In this document: piece after piece, positions 1 to 64,000 of the stretch | How the letters are laid out: each line of letters opens with the position of its first letter | Position numbering within the stretch: the first letter of the stretch is position 1 | From: Sphagnum compactum | Taxonomy: Eukaryota | Assembly (NCBI GenBank): GCA_965153455.1 | Contig: OZ234493.1 | Span: 5,766,001 to 5,830,000, forward strand | Direction: 5' to 3' | Length of the DNA stretch: 64,000 bases | The notes under the pieces: model-generated | The model's database searches: none | What the model saw: the letters and a program-made list of their open reading frames with translations, nothing else | Told to the model about the DNA's origin: nothing | Program-made: the position numbers and the translations under genes

Positions 1-109
1 ATAACAAGAATCTCCTCTTAATCCCCATTATGTACTTCAACACAGCTAATGACCATAAGAAAACATCAACTTTTCACACCATACAATACTAAAAACATGA
101 GGACCATAC

Positions 110-3100
110 CCTTTTGCTGTGACCAGAAAGTTGTGATACTAACTCCCCTGTGCTACGACTGAACACTGCAGCCGTGCAGTCCACGCCTCCAGTTAAAATC
201 AGATCCTGCACAGAATTAGGGATGAGAAAATTGGCAGAGAGATACTGGATAGAGAGAACCTCTGACCCCAATTTCCCTTCTAGAAACATTTGTGCAGAAT
301 ACACAAAGCACAGAAGCAAACCTTAGACGAATGGATGTCCATTGACAGTATGCCAGGCTTTGAGCTAGAATGAAGAGGATGACTGGCCAACTGGGTGTAT
401 CGCTCCAAGGCTTCAGGGCTGGCCAATGTTTCTGAAATCTGTGCATCAAAGTAACCTGACTGACTTAATTGACAAATAATATTGAAAAGAATTAACAAGC
501 ATTCAGACAAGCTAACCGCTAAACTTATGAAGCTCCTTTCCAACAAATCATCAATCTAAACAAGAAACTTTAAATCAAATAGTATATGTTCTCATTTGGC
601 TGTGGAACAGCCCACAAATCCTTCTTAAAGATGCAACAAATTATCTATCAGAATCCAGAGAAAACTCCACAACCACCCTTGGAAGGTAAAAAGAAAAGAA
701 TGTGTGCCCTTGTAAAGATGCAACCACTACCCAAAGCCACCTTTCATATGGTAGCCAACAATGGTAAACAGCACAAAGAGGGTTTATCACAGAATGATTC
801 CAAAAGCTAGAAGGTCCAAATTGAACACACCTGCCGCTTCTTACGCTGACTGGAAAGTCGAGTGTTGCATTCATTGAGCTCTTCAGTGACATCAGATGTG
901 ATACCCTGCCTGGCTTTCTTCCCAGGTGCTTCTGACTCATTTTCAGCTTCAGGAGCTGAAACAAAGCCAGGTTAGTATTGCACTGTTCTACTTCCTCAAA
1001 CCATTTCCATATGTAGACTTCAAACCACACTAGTGGTTCAAAGTGAAACCTCTAATTTCTAAACTAGAATTCTTGCACAAAAGTCAAATAAACTCAAGAT
1101 TGACATTTGTGTTACTACTAGCTTCCACAGCCTCATCCCACATTTCAAACTAAACAACAGCAAGAAAACAATAACTGCATGTCAAAGTTCACATATTTGC
1201 ACAGCCAACCTCGTTTGCCATTGCTGGTTGCCCCAGGAGCAGTTGCTGTGGCTGATGCAGCAGGCACTTGTCTGTCTGCTTGAGCTGGTAGATCGCGGGC
1301 CCCATCCCTCAGTAGCAGATCCCGGGCCTCATCTCTCTCTTTCTTTAATCGTGCAATCACTCTGCATGCTGCATCATGCTGTATCATCCCACCTTGCATT
1401 CAATGCAAATTCCATTGCTAGTTTCACACCCATCTCTGTAACTCACCAAGTACAATTAAACAATATCATGTTGTCTATGCCTCATATAGAAAGCTAAACC
1501 CAAGATGTTCCATAGCAGTGGACCAACAGGACCAAAAAAACAGCTCTGGCTGATGATGAGTGATAGAAGTTCCCTCATTCCCCCAACCACTTTGGCAAGA
1601 TCAATCCAAGCTGTAGCAATAGCAAAGCCTAAACCACCTTCTTTGAATTCCTTGGACTTTTAATTTGGACCCCAAGATCATAAAAATCAGTTCCAAAAAA
1701 AGTAAGAGAAAGAACACAATCAGGCACCTGATATAGAGCATGGCTCAATTCCTGCCGAGCAGTGTGTAACTGCTGCTCCAGAGCATAGTTGGACAGCACA
1801 ACAGCATCCCACTCCTGCAACAAATTGTAAGCCCAATTACCTGAATATTCTCTCCCCACAAAGTCTTTAAAAAAAAAATTCCTAGGACATTACCAAAAGT
1901 ACAACCAATATTACTGTGCTTATTATCCACAAATCAACAAGAAAGTCCCGAACCTCTCCAATATGATGTTTACACAAAGCTTTTAAAATTCACCTCAGGG
2001 GATCTCCTCAGGCTTAGCAGAGTTTCACAGGGTAGCCATAGAAGAACAGAGTAGACCCTTGCAAATGAAAGGATAAAGAAAAACTACTCAAAATTGTTTG
2101 CACTGTGGGAAGAGATGGTAAAGGAAGAGCAGGACAGAGAATGTATGGTGATTAGGTCGAAGGTGAGTGGGCATACAGTCATCCAGACAAATTTCTCCAA
2201 TGGCAACTTTCATAGCAACTGAAAGTGTAAGAAAGAATGAGCAAGAGAGGTAAACAGTCAGAGGAATACACAGGCTCACATTTTGAAAGAGTCCAAGCAT
2301 GCCCGGTATGCTGGCAGCTTGCAAGGGCCTGGGTTTTACGCCCTGCCATACCCCACACCCAAATACTTCCAGTCATCCAAGCTAGTATGCGCCAGATGGC
2401 AGTACAACAGTAAAACAAAGAGTGTAATGCTATGAACACATCAAACTCCAGGATCTAATTTGGGAGAAATCAGCATCCAATTGCAAAAAATTGAACTAAA
2501 AATCCACAATGCCAGTCCACACTTTGTTTGTCTTCACAGAAATGAGGTCGTCCAAGGACATTGTGTCGCCTGTGACAGGATCTGTTCCATGTTCCTGCAT
2601 CAACATGAAGTCTGAATGAGAAGAGCCCATAAGTTATATGCAATCACATCAGTCAATCCTAGCATGCTAGAAGAAAGAGCAAGGACAGATACCTGAAGAC
2701 AAGACAGAGGGTGCAACAGTTACAAGAAATTCTAATCACAAATGCCAGGTCTGTCAAAAAGACCAAGAATCAAGCATCAGGGAAACTCGATAAACATATC
2801 AACCCATGAGAAGGATGTTGCTCCATCATTACACCTATCCATTTATTGATTGCTATCCACTCCTCACAGTTGAGTGAAGTGCACAATCCAAGTACCAGTA
2901 TTTCTACATGGTTTCCAGTTAGTTGCCTCCTATCAGGACCAATGCTCTGTGCATCTCACAATGAGCTTGTTTTACCGTCTGGGGAGAAAGATTGTGCAGT
3001 ACCTCTAAATGCTTCAAAATCAAGCGCCGTTCATATAGCAAGCCAGATTGTCGTGACACCACAGGGTCATCAGGGGTCACCCCTGATACTGCAGCAACAA

Positions 3101-4025
3101 ACCACCCATGAGTTTACTGTATCCAATACATCATTCCTCCCATTAACTTTACAGCTATCGTTTGAGTACACACCTTCCAGCAGACTCCATGCATTTTGGA
3201 TAAACCCTAAACTTGGACCCAGCTAACAAGGGCTAGACTTGCAACTCACAAAGATGTAAGAGAACATAACTCCACTTTCACCTCAAATGTCTACAACTAC
3301 AAATTTCTGTGTACTACTCCCAGCATACACAGATGTCATGAACATTCAAAATAGGTAGGGTTTTTGTTCAATTTCTATTCCTCGGCTTTTCCATTAGAGC
3401 TGACACCAAGCCAACTTCCTAGCATGTTTTTGAGGAAATATCATCTCATTCTGATCACATAAAAAGCACATATGGTACAGACAGTGCCATGGAGCCAAAA
3501 AAGAGAAGGTTTCAATTTGCACACTTCAGAGTCCTCTTCAAAGACAAAATACACTCTTCCACGGAAAAATAAATAAAAATTACGAGCTAGTTGCTAGAAA
3601 ATAGTTCAACACCTTACTACAAGGTACAAGACTTAAAGGTTTTTGTTTCACCAGATCATAACTCTCACTCAGAACCTCAAAAAAACCGGAGATAAACCAT
3701 GCAATTTTTACAAAACTCACAAACAAGATCAAGTTTGGAGTACATTGCGGGTTCGTCTTCTGTGTAATGGACGTTACATAGGACTAGTTTATACTCCGTT
3801 TCCTAATAAGATTGCAAGTAGGGAAAAGAAAATATGAAGAACATGAGAAGACGAAAAAAAAAACAAACAAAAAGCCGCATTACAGCTAGCTACAAAATGG
3901 CAAACCCTTCTTAGTTTCTGAACTATCATCTCATGCTCTCATCTCTGAACACTCCCAAAATCAAACCTGAAGAAAGGAAGAAAAAAAGGGGCCGGAAAAA
4001 AAAAGAACATACTCGCACAATACAT
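110..4025 (-). CDS. PRP19: Pre-mRNA-processing factor 19 (U-box, coiled-coil, WD40), 5' part; continues beyond the left edge
   Basis: Exons read on the minus strand with GT-AG borders: 4025-4013, 3088-3003, 2594-2523, 2342-2280, 1814-1728, 1378-1210, 955-831, 438-322, 205-110. They join in frame to [42 protein letters not shown]...[67 protein letters not shown]...[11 protein letters not shown]...DLILTGGVD, which is the PRP19/MAC3 signature. Confidence 0.95.
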
Positions 4026-4120
4026 GATGCCGTCTCCTTCTTCAGATACAACGCTCCACCTGCTACGTTCCGCTTGCCAACGCGATGAGAGGAGCCGAGA
4101 GTGGGGAGCAAAGCAGAACG

Positions 4121-4182
4121 GGAGAGAGCGAGAGAGAGAGAGAGAGAGCTTAGGGCAGCGGCGGTGTGCACTTTAGGGTTTC
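4121..4182 (-). promoter_or_regulatory. CT/GA microsatellite leader plus telo-box (AAACCCTAA on minus) near the PRP19 start
   Basis: (GA)n at ~4121-4148 and TTTAGGGTTT at ~4172-4181, about 150 nt upstream of the ATG. Telo-boxes are established elements of plant translation and RNA-processing gene promoters. Confidence 0.6.
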
Positions 4183-4200
4183 CGGGGTTCCGTGTCCCAC

Positions 4201-4412
4201 CAGAAGGCGACGATCGCTCGTCGTCTCACGTCCCATATGTCGACGAGGATCGACATGCCAGACGGCGACGATCGCTCGTCGCCTCAATTCCACATATCAA
4301 CGAGGCTCGACGATCTATGCAACGAGGGCCAACGACATATGTCAGAAGGCGACGATCGCCCGTCGTCTGACTTCGATATGTCAACGAGGGTCGACGATAT
4401 GTGTAACGAGGA
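4201..4412. repeat. Three-copy CpG-rich hairpin repeat upstream of PRP19
   Basis: The unit CAGA(A/C)GGCGACGATCGC(T/C)CGTCG(T/C)CT starts at 4201, 4259 and 4343. The copies are separated by related ATATGTCRACGAGG-type segments. Confidence 0.8.
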
Positions 4413-7400
4413 GCAACGAAAAACAATTAAATACCCACCTACAAACCAAATGGTGGTGGGTATTTATTTAACCACCAATTTCAATATTCGGCGATTATTA
4501 GAAATAGGAATAAAACCTCAATCGTTATTGAGATGGGTTCTTAGAATTCTTAATTGTGCTTTTCAATAATCAAAGACTAAGTTTTAGTAAAAAAAATCCA
4601 TAGATTTTGAATTTTCTGAAAAATCACATAGTCAGCCTTTTATAACAGTCATCAATTCTTTCATGAAAATCATTAATTATTCAAGATTTTTGAAATAATT
4701 GAAACCAATGGGTTTTTTTTTTAATTTTCTCAAAGAATCAAAATGAATGATTCTTTAATTTTGAAAGAATTCAACAATTTAAATTCAACAATTCTTTACA
4801 AATTCAAATAATAGCATAACATGAGTTTTTTTTTTTTCGGTTGTCATGCATAACTAAATCAACACCTAACACTATCAAAACTAACACATACACACACATA
4901 AAAGCATGCACACAAATCACTCAAAACTTACTCACTTACAAAGTATAAAAATTTAAGTTCAAAGCATAAAAGTAACAACAAGCATGGCGTCAAATTCATG
5001 GCATCATATTCCTTAATATGCTTTGGAATTTCATATTATACTTGGACTACAAATTTCACAACATATGTTAAGAAAAAATTTATTAGAAATTTCTTGAACT
5101 TCAACATTATTTAAAGCCGACACCTTCTATTGTTGCCATTTCAAAGCTCACAAGCTCTAGCTTTTCAGATGTGGTTCTTTTAGAACACATGGTTTTCATG
5201 TACACTTGCATGCAAAAACAAAGAGAGGTTTGAAATCAACATTACTAGGCAATTAATCTTGATCATCATTTTCATCAACTTAAGTCAAAAAAATGTCATA
5301 TAATCAATTCATACCTATAATTTAAACAGTTTCTCAAAACCATCTATGGAAAAGTTTATACTAGTCACCAAGACCATTCGAAGTGTTACAAATGCATAAA
5401 TCATATTCTCCAATTGAAAACATTTGTGCATATCTAAAAAATATAAAATGGGTCTCATGAAATTAAATAATAAAGACTCAAGCCTTGAATGGTTTCTACA
5501 TTATGAAGAAAACAAGGGTTTTGCAATTGGGCTTGTAATTACATTTTCCAATTGCAAGTACCACTTGTAACTCACTATTCAAATACAATGTTATTTGAAT
5601 TGAATAATTCAAACTAGTTGCTATAGCATATATGGTGTTTCTCGTCATCATATATGATGAACAAAATACATGTAACTTAATACAACCGCATTAGAACTAA
5701 ATTGTAAAAGAGTATTCATGGTAAACAAACATAATGGTAGATGGCATATTTGTTGATCTTTATTCATTCCACATGGATGAAAATAGTTTGATTAACAAAG
5801 AACTACCTTGCAAATAATGTAGTTGTAACATATATTGTCTTGTAATTAAGAGTTGATTATTGAATCTAAATTAACCGCATGGTAGTTGATCTGAATACTA
5901 CAATGTGACTATGAATAGTGGTGTAAGTATTTTTTGTGATTTTTTATTAGTGTATTGGAATGGTGGTAGACTTGTAATTAATGATGTTAATAATGCCACT
6001 AGCTTGCAATTATGTCATGATTATTTTTTAATAGTGTTATTCAACTAAATGAATATATAAATATTATTTTGCGACTATAAGGGGGACCAATGATACCATA
6101 TTACAACTATCAACAATATGCATAATAAAATAAAATAATTGATTACATTTAACATAATATTCATTTGTAACTTTTGGAATGCATTATATGGTGTTAATTT
6201 ATAGCTGAAATAATAGATGGAATGTTAAATTGCAACTAACAATCATGATGGTGGAACATGCTTACAACTATGTTGCAAACAAATGATCCCATGTTGCAAT
6301 CAACACATATAATCACAATAAATAAGTATCTTGTAATGAACACCATTGATAATGTTACACTATGTAGTTTACATGGCACACCAAACTACCATTTTAACAT
6401 ACAAAAATGTCATCTCACATGTTTATTTCATGAAAACCCTTAATATTGCCTTTCAATGCCCCTTATCATATTGCACACATAATTTGCACCCACCTATTCA
6501 CCCATCTTTTTATGAACTTCCACTACCATGAATAAATGTGACTAAATTTAAATTAACACAAGTATGGAATCAAACTTTTATTAATCAACAAGCAAAAGTC
6601 AATTTTCACATGTTTCAATGTGTAAGTAATATTCAATTTTTAGGGGCATTCACGATTTGGGTTCCAAAAACAAAAAGGATATCATAACTTTTTTTACATT
6701 AGTTTGTACAAATAACTACATCACAAGACAAATTTAAATTTGAATAGTCTAAACTAAAATAATTCATGTGGTGGTGATGATTTGTTTCATGTGTACATTG
6801 GTGTGCATTTAAATCTTGTTTCAAACCCAAAATGCAAAAAATGTTTAAATAAGCATTTATAAAAAAAATTTAAAATAAAACATTATTATTTCCTACACAT
6901 GTGACCCACACTTCAAGTTATAAATTTTAAGTCTAATTATTATAAAAAATCAACCAAATGACCCAAAAAAATAGTCCTTTTTTTTGTAGCCCCAATGATT
7001 AAATTATGTTACTTTCAAAAAATAAATATGGTTTTGAATAATATAAATGCATGCAATGAATGTGGCCAAATATAGATGCAAACATTATTTATCCATAAAA
7101 GAAAATTGACATCAATTGCATTTCTTAAACCATTCCTTTTGATTCCTTTTATAAAGAAGTGCAATTTAGACACTTGACATAGTTAGGCTTAAATGAAACA
7201 AATGGACATTTATATAATGTCTTATTTTATTTATTTTTATTGATTTTATATGACACCATTTTATCCATTAGCATAAAAAAAAATCAATACAATTACAATG
7301 ATGCAAATAGAAAAAAATCCAAAGTTATCTTTTCCAATCCTTAAAAACTTAAACAATCCTTTTTGGTACCCCAATCATGAATTACTTTACTTGGAGGGAA

Positions 7401-8376
7401 ATTCCATAAACCATAACACATGCATGAATGGGTGCCAACATGTAATTATGCCACAATTCTAGTTTCATCACATTGTGCACCTTACAATTTGTAAATATTT
7501 GTATACAACTACAAATCAACTAACTTCCATGCTATGCAACTTACGTGTTTTTCATGCAAAACAATGAATAACATGCAACAATTAAATGACAATAAATGGC
7601 AAGTAGAAAGGTTATTCACCAACTTCAAATCAAACAATTCGTTGAAGGCCATGTTTACCAATGAAAGTGATTATTACTTCTCCTTCACTTACTCAAATTC
7701 AACACCTTTAATTTCTAATAATTTCTTAATAAAATCCAAATTATAAAGAAACCAACCATTAGAAGGATGCATAATCATTTAACAAACATCTTAACCAAAT
7801 AAATTTAAAGCTTGAACCCTAATTACACTAGATTGTCCAACATGATCCGAAGATCATGGAGGTGGCAACTTTACATCTAAACAGTAACATTCTATGTTGT
7901 TTATTTATTTCCCACAAGCCTCTTATTATCATTAATACAATTCACACAAAAACTTAATTAGTGAAGGAAAAAAAGCCAAAATAACCTTAGTATTATTGTT
8001 CTTAACAAACTGTACTACTAACATACAATAACTTTGTATGAAAGAAACAATAGTGATAACAAAATTTAAAATAAAAAGTAGAAAGTATCATTATAGATAC
8101 ATTTATCATCCTTGAGGCTTCTGGGTGTTTTCTCATGGATGCATATATTGTAACTCTATAATTGGTGACACACTATGATCTTTCACCTATGATTCCAATG
8201 CCATCAAGGTTGCTAATTGTTTTTCACAAGGAAATAAAAACGAACTAGAAGACAAAACAAAGTTAGGGTCAAAATAATCATAGTGGATGAATATGTTTTT
8301 CACTACAATTTTAACATTTACTTCATTGAAAATATATATATATATATATATATGGAGGTTTAAGAGCAATTGATAT

Positions 8377-8487
8377 CACTACTACAAAATGTGGGTGCAG
8401 TTCATTAGTCCTCGTTCACTAGACCAGTGAATTCACTCAAAATCCAGTGAAATCACTTGGCATATAGGGACACCTTTTGTTGTAGTG
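8377..8487 (+). mobile_element. Miniature CACTA (En/Spm) non-autonomous element, 111 bp
   Basis: Termini CACTACTACAAAA ... TTTTGTTGTAGTG; 3-bp TSD TAT at 8374-8376 and 8488-8490. Confidence 0.85.
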
Positions 8488-9107
8488 TATTGTTGTAAAT
8501 GTTACACAAAGGGTTTTCAAAAAATTGCAATTGGATGAATCCTCAAAATGATGTTACACTTAGAAATGTTGAATTTGATTCAATCAAAAAATTAGAATCT
8601 AATCACAAACTAGTTGATTTTTAATTACAATTGAATTGTATTATAATTGTAAAGTAGTTACACATGGGTCATCACAAAAACCTCATCAATATTGTGGCAA
8701 CATCCATGCTAGTTAGTTATTGTTATGTAGATATGTTGATGTGTAGAATGCCCATGGAATGACCATGGTTGAATAACTCCCCCACAATGTCACTCACACC
8801 CCAAGGCCTAAACCTTATAAAGGTTAAAAAATTATCAACAAAGAAACCAATTGTTATGGATTTATAAATTGAAAGGGTGTATAAGAATTTGAAATAGAAT
8901 AAAGGAATCCTAGATTATGTATTTGAGTTACATTGACAAATTATATTCGTGTGTTTAAATTTCATTGCACTATCAAGGTATTGTGTAAGTGGATGGAAGT
9001 GGGATTCTAGAATTAAATCATTAATGTATTACATTTGGCATCTAATCATGTTACAATTGGATTGTATCCATGTTATGATGATTTAAGCCAAAAAATCCAA
9101 TCATATA

Positions 9108-11571
9108 GGGTGTAGTCATACTAACATGTATCATTAGTAATCGTAACCATTATTATTTTTTTGAATTGTAATTTTTATAAAATATATATAGACATAAATA
9201 TTTTTTTTTAAATGTTATTGTGAATACATTATGTACATATTGTTCAAAAATTAAATCAATTTAATGAGTGGAAAATACACAATTTACGTTTTTAAATAGT
9301 TGTAACTAGTGCTTAAAAATAGTTTTGACACTAAAAGAACAATTTGAAAATATTCTTTTCAACATATTTTTGGATTTTTTTAATATACAACTTAACATAA
9401 TAATATAAATAAAACTTTAAATATTTTTAATGTTTTTCTTAAAGACATATTAAAAAGATTATAAGAATATTTTTCAAAAAAATAACAAAAAAACAATGGT
9501 CTAAGGGGGCACATGTGGTTTCTTATAGCATGGTTAGACCCTATATTAAAGTTCATCTTTAATAATTTTAATGTAATATTGTTAAAGTTGGAAGGTAGAA
9601 TTACACATATGGGTTCATCACAAATATCTCATGCGTATGGGATGGCAATGTCTGCATACCAATTAATAATCGTCACATTGGATATGTCCCATGTGGGGAA
9701 TGATTGTACAATCTATGCATTGTTATATTTTTATGCATGAATTGCATATCACATATATATAACAAATAAAAGAAAAAATCAATTTGCATGTTGACTAAAA
9801 TTGTAATACTCTTAAAATATTTCATATGCTTGCAATTTTCTTAGAATTCATGTGCACCTAGCTAGTAATTTTCTATTATGCAATTTGATATTGAAAAATG
9901 AACATATTTCTCACACAAATTTGAAACTTAGTTGCAATGTAGTTGATACGAACACATAACATATCAATGTGTTTTTCACAGTCACAATTTCTCATAGTGT
10001 TGGCATATAAAAACCAAGGAAAGAACAAAACTTCAATCTAGTAGTCAAACATAATAGGCAATAAGTTTTCTACGTAATGAGATTGTGTTGAAGTTGTCTC
10101 CAAGCAAGAACGTTTGGTTAACAAACCTCATCCAAAGCTTAATTATGTATAACTATGTATAGAATAATTTTGCAAAAAGAAAAATCAAGTAAAGAACCAG
10201 TAGGCAATGGTAGTAAATACCATGAATGTTGTCAATTAGGTTGGGTGTTAGTTTGAAAAGGAAATTCCATCTATAACTTCTTTTTTTTTAATTGCAAATT
10301 CAAGTGCTATGAATTACAATTAATGGGTGTGGCACTAACAATTTTTAGAAATGCATCAATCCTAATAAATCAACCATTTGCAAAGGAAAATATAGTAAAA
10401 TAATTATAAATATGAATCAACATATTTCAATAAAGCCTTGGATGAACCAATAATAGTACTAAAATTTTGGTGAACAACCAATACACTTTAATGTGGATGA
10501 AAACAAAATAGACTAATGGCTAGGATTTTAAACTATCTAGGGTCCATAATCTAGACCAAAGGTTATATTACATGATTTAAAATATGTATGGTATATCGCC
10601 ATAAAGTAAAAACCATCACAACCCTATTTTTTTATTTTCATTTTTGCATTATGAAATTCACGTTTTTCCAATCGCTACTTGCCATTGCCGAATTCCACTT
10701 GCTACATGTATATAGCTTCACATTTGATGTAAAATTTCATCAAAACTTCATTCACTACTAGAATTATACGTTTTTCAAACCATGCACATTGATCGAAAGG
10801 TTGTTTTTGACTAAATAACATGTATGTTTTCATTGGAGGCCAAAGTACTAATGACATAGGTATGTTTTGACTTATCAATTTGACAATGATGACTGATTTG
10901 ACCATATGTCAAATAGTCACCTAATCAAATTCAACACTATTGTGAAGAGACTTAGTTTTGGACCATGTTCACATTGTTTTTCATATGTTCATCCTTCACA
11001 TGTTGTAAGAGTGAATTGCTTATATATGTTGGTGTACATTCAATGCTTGTAAAGTAGGATTTTGATTGCTACATGTTTCTATCCTACAAAAAATTGAACA
11101 AAGACAAAGATATCATATTAAAAAATTGTTATGAAAGAATATTGGGAAAATTATGAAAAGATTTTCACAAGTGGGTGAAAGGAGTTAATAGGAACTAATG
11201 ATGCCCCCTTAAGCAACTACCTAATCTAGAATATTATCATAATATTCTTTTTAAAATATTCAAAAATAATAATCATTCATTTTTTATATTATTATATTAG
11301 GTCTATGTTTTTTAATTCCAAAATTTTGTCATTTTGACATTTTATAAGTTTTTTACTAATTAAAAACATAAAAAGTGAAACTTTTTTTTGATTGAGTATT
11401 TTTCATTCAATAGATTGATTTCAAATTGATTCACATGTTCCCATGATATATTATGTATGTTGTTATGTAAGTAAATCTAACTTTCAATACAAATTTAAAT
11501 AACTGCTTTCAAATATGAAATATTAAGTAATGGTTACAATTGTTTTGATACATATTAACATGCTTTCACCC
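9108..11571. mobile_element. Old DNA transposon with long (~400 bp) degenerate terminal inverted repeats (MULE/foldback-like)
   Basis: 9108-~9513 is an imperfect reverse complement of ~11198-11571, e.g. GGGTGTAGTCATACTAACATGTATC...CGTAACCATTA versus TAATGGTTACAA...GATACATATTAACATGCTTTCACCC, and CTAAGGGGGCA versus TGCCCCCTTAAG. No clean TSD is visible. Confidence 0.45.
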
Positions 11572-12879
11572 AAGTAAATGCCCATGTTTACTAGTGACCT
11601 ACGTGCAATGTTTAGCAAAACAATGCGGTGGCAATACCTAATATTTTTGGGATTTTGCAACATTCATCAAAATTTTGTCTGACTGTTTTTACTTTTACAC
11701 ACATTGTTTAGAAGTTTCAATCAAACAATAAAACTTTAATTAAAATTCATTCACCTACATAAGTTGAGCAAACCCAAAACCCAATTGTTTATGACTTTTT
11801 TTTAGCTAAAACTTATAAATTCAATCTTCCAACACCTACACTTGAAGATCATTAAAGTGTTTAAATTGATGTTGCTGTTGATTTTTCATTTAAACAACAT
11901 TCCATGATATTTAATGTTGTTTTAGTTGGATCAATGCAAGGTTTGTCAATCTACATTCTTTTTCAATGTCGAATGTTGTTATAAACAAAAAAATAGTCAT
12001 GGTTACCTCCATGGTAGCGTGTTGAAATTCACTCTTCCAAGTTGTTGGAAGTTTTTTTTTTCCCATCCTTTCAACATCATTGCTTCCTTGCTTCTTGACT
12101 CTTTCCATGTATTGTGTAACCATTAGCATATGCATGATTTTAAATTACTCATTTTGAAGTTGATGTTTGGATCATTGCCAAGTTTTCAATTATTCTTTAA
12201 TGACCCCTATTGGGCACAAGCATGGTTAGGTGGCTCACTTTTGACATTTTGAAGAGCCAAAATCTTACATTAACTAAAATTCTTGAAATTAAAACAAATA
12301 TCAAACTATAAATCCTATAATTATCTCCTTTTTTTGGTTATAAATGTTGGTAGGCCACCTTTTAAATATCACTAAACATGTGATTGGTTAAACACTCCAT
12401 ATCAAAGCTTAATATATTTCAATGTGAAATAAATAAATAAAATTAAAAATGATGAAAATCATTGTATTTAAAAAAATTATTGGGAAAGTTTCAATGCATT
12501 TTATTATTAAATTCATCATTTAATGTAGGCCTATTTTTTAATTTCATTTTGACACTATTAATGACATTTTGTTGAATCCACATTTTTTATTTTGTACGTG
12601 TGATAAAATGCAATGTCATCATTTTAAAAGTTCATTATGAGTCCATTTTTTAATTTTAAATCATTCATATTTTTCAATATGATTTTCATTAAATTCTACT
12701 ACAACATGGATAATTAAAAATTGATGATGTTAATGTTGAATATGGTTTTTACATTTTTAGTTCATGTACAATCCAAAATATCTTCAACTATGATGGTCCA
12801 AATTGTCCCCCTAACTATATTTTTGCCATAATGTCCGATTGTTGAACTATATTTTGAATTCATGCCTGAATGGGTGTTA

Positions 12880-13560
12880 CAATATGACATTAGTTGGTTG
12901 CAAAACATTGTTATAATGTTGCTAATACAAAAACTACCAAGATGTTTGGATTTTATTTTTTAATCCCATCGAAGAATTTTTTAACTCTTATGTACAATCC
13001 AACAATCTAACAACCAATTAAACCATTTTCTAACGTGTTTGAAATACAAGTAGTTCAAGTTGAACTTGGTGGTAACGCACCATGATATTCTCCACAAAAT
13101 GTTTAGTGGTTTCAAGGTTTGACCAATGATTTTCACTATAGGGGAAATCTCTTTTGTTTATTACACAAATTGTTTTTCTGTCATTATTCCAATGGCCCCA
13201 TGTTTTTGGTGTAGTGCTTCTAAAAATGATGTGTAGCACTCCTATTGCAAATGAGGATACTAACACACTCACTTGTCTTTTGTCCTTTATGCCAAGTAAA
13301 TGAATATGTTTGAAGCCCTTACTTTCCCATGCATGTTCTACTATAGGTACCAAATGTATGTCAATCTAATCATTATTAACAAGTGAAGGGGGAATGTCAT
13401 TGGCTTTGGTTAGGTAACCAATACGATAAGCCATGGACCTATCTTGCTCTTGCTAATATCATGGAAGTTTGTTGGTGGTTATAGTATTAACCCTGAAAGT
13501 CCAATTCATGTAATGGCTCACATGTTTGGTTTTAAGTTTTCTTATCATTGTAAACCACTC
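12880..13560 (-). pseudogene. Degenerate pogo/Tigger-like DDE transposase fragment
   Basis: DIPPSLVNND*IDIHLVP (D-Q-T-G-like motif), WESKGFKHIHLLGIKDKRQVSV, ENHWSNLETTKHFVENI and WLLDCWIVHK, interrupted by stops and frameshifts. Confidence 0.6.
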
Positions 13561-16500
13561 ATAGAGTTTGGTTCTTCCAAGATTCTCATAATGATTAGGA
13601 CATCATGGTTTTAGGTGTAAACAATTTTCAAAAAATGGAGGGCATTAGTTTTGTTAAATCACAATATTTCTCAATTATTGGAGTCCTGATGGGTGGCCAC
13701 AAACATTGTTGAATTTAATGACATGTGTCTTGTGCACTTGTGCATATGCGATCTATCTCCTTGTTTCTCATCAAATTATTTATTTGATTTCAATGTCTAC
13801 TTGTAATGTCGTTTTGAATTTCTAGGGTTTGGCAACCAAATGTTAATCTCTACTATGTAAAAAATATATTTTTTAAACATGTTTGCCTTTTTCAACAAAT
13901 CAACTTCATGTTGTGAAATGCTTTTGTGTTCACCTTTTGTGATGGGCTTAAACAACTCTATTAATGTCTTTTGTTCTTTTTGTTCAATATCTATATGTAC
14001 CAAATTGATAATAAGTTTTCTCCATTCACACTTGAGTCTATTGTTTTCATTGAATATTTCCACTCATTCCTAAATGTAACAAGTTTTTAATTGCAAATTA
14101 TTCAATGTAAATTGCTCCACAAAAATAGGTATCAAGAATGCTCTAGTAATTAAGTTCTTTTGACTCACTTATAGGTGTAAGTGTTCAATCATGAACCACA
14201 CCCACCCCTTTAAGCCATTTTTTTAAAGAATATTTTTGGAATATTTTAAAAATATTAAATATGTTCTTTAATTATATGTTATTATTACGTTTTTCCAAAA
14301 ATAGTTAATTAGGCAAGTAGTAAAATTTTCCAAAAATAATTAGGTGTGACTCTTTTTACAATGCAAAATGAATACTTATAATTACTTTAAGCATGATTTA
14401 AGGTTTGTTATTCATTATATTGATTTCAAATTTCAAAACACGTATATCAAGGCACTTAAAAATTTAAATTATAAAAACAACCCCATTTTTAGTTTTTTTT
14501 TTTCTAAAATGTTATATGCACAAAATTAAACAATAGTTTCAATTGCTTTGATACATGTTTACAAAACTACACCCTTTCCTTTCACTTTTAAATACAATAA
14601 GATATTTTTACAAATCCATGTTCCATAGAAATAGGATACTAAATTATTTACTTTTACATGATCATGGAAAGCACTAAAATGCCACCATAAAGATGCCAAC
14701 ATTAACACAAAAGAAAAATATGCCAAGCTATAATGCAAAATGATGAAGTTATCAGCATAAAATATTTTTTTAAAAAAATTAATTACTTGCAAATCAAAGA
14801 AGTTGTCAATGAAAAAAAAACACACACACACACAACCATGCAAAAGCAAAAGAGATGTTAAATAAAAAAGACATAAGAAAAAATCATCACAAAATGAGTT
14901 GTACCAACCATTGCTCACACATGAAAAATAAAAATGAAGAAATGTTCAAAGGGATGGAGCCACATTAGGGGGTTTGTTTACATATAATTTTCAAAGGTAC
15001 TTTAAATGTTATTATAGTTGATTTTTTAAATTAGGTAATCAATTAATTATGAATTAATTATGAATTTCCAAATTTCAAGTTTGTGATTCTTGAAGGGGCC
15101 ACAAAAATTAGAAATATAAGTTTGTAGCAAATCCAATCAATTTGTTTTCTAATGAAAAATTAAGGCCATATACTTTGGCATGTATTGGAAAAACATGAGA
15201 AAAGAAATCTATGGTATTTTTAAAAGTTTGAAAAAGGGTCCAAAAATTTTATTAGCCAATTTCAATTTCTTAAACATTATTTTTGTTGGTTCCTTATGGT
15301 ACCACGCTATCATACTTTCACCTAGAAAAAATGAACATAATGGAAGCAACAAAACCTAATGGTACAAATGAAGAAGAAGACAATGTGATTGTGAAAATGA
15401 TAGAAGTGTTGAAACGACAATAACAATAGGAATATAGGGGAATGCTTGCTCCCTTCAATGTTTTCTTTAATTTTAAGGTTGTAGTCCCAAAGGTGTAGGC
15501 TTGACAATTAGAAGAGGCCCATAAGAAAGACCTTCCCTAGTGTAAATAGTTAAACACAATAATGTTATTGACCTTGTTTTACTTCATGGGGCTTCTTCTA
15601 GGATTTCTTATGAGTGAATATTCTTGTATGTCCACATGAAGTCCTTATTTGTTTCACACAATGTTTTAGTTTAACTTACCATAACATATGGTAGAATCAT
15701 CTTTCACATGTGGAAGCATCAATAACCTTCCATATGTGGAAGGTCCCTCCAATATTTGATGAAAAGGATCTTTTGCATGGGGTGATGCAACTTCAAATAT
15801 ACAAAAAGTATATATTTTAACTTTTCATGACAAAGAAAATTGATGATGAATGGAGGGTATGAGAAAATTATTTATAGAAATATGTATTCTAAATTTGAAA
15901 TATGTATTGAAATCTAGAAAGAAAATCCTTCCAATTCTTTAAGTAAGATCAACCCAAGTTTGGAATATTTTATACCTTTACCTTGGTTTCAAGACTCAAG
16001 AGAAGTTCTTCAAATTATGAAAGATTCTTGCTCATACATATGATCCCTTGGTATTTGTTGACAAAATGTTGGTAAGTAATGAGGCTTTTAAGTCTCATGA
16101 CTTGAGTAGAAACTACCTTCCCTTAAAACCAAGTCTTCATAGCCTATCACACATAATTTTGCAAAACAAATTCTTTGCATTTGGAGGGGCCTTACTTTTA
16201 TAATTGACATGGAGATCTATTAGCATGCATTCACAAGAGTATATCACACTCCCTAGGCTAGCAAAATGGGTTAGACACCTTTCATTTTTCAAAAAAATTC
16301 ATGAAAGGTAAGGGACCTCCCTTGAGGGTTGCATAAGTTCTTGCCCTTGTTCACTTGATCTTGGACCTCATTCACAAGGGCTGAAACCTATGAAGCCCCA
16401 TGAAGGGATCCCTTACCCTACACAAAACTCTAACCTTAATTTCATTCATTTACAAAGGCTGAAACTTGTGAAAATTCATGGAAGGTGTTGAATTTTTGAA

Positions 16501-17925
16501 ACAAAATTAGAAAAAACTTGTACAAAGCTAAAATTATATCACACAAATTGATACAATGATCAATAAGGTTCAAATATACAACTAACCAAGTAATATTAAT
16601 TAATGAAAAGTTTTTAATATTAACTAGGTCATAAAATGTGGTATGAAATAGGTTCATAGAATGTGCATGGTTATGGTTCTTGAGTCTTATCTTGATTTTG
16701 TCAGTTTAATCATCAAAACTAAAAATCTAATTTGCTCAAATTTACATAGCAAACTAATTAGGAGGTGTGGTCATTTATATACCTCCTTTCACACCTCAAT
16801 GTCACATGGATTTTTTTTTAGTTTCAAAAATTTCAACAATTCTTGTAAAAAGACACAATCCTTGAACATTTAATAATCATGACACTAAGCTTCTATATTG
16901 AGTTGTGAATAAATGTATTTTATGGTAGCTTATAGTCAAATTAGATGTTGTTCATATTCATGAACAAGGCAAAACATAGACAATTTTTTCATTTGTTGGA
17001 CAAGGTCTAATGTCGACAATTTTGTCGAACCTATAGAATTTGATGTATGAACAAAAACACTTTTGCCATTTGTTGGATCCACCTCTTTGTTCATACATCA
17101 GATTCCTTAGGTTCAAATATGGATAAAGGATTTTTAGTTGATGAAAACATTGATGAAGACTATTTGATAAAGACAAACAATGGAATTTTTTGTAAAAGAC
17201 TCAACTCAACAAATGTGCTTTGAATTCTAAAGTATGACTTAGTAGCCTTGCTTCCTCATCTAAGCAATTTTTTAGTGAGACATTTCATTTGGTGAAAGTT
17301 GAACATGTGAAGCCCTTCATTATTGTTCAAACTTAGGAAAATGAACAAATCTTCGATAGAGTTTGTGGGTAGTACCATCCAGTGGAATGTTTTGTTGATT
17401 TTGAACATTGGCCAATTAGGTTACAATAATTGTAATTGTCAAAGTTATCTAATCAAACTATCTTTCACCAAAAGGTTAAATAATCAATTTTTTCTTGTTC
17501 AATGTTTATTAAGTGAGTACCTTAATAGTTTACTTTCTTTATAGTTTCATTTATCAATTTACTGTCTTGATCTAGCAAACTATCTTCCAACTTTGGAGGA
17601 GTGTGGACTTCACTTTATGATAAGGAAATAAAATTGTATAAAATGATTCAATGATTTTATCCAACTTTGTTAGCCTTCCTAACCTTTACCATATATCTAG
17701 CATAATACATGGGCAACTTTGGCATTTATATGTAGAATAATTAACAAATTAAAAAAAATTAACTTCAGCATATGAAATTTTAATTGTGGAATGTTGGGCA
17801 AGTAACTAACATATATATTTTAAAAATAAAGTAGTGGTTCCTACGATCTTTATGATTAATTGATTCACAGTTTATACATTTGAATGGAGTAGGTCAAGGT
17901 TTGAATCTAGCTACTTTCAAATGTG

Positions 17926-17926
<1 letters not shown>

Positions 17927-17956
<30 letters not shown>
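17927..17956. repeat. (ATT)n microsatellite
   Basis: About 10 consecutive TTA/ATT units. Confidence 0.9.
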
Positions 17957-17957
<1 letters not shown>

Positions 17958-20900
17958 ATTTTTGGAACTTTCAACATAAAGGGCTAATTATTTTTCAAAA
18001 AAATGAAAAAAATAAAAAATAATTTAATTTATGCCAAAGCTGCCCATGCATTATAATATCAATATTTCAAATGTGACAATGAATAATTTAAGTTTTATGA
18101 AATCATGTTTGTTAATTGATCATGAGTGGGTACACATGTGCTTCACATTTACCTCATTTAAAGCAAAACTCATTTTCTTAGATAGTGATAGTGTATTTCT
18201 ACATGTTTAATTATAACATGATATAATATTGAATCTTTTGTAATTTTCAAGTTACTTTGATCGTCATGATAGATTAGAACAGTTTTTACATGTTGAAATC
18301 CTACCTCAATTAACATGGTTCTTAACTAGGTAGTTTCAATAGTCTATTAAGGTTTAATATTCAACTTCAATAATTGATTTAACCATAGTGGGTTTTTTTT
18401 TTGAACTCCATGTAATGGGAGATGTGTCTCAAGGTAAAAAGACTAACTATGTTAAAACAAGTGGCTCTACCACAAAAGGTTTTATCCTAAAAATAATGTT
18501 TTATATACAAATCTACAAAAAGATGTAATGGAAATGTTTCCATTATTATGAACTCAAGTTAAATGGGTTAAAAGTTCACTAGTTTTATAGGGAGGGACCT
18601 TGAAAATCATTTCTCACATTTTATTAACAAATAAATTTTTATAGGCCTTTTGGGCATCATTGCACATATTGAAAAATTCAAATTTTGTTCCATGTTATTT
18701 AGATATTGTAGGCCCACCATCTTTTTTTAGCCTTACAAATGAATATACATGTAAAGAAATCATATTGTTTAAAAAAATTCAAGTTTTGTTTTGCAAGTGT
18801 AAGCAACTTCTTTGGAAAAAGGTGAAAGCACATTACGGTGTAGACTATTTTAGGGAAAATTGGGACTACATATAATATAAAAAGTAGTAACATGCAAAAT
18901 TTTACTAACTTTGAATTTTTTTAAAAATCACATGTGTAGTTAATTTGAGCTTTAAACATAAAATAAGTTATTAAACCCATCAATATGCAATTGATTGGTA
19001 GTTGTATCATTGTCTAAAAATACACTAATAATTTTATAAACATTGATTTAGAACCCCTATTTTATAGCATATTACCATTTTTTATTAATTTTGAAAATCC
19101 ATTAAAAAATGGTAAAAACAACACCTAGCCCATTTACATCTTTAATGGAAGAACATATTACAACTTTAAAAGATCAAAATTTTCATCATTATAATATCAA
19201 AATGTACTAACAATTTTTTTAAAAACATCTAGTATGAACTTCACAACTTGAAAAGAAATGGAAAATTTTAATGAAGAAGATTCTTCTTCATGGTTGTCTT
19301 TTTACATGTGCAAAATTTCATGGATAAACTAACATTAAATCTAGTTCTTTGTAGTCCTTTTGTATAATTGCAACATTGTGATAAGGTTGTTGTAAATTGA
19401 AAATGTACTCGAATTATCATTATTTTTTCATATTTTTTCTAATTTCATGATACAATGATATATTGGGATGTAAAACACCATTAATTGAGAATTTTATTTA
19501 CAAAATATTTTCCAAACATCCACCATGATATATCAAAGTTCCACAAGTATCGAAGACTATTAGACTGTGATAATTTTTTGTCTACATCGTACTGTGCTTT
19601 CACCCAAATGTCTTTCACAACATGCATACTTAAATGCTAGGTTCAGGGTGGATGGAATCTAGATGAAAATAGTTGTAAAAGCTTGTCACTTCATTTTTAT
19701 TTTTCATTTTACTTCCAAGATGCTTCATTTTCAAGTTTGAGATTGGACAACTTTATATAAATAATAGTGTTTGGCTTTTTTATCTTATTTTGGGTTTAGA
19801 GTTTTGAATGAAGGGTTTTTGTTGTTGTGGTTGGTGGGTCTACCTAAATAAAGAAGTATCCAAAAATAAAATTGTCTTGTGGTTAACAAATGAAAAAGCT
19901 TTCTACATACGAGTCATGAAAAATAATAAATAATACATCAAAATTTAGGCCACAAGGTTCCATTTGCATCTAGCAACCAATAGGGACCTTGTGTAATAAA
20001 TGTTGAAACATTTGGTGACAATATAGGTTGAAATCATTTGGGGGTCCTAGGTCATTAAGTGGAAAATGCAACATGTGCACACACACGTAGTCACATATTA
20101 GGCAAATGGAAACAAAAATGGTTTCTTGTTATACATTGGAAGTGTGTTTAGAAATTTAAATACAATATAAATTGGGTTATAAAAATTTGGTCAATATGTT
20201 TATGTTACACCATATTTGCATTCAGTTTCAATTATATTTGCCCATATGTGGTTTAGTTGATATCCAATTTTTGTTGTGCTTCCACTAAATTGTGATTTTA
20301 GTTTGAATTGTGATTTTAGTTTGAATTTATCAATGAAATTTGATAATTCTTGTTTTTTTTAAACAAAATTATGGGTTTCTAGAATTTCAACATTAAAATC
20401 TCCCAAAATGATGATTGGACAATGTTTGGAGATCAAAATCTTTTAGTAGATGCAAAAGTCACATAAAATGTTGGAGGATCGAGTTGCTAACTCATTGCAA
20501 ATAAATTTTTTTGTAACCTTTCCAAATAATTTGGTGAATTATGCAAGGCTTCCCAATCACGATAACTTAGATATGATTTGAAAATATTATCCAAGTTCGG
20601 CTTATCTCATACTTGAAAAGCTTTTAAAGTTCTTCAACATAGTTTTTTTTTCATATTCACACCTAACTAGAATCTATGATTTTTTGGGTGGAGATTTTTT
20701 AAGAAAAACATTTGAAATATTGGTTGAAAAATCTGTAAATTTTTGAAGCAATTTTCATTGAGCTACTTGTTGATATGAAAAACCTTCAGAAAATTGTTGA
20801 GGTTGGCCATAAAGCAACGTTGGAAAATTTTGTTCCTTTGAATGTTTATTTTAAATAAACTTAAAGGATAGAAGTTTTGCTTTGAGGTAATAGAATATAT

Positions 20901-21499
20901 AGTATTATCATATTTCATTATTTCTAGAATGTCCAAAAATTTATGTATCATTGAGTTTGTTGGTGTATAATGTCATTTTTTCCCATTAGAATTAAAATTA
21001 TCAAATGATGACATATCATAATTATGAATTTCAGATTTCGAGTTCATATGCACAATAAACAAATTTTACCATTGATGGTGAATGGTAACATCCAAATATT
21101 TGTATAATGGTATTTCAATCAAATCTCGTAAATAAACATCACCATATTTGACCAACATTTTTTAACATTTAAGGCGATTTGTACTCAAGCTGTTACTCAA
21201 GGAACACACCTATTGTTGCATCATCATATGGTAGACATGATAGTATTGATTAAGTTTATTTCATATTTTCAAGGACATTAATAACATTGCCATGCATTCT
21301 ATATTGCTATAATTATTTAGGTAATAAATTTGAGCAAAAGGAAGACAAAATGAAATAAGATGTAATTATGTTAAGTTTTTAATTGATGGAATGATTTTGT
21401 TTCTAGAAATTTTATTTAGTGCTTGATATATAAAAGCAATTTATTTTCGTTGATGTTATGTAAACAACTTGTACATATGTATGACGTCGAGTTAAATTA

Positions 21500-23170
21500 T
21501 ATACAATGGAAGGTTACAAATCCTTTTACAACTCCAAAAGCAATGGAACAATGTCCAAAGATTTATGTCTTTATCCTTAAGTCTTTGTTCGTGATAGGCT
21601 TCCCTAACATGCTCAAAATCCATGTGATTTTGTTCTAAGAGCATAGTCTTCATATTTGATCCCATATCCTTTGCCCAAAGATGAATTCTCATGAGGTCAC
21701 ATTTCTTTGAATCAAACAACAAGGTATGACCTCTATTGACAATATCATTTCTATCCATACAATAGATTTTTAGTGATCCCATGCATGTATAAAACATTAA
21801 TCAACTGTTGTATTGTTCCTTCAAAAATGAAAATATTGACATCCTTTTCATTTTCAATTGGTGAACCTACTATTAGTAAATCTCATTTATGAATTGCCTA
21901 TGATGCTTTTTCATGTTATGTATGAGATTGCTTTTCCTTGTCACATGTTTTGCAACACCATAGTCAAAGTATCATGGACAATTTTCAAGTTCTCCTTTGA
22001 GATGTGTGCTTTGAAAAAATCATTGCTATTTGCACAAAAATTTTTCCTCTAATCTCATGATTTTTTTACACTGCATTCATAATTTGCTTCAACTTTCTTT
22101 TATCAAATTTTTTTTGTAAATTTCTTCGAGCAGTCGTAGATTGAATGGCCATAAGTTCCACAATCGTAATGTTTTCCAAGTTGCTTATGAGATGCCTTGT
22201 TATGATTTGGATTCTTTTTTTTGAAATGTTTGTCATTTAAAATCTTCTTGAAGTTGACAAGGATTGCATGTCATCTAGTAATTTTCATTCTTCTTAGATG
22301 TTGCCAATGAACTTCATTAAATGAGTTTGCTTCATAATTTGTCAAAGGTGCGTAATTCATCTTGTGAATACATTCCACGCACAAAAGCTTCATACTCATA
22401 TAGTAACACATTGAAAACAACTAGAACAACATTAATGCCATGGAGTGTATCTCCCATTCCAATGTTTTGGATCATAGGATCCTTTACCATGATGAGAAAA
22501 TCTTCCATGTTTGTTCCTTCCATATTGATGTTCTAAAGTTTGTATCCAAGCATTAGTTGTCTTGTGTTAGGATTGGGTTCAAAGAGCGCTTTGTGCTTGT
22601 TGGACAACATTTAGCAAGATCCTCCATGTGTTGAATGTAGGGGATGATATTGGTTTTCACTAAGAAATTGATGATGGTGAGTGCCTTCAAAACAAAAATA
22701 GGATCATCAATGACCACACGACTAGGGTTTGGTACAATGTGGTGCCAAACCATTTCCTTCCTCAATATGTTTTTTATTCAAAAATTCCAAGAAGATTAAT
22801 CAAGTACTCCAAGCTTGTTTCCTTTCACTGTTGTTGTGATTGTTGATTTTGTAGTAATGAACCCCACAAGAGTTTTTTCTAGTTAAGCCTTTTGATTGGA
22901 TTTCGCTCTTATTCTATTGATGTAACATAAGATTTGTATGTTTAATTGTCCCTCTCTAACTATTTGCTCAAAGCTAAATCCCCAACTCATCTAAGCAAGG
23001 AGTTTAGCTTTTGCAGTGAGAAACTTTGTGACTATCTATATGCTATTCAAACAACTTATTGCCTCCACATTGCTTTGATACCATGTTGATTTTTTGAGAA
23101 AAGCTACAAAGAGCTTGTAAAGGGATAACATTGTAGCACATAAGTTGATATAATGATCATTAGTGTTCAG
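21500..23170 (-). mobile_element. Decayed Ty1/Copia LTR retrotransposon (internally deleted)
   Basis: PBS TGGTATCAAAGC (tRNA-iMet type, 23083-23072) follows ...TCAACA. Gag: EGTNMEDFLIMVKD...VVLVVFNVLLYEYEAFV...FDKL. Zinc-knuckle relic YDCGTYGHSIYDC (~22130-22170). Protease relic *YFDYGVAKHVT (~21940-21975). Then NRGHTLLFDSKKC and an RT-start-like KNKITWIL..KPIT. The LTR outer boundary is uncertain. Confidence 0.8.
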
Positions 23171-24508
23171 ATCCAATGTATATAATTTAGACTAAGCCAA
23201 CTAATGCTAATTAATGAGAGCGTCCTGGTATAAAGCAAATGGTTACGGTTCCTGAGTATTATCCTAAATGTGTCAGTCTTCACTGCAGAACTAAGAATTC
23301 AACTTGCTTAAATTTTTGGAGCAAACTAAATGGGAGGTGTGGTAATTTCTATAGGGAGCCTGGAGATCCCTTACACAAAACTCTAACCCTAATCCTCGGT
23401 TCAGGACTCAAAATACATAACATAATACTGAGCAGTCCTTACACCTCCATATGTTGAAAGCTACAAAATCTTCCAAGTGCAATTTGCATTCAATATGGAC
23501 AAGCGAGAATTCCTGGCAACTGCCTGGCTATGGATGCTCTGCAATCAAATTTTAATGCTACAATGGCTTTGCATGCCAACTCAACGGACTTCCAAAATGC
23601 CTATGTTCTGGACTATTGTCATCACATGTCACTTACTAGGAGATAAATTCCTAGAATATTCAACTGATACTTGCTAACACAAATGCAAGTGCAACAAGAG
23701 GTTGAATTGTGCATTATCCTTCCCTTTCTGTCCCGCTGTTTCATGGTCTACTTGACAATAATGCCACTTCCTGGACTTTGGTAGAGCTCATTCTCTTGCT
23801 GCTCTGCCCTTCTCCCCTTCAACATCAACATTTGGTAGCTTCATTCAACTGATGCCCATACCCTCTCTTTTTCCTGTTACATTTCACTCTGCAGATCTCT
23901 CCATAACCTCACCAGAATCCAAATATGTTTTGCTAGTACAGATCTCGTTTTCTAGGGTTTTTCAATCCTACACAGGGTATTTCTGGTCTGATGGGCCCTT
24001 ATTCTGGTAGACTCTACGGCCTCAGGCTTTACCTACCACAAAGTATTCTTCGATTATGAAAATTTTTGTACTTTGTCTCCGAATACATTAGTGTTTATTG
24101 TTTCACACCATATAACAATCCTAGTTTCTAAGGACAGTGCCCCCATGGCTCCGGGATGCATTAAACAAAGTTGTGATGGAAAGGGCTGATCAAACTCTGG
24201 CCAGTGAACAAGAAACAAAAAACCTGGGTGTCCGAAGTCCAGACCTGTTGTCCAAACATGTCATGTCCAAAGAAGCTGCCCAACTGAAGCAGTACTCTCT
24301 TCAACTTCAATCCTAAAGGGGACTGCATGCTGCATATCTGGTGGGTGTTGATTTTGTTCCTCACAGATCCTAACACTGGGTGGCACTTCCTTTTCATGGA
24401 GATAGACAACACATGTTTGGAAGATGAGCACAGTGAGGAACCTTCATGTACAGCAATGGGCACAGTTGTGATCTTTGTTCCATACACACAAGAGAGAGGC
24501 ACTACAAC

Positions 24509-26449
24509 TTAATCCTCAGGGCATTTATCCAGGTCACCTGCTGCATGTGTGCATACATGATCCAACAATTCACAAGAGAGCTTGAATCTGAGAAACCATC
24601 AGTATATAATGTTCAGTAATGTACATTCTTTCCACATTTTTGTGGATATCTGTTTCAATTGCCAGTTCATGAAGCTGAACTTAAAAACTCAAAGTAGTAG
24701 TAGTCCAAGCATTGTTTGGTGCCCACCACAAATCCACACTACTTTTTAAAACTCTCAAGGAAGAAGATGATACTTTCCTAAGATCCACCACAACCAAATC
24801 CCCACATGTAGCAAAGTGTCATTCTACCCTCCGATTGCAATGGTGGTGAATTGTACCACCCAGAGGAATTCGATTGCAAAAATCGCAGAAACTTCTGAAG
24901 TGCTGGGGTGAGCATCAACATGACCTTCCTTACAACCTATGCCCCTCATGATCCTTGTCTTCAAACTCTGTACACTGTTAAGCTAAAGCCTTGGACTATC
25001 CTAAACATCAATAGTTAGTCAAGCTACTAAAATGAGCCCACTCTAGGTATGGTGCTTGCAGTTATGTTTTGATAAGCCCAATATGTGCAGAAATTTGCCT
25101 GTAGGCAACCCCATTATCGTGTAGTTTCCACCCACTTTGACTTTCTCCCTCCTTGTTGTCTCTCATGTTGAAGAAGAGCAAAAAACATAATTCCAACTTC
25201 ACAAGCATGCTAGCCACCTCTCCAAATGCTTCTTATGCTCTGAAAAAGAAAACACCATATCACAGAAACCACATTAGGTTACAACATGGATACTGAGATC
25301 ACAAAACCGTTGATGACAGTAAGTGATAGGTAAGGCCCTGGGACAGGGGCATTACCAGAATATGGCGTCTGCCCAAGGCAGCAGCCAAGGGCTATGCTGA
25401 ATTCTGGTAACTCACCCATCCAAGGGCCTTACTGTGCTAATGACCATGTCAGCTCCTACTCATCACATGAAGAAAAATTGGTGGGCCCTTACAAAAATGT
25501 AAGAGTGAAACATAAGATGACCTCGAGTGCCAGTAGGGAAGATTACGGATTTAAGGTGCCTTCCAAATACACTGGGAAATCTCTGACATGTCATTACATT
25601 TATGTACCTTAGGGGCAGATCAACAACATGGGAAGGAGCCCACACACATATCATGCACATCTAAAGAATGTATAAATAGGCAAAGGAATATGTGAGATAG
25701 AGCAAAGAAGACAGATCACAAGGCATTCCACAAAAGCTACTTGAGACCAACAACTACTAATGCAACATTTGTAGAGATTGGCCTACTTCAGGATTTCACA
25801 ACAAATTCAATGCCAACAACATCATCCCTCGTGGAAGAAGTGCAGTTGAGAGCTTAAAAAAAACGAGAGAAACTCTTCATGAGGATTACAACAACCCACC
25901 TTCATTGGTCTGTCTGGCAAGGTTGGCAAGAATAGTGGCCCAGGCAGGTTCTGCATTCTGTGGTGCCTCCTGATCAGACCCAACTACTGGTGACCTTGCA
26001 GGAGAGCCATAGCAAGGAACAAGGACTGCAAAGCTGTCCTCCAATTCATTGTCTGTGAAGTCACTATGATGAGGTTCAAACCAACCCACAGACCAATCTG
26101 AATCCTCGGAGTCAGAACCTGACATGGAGATTCCGTCAGCAGGTACTATGACAAGATCAAATTCTGGATCCATGGACCGCTTAGACTGCAGCCTTTTCTG
26201 TGATACTCTTCTTCTCCTCCCTTTCCTTTTCTGCCACCCATGAGACGTGGATGATGATGATGATGCAGCAGCAGCTGAAGTAGAAGAAGAAGAAGCTACT
26301 ACATCTTTCCCACCAGCTGCACCTCGAGCTATGAAGCTGCTTTGGTGGGTATGGCGGGCTTTGTGAACAGGAGGAGACAAAACTGTGGTGTCTGAGAATG
26401 CTGTGGGCTTCCTCCATAGCCCTGCTAATACAATTGCTGTTATGGCCAT
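24509..26449 (-). CDS. Uncharacterised plant-specific protein (DWSVGWFEPH / DSFAVLVPCY motifs), probably two coding exons
   Basis: The 187-aa ORF 26449-25886 has a basic stretch, a Ser/Asp-rich stretch and motifs I recognise from a conserved land-plant family of unknown function. A donor G|GTGGGT after 25900 and an acceptor CAG|GTGAC at 24537 give the C-terminus GDLDKCPED* (stop 24511-24509). The second exon is inferred. Confidence 0.7.
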
Positions 26450-28609
26450 CCAAAGCTGTTCAGACTCAAAATTTTGGCACCAAAGAAAAAAAAGTCTTCA
26501 AAAGCTGAGCTGACTAACTATATCTTGCTGCTGAAGGCACAAACCCAACTTTATAGAAAAAAAGGAAAGTTGGGTGGCTAGGCACAAAGCTCCATTCCTG
26601 GGTTTCTAAGGCATGAATGAAAGAAGAGGTAGACCACAAAAACAGGACTGCCTACGTTTTCTTCAGACCTTCTTCTTCTTCTTCTATCGAAAGGATTTGG
26701 ACAACAACCCAAAAAAATGGATCATTGCGAGGTTTCAAGTGCTTTGCACCCTGAACAAAACCACCAGCAGCTACACGGAATGTTTATGCAACACCTCCAG
26801 CTTCTCAAGGTCTCTTCTTGTGGCATTCGGAACCAAGGTTTCAAAAGGGCACGGACTGGGTGGAAATCTGAGCACAAAACTCACACACAAGTGAAAGCCT
26901 ATTCTTCTCCAAAAATTCTTTAGATTATTTACTTTCCAAAAGGACAGATGTTTCTACCATTTGATAAGAAGATGCAAAACTCACATAATTCCAAGTCCCC
27001 CAGCAACACCCCAAGAAAAAAAGAAGCAAAAAAAAGAAGCTCTTTCTTTTTCTCTCTCTTTCTCTCTCAGAGAGTTTTTTTTCTTTCTTTCTGTAATGGG
27101 TTGTAGAAAATCTCGAGAAAGGATGGGTTTGTTCTTGTGTCACAAGTTGCGAAAAAAAAAATGAACCAGCGACACAAAAGATGAAGAAGTTTTGCAAATT
27201 TTCTTGCAACAAAACCAACCACCAACCCTTTCTTTCCCTATGATGAAATGGCCCAAAAATAGGCTACCGAAAAAATCCTTTGCTTATGAGAGAAGAATAG
27301 AAACATGCCTTACCAACAACACACACAAAAAAAAACAAACATACCCCCAACTTCCTTCACAACCTCTCTCTCTCTCTCTCCTATGAGGAGTCCATGGGAG
27401 GGAGGGAGTCCCCAAATGAAAGAAGCAACAACAGCAGAGACAAGTTGAGAAGCCAGAGATATATAGTTTACCTTTGCAACGCTTTGTACTAGACTGAACA
27501 AAAGGAACAAAAGGCTGTATGGGGGGGGCTTCTTGAGTACACAAAACACACCACTAGTTTTACACCTTAGGCCCACCATAACTTGTTTGTTTGTTTGTTT
27601 GTTTTTTGTGGCCTTCTGGTGGTACACCTTTATTAAAAAATCATAACAAACACCTTTTCAATGGAAATGCAGTTGAAAACAAGTTGGGAAAAAGGAGGAG
27701 GCTCATCACATTTTTATGTGGCTCCTTAGAGTTGGCAAAGTTCAAACAAGCGGTGGTTAAAATAAGAAATTTTCATTGAATCTCCCCCCCTTAAAAAACC
27801 ACATTAAACAACAGAAGAACTTTAAATGAAACAAAATTTAAAAACATAAAATGAACTTACATCTGGTGGGATGAATTCCTCATAATGTGGGACCCAATCA
27901 AAACTACATGGTTCCATAGTCTCAACTCTCTCCCTTACAGACAGAGCCAACAAAAGTAGAGAACACTCTAGTGTTAAAAGCTGGGAAGGAGCAGAAAGGA
28001 TACTTAAGCGTACAAAGCGGGATTTCGCTCTCATCTCCCAATGAAGATGGAATACACAACTATCTCAATTTCTAGTTCTTCATTGGGGAATTGTGCTTCT
28101 TCATAAGGGATTATGATTTTTTCAATGACAATTAGCTTCTTCATGCGGCTTTCATGGGGTTTTAAGTGGGGCCTTCATTGAGTGGGCTTTATTACATTGT
28201 GCAATGCCGTAAGGTGTTATCCAACACATTAATATTTGACTTTGGAGTATTTGGAGTAGTGCATGAGTAGTAGTATTCCATCTTTTTAATGTTTCTTCTA
28301 AGGTAGTTGTGTCTTTTTAATAAATCATTGGAAAATAACCAATGCCCATAGGAGTGGGCATTCCATTTTTGAAAAAAATACTCCACATCATTTTTCTTTT
28401 TCTTTTTCCTGTGATACTTAGAGGGTGTCCTTCAGATACCCTTGGAGTATAAAAACAGGGAGAAAATGGTAATACAAAATGGTCTGTTACACGGCAACCA
28501 CCATGTCTGCAATTGCCCCAAATGAGAAAGCCAAAAAATTCAGGGCTTTATGGGGGGGAGGTTTGTCTAAACCCAACTTCCTTAGGTCCCCAAACAACAA
28601 AGCCAAAAG

Positions 28610-28649
28610 TTTAGGGTTTAGGGTTTAGAGTTTAGGGTTTAGGGTTTAG
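28610..28649 (+). repeat. Interstitial plant telomeric repeat (TTTAGGG)~5.7
   Basis: TTTAGGG TTTAGGG TTTAGAG TTTAGGG TTTAGGG TTTAG. Confidence 0.85.
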
Positions 28650-30979
28650 ACAAATTGTCTTCCACCCAATTTCCCTTCCCTGGACTCACTAACTCCTTAA
28701 GCCTTTACTGATTTATATTATTAGTTGTTGATGGTAAGGTAGATGTGCCCCAAAACCACCTTTGTAAAAAATGAACTCAAGTTTTGAAATAAAAGTTAAA
28801 ACAACTTATGAAATTTTTATTTTGAATAGATGTCTTGTAGCTTTATCTATAGTCTAGTTTTCATCTGAAATTTAATAAACCAGTAAATTCTCACAATTCT
28901 TATTCATAGCATTGGTACACAAATATACAATTAATGATTATTTAAATCCCTTTTTTTGGCCGCTTGAGTATGAAGCAATAACCAACATCATGTACTCTAA
29001 GTACACATAAATTTCAATTTCAACAATAAATAACTAAAAAATAGTTTACCCTACCAGATGATTTTTGTTGCATCTACCTTAAGAGCAATCCGGAGGACCC
29101 CTTGCCTCCTTTCCTTCATCCCATTTCTAATTATTTTCAAGGCAACAGAGTGACACATGTTTATAACACCTTGAAGGGATGGGATACCAACTCTCTCAAC
29201 CCCAGCTGGCCCCCAGTTTTTGAGCAAACATCACAAACTTCAAAAGCAAACCTTAAGTAATAAACAAAACAAGATGCAAGAGTAATAAGTAAGCAAGATT
29301 TGCCTCTTGCTCTTTCTCTCACACGACCCATGAACTCACTCACCCTTAGTTCATCTCGCCTACAAATGCATCCCCAAGCATAGAAATAGACTTACTAACG
29401 TTTTAGTGAACAAGCACTAGATGGTCACATCCCATTTATTGGCTCCGTGTGCAACAAGCGTGAGGAGACATTGATCTGACTGCTGCTCCCTATTTTTCAA
29501 TTGGTCAATCATAATGATCGGTCCAGGTGGTTTGCTGATAGTAGTCTCTCACCTATTTGCAGTCCCCCTTTTAGTTTAATGGGTGAGGTCGGGAAAAAGA
29601 AAATAAATAACTAAACTTGGATGTGAGAAATATTTTTGCAGGATGAGATACAGAGCACTCTGCTGGTGATGCTCAAAGGGCCTATGTATACCTCCTCCAA
29701 ATGGGAGAGTCATTCCATTTCTTTGTTTTCGATACAACTCACTGATTGAATGGCCCATACCTCTTCTTCTTGACAGGGCATATGCAGTCATCAGCACGCA
29801 CGGCAATGAATAAGCCAATGGTAGAATCAAGTGGAATATTTGGGTTCAGTGGTGAGAAAATGAAAGAGGATCAATCACATGGCTGACATAAGAAGGGAAT
29901 CAAAATGAGGGCTTCTGGGCCCCAATCATGCTAAAAGCCATTGTTCACATCAAATACTGGCAAATTTGTTTTATTGTTTCCCAACATATGAACCTTGATC
30001 ACATGATTCCACATTGGCAAATAATTTCTAGGTGACAAATTGAGAGCATAGTGAAGAAAAAAAAGAAGAAGGCATATTTTGTCAACTAAATGTCTTTGAG
30101 TGCTCTTCGCCTTGACCCTTGCACTACTTATTAGTGTGTGTTGGTCCATCGAGCATAGAAACAAAATGTATGTATGTACTTCATTGTTTGGAGATTGTCA
30201 TATATTATTGTTTTATTGCCTAATCATGCTTGTTGGGCCATGCCTCTCAGCAAGGACTACTACACATTCACTTGGGTCTCCACAAGTTAATGTTAGAAGT
30301 AGCTTGCATCTTATTCACAGAAATAGGTGATCCTCAAGCACATGGATGATGGGTGTATAAAATTACTTATTTCACTAAAAACAACTGAAAAGCCCAAGTA
30401 CTTTGGGCTTGGATAAGGGGAAGCAAACCATAACAGGTTCTCACAGCTCTCATGTGTCTCCATGTTGCTTCCAATAGCCGCACTTTTTTTCTCTCAGCTT
30501 CATCCCACGAAGTCCCACTCTTTTTGCCCTACATAGGTGCCGCAAATGGGCAAAAGCTATGCAAACTCTAAGCATCTTAGGAGTGCCCAAAGTTCCCAAA
30601 CTTTTCATGTTGAGGATGTGAAATTTGGCCAATCATGAAACCCATTTACCTGGAAAAAAAAAACGAAGTTTTGAAGTTTGGATGCAACCACAAGTAATTC
30701 ATAGAATTCACATTATATTTAGTCCCCCCCCCTCCTTTTCCTCCTCCATCAACAAAAAAAAAATACCGATCACAAATCTTCATCAGTCCAGTGGCTTTTG
30801 CACTATTAATGACCACACAACCAAGAGCCACTTGAAGGAAGAAAACTGATAAAGTGGTGGGGTCAAATTTTTAAATAAAAGTATTTTCAATAAAGTTATC
30901 GGGAAAGTCGGGCGATTAGGGGGCGAGAATGGCCACTTTCGGCATAATAGTGCATCAAATGCGTAACTAAGAATGAAAT

Positions 30980-31310
30980 TTTACAAAACGAAATAACTGG
31001 GACCCAACATAGTTTTTCCACCAACTTTGGCAGTAATTATAGTAGTTGTACAGGTAAGAGCAGTGAAAATACATGGGTTTCATCCCCTCTTTCCTTTTTC
31101 CTGAACGCCTACACTGCTGCTACATACATTTTCACTGCTCCCACATGTACAACTAGTATAATTACTGTCGAACCTTGTGCATTGAATGCTGAGTTTCAGC
31201 ATTTCATACTGAGATTTAATAAAATTTTCTTACTTTGCGGATACCGCCAAAAGAGGGGATGGGGATGAAAGCACAGGGGTTAGGAGGTGAAAGAGAGGGT
31301 GACTTTACGG
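30980..31310 (+). repeat. Dispersed repeat copy 1, containing a 40-bp inverted-repeat hairpin
   Basis: Starts TTTACAAAACGAAATAACTGGGACCCAA, identical to 37980. It is colinear with copy 2 over ~270 bp. Confidence 0.75.
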
Positions 31311-31824
31311 ATAACTTTAATATCAATTAAGAGATTTTTTTTAGAATGCTTCAATCACAAAAGTCCAGGGAAGCTTGCAAAAAGGTGAAGTGAAGACGAA
31401 AATAAAAAGCCTACATTTGTGGATTTCCAGGGAGTGTTGTCGGGGAATCTTACAAACTTGGGTTTGCTCCACCTCAGCTCCAACTGAGCAAATATCTCAC
31501 ACACTCAACTCTTGTGTGGTAGTCACAAAGGCAGCCCTTAATTATTATCTCTACCGACCACCTTTCCTACCGATGTGCAAATGCTAGTTAAGTGGTTTAG
31601 TATTGGTATTCAGCAAGCATGTACTTATGGCTATTGGAATGTCATGAATACATACTTGCTAGATACCAATAGCCAAAATTTCCCCTACCCATGAGTTTTC
31701 AGTGGCTCATCCAATAGGCATGTCATCTAGGATTGAAAGGGTGTTTTAGCAATAATTGGGGGAAATTAGGGCTGGATGCAAAAGTAGGACACTGACAACT
31801 AGTTCATGTATATACCATAGCCTA

Positions 31825-32037
31825 GGGTCAGTTTCCACATTGACAAAACAATTTTTAATTTTTTTTTCAAAAAATGAATTCATGTTTTAATTTTGAAATT
31901 AATATTGTGATATGAATAGTGAAATTATTCAGAATGTAGCTTATGATAATTATGATGATTTTTCAACATGACAACTTCATGTTTTCACAAAATTTCATTT
32001 CACTATTTTGAGGATTATTTAATGAGGAAACTGACCT
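31825..32037. mobile_element. MITE with short TIRs (Tourist/PIF-like)
   Basis: GGGTCAGTTTCCACATT ... AATGAGGAAACTGACCT, AT-rich interior, flanked by TA. Confidence 0.65.
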
Positions 32038-32899
32038 TACGGTAAGGTATGAATGACAACATCTTCACTTTGAGTAGGAGAAGATGCTCATGTACATAAG
32101 AATTTCAACACACAGACATTGACAAGATTGTGATGACACTCTCTGCTCTAATATGACACATTATCACTCCAGAAAACATTGACACAGTGTTGAAGCCACA
32201 CTCTCTGCTCTACATAACACATAGTTGGGGGGAAGGGAGATCTCATTGGAAGGCCATGGTAAAATGCTTTGTCCAGTGTTGTGGAGATGACAACATAATG
32301 TTGATATATATACTCACTTTTCAGGTTCAGTGTTGAGGTGCTCAACAATTTTATTTTCTTTCGAAATCCACACTTCGGTAGTTAAGAAAATGATTTATGA
32401 AATTTCAATAATAAAAGAGGCCTTCTTCTTCTTTGGCAGGTTATTTGGACTCAGCATCTAAAGAATGAGAAGTTTTACAACATTTTTTTTATTGTTTCTT
32501 TTTGAAACAATGAGAAGAGATAATAAAATTCATCATAAAATAATCCTGAGTTTGAGTCTGGCTTTGATCTTGAATATCAGGGGTCTACCCTTGTCTCCCT
32601 AGTTAGTGTTTTAGGTAGTCCTCTAAGTAACCTTTAGGTGTCACATAACTTAAGTGCCTCTTTAGATAATTTCATAGGTAGGCCTTATGTAGTTTTTTTT
32701 ATGGAAGCTTTTGATAATCTCTAAGTAGTTTCTAGGTAGTCTTCTAGGTAGGTTTATGTAGCCCCTAAGACAACCCTTGAGTATCTCATAATCTAAGTAA
32801 GATTTTAGGTGTCTTCTTAGATTCTTTAAAGAAGTCCTAAGTAATCCCTAAGTAACCGCTAGCTGTCCCCTAACTTAAGGTTTTTAAACTAACCCCTTA

Positions 32900-33143
32900 G
32901 AGCTTCTCCACCGGTGCTCTGTATGTCACTCTGGATAATAAAATTAAATGTCTAAGTTTAGCTGTTTTTTTTTGGCAACCCCAACAATAAAACTGTAACT
33001 TGAACTGCATAGATGTGAGAACTGCTAATAGCAAACCACCAGGACCAATCATTATGATCGACCAATCAGAAATACTGAGTCGCAGTAAGGTCCAGTTTAT
33101 TTTACTGTCTGGAGTCACATACTAAGTACCAGTGGAGATACTT
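32900..33143. mobile_element. Tourist (PIF/Harbinger) MITE, 244 bp
   Basis: ~50-bp imperfect TIRs (GAGCTTCTCCACCGGTGC... / ...GTACCAGTGGAGATACTT) resembling the GAGCATCTCCA Tourist end; TTA TSD at 32897-32899 and 33144-33146. Confidence 0.8.
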
Positions 33144-34476
33144 TTAGGTAGGCTTTGTATAATTTTAAAAATCTTCTTTATGTATCCCATAATATAAGTA
33201 AGCTCTCGGGTAGACATGTAGGCTTAGTCAAAACATAAGAAACAAGAGAAAACTCAAATCATCTTGAGTTTTGGAGAAATTTTGAATTTCCTCTTTTATT
33301 ATATTCCTTTGACATTGTTCCATCATACATTTTGATTTTCATCGTCAATTTTGGGGAAACTTAAGATTCTGCTCCTATGTTTTCTTGACTTTTGTGATAA
33401 CTTTAATGTTCCAAAAAGTTTATGGGATAGAAGTTTTTTTTTAAATCGATCATTGAATATCTTCTCTACAATGGTGGATTAACCTAAAACAAGAAACTTT
33501 CAGGTTTTGACCAATTTTTGTTTCCCTTATATTGTTGTACCTATATGGCCTCATTGTTTCATCTTTAATTCTTTTATTTAGCGTTCTCAATTCAATTCTG
33601 ACTCAAGGATATCTACTTTCTTCACCTTTATCTTGACAATGGATTTAATTATCTCCACCGAAGAAACCCACATTTTCAACTCTTGTTTGATTTTCTTGGA
33701 ACTCTGGAACTCTTTTCTCAAGCTTTGTATCTAAAGCTTTTTCCTACGACTCCCTCTTAAAGACCTTGTTTTCAACTTTGATCGCATTTATCTCATGAAA
33801 AAAATCACATTTATGATCCTCAAACCCTAATCACTATGAAAGAGAAAATAAAAATAGTGTTATAGAGAATCAAGGCGCCATAGAAAAATTGATTTAGTTC
33901 CTAAATTTTCTACATCCAAGATAATAATTTCCTTAAATTTTGGCATTTCAAAAAAAAATAAAAATAAATCAACATTTTCAAAAAAATGAATATTGCCAAA
34001 CATGAAAATGTATTATGGTAATCTTTTGCTTCTATAAAGCACTCTCAGAAATTTCCTATGAGTCATGGAGGGCACCTTTATGTTTGTGAATAATGCCTCC
34101 TTAGTTTACCTTATGTTTACAAGAGGCCTACTAGTAGGTGGAAGAGGCCTTATGTAGACATAAGGTACCTTGCGCTCCTACGATGATATGACCTACCCAT
34201 GTTTAGGCTCATTGTAAACACCTCATACAATTCTTTTAGTGTAGTTGGCGGATTGTGTTTGTCACCATAAATTTTCATGTGGAAAGGGTAATAAGCATCT
34301 CAAAAACAAAAACCCAAAGTCCATAGGAGTGAGTGAGCCTTGAGTTTTTTTGAATCCTATGGATCTTGTGTTCTTTCTGAAAAAAATATGTGCCCTCCTT
34401 TTTCCTCACTAATGATAATTGGTGGGTATCACAATAAATTGTCTGAGAAATAAAAACCCTATGGATCTTAGACAGA

Positions 34477-34631
34477 GGCTTTACCAGAATTAAGGGCCCA
34501 CACACAAGGCAAAGCATGGGTCCTTATTCAAGTGAACCCAAGGGCAGAGGGCTTTACCAGAATTAAGGGCCCACACACAAGGCAAAGCATGGGTCCTTAT
34601 TCAAGTGAACCCAAGGGCAGAGGGCTTTACC
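34477..34631. repeat. Perfect 73-bp tandem duplication (2.1 copies)
   Basis: GGCTTTACCAGAATTAAGGGCCC...CAAGGGCAGAG at 34477 and 34550, with a partial third copy at 34623. Confidence 0.9.
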
Positions 34632-34971
34632 TAGCCCTGCATGTGAGGAAGAAAAAAAACTCATCATAATTGGTTGCCAAATTTCACCTCATCCTTCTTA
34701 CATTAAAAAAGGGTCCCTTGGATAATACTTGGGGAAACCATGATGTCTTCTTATCCACTTCCTAAAAGGATACCATAATCTCAGGGATGAAGGAAGAAGA
34801 CAATGAATGACTCATGCTTTGGTTTGGCAAACTTCACTCATTATTTTCTATATTGTGATGATATCTTTATGTTTCTCCCTTCTGATTTTCAAGAGAATTA
34901 AACTCACTTTTCACTGTGTTTCACAATTACTGGCCCATGGTTGTACATTATTAATGTACAACTCGTATATT

Positions 34972-35125
34972 CACTGCAATATAAGGTGTTCTTATTCATC
35001 AAGTGATTTCATTGGATTTTGAGTGAATTCACTAGTTGTAATGACCAGGGATTAGTGAAGAAGCAGTGAATTCACTGGTCTAGTGAACAGAGATTAATGA
35101 ATTACACCCACATTTTGTAGTAGTG
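34972..35125 (-). mobile_element. Miniature CACTA element, 154 bp; second copy of the 8377-8487 family in opposite orientation
   Basis: Termini CACTGCAATATAAGG ... TTTTGTAGTAGTG; TSD ATT at 34969-34971 and 35126-35128; colinear with the reverse complement of 8377-8487. Confidence 0.85.
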
Positions 35126-35783
35126 ATTGAATGTTACTACAATACCTACTAAGGTTGTTCCATAAGTGACAAACACTTGAGACAATCCTAAAATCAAACC
35201 CACAAAGTGAAGTGATGTCAAACAAGTTTGCAAAATGCAAGACTTGGCTTCACAATTGGTTACCCTAGTTGATAAATACATTTAGGAACTTATTATGTAT
35301 AGGCCTTTGTTTTTTTTGTTTTTTTTGGGGGGGGGGGGAGTTCTTGAGCATTGAGCAACAAGAGCTTGGGAGGAGCAAAAAGTTCGACAATTAGGAGTTG
35401 TTGATTGAGAGGTGTCGTAGATTGACCATGCCCAGCCTCAATTTTTTTTTTTAACAAAACATAACCCAAACACTATTGTCCCCTATTTTGAGGGGAGCCA
35501 TGGTTCAATGCAGAAACAGGCACTGGGTCTCCCACAGCATGGAAGAGAGCGCTGAATACCCAAGCAGACCAGTGCATGCTGCCTGCAAAAGTTTATGTAC
35601 TCGGGTTTTTTGAAGACCCAAAAAACCCAATAGATATGCTCCAGAACTTCAGACCCACTATCTTTATTGAATGAGCATGCATAGGCTACACCTTAACAAT
35701 TGGAAAGCACAAACAACTCCAGCCAAACTGCTACTTGAGTTAGGATAACTTGAAGCTGTTGGGGTCTGTTATATATATATATA

Positions 35784-36315
35784 CTAGTGGGTACCCGCTA
35801 ATTGTTTCAACCAATTAATAACTCTTGTTGTTGTTCTGTTTGTGTATTATATAAGTAGTGTTGGGCGGGTATTTGATATGTTGAATAACCTCCACATCTG
35901 GGTATTTGTAAAATGGGAATTAAAAGAATTAAAACTCGGAGTCAAAGAATCACAAGTTCCGGGTATTTGAAAAAAATTCAAAATCAAAGAACCGCTGCCG
36001 GTTCTGGTTATTTCAAAAAAACCTCACAGGACTGCCGGGTTTCAAGAAAACCTGGAAAAGAGGAGCCAGGCAGGTTTTTGGGCGGTTATTTTACTTTTAC
36101 AATTTGGGATCTGTATTTCATAACCTCGACAGACGGACAGACGGGATCTGGGTTTCAGAACCTCGACAGACAGTCAGACGAGATCTGAGTTTCAGGACAT
36201 TGACAGACGGACAGACGAGATCTGGGTTTTTGTCTCCTCGAATTGGTACTTCGAAATTGGCCCCTCAAATTGGCACCTCGACAAACGCACAGACTACCTG
36301 AATTAATATATAAGA
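35784..36315 (-). mobile_element. Non-autonomous Helitron, 532 bp
   Basis: Minus strand reads A|TCTTATATATTAA ... TAATTG-GTTGAAA-CAATTA hairpin, 11 nt, CTAG|T. It is inserted between A and T with no TSD and contains three 37-bp tandem units at 36122, 36159 and 36196. Confidence 0.7.
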
Positions 36316-37979
36316 TATTTGTGTACCTAGGGTAGAGTGGCCCATCACGGATCACTAGCCTATCACGGATCACTTTGGCAAATCTTTCTCAATTTTTTTT
36401 TCATTTTGAGTGATTTAAAATATTATAGGAGTGCCTTCTCAAGCTCTACAAATCATCTTTGCAATGCAAAACCAACGGAGCAGCCAAAAAAAGAGCAGTA
36501 AAGAGAATACAATTTTTTTGAATTATAATTTTTTGTTTTTTCATTTTTTAAAATTTTGACCCCTCCTACTTCATCAGTGCATAACTTTCTCATTTTTGGG
36601 TTCAAATTGAGCAATTTAAACTGCTTTGAAATCGCCATCTTAAGCTTTACAAATCATCTTGTAACTCTAAAGACAACAGAGTAATATTTAAGGATTTTTT
36701 TGAGAGGATTGATCATTTCTTTCCTAGCAAGATCTCATGTGAATCTTTTTTTCCCCATAGTTATCTTCTTGTCCAAATGGATTTTCATAAAGGGCTGAAT
36801 GTTGGGATGTTTATCTTGTGTAATTTGAACCCACCTTCCAAACTAAGATGCCTCAGAAAGAAAGGAAAGTAGGCTTGAAGTTCTTAGGGGAAAAGGGAAG
36901 TGGAAAAGTTCCTTTTACCCAAGATCTTGGATATCACTTAATTTTATTTTTTAATGTTCATCAACAATCAATTTTTATTTTTATTTTTTTGAAAAGGTTG
37001 CTTGCACAATGGATGAAAAGTTAGGGAACTTATATGCTTCCTTAAGGTAAGCATATAAGGAAGTCGTATCAGCTTAAAATTTTTGGAAGGTTGCATAATG
37101 GATGAACGTGGCGTTTTAGTTCCTCAAATTTTCATTCATTACATGACCTTCTTCCCCATTTTTTCAAGATGAGTTCCTCAACTTTTCATCCATTGTGCAA
37201 CCTATCAAAAAGTCCAAAACATGTTACACAAATTTATAGGCAATGAGAATTTTTTAAACCAATATCCAAGTTCCTCAAATAAGAAGATACTTTCCCTACC
37301 CCATCCTAAAGGGAAAGCATGGCCCAACTTCCCCTTCCCTGGTTGGGCAACTTTCCCACATCCCCTCACTGGATGGAGAAGGCCTAAGACAAGTTGCCCA
37401 ACAGCCATAGACTTTTGTTCTTCCCTGGATGAGAAGATGAGTATTGAGAAAACAAATTGGATCCAAGATCTTCTTCCCATATGAAGAAAAATACATAGAT
37501 AGGTGCTGCAATAGAATTGTCATTAAAAACCCTAAGTACATATCTTTTGCTATCATTTCAAGTTTGGCAATAATAGAATTATTTTCGACAATGTTGAATT
37601 TTTCTCGAAATTATCTCTTTGAAATGTCACATTTTGAGAAAATTACAAGGGAGAGCAAAATACAAAAATTGGTGGAAACCCTGGAGCCTTTGCTTAAAGC
37701 CAGTGCACCTTGTAGGGCAAGTCTTCAATTATCCTATCTATTTCTCTCCATCGTATAATTTGGTGAAATATATGTCTCGCCATTTTTGCAAAAAATGGCA
37801 ATAAAAAATGTTGTAAAAAGGCTCATTCTGTTTACAGGTTTGAAGTCTGAAGAACCTATTAAAGAAGGTGTCTATATTATTGCCAAAATTCCATAAATAT
37901 TTTTTAAGTGCCAAAGTGGATTTTGAAAACAAAATAATTATGCAGCACGAAACCTGAAAAGGTACTACGGTCCACACAC

Positions 37980-38250
37980 TTTACAAAACGAAATAACTGG
38001 GACCCAAACGACTTTTTCCACCAATTTTGGTGGTAAACTGAGTTTCATCCTGTCTTTCCTTTTTCCTCCTGAGCGCCTTCACTGCTGCTCCTACCTGTAC
38101 AACTAGTATCGTTACTCTCAAACCTTGTGCATCAAATGTTGAGTTCAAGCATTCAATACTGAAATTTAATCAAATCTCCTTACTTTGCCGATACCATTGA
38201 GAGAGGGTATAGGGGGTGAAAGTAGGTGGAGAAGTTGAAAAGTAGAGGTT
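37980..38250 (+). repeat. Dispersed repeat copy 2 (lacks the left hairpin arm of copy 1)
   Basis: Homologous to 30980-31310. Confidence 0.7.
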
Positions 38251-39667
38251 TCTACATTGGCTTTGTGTGTAAAATAGTGATCATTTTTTTTACAAATGTG
38301 ATGTCTCCTTGCAACTTAAAGTTGCGAAAAGAATTCCGAAAGTTTATCCAAACATCTTTGTCCCCTATTTATTTAACAAAAATGAAACGGAAAAGGTGGG
38401 CTTTAGACATGGGACTTGTGTGCAAAATACAGATCACTTTCTTTGAATGTCATTTTGCTTGCAACTTTGTAAAGTTGTGTGTCACATGACTTTTTCCGGA
38501 CAATACTTAGTGCAGAGGCAGCTTCCACATGGGTCGAATGATTAATCAATTATGAAGATTCCATATCAAAATATAGGATATTTCACAATATTTCAAAAGA
38601 TTCTTAAGTTTCCTTCTCAAACTTTTGTTCTTTGAAAAAAAAAAAAATGTTCTTTAAAAATTTCAACATGCCTACGAATAATATATAATTAGTGTGTTGA
38701 AGTTGCCAAAGTACTATGGTAACAATGCTTGTTAGCTCAAAGGATACACTTCCTTTCTTTGTCACAAAACTCAAATCCTTCATGTGAAACAAAATCCAAT
38801 TGGTTCCTCCATCAGAAATTCCATTTACTTACAACTTAACATTAGGTTCCCAACCTTGTTCAATGAAATCTTTACAAAACACTAAATTGTAATGTAAATC
38901 CAATATCAATGAACTTTAAGGCTCCAATTTTGAGACTTATTTCAATCAAAACTACACGTTCCAAAACAAAGGATTTGTTTTGGAACCAAAAAGTCAATTG
39001 TATTTTTATTATAAAACCAAAGAAAAAAACACTATGAAGGAAGGGATGAAGGGGAAGCACATGGAGTTGGAACTTTTTTTTAATTGTTTAGTTCAACAAC
39101 TAGCCCCAAGGCATTGCATTATAAATGGAAACCAAAACACAACCAGGGCAAGGGGGGAGGAAGCCCCTCACCACCCCCCCCAAGCAAAGGACAAAACCAA
39201 ACCAGAACTTGTTTTTTCACATACCAACAACCATTTGAAATCTCCAATGTGTGATGTCATTCTCGACCTTGTTCCTACCACATTTGGGCTAGAACTTATC
39301 TACAACCCTTGACATTTCTTTAGCAATTGACAAGCTCTCATTCTCTCTCCCTTGGTAAGTCATCAAACTAATGGAACAAAAGGTCCTTAGATTAGCATAA
39401 CACCCCTTGTATTCAAGGCTTGGAAAGAATGGTAAAAAGAACACATTAGGTTATAACATTGTGGCTATAAGCAACTGGTTAATGGGCACTAGAAATCATG
39501 TAGGGTCACATGCAACAAAGGTCCAAAGAGGAAAGAAGACTAGGTCTAATGGAATTGGTGAAGGTGCACCCCATTAGCCTTTAACCAAATTTTTTGATGT
39601 TTATTATGGACATGTATTTTTAAATCTAAAAAGCCATGTCATACTTATGTATATCTATATTCTTACA

Positions 39668-40400
39668 CTTATTGAAATCAATGGTGAACATGAATATGAA
39701 ATGCAGGACATTTTGGATTCATGAGTTTTTAATCATCAACTTTAATACCTTGTTCGTTAATATGGGTATGATATGAACGAACACATTTTGGAACTAGTCA
39801 AAAACCAATTAAATGTTATGGAAAAGGTGCATGAATTTCATCGATGATATCCAAACAAGCTCAAGTTTGTTCCTTGTGGAACACATCATTAGAATGGGAG
39901 ATGATGTCATAGATGTCAATGCCATGGGGCTCATTTTTTTGAATGTTCATTCATGACTTGTATTAAACTTGTACCTAATTTTTAATTTAGTTTCAGTTCA
40001 CTCTTAGTTAATTTCTAATTAAGTCTTCATTCACTTCTAATTAATTTTTAATTAATTTTTAATTAAGTTTGAATTAACTTTTAGTTAACTCCCAGTGAAC
40101 TTCAAGTTAAATTTCAGTTAATTCTTAATCAAACTCCCAATTAAGTCTTAATTAATTTTTAGTTAAATCTTAATTAACTCCTAGTTGATTCCTAATTCAA
40201 CTTTAATTAACTTTCAATTAATTCATAATTGACTCTTAGTTAGGAAGGTTTTCAAGAAGTTTCTTTATTCAATGCACACACAGAAGCCTTTTTGGAAGTT
40301 GCCTTGAACTAGGTCCCCAAAGGGGTATAAATATAAGTAGGACCCTTCATTTCCTTCAATTTGTTCAACATCAGTCTTAGGCACGATCTTGCACCATAAC
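39668..40400 (+). mobile_element. Old chromovirus relic: pseudogenised chromodomain, PPT and 3' LTR
   Basis: IEINGEHEYEMQDILDS*...YLVR*YGYD...VHEFHR*YPNK parallels the young element's VEIEGQEEFEVQEVLDS...YLVFWRGY...RFHQRYPNK. It is followed by purine-rich GGGAGATGA then TGTCAT, a TATAAATA box and a ...CCATAAC end. Confidence 0.7.
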
Positions 40401-41559
40401 CTTGTCATGTTATTTTCATGTTCATGTTTGCATATGTTAGCATAATAGAAATTTGTTGTCACATTTGTCTTGCACATTTCGTGTTATTATACATAGTTCT
40501 TGTGTTTTTGTTTTTGAATCACATAATCTTATTTTGTTCCTTGTTGGAAAGTTAGACTTAGACTTTTCCTTTAGCCTTTGTTCTTGTGGTTTTTTGTGTC
40601 CCTGACAACTAAGGTCCTTGAAAGCTGAAAACAATGATTCCAATTTGGAGTTGATCTATACACATTTAAAAAGTTCAATAAAACCCATTTCTATTGCATA
40701 TGAAGAAGGATCATGATAAGAGGCATTCAAAGATCTTAAAAAAAGTCATTCAACAATGTATTGGATGCACAAAATGTGCCTTTTTCATGTTGGTGACAAT
40801 GAAGGATCATCATTAAAGCTAAGGATAAAAAATCATAATAGAATTTATATGAATTGTAATTATTTACAAGAATATTAATAGATCATGATTTATTCAAGGT
40901 TTTAAGTTTGATTGAAGTTCATGTGTTCCAAGTTCATTCTTGCAATGTTATACATCCAAAGTGAAGTTTTGATATGCATTCTTTGGTTGATTTGGTTGTA
41001 GGTTAACAATTGTCTTTACCATGGTTCATTGCAAAAGGAATATTAACAAACAAGATTGGGATGGGAAAACAATTGGACAAAATGGCTAAAAAAAGGACTC
41101 AACATATCAAACTTGGTATGGTGAGAAAAGAAAGGCACACAGAAGGGAATAGGTGAAGACATGCTGAATGTGCAAAACAATAATGAAAACATAAGATGAA
41201 GTTCAAAACTTACAAATTGTAAAGGTTGCTATCTACCACCTTTTCTTTATTACAAAACCCAATTCCAAAAGGTCACGAAATATTTGTCTAGGAATTACAT
41301 TTTTTATTAGTAAGTTTGTCAAAGATTTAGACTCCAATGCCCAAAACGTTGTGCTTGACAAAGCCATTCCCATTCATTGTTCAACAAAATATTTTTAAAT
41401 TATCTTCTAGATTACAATTTATGAAGTGAAATCATGAAATATTATGAAACATGAAGTTGGGGACCACATAACATGTCAAAAGAAATTTAGTTTTATTGTT
41501 ATTAAAGACATTGTGTGTATGTAATAATGGTGTTGCAAAACATTTGGATGTGGATAAAC

Positions 41560-41800
41560 ATAACATTCATAAAGTCATATCGAGATGAATATTATTGGAC
41601 ACCATGAAAGATGCCTTTTAAATTACATAGAAGCGAACTAAACATTCAGATGCCCTACTTAAGTGCATGAGGAATCTTGTAATACAATTTTGGACAAACC
41701 ATACCACAATTTCTCCAAATTGTAAAGATGTTGTGAGAAATTGCATTGGTTTCAAGGTGTATGAAGAACATGCAATCCACTACCTCCAAATTTCACAAAT
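41560..41800 (+). pseudogene. Probable DNA-transposon ORF relic (family not assigned)
   Basis: Short interrupted frame MRNLVIQFWTNHTTISPNCKDVVRNCIGFKVYEEHAIHYLQISQ inside repeat DNA. It resembles TE-derived bryophyte ORFs from memory only. Confidence 0.3.
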
Positions 41801-42213
41801 ACTTTCACTATTTCCAAGTTTTGTTATGTTCATAACTTCATTGTTTTATAGTCATTTCTACATTTATCATTCCACTTAGCTTTTAACCTCTTGTTGTTCA
41901 TTACTCATTGCAAACCCTATTGTAGTTTCAAATATCAAGGAAGTGGTGAAGTTTTTTTTGGTTATTGAATGTTATTGTTATTGATTGTTGATTTTCATGA
42001 TTTGTTGAACACGAAGTTGTTGAGTGTTGAAGGGCTAAGTGCTAAGTTGCTAGCTATTGGATCTTGTATTAATAAGTTGTTGAATATTGATTGTTAAAAT
42101 TGTTAAATTGTTAAGTGATGAATGCTAAGTTGCTAAGTTGATGGATGTTTAGTGTTAAGTTGTTGAATGTTGAGTTCCTAAATGTTGAGTGTTATTTCGT
42201 GTTTAGTTCATAA

Positions 42214-43075
42214 CTTTCTTTCTTTCTTTCTTTCTTTTAATTTAACGTCAATACCCGGACCAGAGAGATCCATTTGACGACAATTACATAGTTGACTTGA
42301 GCAAAACACTCCTGTTGTCTAGGCAAGAAACTAAGTACAAAGCTACCGCTTTCTGATTAGCCGAATGCATCAATTCAGGAAGTAAGCTGCACGGTGTCAA
42401 TTGTTTCCCTAATTGTTGACTAAACTTGCAACGAATGTCATGGTGAGCTGGGCACACTAACAACAAGTGGTCTTCATCCTCAACAGCTCCTAGGGAACAT
42501 AGACGACAAATCCTATCTCTCCTCGGGACATTCTCAGGCTTTGCATGCCTGCCACACTCTACCTCCAAACGATGGTTTGAACATCTGAACCTTGACAAAG
42601 ATTGCCTGAGCTGAACATTTGTGATCACTTGCAAATACCTCTTATGTGCATATGAGTATCCAGATTCTGTTGTACAGCTTGTGTTCATCAGCTGGTATGT
42701 ACGTAATCTGCTACTTTTAGTTCTGGCCTGTTCACCATAAGTAGATTCTAGGTAATAAGCCTGTGCACTTGCTATAGCACACTTGATATTAACATAGAGA
42801 ACCTCAACACCTTGGTATTTAAGCCACAACTGCACGTTCCGGAGCCAACATTGTTGGTTATCATTGAGCATGCTGAGCATCTGGATCTGGGTCTGGTAGG
42901 CACAGTACAACAGACGATCTGCTGTGGGTTTTTGTAGCCTATCATAATACCTGAGAGTTTGTTGCCACCAAAAATATTCTAATGGATACCTTCCAAACTC
43001 CCCCAACACAACAAAAATGCTTGTTGTTTTATTGACCCCTAATATTCCTCTCAGGAACATTCTATGTATAACCAA
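42214..43075 (-). mobile_element. 5'-truncated non-LTR retrotransposon (LINE) 3' end, RTEX-like
   Basis: Uninterrupted post-RT frame HRMFLRGILGV...VLGEFGRYPL...LSRFRCSNHRLEVECGRH...RICRLCSLGAVEDEDHLLLVCP (CCHC), stop at 42284. A short 3' UTR with a hairpin ends GACGTTAAA and is followed by a (GAAA)5 tail. Confidence 0.85.
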
Positions 43076-43203
43076 ATCAGCACATAAGGAACACAACACT
43101 AGTGTTTGATCACTATTTACTTTTTCCACGAGGATCTATTGAGTGTTGAAGTGGTGGTTAGAGGTTTGCTTAAGCCTTTGAAATAATATTCAAATTTTGG
43201 TTG

Positions 43204-43471
43204 TGTCATGGCCTAGGATATTTTGGGATACTTTTGGCAATGTCATGTCCTAGGATATTTTGGGATACTTTTGGCAATATCATGGCCTAGGATATTTTGG
43301 GATACTTTTGGCAATATCATGGCCTAGGATATTTTGAGACTAGTATGGCTCAGGGTTATAAAAGGAGATAGTCTGGGGAACAACCCTTTAGCAGATCAAC
43401 ACCAGTTGATGGATCAATAAAGCTTGTCTTGTCTTGTAATTCTCCACTTGTTTTGTAGTCGGTCCATAACA
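43204..43471 (+). repeat. 5' LTR (268 bp)
   Basis: U3 is ~3.6 copies of a 37-bp unit; TATAAAA at 43357; AATAAA at 43416; identical to the 3' LTR except for one extra T. Confidence 0.97.
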
Positions 43472-43473
43472 GT

Positions 43474-43483
43474 TTGATCTGCT
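43474..43483 (+). promoter_or_regulatory. Self-priming-type primer binding site
   Basis: TTGATCTGCT is the exact reverse complement of AGCAGATCAA (43390-43399) in the LTR. There is no TGG-starting tRNA PBS. Confidence 0.8.
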
Positions 43484-43612
43484 CCTTCTTCTTGTTTGTT
43501 TGTTTTGTTGTTTCAGTAAGTAGCTAGAGGTATATTGGAGTGAAACTTGGAAAGGTTATAGAAGACTATAGGACGCTTCTACTCTCAAAGTTTCAAAAGA
43601 AAAGGATATGTT

Positions 43613-43955
43613 TTGAGAGAGATCCAAGCATCTGAAGTTTCAAGTGCAGATCTGGTTTTTTGGTCATATCTCCTTTGTGTAAGCTTTTCTGGGTCTGTAA
43701 CTTTGTGATCTTATAGATCATATAGGAATATATGTGTGAGAGAAATTTCATGTCATTTGGACTTGTATTGAGAGAGATCCAAGCATCTGAAGTTTCAAGT
43801 GCAGATCTGGTTTTTTGGTCATATCTCCTTTTTGTAAGCTTTTTTGGGTCTGTAACTTTGTGATCTTATAGATCATATAGGAATATATGTGTGAGAGAAA
43901 TTTCATGTCATTTGGACTTGTATTGAGAGAGATCCAAGCATCTGAAGTTTCAAGT
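43613..43955 (+). repeat. 155-bp tandem repeat (2.2 copies) in the retroelement 5' UTR
   Basis: TTGAGAGAGATCCAAGCATCTGAAG... at 43613, 43768 and 43923; copies nearly identical. Confidence 0.9.
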
Positions 43956-43993
43956 TTGAAGATTGAAAGCGCAAAAGTGTGAGAACTATCACC

Positions 43994-44968
43994 ATGGACA
44001 ACTCAAAATCCAACATCGATCTCACTCAAATCCTCGCCGCCCTTCAACACCTTCAACAAGAAAATGCCGTGCTTAGAGACTCGGTGACCCGCCTACAGAA
44101 TCAGCCACCACCTCCTGCCCCAGTACTTCGTGCTCTTGCAATGGCCGCCCAAGAACCCAAGATCAGTCTGCCAAAAAAGTTTGATGGAACGCGCCTCAAA
44201 TTTCGAGGCTTTGTCAGCTAGGTACGCCTGATCATGCAACTACACCCCCGTCGTTATTTTGATGACACCACTCGTGTAGGATTCGTTGGAACCCTACTCA
44301 CTGGGACAGCTGCAGCATGGTTTACTCCCATCCTGGAAACATCATCCCCTCTTCTACAAGATTTCAACGCCTTTATGGCGGAATTTGAAGCAGTATTTGA
44401 GGACAGTGATAAGGCCAGGACTTCAGCCAACAAGCTGTGTCGCCTCCAGCAAGGGACACGTTCGGCCATCGTCTACACTTCAGAATTCAGGCAGCTTGCC
44501 TGTGACGTCAATTGGGGAGAAGCTGCCTTGATTGATCAGTTTCGCTGTGGGCTTCGTGATGATGTTCAAGATCTTTTGTTGACACTCGCAGACCCTTCTT
44601 CCTTCAGTGAAGCCATCACCCAGGCAATTCGGTGCGATAATCGTCTGTTCGAACGTCGCCAGGAAAAGAAAGTCACCTCCAACGCCCAGCTTTGGAACAG
44701 TCGGCCTATTACGCTCCCCTTAGTTCCCCAAACAACACCAGTTGCCCGACCTGCCTCTTTTGGACCAGCTCCGATGCAGATCGACACAGCTAAGTTTAAA
44801 TCTTTGACAGAAGCCGAGAAACTTCGCCAAAGGACAAACAATCTATGTCTTTACTGTGGCAACCCAGGGCATATAGCTCGTCAATGCCCTCAAAAGCTTG
44901 TCAAACTTCAGGTACAAGCTGTGGAAACTCCCCAGGAGTTGGAAAACAAGAACATCCAGTCACAGTAG
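43994..44968 (+). pseudogene. gag: Gag of the chromovirus, with one in-frame TAG at 44219-44221
   Basis: MDNSKS...EPKISLPKKFDGTRLKFRGFVS*VRLIMQLHP...LQQGTRSAIVYTSEF...PAPMQID...CLYCGNPGHIARQC (CCHC). Both listed ORFs (43979, 44234) are in the same frame. Confidence 0.9.
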
Positions 44969-47900
44969 GAGCCGTGCGACTGGATCTCACCCAACACCAC
45001 CTTTGCAAAGGCTCCTGTTCCGCTGTTGGTCCCAGTCCCAGTTTCACTCAGTATGTGGACATCATTCGTATTCCAGATGACATACCACAAGTGTCAGCTT
45101 TGGTGGACTCCGGCGCCACCTCTTCTTTCATCGACCAAACATTTGTCGTCCAACACAACATCCCTGTGGTCAAGAAGTCAACCCCTGTTCCGGTAGAGGT
45201 TATTGATGGGAGAACCATTGCTTCTGGTGCAATCACACACGAGACAACCCCTCTAGAACTCTGTATCGGTAAGCACACGGAGAAGATTGTTCTCAACATC
45301 ATTTCCACCCCTCACCATCCCATCATCCTTGGTCTGCCTTGGCTAGAAGCACACAACCCTATCATTGATTGGCGATCTAGAACCCTCACCTTCAGCGCAC
45401 AACGATGCACCTCTCAAGAACCCCACGCTCAGAAAAACACTTTGTCCAGTCCTGCCAAGAACCCTGTGGTCGAGAACCCAAAGAGGGTCGGAACCAATTC
45501 CAGTTTTATCAAGTCTGTTATGTCAAATCCTGCAGTCAAGAACCCCCGATTGGTCAGAACGAAACCTTGTCTTGTCAAGAATCTTGTCAAAAATTCTGCC
45601 CAAAAAACTAACCCTGTCCAGATCTTCGTTGATAGAGCTGTCCCTTTCTATCGGGCTGCTAAGAATCTTCAAGTCTTCGCCATCCATGTCAACCCAGCCA
45701 ACACCACAAACCCCCAATCGGAACCAACACCTGTCAAACTTCCCAAGAAGTACAAGGACTTTGTTGATGTTTTTGAAAAGATTAATGCTGATAAGCTCCC
45801 CGCCCATAGTCCATATGACTGCCTGATTGATCTAGAAGAAGGACAGTCACCACCCTTTGGTCCTATCTATGGCCTATCGGAACCGGAATTCCAAGCCCTG
45901 CGTGATTACCTTACTGAAAATCTTGCTAAGGGGTTCATTCAGCATTCCAAGTCTCCAGCCGGCGCCCCAATTTTGTTTGTCAAGAAGAAGGATGGCTCCG
46001 TTCGACTTTGTGTGGATTATCGTGGACTCAACAAGATAACCAAAAAGAATCGATATCCTTTGCCCTTGATTTCAGGTCTCCTAGATCGACTACGTACCGG
46101 GAAGATCTTCACCAAGCTTGACCTCCATGGAGCCTACAACTTACTCAGGATTCGCCCTGGTGATGAATGGAAGACAGTTTTCCGCACACACTATGGCCAC
46201 TTCGAATACACGGTCATGCCCTTCGGCCTCACCAATGCACCCGCAGTCTTTCAGCATCTGATGAATGATATCTTCCGGGATTACATGGACGAATTTGTCG
46301 TGGTCTATTTGGATGACATTTTAATCTTTTCCAAGGACCAGGAAACCCACGACAAACATGTACGATTGGTGCTTGCGACGCTGCGGGAGCATGGCTTATA
46401 CGCCAAGTTGGAAAAATGTAAATTCGACAAATCTTCAGTGGCGTTCCTCGGCTACGTGATCTCTCCAGATGGCATTTTCATGGACAAGTCAAAGGTCGAG
46501 ACCATCCAGTGTTGGGCTACTCCATCCTCGGTCAAGGACGTTCAACGCTTCCTAAGGTTTGCCAACTTCTATCGTCGGTTTATCAAAGGCTATTCCAAGA
46601 TCACAACACCGTTAATAACCCTGACTTGCAAAGACAAGCCCTTCTCGTGGAATCCAACGGCCCAGGTTGCTTTTGATACTCTCAAGATGGCATTCATCTC
46701 TGCACCCATCCTGATACATCCCGATCCTACCAAGCCATTCATTGTGGAAACGGACGCTTCAGATTTTGCCTTGGGAGCTATTCTATTTCAATTTGGAATA
46801 GATGGGTTGTTGCATCCAGTTGCTTTCTATTCACGGAAGTTAACCAGTGCCGAAATCAACTACCAGGTCTACGATAAGGAACTCCTGGCAATCATCACGG
46901 CATTCGAGCAGTGGAGACCGTATCTTGCCGGAGCTCAACATCGAGTCCAAGTTCTGACAGATCATAAGAATCTCCTTTATTTCACAACTACTCGGACTTT
47001 AAATCGTCGCCAGGCACGCTGGTCTATCTTCCTAGCTGATTTCGACTTTGAGATTCAGTATCAACCCGGCACCCAGCAAGGGAAAGTTGACGCGCTATCT
47101 CGTCGTTCAGAATATGAACTTCGAGCGGGGGATGAGGCCTACGGCCAGCAGAACCAGACTTTATTCAACCCCAAGCAATTTCGAGTTGCAGCAACAATCA
47201 GCACCCTCCCAGACTCATACCTTGTCAGGGACATCAAGATAGCAACTGAGGAAGACACCTGGGCTACCAACATCAAGAACGAACTCCAGGAACGACCAAG
47301 GAACCCAAATCGTGATGACTTGGATCAATTTGAGCAGCAAGACGGACTTCTTGTTCGAAATAACCTGATTTATGTACCCGAAGGACCTATACGCCTAAAA
47401 ATCCTGAGGGAATGCCACGACAACACCCTGGCAGGTCACTTTGGAATGGCACGGACTCACGAACTAGTGTCAAAGACTTACTGGTGGCCCAAAATGAACA
47501 AGATGCTACGGGAGTATGTCAAGTCTTGTGATACATGTGCTCGATCCAAGGCTCCCAGGCATCACCCGTTTGGACTCCTACAGCCTCTGTCGATTTTTAG
47601 CCAACCTTGGGGATCTATTGCAATGGACTTCATCACGGACCTCCCTACTGTCAGAACCAAGAATTCAATACTGGTTGTGGTCGATCGACTCACCAAAATG
47701 GCCCATTTCACCCCTTGTTCCAAGTTAATCACGGCAGAAGAGACAGCTCAGTTAATTCTGGACGGGATCGTCCGACTGCATGGACTCCCCGAGGAAATTG
47801 TGTCCGACAGAGGTCCTCAGTTTGCATCCAAGTTCTGGCATCGTCTATTCGAGCTTCTTGGAGTTGACATTCGGCTATCTTCAGCTTTCCACCCTGAGAC

Positions 47901-48699
47901 AGATGGACAAACCGAACAGACAAACCAGACACTCGAGCAATACCTTCGCTGCACTGTGAACTACCAACAGGACGACTGGCTGGACCTACTATCTCAAGCA
48001 GAGTTTGCTTATAATAACATAACACATGCATCGACCGGGATCAGTCCATTCTTTGCCAATTACGGTTTTCATCCCAGGTTCAGCCTTGAAATTCCTGGAG
48101 ACTCCGTAAACCCCTCGGCTGAAGAAAGGGCCATGAGGCTTGGACAGGTTCAACAGAACCTTATGGTAGAACTCAAGCTAACACAGGAGTGGCAAAAGAA
48201 GCAAGCAGACCGCCGACGCAAGGACCATCCAAACTTCAAGGTTGGAGACAAGGTCTGGCTTCTCAGAAAGAACATTGCTACCACTCGCCCATGTGCCAAG
48301 TTGGATTACAAGCGCCTCGGACCTTTCAAAATCGCCAAATTGGTTGGTCTAGTGGCTTGCCAGTTGGAGCTTCCACCCCAGTTCAAAATCCACAATGTTT
48401 TCCATGTCTCCCTGCTTGAGCCCAATCATGAAAACCCGATCCCAGAACGTCATCAAGAACCCCCAGCTCCAGTCGAAATTGAAGGCCAAGAAGAGTTTGA
48501 AGTTCAGGAGGTCTTGGACTCCAAGAAGATTCGTGGAAAGTTTCTGTACCTTGTCTTTTGGCGAGGTTATCCTCCTTCTGAAGCTACTTGGGAGCCTGCT
48601 GGAAACCTAGTTCATGCCCAAGACTTAGTTAATCGGTTTCACCAACGATATCCTAACAAACCGGCTCCATCTAGAAGATGTCGCTTGAGGAGAGGATAA
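44941..48699 (+). CDS. pol: Pol polyprotein (aspartic protease, RT, RNase H, integrase, chromodomain) in the -1 frame relative to gag
   Basis: LVDSGAT; LCVDYRGLN, YLDDILI; VETDASD, YDKELLAI, TDHKNL; H-H-C-C zinc finger, IAMDFITDL, VSDRG, GQTE; GPF; FEVQEVLDS..YLVFWRGY..TWEP. The frame is open to the stop at 48697-48699. Confidence 0.95.
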   Translation, partial: GKQEHPVTVGAVRLDLTQHHLCKGSCSAVGPSPSFTQYVDIIRIPDDIPQVSALVDSGATSSFIDQTFVVQHNIPVVKKSTPVPVEVIDGRTIASGAITHETTPLELCIGKHTEKIVLNIISTPHHPIILGLPWLEAHNPIIDWRSRTLTFSAQRCTSQEPHAQKNTLSSPAKNPVVENPKRVGTNSSFIKSVMSNPAVKNPRLVRTKPCLVKNLVKNSAQKTNPVQIFVDRAVPFYRAAKNLQVFAIHVNPANTTNPQSEPTPVKLPKKYKDFVDVFEKINADKLPAHSPYDCLIDLEEGQSPPFGPIYGLSEPEFQALRDYLTENLAKGFIQHSKSPAGAPILFVKKKDGSVRLCVDYRGLNKITKKNRYPLPLISGLLDRLRTGKIFTKLDLHGAYNLLRIRPGDEWKTVFRTHYGHFEYTVMPFGLTNAPAVFQHLMNDIFRDYMDEFVVVYLDDILIFSKDQETHDKHVRLVLATLREHGLYAKLEKCKFDKSSVAFLGYVISPDGIFMDKSKVETIQCWATPSSVKDVQRFLRFANFYRRFIKGYSKITTPLITLTCKDKPFSWNPTAQVAFDTLKMAFISAPILIHPDPTKPFIVETDASDFALGAILFQFGIDGLLHPVAFYSRKLTSAEINYQVYDKELLAIITAFEQWRPYLAGAQHRVQVLTDHKNLLYFTTTRTLNRRQARWSIFLADFDFEIQYQPGTQQGKVDALSRRSEYELRAGDEAYGQQNQTLFNPKQFRVAATISTLPDSYLVRDIKIATEEDTWATNIKNELQERPRNPNRDDLDQFEQQDGLLVRNNLIYVPEGPIRLKILRECHDNTLAGHFGMARTHELVSKTYWWPKMNKMLREYVKSCDTCARSKAPRHHPFGLLQPLSIFSQPWGSIAMDFITDLPTVRTKNSILVVVDRLTKMAHFTPCSKLITAEETAQLILDGIVRLHGLPEEIVSDRGPQFASKFWHRLFELLGVDIRLSSAFHPETDGQTEQTNQTLEQYLRCTVNYQQDDWLDLLSQAEFAYNNITHASTGISPFFANYGFHPRFSLEIPGDSVNPSAEERAMRLGQVQQNLMVELKLTQEWQKKQADRRRKDHPNFKVGDKVWLLRKNIATTRPCAKLDYKRLGPFKIAKLVGLVACQLELPPQFKIHNVFHVSLLEPNHENPIPERHQEPPAPVEIEGQEEFEVQEVLDSKKIRGKFLYLVFWRGYPPSEATWEPAGNLVHAQDLVNRFHQRYPNKPAPSRRCRLRRG

Positions 48700-48966
48700 T
48701 GTCATGGCCTAGGATATTTTGGGATACTTTTGGCAATGTCATGTCCTAGGATATTTTGGGATACTTTTGGCAATATCATGGCCTAGGATATTTTGGGATA
48801 CTTTTGGCAATATCATGGCCTAGGATATTTTGAGACTAGTATGGCTCAGGGTTATAAAAGGAGATAGTCTGGGGAACAACCCTTTAGCAGATCAACACCA
48901 GTTGATGGATCAATAAAGCTTGTCTTGTCTTGTAATTCTCCACTTGTTTGTAGTCGGTCCATAACA
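48700..48966 (+). repeat. 3' LTR (267 bp)
   Basis: Direct repeat of 43204-43471. Confidence 0.97.
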
Positions 48967-50278
48967 GGTTGGGTGCTATAATATCAAGGAGTGACTTCTC
49001 AATGCAAGTTATTCATTTGCAACTAAGCTGAATTTTGCAAGTAAACCAAATGTTGTAAGTTTGCCAACTTAATTTAGATCATTTTGTAATTTTGCTTGTC
49101 TTAACAACATCCGGTATTCCCCATGCATATTTCAAGTTTCTAAAATTTTCACCCTTTTGGCCATTCTTTCTCTCTCTCTCAAAATTGCAGTTCCTTTTCA
49201 ATCAAGTTCTTAATGTGCTTGAGGTTGTAGGTGAAGTAAGAATTTAAATTGGAGTTCACTTTCTTTTGAGATATTTTTGTTGTCGACATGTATTCAAATT
49301 CTTTGCAATGGAGGAGACTTGGGATCAAGGGGATGTTTTTGTTCAATATGTTGTTTTGGGAACAATTTCTCACCTTTAAAGAGGGAAAGATACTTTGCTG
49401 AAAAGATTGGAATCAGACTTTTTTTTTTTTTTTTTTCACTCTATCATTTCCACAAATAAATGTGTCTAATTGTTATCTAATTGTATGTATGTATGCCCAA
49501 GTAGCAGAAGCAGCCTTGTCGGGCACACCATTTCCTCCACAACAACACAGAAAATGTTCAATTCGCAAAGACTTTTCATTGTTGTGGGTCCACAAACCTT
49601 GGGATGGTTTTTGCAAACCTTGAGATGGTTTTTGTTGAAGAAATGATGGCAACCCACCAACTTGAGTCTTGTTCTCCTCAACAACCATGCACCTTGTCAA
49701 ATTGCATAATATGGTGGACCCTGGACTTTGATGGATTTTTGTAAAGAACTATACCCTAGTACCTTGGCTTGTTAGGTGGCTTGTTAGGTACTAATTAATT
49801 CTTTTTAGAAATGCCAAAAATTCTGAAAATTCTGTGCCTGCCATGCCAAAAATCTGAATGAAGCTCTCAAGCAGAATAGCTTCAATTTGTAGTATAATGT
49901 CAAATTGTATATTATTTTTATTTTCAAATAATAATAATTATAATAATAATAATTAATCCCAATATACATTTTCAAAACTGAACTCATTCTCACCATTGGA
50001 TCTTGGGGGTATGTCTTGTCAGTGGACCATAAAATTAGTGAACCTCTCAACAGAGAGTTGAAGAATTCATCAAACTTGCATATCATTTGGTACAGAGACA
50101 GTTTTGTACAACACATGTTTTGAAGAATAATTAATTTCATTTTGAAGATTTCCAAATTTCATGTCCCAAAAAATATCAATTTCCCAAATAATTCCCTATT
50201 TTATTTTACAAATAAAAAATTCCTAGGCAAAAAAAAATTGTTGAAAATTTCAACATTTCTACAAATAATATTACTTAT

Positions 50279-50474
50279 GGTGCATTCACACTTGATGTTA
50301 AGTCACTGTTAAATATATATAGGTGGCACCCAATGTTAAATGGTCGATAGCTTAATGTTTTAAGTGAACGTTAACTTAACATAAAATGTTCAAAGTAAGT
50401 AGGTGTAAGTCCTAAATGACTAGTATGGTGTTAGGGGACTCAACACTAGAGTCCCTAACACCAAGTGTGGGTGT
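50279..50474. mobile_element. Degenerate MITE (PIF/Harbinger-like)
   Basis: GGTGCATTCACACTTGATGTTAAG ... CCTAACACCAAGTGTGGGTG imperfect TIRs; internal palindrome GGTGTTAGGGGACTC/GAGTCCCTAACACC. Related sequence lies at ~54170-54576. Confidence 0.5.
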
Positions 50475-53400
50475 TAAAACAACTCTCTTAACACTCAAGA
50501 CAATTCTACATGTCTTTTTCTTTTTATATATATTTTCATAAGGTTTCAAGCACAAATTGGTAAACATGAAACAACTTCAGAACTCCTATAAAAACTCATT
50601 TTGTTGGTTAGTTGATTGAAGATCTCTTAGTGTTGTGAATAGGGTGGTAAGTACAACGAGTGTTTTGTTGGTAACCTTATGGTGATGCCCCTAGGAGTTG
50701 TTGAGATAAGGTACATGGAAGGGAAAAAAGAAATCACCTCTTGCAATAGTGCAATGAAAAAGACCGAGGACAATGGCAAGGCTCAAGAAATGACTTAAAA
50801 TCAAAATAAGGAAGAAAGGAAGAAAGAATATTTTTCTTCTAATTTTTCTTATGATTTTATTTATTTATAAATAATAATAATTAAAGAATGTGTTACATTG
50901 CAATAACACAAGATTTAAATTAAAAAAAAGACGGCATGATGGTGAGGAGCTTTGTTGAAAAACAAATTATTAAAAAAAGATGAATAAAAAGAATGAGAGA
51001 AGAAGAGAAGTGAAAGAGAAGAAGTTATCTTCACGTCACTTCTCTTCTTCTTCTTCTCTTTTGGTGCTTCTTCTTAAATCCTGCCAAAATTTCAAGAGAA
51101 AATTGAAAAAAAAAAAGCACACCACATGTGGCTTGGAAATTGTAACTTATTTGAAGCTTGGAGCTCCTTAATATGAACAATGATGAAGGTGAGAAAAATG
51201 TGAGCCTTGTAATAATTTTTATTTGTCTACTATTTAAATCCTAAAATATTCTTATTTAGGTTGTTGGGCCCCGTTATTTTTTCAAAATTTTTTTAATTAT
51301 TTTGGCAAAATTTGCCAATGATCAGTCATAGGTATAATACATATGACCAGGAAGTGCATTTGGGACTCCTAACAAAGAAGCTTTGAGAAAAAAATGACAT
51401 TGCCCCAAAAAAAAAAGCTCCCAAATGCAGTCTACTCTGCAAACTCCAACAAAATACTCAGTTTTATATGATATTGCTAGAAATATCAACTTATTCTGAA
51501 ATAAAACATTATTCTAAACATGCGTGTAATTAATGTATAAAACATTTTTGCAATTAAAGTAGTTACTTTCTATCTTTGGACTCTTAAATATGCAACTTGT
51601 TCTATTACAAATTACAAATAAGAATGTGGACTTTGTTTCCCTTGGAAATTTAATAATCAGAAAAAACCACATGAATTTATTAAACATATTATAATTACAT
51701 GCAAAAATAAAATTTCGATTTTTTTTTTGGTGACATATGTGCTTGAAAGCAAAATATTTTAAAAAATCCATAATGGACATAAAAATGAAAAGTTAGAAAA
51801 AATTATCTAAGAATAATATGCACATTATCAATATGAAAAATGATGTGAAACCAATGATCTCATTCAATTAAGCCTAAGGTGCAATGAATAAATTTAGTAA
51901 TTTCCTTATTAAAACATAATTACAATTAAAAAAAAACATGAATGAAGGAAGTGAAAAAAAGTTCACATTCTTAGTAATTATTGTAATAGACTTATATAAA
52001 GAAAAAAACAAGTTATAGATCAAGGCGATTGAATCATTTAAAAAGAAGGTATGGACTTTCAAACATGATTATAACATTAGAGTTGGAATAGTGAGAGGGC
52101 TAACAAAAGGATTGCAAAATTAGTGTATTCATGTGTGGATTTCTTGTTTGTCAAAATTGGTCCATTGCACCATACTTTCACTCAATGTTTTTTTGAAACT
52201 TCCAAAAAAAAATCCTAAAATGGCCAAGTTATGAGTCCGACCAATTAGGGGGGTCATAATTTTCTCATTTTTCCATTGATTGGAGAGATTTCAAAAGCAA
52301 AAATGTAGCCTTTGAAGACAAATTTAAAGGGGTATTGCAATCCATTAGCCATCCTTCCATTTTTAAACTTAAAATTTATATATATATATATATATATATT
52401 CTCCACTCATCTTGCCATTATGCAACTTGCAATTAGAGTTTACAAAAATGAAGGTATTACCATTTTGCAAACCACCCTTGGTTTAAATACTTATATGATG
52501 GTTGATAAGTTTCGGACCTACCCCAAATGTAGGCATTACAATGTGCCATTGGACATCCATTGGAACACTATCATGTGGGGTTAACCTCACATTATCATAA
52601 AAGGTTAGAAGGAAATTTTAAGTCAAGGGGAACAAATTTTTTGCCTTATTTGTTGATGCCCATTATTAGGGGAACACATTTTCTAGTCTAATTAGACTAG
52701 CAAGCATCCTAGTATCTTAGTTACTAGTGGTAAGTTTACACTTACCATCTTCTATTCACTATGAGATGAAGCTATTTGTTAATTAGTTCTTGAAGGTAAG
52801 ATAGTTGATAATGTGGTTGCAATTAGATAAGGGTTTGTGAAAGATATTTGAATAAATAAATAAATTATATACTAACATGTGTAATCAAAATGAACTAATG
52901 AAATAATGAAACAAGTAGGCATATAGAAACAAGTGTGTTATTTTTTATAAAAATATGTAGCCAAGTCACTATGTCCACTAGGATGGTTGGTTTGTTAACC
53001 AACATGTAAGGTCAAGAAGGATGTTAGTAGGAAGAAAGCCAAGGTGAACCAACACATACACTAATAGGATATCAATGAAAGTGGATTGGATGTCATACAG
53101 AATATCATCCTTCTCCCATGATGAAAAGCCTAGGATTAAAAAAGTAAAATGTTTAAAATGATTCACAGATCTTAATATTTTAAGTTTTTGAAAAAATGTT
53201 GTGGGTTCTTCTCCCATGGATTTCAAAAATAAGGGGTTAGAAATGATTTTAGGTTGATCGTTTATTGTGACAATTATAGAGCATAATATTGTTTAAGAAT
53301 AACCTAAAATCTAGGGAAATAGTTATAATTGTGATAGGGTAAAACACATGCACTCGTGTTAGATAAGGCAAAATGATTAAAAATGATTAACAAAAATGAT

Positions 53401-56400
53401 AAATGACTATCAATTTTGTTTCATTTGAAAAAATAGGGGAAATGGGCTCTTTAAAATCATGTGCATGTAGGTATTGCTAAAAGTTGGAACACACATTGAA
53501 ATCTAAACCTAAACAAATGTTGATTGACATGTTTAAGCTTTATAGTGAAAGTCCTCATGATGAACTGTTTTAAATGCAAACTAAAACCAATTTAGTCCTA
53601 ACCTATTATGAGTTCTTAGAGTTGATTTTTTTTTTTTTGCTAAGTGCAAATGAAGGCAAACTCTCGAGAGGGGCATGGTGGTGAGATGAAGGAATACTTA
53701 GCCCTATGCCAACAATAAAAGTGACATAAGCCAATTGTATAGAATATGGGCCTTTTGTTGGGCCTTAGAACTTTCATAATTGAGTTACGAAGGTTGCCAC
53801 AACGGAGTGGCATGTTATGTGATTTTCTTGACCACATTATATGACGTAATCTTCTGGTGATGATCATAATAGTGACCAAAATTTTTGTTAAAGGTGATTT
53901 CTTTTGGAATTGAGGAATCTGCCACCCACCACAGACCTTCATGTCAGAGAATGGTCTCTCACCCTTGCCCCATTATGTTGGGTGCATCACCTAGCTTGCC
54001 CTAACAAGTTGGAGTGGTGCCTTACGCAACATAATGGGCAGGGGCTTGACCATTCCATAATACGGAAAGCACCTAAAGACATTTTCTACTATATTTCAGG
54101 GTACTTTACACCTATAGGAGGTCTTTCATAGCTTACTAAAGGGATGGCCAAACCTTCTCTTATTTTTCAATGTTAGGCTAATGTTAAGGATCCTAAAATT
54201 AGTTACTAGTCCACACCTAAAATGTTAATTAACATTAAGTCTTTGAAAAAGTAAATTTCATAGCCTCACATTGGTGTTAACTAAAATTTCCAAAATGGCA
54301 CATTAACTCCATGTTTAGCATGCATTCTTTATCTATTATCATTTTATTTTTTCTTTTGCAAGAAAAAGGTGAAAAATTTACCTTTGTAAGTTTCGATTAA
54401 ATTGCAAGCTCCAAAAAGTAACTTGATGTTATTCACTAATTAATATCATGTGTGGACATGTTGAAACAATGTTTAGAAAGTTGAAGGTAATTTGTAATGT
54501 TAGAAATTGTGATATTGTGATTTGTGACCACTTTTGTTAATTTTAAGGTGATGTTAGCACCAAGTGTGACCATACCTTTGTTACTAAGTAGGTGTGCAAA
54601 ATGTCTTGCACCTATCACACTAGGTGCCTCATTATCTATTTGTGTTTGGGTTCATCATCATGATTGATGTGCTTTATGTTGAGTAAAAGCTCACAAGTGA
54701 AGGGCACCCTAAACCCTAAACCCCACCCCACCTACCTCCCACTTGCTACATGCAATTGTGTGGGATTCTAGTGGTTTTGTGTGCTTACCACATCAATAGT
54801 TTTCTCAATCATCATTCATTCACAAAGGGGTCATTAAAGTTATGATGTTTACATATGCACTTAACTTGGGTTTTTGGAACTTTGCCCCCAAAATTCCAAG
54901 TCCACAAGACATGTTAATTTGAAAAACCTTGGTTTTGAGACATGTAAAAATAGGGATGTGTTTGCAAAACATTAGGCATTTTATCCAATTGGATAACAAT
55001 TGGTACATAACTACTTGGATCTATCATGTTTCTTTTTAAAATCTTATTTTTGTTGACAAATTCCTCCTTCTTTGGAATTGAATGATGTATAATTGGTTCA
55101 GCAATTGGTTGTTGACCAAAACCTAGTCCAATGTTGTGGGAAGAGGCAAATGACTAAAACATCATGGCAACATTGAAATGTCAAACATCCCTCCTACACC
55201 TTCTAACAACACTAGATTGAGATAGAAGTGACACATGTATGAAAAAAATTTAATTCAAAATGCAAGGTGATAACAAAAACATTACACACAAACCCATCAA
55301 CTATGCATATACAATTTAACACTTGGAAACCCATTTCCAATGCTATTCAAGGGGCTATGCAAAGGTGTTTGGTGCCTCCCCAATTTCTTTTCTACATTCT
55401 TGGCTAGTATTGACCTAATCTTGAAAAGAGTGACCTCTCGGAATTCTCGTTACACACACAATAATCAAAATCCCCCATAGTCATGCTAGTATCTACTATG
55501 TACTTGGTGCATTTCAATACTCATGTTACTTGTAATTTTGAGTAGTTGAAAAGTTAACCCTAGGAAAGAATAGGTCACCTTCCAAACTTGACATCAGTTT
55601 TAATTATCTAACAATATGGTATGAAACTTTATAATTACATTATATTGGTAGGTAATAATTCTTGTCATTAATGGATCATAAAAATTAATTTTAGTGTTTG
55701 AACTCGTCATAATTTTTCTATTGTGCAAAATTTAAATGATTGGTTTTTGGACATGTTGTGTTTTTTCTTTAGTCATTTTGGCCATTAGGACTCAAGATGT
55801 AAAAACAATTTGTGTAAAAACAACCCAAACTTCCCTTCATGAGTACAATGTGCCACAATAATGTAGATTTAACTTTTGTGTTGGTTTTTCATTTATACAA
55901 AAAAAAGCTTACTATTGGTTTGCACTTCTTTCAAAAAAATTTAGGGATATTGGTTGTATGCAAACACAAATTCCCCTCTTCAAGTGTAAACAATGCATCC
56001 TTGTAATAGGAGGATTCTACGTTAAAAACACAACTTGAAACAACCTTGAAATGGTGAAATTTTGAAGCCCACTTTCATGGGTTATCATTCAATTGAAATA
56101 TTAAAGGGGGCACATCAAACCACCAAAAACAAAAAATTTCTGATCTTTAATTTTTAACCCACCTTTTGCAAGTTTTTTTCACATATAATTTTGCAAAGCT
56201 CAAATTTGCCACTTTTCCTCCCTCAAACCTCAAATGATGGCCATATTTATGGCAACATAATTTTTTAAAATATCATTTTCTACAAGAATGACAATTTGTT
56301 TCTTGATATCACAAACACTTATGAGGATGATCCAACAATGTCATTCAAACATAGGGATTTGGACATTCATATTAAATGTTAAAATTATTGATAAAATACT

Positions 56401-57946
56401 CTAAATTCAAGATTTGAACTCTAAGTTTGGGCAAAATGTGCAATGGGATTTTGTTGAATGAAAGAATCACACAACTAACCCAATTTTGCTTTGAAACCCA
56501 AGGTCATGGGAGTTTGGTTGTGTCTTGGTTTTGGTGAGGTTGCATGTAATTCTTATGAGATGGCATGTAGAGGAAGGGGGTGAAAGACATTTGTTTTGCA
56601 TGGGTGAGAGGCCACATTTGGTGTGCGGGGGTGTCATTGAAATTTTTTGGCACTAAATTTAAAAGGAAGCTTGCAAGAAGCGTGAGAGTAGGTTATGTCT
56701 TTGGTTGAGAAAAAAGTTGTGTTTTTGTGATTTGAAGTAGTAGTCATGAGGTTCATGAGGGTTTTTGCGTTAAGATTTGGAGTAGTATGTTGAAGTTCAT
56801 GTCATTTTGGGGTAGTGGGTTTTGTGAGTTTTTGTTTTTTCTCTTTGTGTGCGTGCGTTTTTTTTTTCTGGTGCAATAAATGGAGCAAAGTTGTGAGGAG
56901 GTTGATGTATTTTTATGATTTGAAATAAAGTAGTGATGTTTGTGAGGTTTTGTAACATTGAGATTTGTGAGGTTCTATAAGAATGAAATTCTAGAATTTT
57001 GTGATTTTTATGCAACTTTCTTCAAGATTCTTTTTGTGAATCTTGTGAATCTTGTGTTTTTGATGTATGTTGTTTTTGTCCTAATTTATGTATGTGTTTT
57101 TGTAGATGTGTATTGTGTGTGCAAATGTTTTGTGATTAGGTTCTTTGAGAAAGTGTAGTTGAATGTGTGTAGATATGGTAAAGATTCATAAGGACACCCA
57201 AATGCTCAAGCAAAACACACACATTAATGTTAATTTTAATTCAAACTTTAATTTAATGAACCAACAAAGAAGGTTTTAAACGGCTTATCATACCCAATTT
57301 GGAATGTTGATATCAAATATCAAATAGGGGGCGACTTTAAGCACATGTCTGGAGAGGGAATGAAAGAGAAAAATAAGGCCCAATGCAACTTCAAACATGG
57401 GTTCAACTTTATAGATAACTCTATTGTGTTGAAATTTTTCCTTTTGACTATTTTTTCACCTAACATGACATTAGTTTTATTTTTTCCATTCATAAATTGT
57501 TTGCGAAATGTGTCATCATAACAATTATCTTAACCTATACATAACAATACAATACATAAATTCAAATAAAACATTTTCAACTCCAAAGTCATTCATGAAT
57601 TAGTGCTAGACACTTTGTAAAATGTTCATTGGAACACTAAAGTTCATGATATTGAAAAAATAATGTTGAAATTAATTAGATTCTAAAATTGAGGATCACC
57701 TAAATGAGTTACCATTGATTTCCCCATAAATGATTTCTTTGCATTTCCCCTATTCCTTATCTCATGGTCAATGTGGTCATACTTGTAAGAAACTCCTAAT
57801 AAGATTCAAAAATGAACAAATAAAATAAAATCCAATATCAAATTCTTAAAAGTTTAAAAAATCACATAATGTTACACAATTATTAACATCAACTTCCAAT
57901 TCACACTTAAAATTTTGGTAGTTTTCTTGCAAATAACAATAACACT

Positions 57947-58012
57947 AACAAACCCAAGTGAAGCAAATCAAAAATTGAAACAAACCCAAGTGAAGCAAAT
58001 TAAAAATTGAAA
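57947..58012. repeat. 32-bp tandem duplication
   Basis: AACAAACCCAAGTGAAGCAAAT(C/T)AAAAATTGA twice. Confidence 0.85.
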
Positions 58013-59013
58013 TAATCAACGATAAAAACAAACGTGAAATATAAAAAACCTAAAAGTATTTTTGAAAACACTGAACTTGTTTTTTTTCATTTTTTTATAA
58101 AATCTTTGTCGTTTCACCTTTGGCAATTTAACACTAAAACAACAAATAACAAAGTTACATGAAAAATAATAACCTAATGTATAAGGTTCAACCCATGAGG
58201 AATATTGATTTGGTAGTTACTCAATTTAACAACGATGGGTTTTAGTTTTGTGAACCAAGAAGGCCAAAACTTAAAGTCCGTTAAAAAGGTGACCCATGCA
58301 GTTTGAATTAGGTCAAATTAAAGAACGGAGTGATTAGGGTTTGTGACCCAAAGCAATAGAATCTAAGGCTTTCAAAGGGTGATTCCTAAACCCTAAACCC
58401 AAGTGGTTTAATAGTCAAAATAATGCAAAGTATCCACATGGTTTGGTAGTATCAAACGATTATAGGTGATTAATGTGGAGCTTTAAATTTGGTTTAATAT
58501 TCGCATTTAGAAAACTGATCTTGGCCAAACATAAGAAGGGTTCATATGGATAAAATTAAACATAAGGGCACACACACACCAGTTTGTCTAGTCTTGCACA
58601 TAAACAGTGAAATTGTTAGCTGTATTAAATAATAGAAAAATATATAGATTAGTCAAAAAAATTTCATTTAAAAAAATCATATATATTGTAGTACCCTTTT
58701 CAAGTTCAACATTTGGGTGTCAAATAATAACTATTTTATTTTTTCAAAAAGAAAAAAAAAGCAACATTTTCAAAAATAAATCTAATTACTGTCTAGAATT
58801 ATCATGGCAAACAATGAATGAAAGGCAAACAAAAACTTTTTATCATTTTTTCATTGCCCAAAAACCCCTACCATTGCATGCATGATCCAGCATTACATGA
58901 TTCAGGGCAAAAGGCTTGTAAGAAAATAGGGACCAGGCAAACCACAAAGGGAACAAGAACAGGACGCTGGGATCGCAGTTTTTTTCTCACGCGCTCTCCC
59001 TCCCTTTGAACCA

Positions 59014-59036
59014 TAAACCCTAACCCTAACCCTAAC
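59014..59036 (+). promoter_or_regulatory. Telo-box cluster upstream of RRP9
   Basis: TAAACCCTAACCCTAACCCTAA ~180 nt before the ATG, typical of plant ribosome-biogenesis genes. Confidence 0.65.
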
Positions 59037-59203
59037 GGCAATCTGGGGTTGGGAACAAGCCCCCTTCTTCTTCTTCGTTGTTCTCGGTATGGAGACCGAA
59101 TTGTGTTGGGCATTGTGGGCATGGCGATGGCGAAGAAGCTGCTGATAGTGTGCTCGAGGATTTGGTTATTGAGATAGTCAGACGAGAGAGAAAGAGAGAA
59201 ATC

Positions 59204-60745
59204 ATGGCCAAGGTGAGGAAGAGGGGGCAGCCGCGAAGCTCCCGTCAAGCCAGCAACGGCAGCAGCACGAAGAAAAGAAGGACAGGGGAGAAGGAAAATG
59301 TAGGTGGAGGAGGGCGTGGAAAAAACAACAAGGATGCGTCGTCTTCGTTCAAGAAGCCTGTGAGAGACGAGGAGCTTCTAAGCGAGGAAGATGAGTTCGA
59401 TAACGGTGCTCCAGATATCCCTTCTTCCCCAGATGAAGGTGAGGATGCTGCAGAGTTGGAAACTGCTGACGAGAAGCGCTTACGTCTTGCTAAATCGTAT
59501 TTGGATCGAACTCGGCAATCGGTTGCTGATGCAGAGGAGGATGAGGAGGAGGATCAAGATGTGGAGCAGCGAAGAGGGGCCAGAGATAGCATGGTTGCGG
59601 ATTTACTCCAGCAAGAACAGCTTGAAGAGAGCGGTCGAATACAGCGCAAGCTGGCTGCCAGAGTGCTTGCACCAGCAACACTTCAGGAAGGACGGCCAGT
59701 AGGCCGAAAGCATCGCCAAGCCGTGACAGCGGTATGTATCTCTGAAGACGACTCCACAGGGTTTGCCGCATCCAAGGATGGTCTATTGGTACAATGGAAC
59801 ATCGAGACAGGCTTGAGTGAGAAGTACGAATGGCCTTCTTCCCAACAAGAGCCTTCCAAAACAAATGGTAGCAAGAAGAAGCAGCAGGGAAGTCGGCACA
59901 TTCTTGCAGTAGCAACTAGCTCAGATGGCCGCTATCTGGCATCAGGAGGATTGGATAGGTCTGTACATATCTGGGACACTCGCACTCGGCAACATCTCCA
60001 GGCTTTTGCTGGTCACAGGGGAGCTGTGACAAGTCTAGGGTTTAGGAAAGGCACCCAACAGCTTTTCTCTGGTTCTCTGGACCGCACTATCAAGCTATGG
60101 AGTGTGGATACACGTTCTTACATTGACACATTGTATGGTCACCAAAGTGAAATTGTCTCTCTTGATTGTCTGCGACAGGAACGGGTCCTTTCTGCAGGCC
60201 GTGACCGCACACTGCGGCTTTGGAAGATTCCAGAGGAATCCCAACTTGTGTTCAGAGGTCATGCAGCTCACATGGAGAGTTGCTGCTTCATATCCAATGG
60301 GGAGTTTCTTTCAGGTTCTGATGATGGTTGTGTGGCTCTGTGGAATACAATACGGAAGAAGCCAGTTTCTATCATGCGGAATGCACATGGAAGTAGTTCA
60401 GGTGTACAACATCAGACCACAGAGAATGCAAATGGGTTAGCAGCAGCAGCAGCAGCGGGAGCTGCAGAGTCTTGGGTAGGAGCAGTAGCAGTTTGCAGTA
60501 GCAGTGATCTGGCAGCATCTGGAGCTGGGGATGGAACTGTGCAGCTGTGGGCACTTGAGGATGCAAACCGCAGTCTTCGAGCACTTCATGGTTTGGCAGT
60601 GAAAGGATTTGTGAATTCCTTGGCTTTTGCAAACTCAGGTCGCTTCCTTCTTGTGGGTACAGGACAAGAGCCTCGAATGGGTAGATGGGCAAGGAATCCT
60701 GATTCCGAGAATAGAGTTTTCCTCCATCCTATCAGTTTGAGGTAA
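59204..60745 (+). CDS. RRP9: U3 snoRNP-associated WD40 protein (RRP9/U3-55K, YAO-like), 513 aa, no introns in the visible CDS
   Basis: Basic and acidic N-terminus, ETADEKRLRLAKSYL, WD40 repeats (SSDGRYLASGGLDRSVHIWD; YIDTLYGHQ; RERV-like LRQERVLSAGRDRT), C-terminal GQEPRMGRW. The first in-frame ATG is at 59204; the TTG start at 59078 in the ORF track is unlikely. Confidence 0.93.
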   Translation: MAKVRKRGQPRSSRQASNGSSTKKRRTGEKENVGGGGRGKNNKDASSSFKKPVRDEELLSEEDEFDNGAPDIPSSPDEGEDAAELETADEKRLRLAKSYLDRTRQSVADAEEDEEEDQDVEQRRGARDSMVADLLQQEQLEESGRIQRKLAARVLAPATLQEGRPVGRKHRQAVTAVCISEDDSTGFAASKDGLLVQWNIETGLSEKYEWPSSQQEPSKTNGSKKKQQGSRHILAVATSSDGRYLASGGLDRSVHIWDTRTRQHLQAFAGHRGAVTSLGFRKGTQQLFSGSLDRTIKLWSVDTRSYIDTLYGHQSEIVSLDCLRQERVLSAGRDRTLRLWKIPEESQLVFRGHAAHMESCCFISNGEFLSGSDDGCVALWNTIRKKPVSIMRNAHGSSSGVQHQTTENANGLAAAAAAGAAESWVGAVAVCSSSDLAASGAGDGTVQLWALEDANRSLRALHGLAVKGFVNSLAFANSGRFLLVGTGQEPRMGRWARNPDSENRVFLHPISLR

Positions 60746-62739
60746 TCTTTCTCTTCTATTTCTCCCAAGGGGTTGTGCCAGCAACTCTGGGAGAGGTAGC
60801 AAATTTTTGCACCCAGAATTGTTGAGACAAAACTTGTAGGAGAGAGGGTAACATTTTTTTGCACCTTGCAGTGTTGAGAGTTATATGTAGGTGAACACCC
60901 AGAGAGCTTTTGAAACAATGGAAAGCCAATTTATGATTGCTTGTGCTGGGTAATGAGATCAAGTTGCCTTTTATGTTTGATCCAGTGCATTAGGACACAA
61001 ATCCCTTGCTCCTCTTTGAATATTTTACTGTGACCCTGCAGCACCTTCGACCATCTATGACCAGTTTCTTTACAAGTACTGTGTGAGTTGACTCTAAAGG
61101 TCAGGCATCTCCAAGAAAATGCATTCATTTGCATAGCTGGTCTGCTTAGTGGGATTGTTGCATGTAGTGACTTGGTTGATTCCAAGATCTTTATGAAATC
61201 CATCAGAAAGAGGTTTGCACAAATTGCTGAGTAAGTGGCACTGATGTATGCAAACGACTCATGCAGACTCTACATTGTTTATATGTTGCCATGTCTCTGT
61301 GAGGACATCATCTCTTGGACCCAGCTCTGCTCCTCTGTTTAGAACACGAATTGCACAAAATTGACAAGGAACTGACTTTGGAAACTCTACGGACAGCAAT
61401 TCCAAATACATGTAATTGGTTTTTCCCCAAAGTTGCACCTGATATTAGCAAAGGGAAATCAGCCCTGCTTCTTTAATGCATGTTTAACGTTCATGATAAC
61501 ACTGGCCTCATGCTCTACAATAGGTAAAGCCCCAGGGTGGGGTATATGCCCAAATCATGGACCTAACCTGAGCACCATGGGGCTTTACCCTACACATAAA
61601 ACATTGACATAAGTTGTCCATCTGCAGGTACTTGCCTAGGCAGAACTTCCAAGCAAGCCGAGAGATATCTTACAAATCTGTAAGGTCCTTCCAGCATGTT
61701 TCCTTCCAGATTAGGCCAATGTATTAAGCAGGGGAAGGGCAGCACTAGAGGGTCTTCCTCTGTTTTTCAGCATATAGAGCTTGCACCAACTTCGCAGGCC
61801 CTCGAACAGAGGAACCAAGGAACACAGCCTGGGGTGTTGCCCTTCCCCTATACTGAGTTAGAGTTGCTATTCACACAACTCGGTATCTACAAAGTGTCCT
61901 TGACTATCATACAAAGTGGGACTTCAATTTGGACCTAATTAGAGCTAATTACTAGTAAAAGGGGGATTAGTGGGAGGTTAAGAAAATGATGACAGTTTAG
62001 TCTCTCCTAACTACCCCTCACCAGCTTAATTAACTTCCAAGAACAATCCAACGGCTCTAGACAAAAGATTTGTAGCATCACCAGAGGGCCACCAGACTCA
62101 GTGGTCCATTTTGCATTTTCTACTCTCCTCTCCTTCATCATTGCATCACACACTTTGAAGCTCTGCTGCAAGTGAGCTTTTCTAAGAGGAGCTTCAGATT
62201 CCACAAGCACTTCCCAAACCATCATCATCATCTCCTTCCATCAATTCAAGATCTTGATTAGTGTGAGAACCTTTTTGCCAGGAGTGCTTGTGAATTTCAA
62301 GTGATCCCCTGAGTATTTTTCTTGTTTTCAGCTGTCGTAGTTAAAGTTTTTCTTAGATCTTCCAAAAGTATAAACTGAAGCTCAACAATCCATGAGTTTT
62401 CAAATCATGATCTTTCAATCTCTAATTGTGTCTGTGATTGATTGAGTTCTTGTAGGTTTCGGGAATTGTTGGAAAGCTGATGTTGCTTACTGCTAAGGTG
62501 GGGAATTTTGTTAGTCATGTGTTTTTTTGTTAGTGTTTTTTGAGAAGAGTTTGCTCGTTTTCAGTGTCAAGTAGAGTTGTCATGAATGTGATTTCATCAT
62601 CGTTCTTCTGTGGAATTTGACAGTCGAAGTTTTTCAGCCACGTGAACTTGTCGCAGGCTTGATTGATTTAGTTTGTGAGGATTTGTACTCTAACTATTTC
62701 TTGAAGAAGATTTTGTGTTAAGACCTCACTTGCCACAAG

Positions 62740-64000
<1,261 letters not shown>

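Follow-up and report, generated by a model that had tools for sequence, protein, structure and literature searches.

Probable self-priming of reverse transcription in a Ty3/gypsy chromovirus of Sphagnum compactum

A Ty3/gypsy chromovirus on the plus strand of a 64-kb stretch of Sphagnum compactum DNA (the whole stretch analysed, hereafter the window) probably primes reverse transcription with the 5' end of its own RNA. Self-priming of the Tf1 type is, with considerable confidence, our best reading of this element, and it is the route that a first-pass annotation of the window had proposed; the R/PBS complementarity found in relatives and the absence of a tRNA 3'-end site both speak in its favor. 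The reading is carried by the complementarity between the LTR and the primer-binding site (PBS), the position of the paired segments, the lack of a tRNA 3'-end site, the conservation and covariation of the pair in relatives, and the transcription of the family, all of which we observed. In the proposed mechanism, RNA polymerase II would start ~33 nt past the TATA box, at A43390, and the first 10 nt of the RNA, AGCAGAUCAA, would fold back onto the PBS 2 nt past U5, with a neighbouring R/U5 helix (predicted from sequence and folding) possibly assisting the pairing. By analogy with Tf1, the element's own RNase H would then cut the RNA at the duplex end, and the 3' OH thus exposed on the 10-nt piece would prime DNA synthesis through the GT spacer, U5, and R; a tRNA would not be required.

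The element has a total length of 5768 nt (~5.77 kb), and the same 5 nt, GGTTG, flank both of its LTRs as a target-site duplication (left 43199-43203, right 48967-48971). Direct-repeat comparison placed the 5' LTR at 43204-43471 (268 nt) and the 3' LTR at 48700-48966 (267 nt), both of the TG...CA type, and these limits fit the description given in the first-pass annotation. The sole difference between the two LTRs is one T in the T-run at 43451-43454, and because they differ only by this T, we regard the insertion as recent. Within the 5' LTR, U3 spans ~43204-43389, R runs from ~43390 to 43440, and U5 continues onward to 43471, with the R/U5 border inferred from the AATAAA polyadenylation signal that lies in R at 43416-43421. 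U3 contains a tandem array (43206-43336, 37-nt unit x 3.5), which may be enhancer-like; sequencing runs of RNA and DNA, as well as contigs from other copies, contain joints that step back by 35-37 nt, which indicates that the copy number of the 37-nt repeat varies among family members.

Downstream of the PBS, the untranslated leader carries a second tandem repeat before the gag start (43609-43955, 155-nt unit x 2.2, 98% match). The gag gene (43994-44968) encodes a Retrotrans_gag domain, a Ty3 capsid, and a CCHC knuckle, and in the window copy it is broken by one in-frame TAG at 44219-44221. The pol gene (44800-48699) lies in the -1 frame relative to gag, stays open for 1299 codons, and contains, by Pfam, a protease, RVT_1, RNase H, an integrase, the SH3-like SH3_Tf2-1, and a C-terminal Chromo domain. 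Its stop codon (TAA) directly adjoins the 3' LTR, such that the polypurine tract GAGGAGAGGA together with the TAA stop occupies 48687-48699, immediately before that LTR.

The 5' LTR ends in ...CCATAACA at 43471 and is followed by GTTTGATCTGCT (43472-43483), in which the predicted PBS, TTGATCTGCT (43474-43483, plus strand), begins 2 nt beyond the LTR end, with a GT(T) spacer in between. TTGATCTGCT and AGCAGATCAA (43390-43399, plus strand) are exact reverse complements of each other, and the latter, the predicted self-primer, would form the first 10 nt of the transcript; the perfect 10-nt pairing noted in the first-pass annotation therefore holds. Extension of this duplex on either side leads to a mismatch, and 43472-43473 can pair additionally with 43401-43402 over a 1-nt bulge. 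Also confirmed was the earlier observation that the pairing segment begins 33 nt past the first T of TATAAAA (43357-43363), which is the single TATA[AT][AG] motif, and the only TATA, in the LTR. When random interior 16-nt windows were searched in the same manner, a perfect LTR complement of at least 10 nt (to either LTR) was found for 4 of 500, and a control with 20-nt windows from the element interior yielded 6 of 500; the real match, in addition, has the canonical PBS offset and targets the expected Pol II start. By our own, uncomputed estimate, the LTR offers ~258 possible target starts, roughly 10 of which would fit the TATA spacing. An R/PBS match by chance is unlikely.

The sequence TGG does not occur in the 40 nt following 43471, and a tRNA 3'-end site is therefore absent. 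This bears out the claim, made in the first-pass annotation, that no TGG-type PBS follows the 5' LTR, and it leaves no possible match between the PBS and tRNA 3' ends. Among the tRNA-primed plant chromoviruses (Tekay, Reina, CRM, and Galadriel), the PBS is described as mostly being for the tRNA-Met 3' end (PMC6317226); with no TGG after its LTR, the window element lacks such a tRNA-Met-type site. A tRNA gene search of the 64-kb window and of the five related moss loci L001, L002, L010, L011, and L012 returned no genes. A primer could also be drawn from other parts of cellular RNA, namely the interior of a tRNA, one of its halves, or some other small RNA, in which case the match to the LTR would be incidental, and half-tRNA priming does exist in plant Ty1/copia lineages (PMC6317226). 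However, in the text of the same survey half-tRNA sites appear in Ty1/copia only (PMC6317226), a tRNA 3' end is excluded by the missing TGG, and the PBS changes together with R in the sister family represented by L010 (see below). Moreover, a shared cellular primer is not expected because the PBS sequences of the relatives differ, each matching its own LTR, and we consider priming by a cellular RNA very unlikely.

A Copia relic, recognized in the first-pass annotation, bears TGGTATCAAAGC on the minus strand at 23060-23085, which we take to resemble an initiator-Met-type tRNA primer site. If TGGTATCAAAGC is indeed a tRNA primer site, a tRNA-primed element and a self-primed element lie within the same 64 kb.

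The spacing between the TATA box and the complementary segment is nearly constant among the elements that we compared. The complement begins exactly 33 nt past the first T of TATA in six of seven elements (the window element, L010, L032, L036, L059, and L063), with a spacing of 35 nt in L045. Further, the bases at -1/+1 of the complement start are pyrimidine/A in all seven, and T/A in the window. The constant spacing and the pyrimidine/A step both argue for a transcript that begins with this segment.

In the MFE fold of 43390-43500, nucleotides 1-10 are paired with the PBS. This fold has a predicted energy of -26 kcal/mol (z -2.67), and 1 of 200 shuffles was equally good. A second predicted pairing joins the R segment GTTGATGGATC (43405-43415, plus strand) to the end of U5 (43461-43470), and the resulting R/U5 helix would stack beside the primer/PBS duplex, as it also does in the predicted fold of L010. 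This helix shows no covariation because its sequence is conserved. A comparable structure beside the primer duplex is described as required in Tf1, which gives the predicted helix of the window element a counterpart there. Moreover, all six distant relatives that were folded have an MFE structure in which the PBS is paired with the predicted 5' end.

Relatives were collected by a pol-alignment scan of metagenome contigs, in which at least 597 stretches were matched, at least 558 were confirmed, and at least 80 loci were kept; a scan of viral contigs with pol gave 14 pattern matches, none of which was confirmed. Two of the close relatives, L010 and L011, are one locus seen twice, and with 83-85% pol identity they represent a sister family. 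As the LTRs of this locus are only 84% alike, we regard it as an old copy. Its segments corresponding to the primer read AGCAGACCAA in the 5' LTR and AGTAGACCAA in the 3' LTR, and its PBS reads TTGGTCTATT. Compared with the window element, a T>C change at R position 7 is offset by an A>G change at PBS position 4, and the pair is thus compensatory. Among the other differences, a G>A change in the PBS has a matching C>T in R, though only in the 3' LTR copy, which makes it a partial pair; a C>T change in the PBS leaves G.U pairing possible; and one C.A mismatch persists in the 5' LTR of L010. Of the compensatory changes between R and the PBS that the first-pass annotation had suggested looking for in the family, one clean pair and one partial pair are thus seen in L010/L011, and the same geometry recurs in 5 of 12 distant relatives (described below).

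Two closer copies have lost parts of the arrangement. L002 (90% pol identity), which is the closest copy retaining the LTR/leader junction among the matches listed, has kept AGCAGATCAA, and the PBS stretch is gone. It is most simply a dead copy, and the site is not kept in every copy of the family. In L001 (9523-9800), the TATA box and the R start are kept and then run straight into gag, the deletion having removed U5, the PBS, the leader, and the gag start.

For more distant comparisons, we used the 12 loci (10 families) with both LTR ends within the contig, among the matches listed. A direct repeat was found at 28 loci, of which 20 were inspected and these 12 kept. Left out were L004, L006, L007, L022, and L029 (repeat coding, tandem, or ambiguous); L016, L057, L062, and L076 (3' copy cut by the contig end); and L020, L023, L027, L055, L066, L067, and L071 (terminal overlaps only). 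Matches of 8-9 nt in L076 and L057 were dropped, as the cut 3' LTR leaves the LTR end undefined in both. A perfect complement of 10-12 nt lies 0-2 nt after the LTR in 5 of the 12 loci (4 of 10 families), these being L032 and L036, which form one family, L045, L059, and L063. The primer and PBS sequences of these five are unrelated to those of the window element, and each PBS matches its own LTR. The match falls below 10 nt in the other 7 loci, with only 8 nt in L010 and L019, 7 nt in L042, and an unconvincing 0-7 nt in L049, L064, L080, and L033. In a pooled control, random internal 16-mers reached 9 nt in 99 of 6000 cases.

A blind search for a complement of at least 11 nt after a CA gave matches in 12 of 35 loci upstream, versus 3 of 35 coding controls. 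This search found L045, L059, and L063 again, with L078 as a new case, and these four look like true PBS; the remaining upstream matches were taken as chance.

The pairing between R and the PBS could instead be a structural feature of the leader RNA that serves packaging, dimerisation, translation control, or a similar function, with priming achieved otherwise, or it could be a chance match. The 4 of 500 random 16-mers that reach 10 nt and the 7 of 12 relatives that stay below 10 nt lend this alternative some weight. It is countered by the placement of the paired segment exactly at the PBS position, 2 nt past the CA end, with no other primer site visible, as well as by the recurrence of the same offset and of the 33-nt TATA spacing in unrelated sequences. 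Furthermore, Tf1 and Tj1, which have the same geometry, are described as self-primed (PMC4600332). We hold another role, or chance, to be very improbable, and self-priming to be the better account of the pairing.

The six loci L032, L036, L045, L059, L063, and L078 have pol identities of 40-45%, and at their junctions TGACA is followed by G(T/A) and then by the PBS. Their primer segments all begin with AGT, extended to AGTCTG in five of the six and to AGTTCG in L045. The AGT start and the TGACA junction look like a conserved start/primer motif across families. The hosts of these six elements are probably fungal.

The family is transcribed. X24 is a single raw polyA RNA-seq run labelled as the same species. 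In the ~12% of it that was read, 397 reads fell on 43300-43650, with the first mate mostly on the minus strand; transcription would thus be mainly sense, provided that the library follows the usual stranded protocol. X24 reads pass from the pol end and the polypurine tract into U3 (loose ends at 43313), as expected for full-length RNA. No sharp place of starts or ends was reported from X24, where the depth over R mixes reads from both ends of the RNA. A dip in depth at 43444-43455 was considered as an RNA end and rejected, since it coincides with the 1-nt indel and with heterogeneous copies. From 43612 onward, the RNA depth rises ~fourfold, as expected if reads from several copies of the 155-nt repeat pile up there. 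In the RNA libraries X1 and X2 there are contigs that reach from U3 to the PBS, and read-through, DNA carry-over, and mis-joined repeats would each produce such contigs and cannot be told apart in them. In a diverged RNA contig, record 1 of X1, both 10-mers are intact among 11 changes, which is uninformative because only ~1 change would be expected there by chance.

These data also bear on whether the element is a relic, that is, whether the family once self-primed while today's copies, including that in the window, are all inactive. The in-frame stop in the gag of the window copy, the deleted PBS of L002, and the deletion in L001 that joins R to gag would fit such a state. Against it stand the near-identity of the LTRs, which one 1-nt indel sets apart, a pol frame uninterrupted over 1299 codons, and the transcription of the family. 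We regard a wholly inactive family as highly improbable, and the question bears on activity rather than on the mechanism of priming. The description of the element as young in the first-pass annotation is accordingly upheld by its near-identical LTRs, with the reservation that its gag carries the stop.

Polymorphism within the family was visible in the DNA contigs of X18, a different Sphagnum data set. At two paired positions, changes were found on both sides of the duplex in comparable shares: 43391 G>A (14 contigs, 12%) is paired with 43482 C>T (9 contigs, 16%), and 43392 C>T (14 contigs, 11%) is paired with 43481 G>A (12 contigs, 22%). A further change, 43394 G>A, was present in 10 contigs with no partner change listed. 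All of these changes are transitions, the paired ones at possible methylation sites, and none was linked to another on one record. As a sign of co-change between R and the PBS, the paired polymorphisms are suggestive only.

The self-primer of Tf1 is reported as not being removed. If the window element behaves in the same way, R and the PBS could be expected to change together, because an unremoved self-primer could let the two convert each other. A more far-reaching possibility, which we put forward tentatively and regard as doubtful, is that the Sphagnum family is active now, with its primer and PBS co-evolving; the X18 pairs and the L010 PBS variant would then mark co-changed sublineages, and the driver would be the self-primer, copied into the PBS in each cycle. 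If true, this would be the first plant system for following self-priming and built-in R/PBS conversion in natural populations.

To our knowledge, self-priming has been demonstrated experimentally in fission yeast only, whereas for the window element we infer it. The primer duplex of Tf1 is 11 bp long, versus 10 bp in the window element, and Tf1 has a single ORF, versus the overlapping gag and pol, in the -1 frame, of the window element. Self-priming has been described for Tf1 (S. pombe) and proposed for Tj1 (S. japonicus) (PMC4600332, PMC5006619). The window element resembles both, as they are described, in being a Ty3/gypsy element with a chromodomain integrase and a PBS complementary to the 5' end, predicted in its case, of its own mRNA (PMC4600332).

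Among plants, the closest parallel is the Tcn1 clade of chromoviruses, which there is confined to mosses and club-mosses and most plant members of which, according to the text of one survey, are without tRNA sites and are predicted self-primers (Neumann et al. 2019, PMC6317226). A self-primer is defined there by a complementarity of at least 10 bp that begins 0-5 bp after the 5' LTR (PMC6317226), and the window element has 10 bp at offset 2. Because that survey predicted the same for the moss Tcn1 clade, and the window element agrees exactly with its definition, self-priming here is not new. The element is like the plant Tcn1 clade (REXdb, PMC6317226) in its moss host, its aromatic-cage chromodomain, and its lack of a tRNA PBS. 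The word Sphagnum does not occur in the main text of the survey (PMC6317226), and we found no published account of self-priming in Sphagnum in a literature search that covered texts outside the supplementary element tables.

Other plant elements share some of these features. SM-Tcn1 from Selaginella moellendorffii (Novikova et al. 2010, PMC2864245) likewise belongs to the Tcn1-like chromoviruses, comes from a non-seed plant, and has LTRs of the TG...CA type as well as a 5-bp duplication, a TATA box, and a polypurine tract adjoining the 3' LTR (PMC2864245). Its authors obtained evidence of neither tRNA- nor self-priming (PMC2864245), whereas a self-primer is evident in the window element. The TAR lineage of plant Ty1/copia (Houba and Osr-1) likewise comprises plant LTR retrotransposons that are predicted to self-prime (PMC6317226). 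Unlike the window element, TAR belongs to the other superfamily, has the copia domain order, is without a chromodomain, and resides in seed plants.

The classification of the window element agrees with these comparisons. Its chromodomain aligns with those of CDY, HP1, and SUV39H1 and has F, W, and Y in the three columns of the aromatic cage, and it is hence a classical (group I) chromodomain. An earlier study reports this type solely from Tcn1-like elements in non-seed plants (Novikov et al. 2012, PMC3350952). The Ty3/gypsy domain order and the C-terminal position of the chromodomain are those of the Tcn1/Tf1-sushi group, and membership of the Tcn1 clade or the Tf1-sushi group is likely on this sequence evidence. 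In the best 120 pol matches, the named taxa comprise fungi, vertebrates, an amoebozoan, and the charophyte Closterium, and the nearest named relatives are Tf1/sushi-type elements from the fungi, vertebrates, and charophyte; seed plants are not among these 120, the closest of which are short contigs at 64% identity.

Self-priming in plants rests on the sequence criterion of one survey, to which peat moss adds a clear, young, and transcribed example. Two modest additions are the constant distance of 33 nt from the TATA box and the compensatory change seen in L010/L011; they sharpen the prediction, and both the transcription start and the primer are directly testable in Sphagnum. The general view of how LTR elements prime reverse transcription is unchanged.

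The surroundings of the element agree with a moss host. An intron-less WD40 ORF of 555 codons lies 10 kb downstream (59078-60745, plus strand) and encodes a U3 snoRNP-associated, YAO/EMB2271-like protein. Over the part searched, it is 100% identical to a Sphagnum compactum protein, and its next relatives come from other bryophytes; the host is thus a moss (Sphagnum), in keeping with the moss and club-moss hosts of the plant Tcn1 branch. The GC content of the element interior (44001-48000) is 0.49, versus 0.28-0.38 in most of the surrounding window. Horizontal transfer was considered for this contrast and set aside, as coding sequence alone is a sufficient explanation. On the other side of the element, a 281-codon ORF occupies 42284-43129 on the minus strand, and the element adjoins it or sits inside it. 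By eye, this ORF resembles the C-terminal portion of a reverse transcriptase of the LINE type, including a cysteine-rich motif.

Follow-up and report, generated by a model that had tools for sequence, protein, structure and literature searches.

Positions 44941-45017 of the window, the 64,000-nt stretch of DNA analysed here, very probably form a signal for programmed -1 frameshifting by ribosomes, carried by a Tcn1-like chromovirus of the Sphagnum genome that looks active. A -1 frameshift signal had been proposed in a first-pass annotation, and the proposal is supported by features shared with relatives: the gag and pol frames, the A AAC end of the heptamer, the 6-nt spacer and a first stem, which covaries. 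Judged by its sequence, the signal is a further case of a known -1 frameshift type, with a predicted function.

The signal belongs to a Ty3/gypsy chromovirus at 43204-48966. This element is intact, measures 5.76 kb, and has a 5-bp target duplication and long terminal repeats (LTRs) that are nearly identical. Its parts are as follows.

43199-43203, plus strand: left copy of the target-site duplication GGTTG, with the matching 5 nt at 48967-48971, directly 3′ of the 3′ LTR
43204-43471, plus strand: 5′ LTR, 268 nt, TG...CA termini, with TATAAAA at 43357
43390-43399, plus strand: AGCAGATCAA in the 5′ LTR, the likely transcript start and self-primer
43474-43483, plus strand: primer-binding site (PBS)-like TTGATCTGCT, complementary to LTR positions 43390-43399, self-priming of the Tf1 type
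44234-44968, plus strand: gag ORF with its first ATG at 44234, in a frame that is open from 44222 on; stop codon TAG at 44966-44968
~44846-44893, plus strand: CCHC zinc knuckle of gag (Pfam zf-CCHC)
44800-48699, plus strand: pol frame, -1 relative to gag, 1299 aa, with protease, RT, RNase H, integrase and chromodomain
48700-48966, plus strand: 3′ LTR, with the purine-rich tract GAGGAGAGGATAA just 5′ of it

The two LTRs are 99.6% identical, a single T indel being the difference, and the pol stop codon directly abuts the 3′ LTR. No tRNA-type PBS was found in the element, where the self-priming sequence stands instead. Pfam recognizes Retrotrans_gag (1.6e-17), Ty3_capsid and zf-CCHC in gag, and RVP_2, RVT_1, RT_RNaseH, Integrase_H2C2, rve, SH3_Tf2-1 and Chromo (6e-14) in pol. 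Because the element is young and intact by its LTR identity, target-site duplication, self-priming PBS, open gag and pol frames and full set of domains, its frame arrangement is not a result of decay. The family is high-copy, with word depths in the thousands, and the element is found in moss metatranscriptome runs. The annotation had spoken of a plant retrotransposon, and the WD40 gene flanking the element is 100% identical to a protein that bears the NCBI name Sphagnum compactum. The Tcn1 clade of the Tf1/Sushi group is recognized by a Ty3/gypsy domain order with a terminal chromodomain, by self-priming in place of a tRNA PBS, and by a moss or club-moss host with the nearest named relatives in fungi, and in these characters the element resembles it; fungi account for most of the named relatives of pol, and a few distant matches are from animals and algae. 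Passages of PMC6317226 report self-priming for the Tcn1 clade and place moss chromoviruses near fungal ones in the Tf1/Sushi group.

At the junction, the gag frame (44222-44968) and the pol frame overlap by 169 nt (44800-44968), and the elements of the predicted signal are arranged at the end of this overlap and beyond it.

44941-44947, plus strand: slip site G GAA AAC, where the gag frame reads TTG GAA AAC; relatives have GGAAAAC or GGGAAAC at the same position
44948-44953, plus strand: spacer, 6 nt
44954-44964, plus strand: 5′ arm of stem 1, 11 positions, with A44962 unpaired in this copy
44965-44974, plus strand: loop of stem 1, GUAGGAGCCG, containing the gag stop (44966-44968) and the 5′ arm of stem 2
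44967-44973, plus strand: 5′ arm of proposed stem 2, AGGAGCC, plus U44966 if a U.G pair is counted
44975-44985, plus strand: 3′ arm of stem 1, established by covariation in an alignment of relatives
44986-45009, plus strand: loop 3 of the proposed pseudoknot, 24 nt
45010-45016, plus strand: 3′ arm of proposed stem 2, GGCUCCU, plus G45017 for the U.G pair

According to the first-pass annotation, pol is read at -1 relative to gag, G GAA AAC is the heptamer as read in gag and is followed by a 6-nt spacer, and the gag stop TAG falls inside the loop. All of this is borne out, the coordinates given for heptamer, stems, loop and stop proved exact on re-checking, and the spacer lies within the range of ~5-9 nt expected of eukaryotic -1 sites. 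What the annotation had passed over is the non-canonical form of the heptamer, which departs from X XXY YYZ: the YYYZ part, AAAC, fits, and the XXX part, GGA, does not.

The first stem is the best-documented part of the stimulator. The annotation had described ATCCAGTC (44954-44961) as pairing with GACTGGAT (44978-44985), extendable by CA/TG past one mismatch. The two arms are exact reverse complements and the extension (C44963-G44976 and A44964-T44975, beyond the A44962/C44977 mismatch) is likewise exact, although comparison with relatives makes the stem 11 bp long in reality. Covariation, which the annotation had named as a check, is strong: in an alignment of 10 sequences double changes, seen in 17 cells, affect 8 of the 11 pairs, a result matched by none of 500 shuffles, and 93.6% of the cells are paired, against 14-35% in slid controls. 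RNAalifold independently predicts the same 11 pairs. The family itself shows such a series at pair 44957-44982: the C-G of the window is replaced by U.G in locus L002 and by U-A in locus L001. One relative, L015, was left out of this alignment, since MAFFT with L015 included put a gap inside the stem; by eye, L015 has the same 45-nt architecture. When the 90 nt 3′ of the heptamer were subjected to 2000 dinucleotide-preserving shuffles, 22 of them gave a hairpin of the quality of stem 1 that began 3-8 nt past the heptamer, and none gave such a hairpin together with a helix of the quality of stem 2. The nested minimum-free-energy fold of 44941-45030 is ordinary (z = -1.13; 27 of 200 shuffles fold equally well), and it contains stem 2 without stem 1.

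The loop of stem 1 may also engage in a second helix. AGGAGCC at 44967-44973 is, as the annotation had noted, the exact reverse complement of GGCTCCT at 45010-45016, and a helix of this quality between loop and downstream sequence occurs in just 7 of 2000 shuffles (separately, p ~0.007 against 300 shuffles). Across 24 elements, loop-to-downstream helices give a Fisher's combined p of 2.4e-4, and cognate loops match their own downstream regions better than those of other elements (permutation p = 0.017). In an alignment of nine sequences (A7), 50 of 53 cells of the six core pairs are paired, as compared with 22-61% when the arms are slid; this count includes locus L004, whose 3′ arm (GCUCC, 9 nt nearer) MAFFT misplaced and which was kept, so that it counts against stem 2. 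Covariation is the part of the second helix that is limited, with one of the six pairs changing on both sides, and the percentage paired is reached by 41 of 500 shuffles because the columns are conserved.

We therefore weighed the reading that the signal is real and its stimulator is the 11-bp stem-loop alone, the complementarity of AGGAGCC and GGCUCCU being fortuitous or a by-product of conserved Gly-Ala/Gly-Ser codons. Stable hairpins can substitute for pseudoknots as frameshift stimulators, and the weak covariation of stem 2 taken by itself suits such a reading. So does its absence of distinction in sister lineages, where, in 5 of 8 tested, shuffled sequence does as well as the best helix between loop and downstream sequence (p = 0.3-0.9). 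Its 3′ arm, moreover, overlies a conserved Gly-Ser/Pro dipeptide (GGN YCC), so part of the conservation of the arm could be protein-derived. Against these points stand, besides the rarity of the helix among shuffles, its register and its free positions. The length of loop 3, and with it the register of stem 2, is identical in L001, L002, L072 and L005, and by manual count L004, L009 and L012 deviate from it by -9, +3 and +9 nt, respectively, all multiples of 3. The two central pairs, which are free of amino-acid constraint, are complementary in the window, L072, L004, L009 and L012. One pair varies between G-C, G.U and A-U among relatives, and a compensatory change is seen in L072 and L005, which have G-C where the window has A-U. 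Distant families (L043 and L050/L079) have covarying 7-8-bp loop-to-downstream helices of their own. On this evidence a stem-loop acting alone is a doubtful reading that keeps appreciable weight, and on balance we expect stem 2 to form.

The stimulator is thus probably an H-type pseudoknot, with predicted lengths of 11 bp for stem 1 and 7-8 bp for stem 2, and of 1-2, 1 and 24 nt for loops 1, 2 and 3. In H-type pseudoknots the connecting loops have to be long enough to cross the grooves of the stems. By inspection, the loop lengths proposed here are compatible with such crossing, loop 1 over the 7-8-bp stem 2 and loop 3 over the 11-bp stem 1.

It is improbable that the shift takes place elsewhere in the 169-nt overlap, or that pol is reached by splicing, reinitiation or RNA polymerase slippage. 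The length of the overlap and the non-canonical heptamer leave room for such routes, but several observations converge on the site proposed. The zinc knuckle, which extends to ~44893, must remain in gag, and no canonical heptamer is present in frame anywhere in the overlap. Residues of gag align with positions 73-297 of P0049, a relative with a single gag-pol ORF, and the pol frame from 44932 (PGVGKQEH...) aligns with residues 309-441 of the same protein; homology to single-ORF relatives thereby brackets the switch of frame between ~44896 and 44944. Only GGAAAAC stands 6 nt ahead of the conserved stem. A run of four As is generally too short for the RNA polymerase to slip on, and a 397-nt contig from an RNA library (44939-45335) runs through the region without gaps. 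As a separate observation, database pol proteins begin at an ATG within the stem (MQLD or MRLD).

The arrangement recurs in relatives. Among 79 related metagenome loci, 44 have adjacent gag and pol matches, and in 36 of these pol is -1 relative to gag, with 6 in the same frame and 2 in +1; these counts speak against a family consensus with both genes in one frame, which the annotation had named as grounds for refutation. A heptamer from a list of patterns is in frame at 33 of 37 junctions examined. An explicit hairpin search found at least 5 contiguous bp in all 24 elements analysed, the hairpin starting 4-7 nt past the heptamer in 21 of them. Three metagenome copies of independent origin, L001, L002 and L003, show no gap against the window between the zinc knuckle and the end of the stem 1 loop, a stretch that includes the 5′ arm, and for L001 and L002 the gapless alignment extends over both 3′ arms. 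A scan of viral contigs with PR-RT protein matched 12 patterns, none of them a relative.

Contigs from three DNA runs and one RNA run were placed on 44400-45400, covering 30 of 30 bins, and no indel with a share of at least 10% is among the variants listed for the four runs over this 1 kb. The -1 arrangement is not a defect of a single copy or an assembly error. That a base went missing from this copy or from the assembly, for instance in the run of four As, while the functional family reads in one frame, as the single-ORF gag-pol relatives P0020, P0023 and P0049 (54-56% identity) might suggest, is highly improbable in view of the runs, the frame counts, the near-identical LTRs, the conserved heptamer, spacer and covarying stem, and the GGAAAA(C/T) and frame relation shared by L001, L002, L003 and L072. 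Pair-breaking variants without compensation occur in decayed copies, namely 45015 C>A (in L001 and run X8) and 44982 G>A (X8). Among the variants listed for the runs, these two and 44963 C>T come from X8 only, a run that is rich in C>T and G>A and hence represents decayed copies; the three were counted neither for nor against selection.

Retroelements commonly set the ratio of Gag to Gag-Pol by -1 frameshifting, and we propose the following course for this element. Most ribosomes on the genomic RNA would terminate gag at the TAG at 44966. A fraction would pause at the heptamer, the P-site codon GAA being occupied by tRNA-Glu and the A-site codon AAC by tRNA-Asn, while the 11-bp stem 1, 6 nt downstream, lies at the mRNA entrance. 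Slippage, which we infer to occur at G GAA AAC (44941-44947), would move both tRNAs back by one base, from AAC to AAA in the A site and from GAA to GGA in the P site, where two Watson-Crick pairs and a central G.U would be retained. Translation would resume in the pol frame across the predicted junction ...ELEN-QEHPVTVGAVRLD..., giving a Gag-Pol fusion in a fixed low ratio to Gag. The loop sequence AGGAGCC would probably pair with GGCUCCU 24 nt downstream and so close the H-type pseudoknot.

The annotation had likened the signal to that of PEG10/Edr, a mammalian gene domesticated from a sushi-type Ty3/gypsy element, and the architecture fits: a gag-pol-type junction, pol in -1, a heptamer ending in A AAC, a short spacer and, as predicted here, a compact H-type pseudoknot. 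The PEG10 heptamer and its compact H-type pseudoknot are described in PMC13622457 and PMC5009743, and the element groups are related in so far as PMC6317226 joins moss chromoviruses of this type with Tf1/Sushi. PEG10/Edr has GGGAAAC where this element has GGAAAAC, although sister elements (L004, L006 and L065) carry the PEG10 heptamer; here, too, the host is a moss and the element looks mobile. Frameshifting has been measured for PEG10 and is predicted for the Sphagnum signal, and the likeness drawn here is one of architecture. The pseudoknot of the coronavirus IBV has similar dimensions (11 and 6-8 bp for stems 1 and 2, 1-2 nt for loop 1, a loop 3 that is long, and a 6-nt spacer); it has no sequence relation to the present one, and its slip site is U UUA AAC instead of G GAA AAC. 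Animal and fungal Ty3/gypsy elements with -1 signals likewise have a gag/pol overlap, a heptamer and a 3′ structure. Those of a 2003 survey are from animal and fungal hosts, whereas the Sphagnum element is in a plant; as related in PMC5009743, the survey had no plant element with pol in -1 and just two plant types, both +1.

In the limited collection of literature searched, we found no description of a -1 signal in LTR retrotransposons of mosses or other plants. PMC2864245, on Tcn1-like elements, contains 0 occurrences of 'frameshift', 'slippery' and 'pseudoknot', and a search of 43200-49000 against Rfam 15, with E up to 1, had no match. The prevailing ORF organisation per clade is given in Additional file 5 of PMC6317226, which may already record two ORFs for Tcn1. 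Tentatively, and with expectations that fall just short of balanced, we suggest that this is the first documented -1 signal of a plant LTR retrotransposon and represents an undescribed RNA family, not in Rfam, common to fungal and moss Tf1/Sushi chromoviruses. This family would have an IBV-sized H-type pseudoknot, with its 11-bp stem over the conserved pol peptide P-x-T-V-G-A-x-R-L-D, and G GAA AAC, though non-canonical, interchangeable with G GGA AAC; when the element passed between kingdoms the signal would have gone with it, and it would be functional on plant ribosomes. A Sphagnum element of high copy number that is apparently active, with a signal backed by covariation, would offer a natural plant substrate for -1 frameshifting beyond RNA viruses, and the heptamer with the 11-bp stem a compact marker for gag-pol junctions of moss and fungal chromoviruses, which gene callers now split.

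Finally, the slip site itself varies among relatives. GGAAAAC is in frame in the window, L003, L005, L007, L020, L023, L028, L050, L072 and L079, or ~8 lineages, and the sister pair L048/L066 shows a swap parallel to that of GGAAAAC and GGGAAAC, with GGGTTTT against GGATTTT. GGAAAAC also lies directly ahead of the ORF1 stop in fusagravirus-like dsRNA viruses (FpV2, FpV3 and PMeV), which are RNA viruses unrelated to retroelements and whose GGAAAAC sites are also predictions; according to PMC4881467 and PMC4863961, these predicted sites keep AAAC constant and differ in the three bases before it (GGA, GAA, AAA, GUU). Among the elements compared here, the triplets GGA, GGG, AAA, TTT, ATC and GTT precede AAAC. 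L009 and L012 have ATCAAAC, GTCAAAC and GTTAAAC at the heptamer position, where P-site re-pairing would be almost nil, so the slip at heptamers of this type may be essentially an A-site event. The GGG/GGA variants form a natural P-site series by which the weight of P-site re-pairing can be tested.

The frameshift junction sits within a complete LTR retrotransposon, a Ty3/gypsy chromovirus of which the window holds a single copy.

Features of the element (window positions)
43204–43471 and 48700–48966: LTRs, direct repeats bounded by TG...CA, 99.6% identical, the difference being one T in a T run
Flanking both LTRs: target duplication GGTTG, 5 bp
44222–44968: gag frame, first ATG at 44234, matching Retrotrans_gag, Ty3_capsid and a CCHC zinc knuckle
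44800–48699: pol frame of 1299 codons, with protease, reverse transcriptase, RNase H, integrase, an SH3_Tf2-1 domain and a chromodomain

The first-pass annotation had placed a −1 ribosomal frameshift signal at the gag–pol junction, and its coordinates all proved exact when the sequence was re-read. Pol lies in frame −1 with respect to gag, with an overlap of 169 nt, the gag frame reads TTG GAA AAC to give the heptamer G GAA AAC (44941–44947), and the gag stop falls inside the loop of stem 1. This arrangement is not the product of a broken copy. Contigs from four runs (three of DNA, one of RNA), mapped on 44400–45400, covered all 30 bins, and no indel at a share of at least 10% was listed there in the four runs, a missing entry not amounting to proof of absence; an RNA-library contig of 397 nt (44939–45335) aligned without a gap. 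Word depths over the same interval reached thousands, and the family is therefore a high-copy one. The metagenome loci L001, L002 and L003 (82–90% protein identity to the window) align gap-free over the stretch from the zinc knuckle to the stem 1 loop, 5′ arm included; for L001 and L002 this continues through both 3′ arms, and all three retain GGAAAA(C/T). All three are decayed: L001 has a nonsense codon in gag, L002 several stops, and in L003, the 90%-identical copy, a 41-nt deletion (in the region L003:3642–3700) removes both 3′ arms. This deletion runs from the stem 1 3′ arm to that of stem 2, and so separates one half of the proposed structure from the other.

The −1 arrangement also held across the family. 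A metagenome scan with the pol alignment identified 574 of 593 candidate stretches as relatives, and the best 80 were retained, giving 79 loci. Among these best 80 of 574, 36 of the 44 loci with adjacent gag and pol matches carried pol in frame −1; six had both in the same frame (one being L003 with its deletion) and two were +1, both decayed. An in-frame heptamer from a list of patterns lay just 5′ of the gag stop at 33 of 37 junctions.

The zinc knuckle, which ends at about 44893, must stay in Gag. Against P0049, a single-ORF relative, gag aligns with residues 73–297 and the pol frame from 44932 (PGVGKQEH...) with residues 309–441. No canonical in-frame X XXY YYZ occurs across the gag/pol overlap, and GGAAAAC, 6 nt upstream of the conserved stem, is the sole candidate shift site. 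The same heptamer occurs in the window, L003, L005, L007, L023, L028, L050 and L079, with L020 and L072 added by later scans, and GGGAAAC in L004, L006 and L065; other relatives carry GGGAAAT/A, AAAAAAC/A, TTTAAAC/A, GGGTTTT or GGATTTT, and the homologous site of L009 and L012 reads ATCAAAC, GTCAAAC and GTTAAAC. What stays constant is thus AAAC, preceded by three variable bases. Exactly this pattern is noted for fusagravirus-like dsRNA viruses at their predicted GGAAAAC sites, as described in parts of two reports (PMC4881467, PMC4863961). The sister elements L048:431 and L066:236, which share the hairpin that follows, have GGGTTTT and GGATTTT, a second GGG/GGA P-site swap.

Downstream of the heptamer, the annotated arms of stem 1 and of stem 2 are each perfect complements, and the 'CA/TG past one mismatch' noted beyond stem 1 turned out to be the rest of an 11-position stem (positions 14–24 with 35–45 of a 45-nt unit), mismatched in the window at position 9. 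These 45 nt, from heptamer to stem end, make up 15 pol codons and therefore align gap-free in the nearest subgroup. When the 90 nt that follow the heptamer were shuffled 2000 times with dinucleotides preserved, 22 shuffles gave a hairpin equalling stem 1 at 3–8 nt spacing, and none combined such a hairpin with a helix equalling stem 2. Stem 1 withstood a covariation check over ten sequences, with 93.6% of cells paired and 8 of 11 pairs changed on both sides (17 cells), a level reached in 0/500 shuffles; sliding the partner by 1–3 columns lowered pairing to 14–35%, and RNAalifold on a longer alignment returned the same 11 pairs. Where the window has GTC...GAC, L004 has ACC...GGT, with a synonymous change on the 3′ side (CGA CTG to CGG TTG), and pair 44957–44982 is C-G in the window, U.G in L002 and U-A in L001. 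A hairpin of at least 5 contiguous pairs was present in all 24 non-redundant elements, starting 4–7 nt past the heptamer in 21. A covariance model of the 45-nt unit matched at these junctions only (the window's second match, at 12035, had E = 0.17), and an Rfam search gave no match at the signal. Pol proteins P0003–P0011 of related elements begin MQLD or MRLD; the ATG in question falls within the stem 1 loop or 3′ arm, and these Gag-Pol genes are thus cut by gene callers at the frameshift signal.

With an 11-bp stem 1, the loop is GUAGGAGCCG. Its AGGAGCC is complementary to GGCUCCU, 24 nt past stem 1, and U44966.G45017 would make an eighth pair. The resulting pseudoknot would have loops of 1–2, 1 and 24 nt, within the usual steric range of H-type knots. 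The ordinary nested fold of the region, in which a pseudoknot is not representable, is unremarkable (z = −1.13) and picks stem 2 alone. Stem 2 was equalled by a loop-to-downstream helix in 7 of 2000 shuffles; p is ~0.007 for the window, with a Fisher's combined p of 2.4e-4 over 24 elements, and cognate loop/downstream pairs outscore non-cognate ones (p = 0.017, 8 lineages). By hand count, the 3′ arm lies at offsets 25–30 past stem 1 in the window, L001, L002, L072 and L005, and is displaced by −9, +3 and +9 nt in L004, L009 and L012, respectively, all multiples of three, so that the same codons (GGN YCC) are used. The two central pairs, which amino acids do not fix, are A-U/G-C in the window and L004, G-C/A-U in L072 and A-U/G.U in L009 and L012; in L005, G-C is accompanied by a mismatch, or else a helix of 5 bp lies one position out of register. 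In the stem 2 alignment of the window and relatives, 50 of 53 core cells were paired, versus 22–61% when slid, with one pair only changed on both sides and the observed pairing reached in 41/500 shuffles. Distant families have covarying loop-to-downstream helices of their own (GCACAAAC with GUUUGUGC in L050/L079; GCACAGG with UCUGUGC in L043). Together, these results lead us to lean towards formation of an H-type pseudoknot at the window junction. The more distant chromoviruses of the L043, L050, L079 and L052 group have a different frameshift hairpin, whose loop motif GCACA pairs, with covariation, with UGUGC 8–13 nt downstream, so this hairpin probably represents a separate pseudoknot family.

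These comparisons demonstrate the layout of the junction and its conservation. The mechanism we infer is tandem slippage on G GAA AAC, with stem 1 located at the mRNA channel entrance. In the A site tRNA-Asn would move from AAC to AAA, A AAC being a classic slip, and in the P site tRNA-Glu would move from GAA to GGA, where two Watson-Crick pairs would remain, with a G.U in the middle; the predicted fusion product reads ...ELEN-QEHPV.... The variants in L009 and L012 suggest that re-pairing in the P site matters little in this element family.

Gag-pol −1 frameshifting is well known in animal and fungal Ty3/gypsy elements. The proposed pseudoknot would have the dimensions of the IBV pseudoknot. 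Of the likeness to PEG10 that the first-pass annotation had drawn, the architecture stood: set beside published descriptions of PEG10/Edr, in passages giving GGGAAAC and a compact H-type pseudoknot (PMC13622457, PMC5009743), the junction appears to share a heptamer followed by such a knot. For plants, a review passage (PMC5009743) credits a 2003 survey with only two element types with separate frames, both +1. In the parts of sources reached by our literature search, outside which lay that survey and a 2008 moss chromovirus paper, no description of such a −1 signal was found.

No tRNA-type primer binding site follows the 5′ LTR of the element. TTGATCTGCT (43474–43483), 3 nt past this LTR, is complementary to AGCAGATCAA within it (43390–43399), 33 nt downstream of TATAAAA, the same self-priming layout as in Tf1-like elements. 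The pol stop codon directly adjoins the start of the 3′ LTR (48687–48699), and the polypurine tract GAGGAGAGGATAA therefore codes for the pol C-terminus. The best pol matches overall were 5-kb metagenome contigs (62–64%), and named relatives were mostly fungal (Cunninghamella, Powellomyces, Batrachochytrium, Microbotryum). The Tcn1 clade, placed in the Tf1/Sushi group in a passage of Neumann et al. (PMC6317226), is described in parts of the literature as self-priming moss chromoviruses near fungal ones (PMC6317226, PMC3350952); as a self-priming moss chromovirus near fungal ones, the element fits this clade, of which we infer it to be a member. Sequencing runs containing it include six moss or plant metatranscriptomes. 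In the same window, a WD40 gene of the U3 snoRNP-associated, YAO/EMB2271-like type (59036–60745, a 569-codon open frame) encodes a protein that, across 86% of its length, is 100% identical to an NCBI-named Sphagnum compactum protein, the next named matches being other bryophytes at ~60%; this match identifies the host of the element.

Beside the 5′ LTR lies a 283-codon open frame with no Pfam match (42284–43135, minus strand), and upstream of the element an AT-rich array of 11-nt period (39945–40240). Each LTR starts with a 37-nt unit repeated in tandem about three to four times (43204–43340 and 48700–48835), and in the leader, which separates the 5′ LTR from gag, a 155-nt stretch is present in tandem duplicate, 97% identical (43604–43913).
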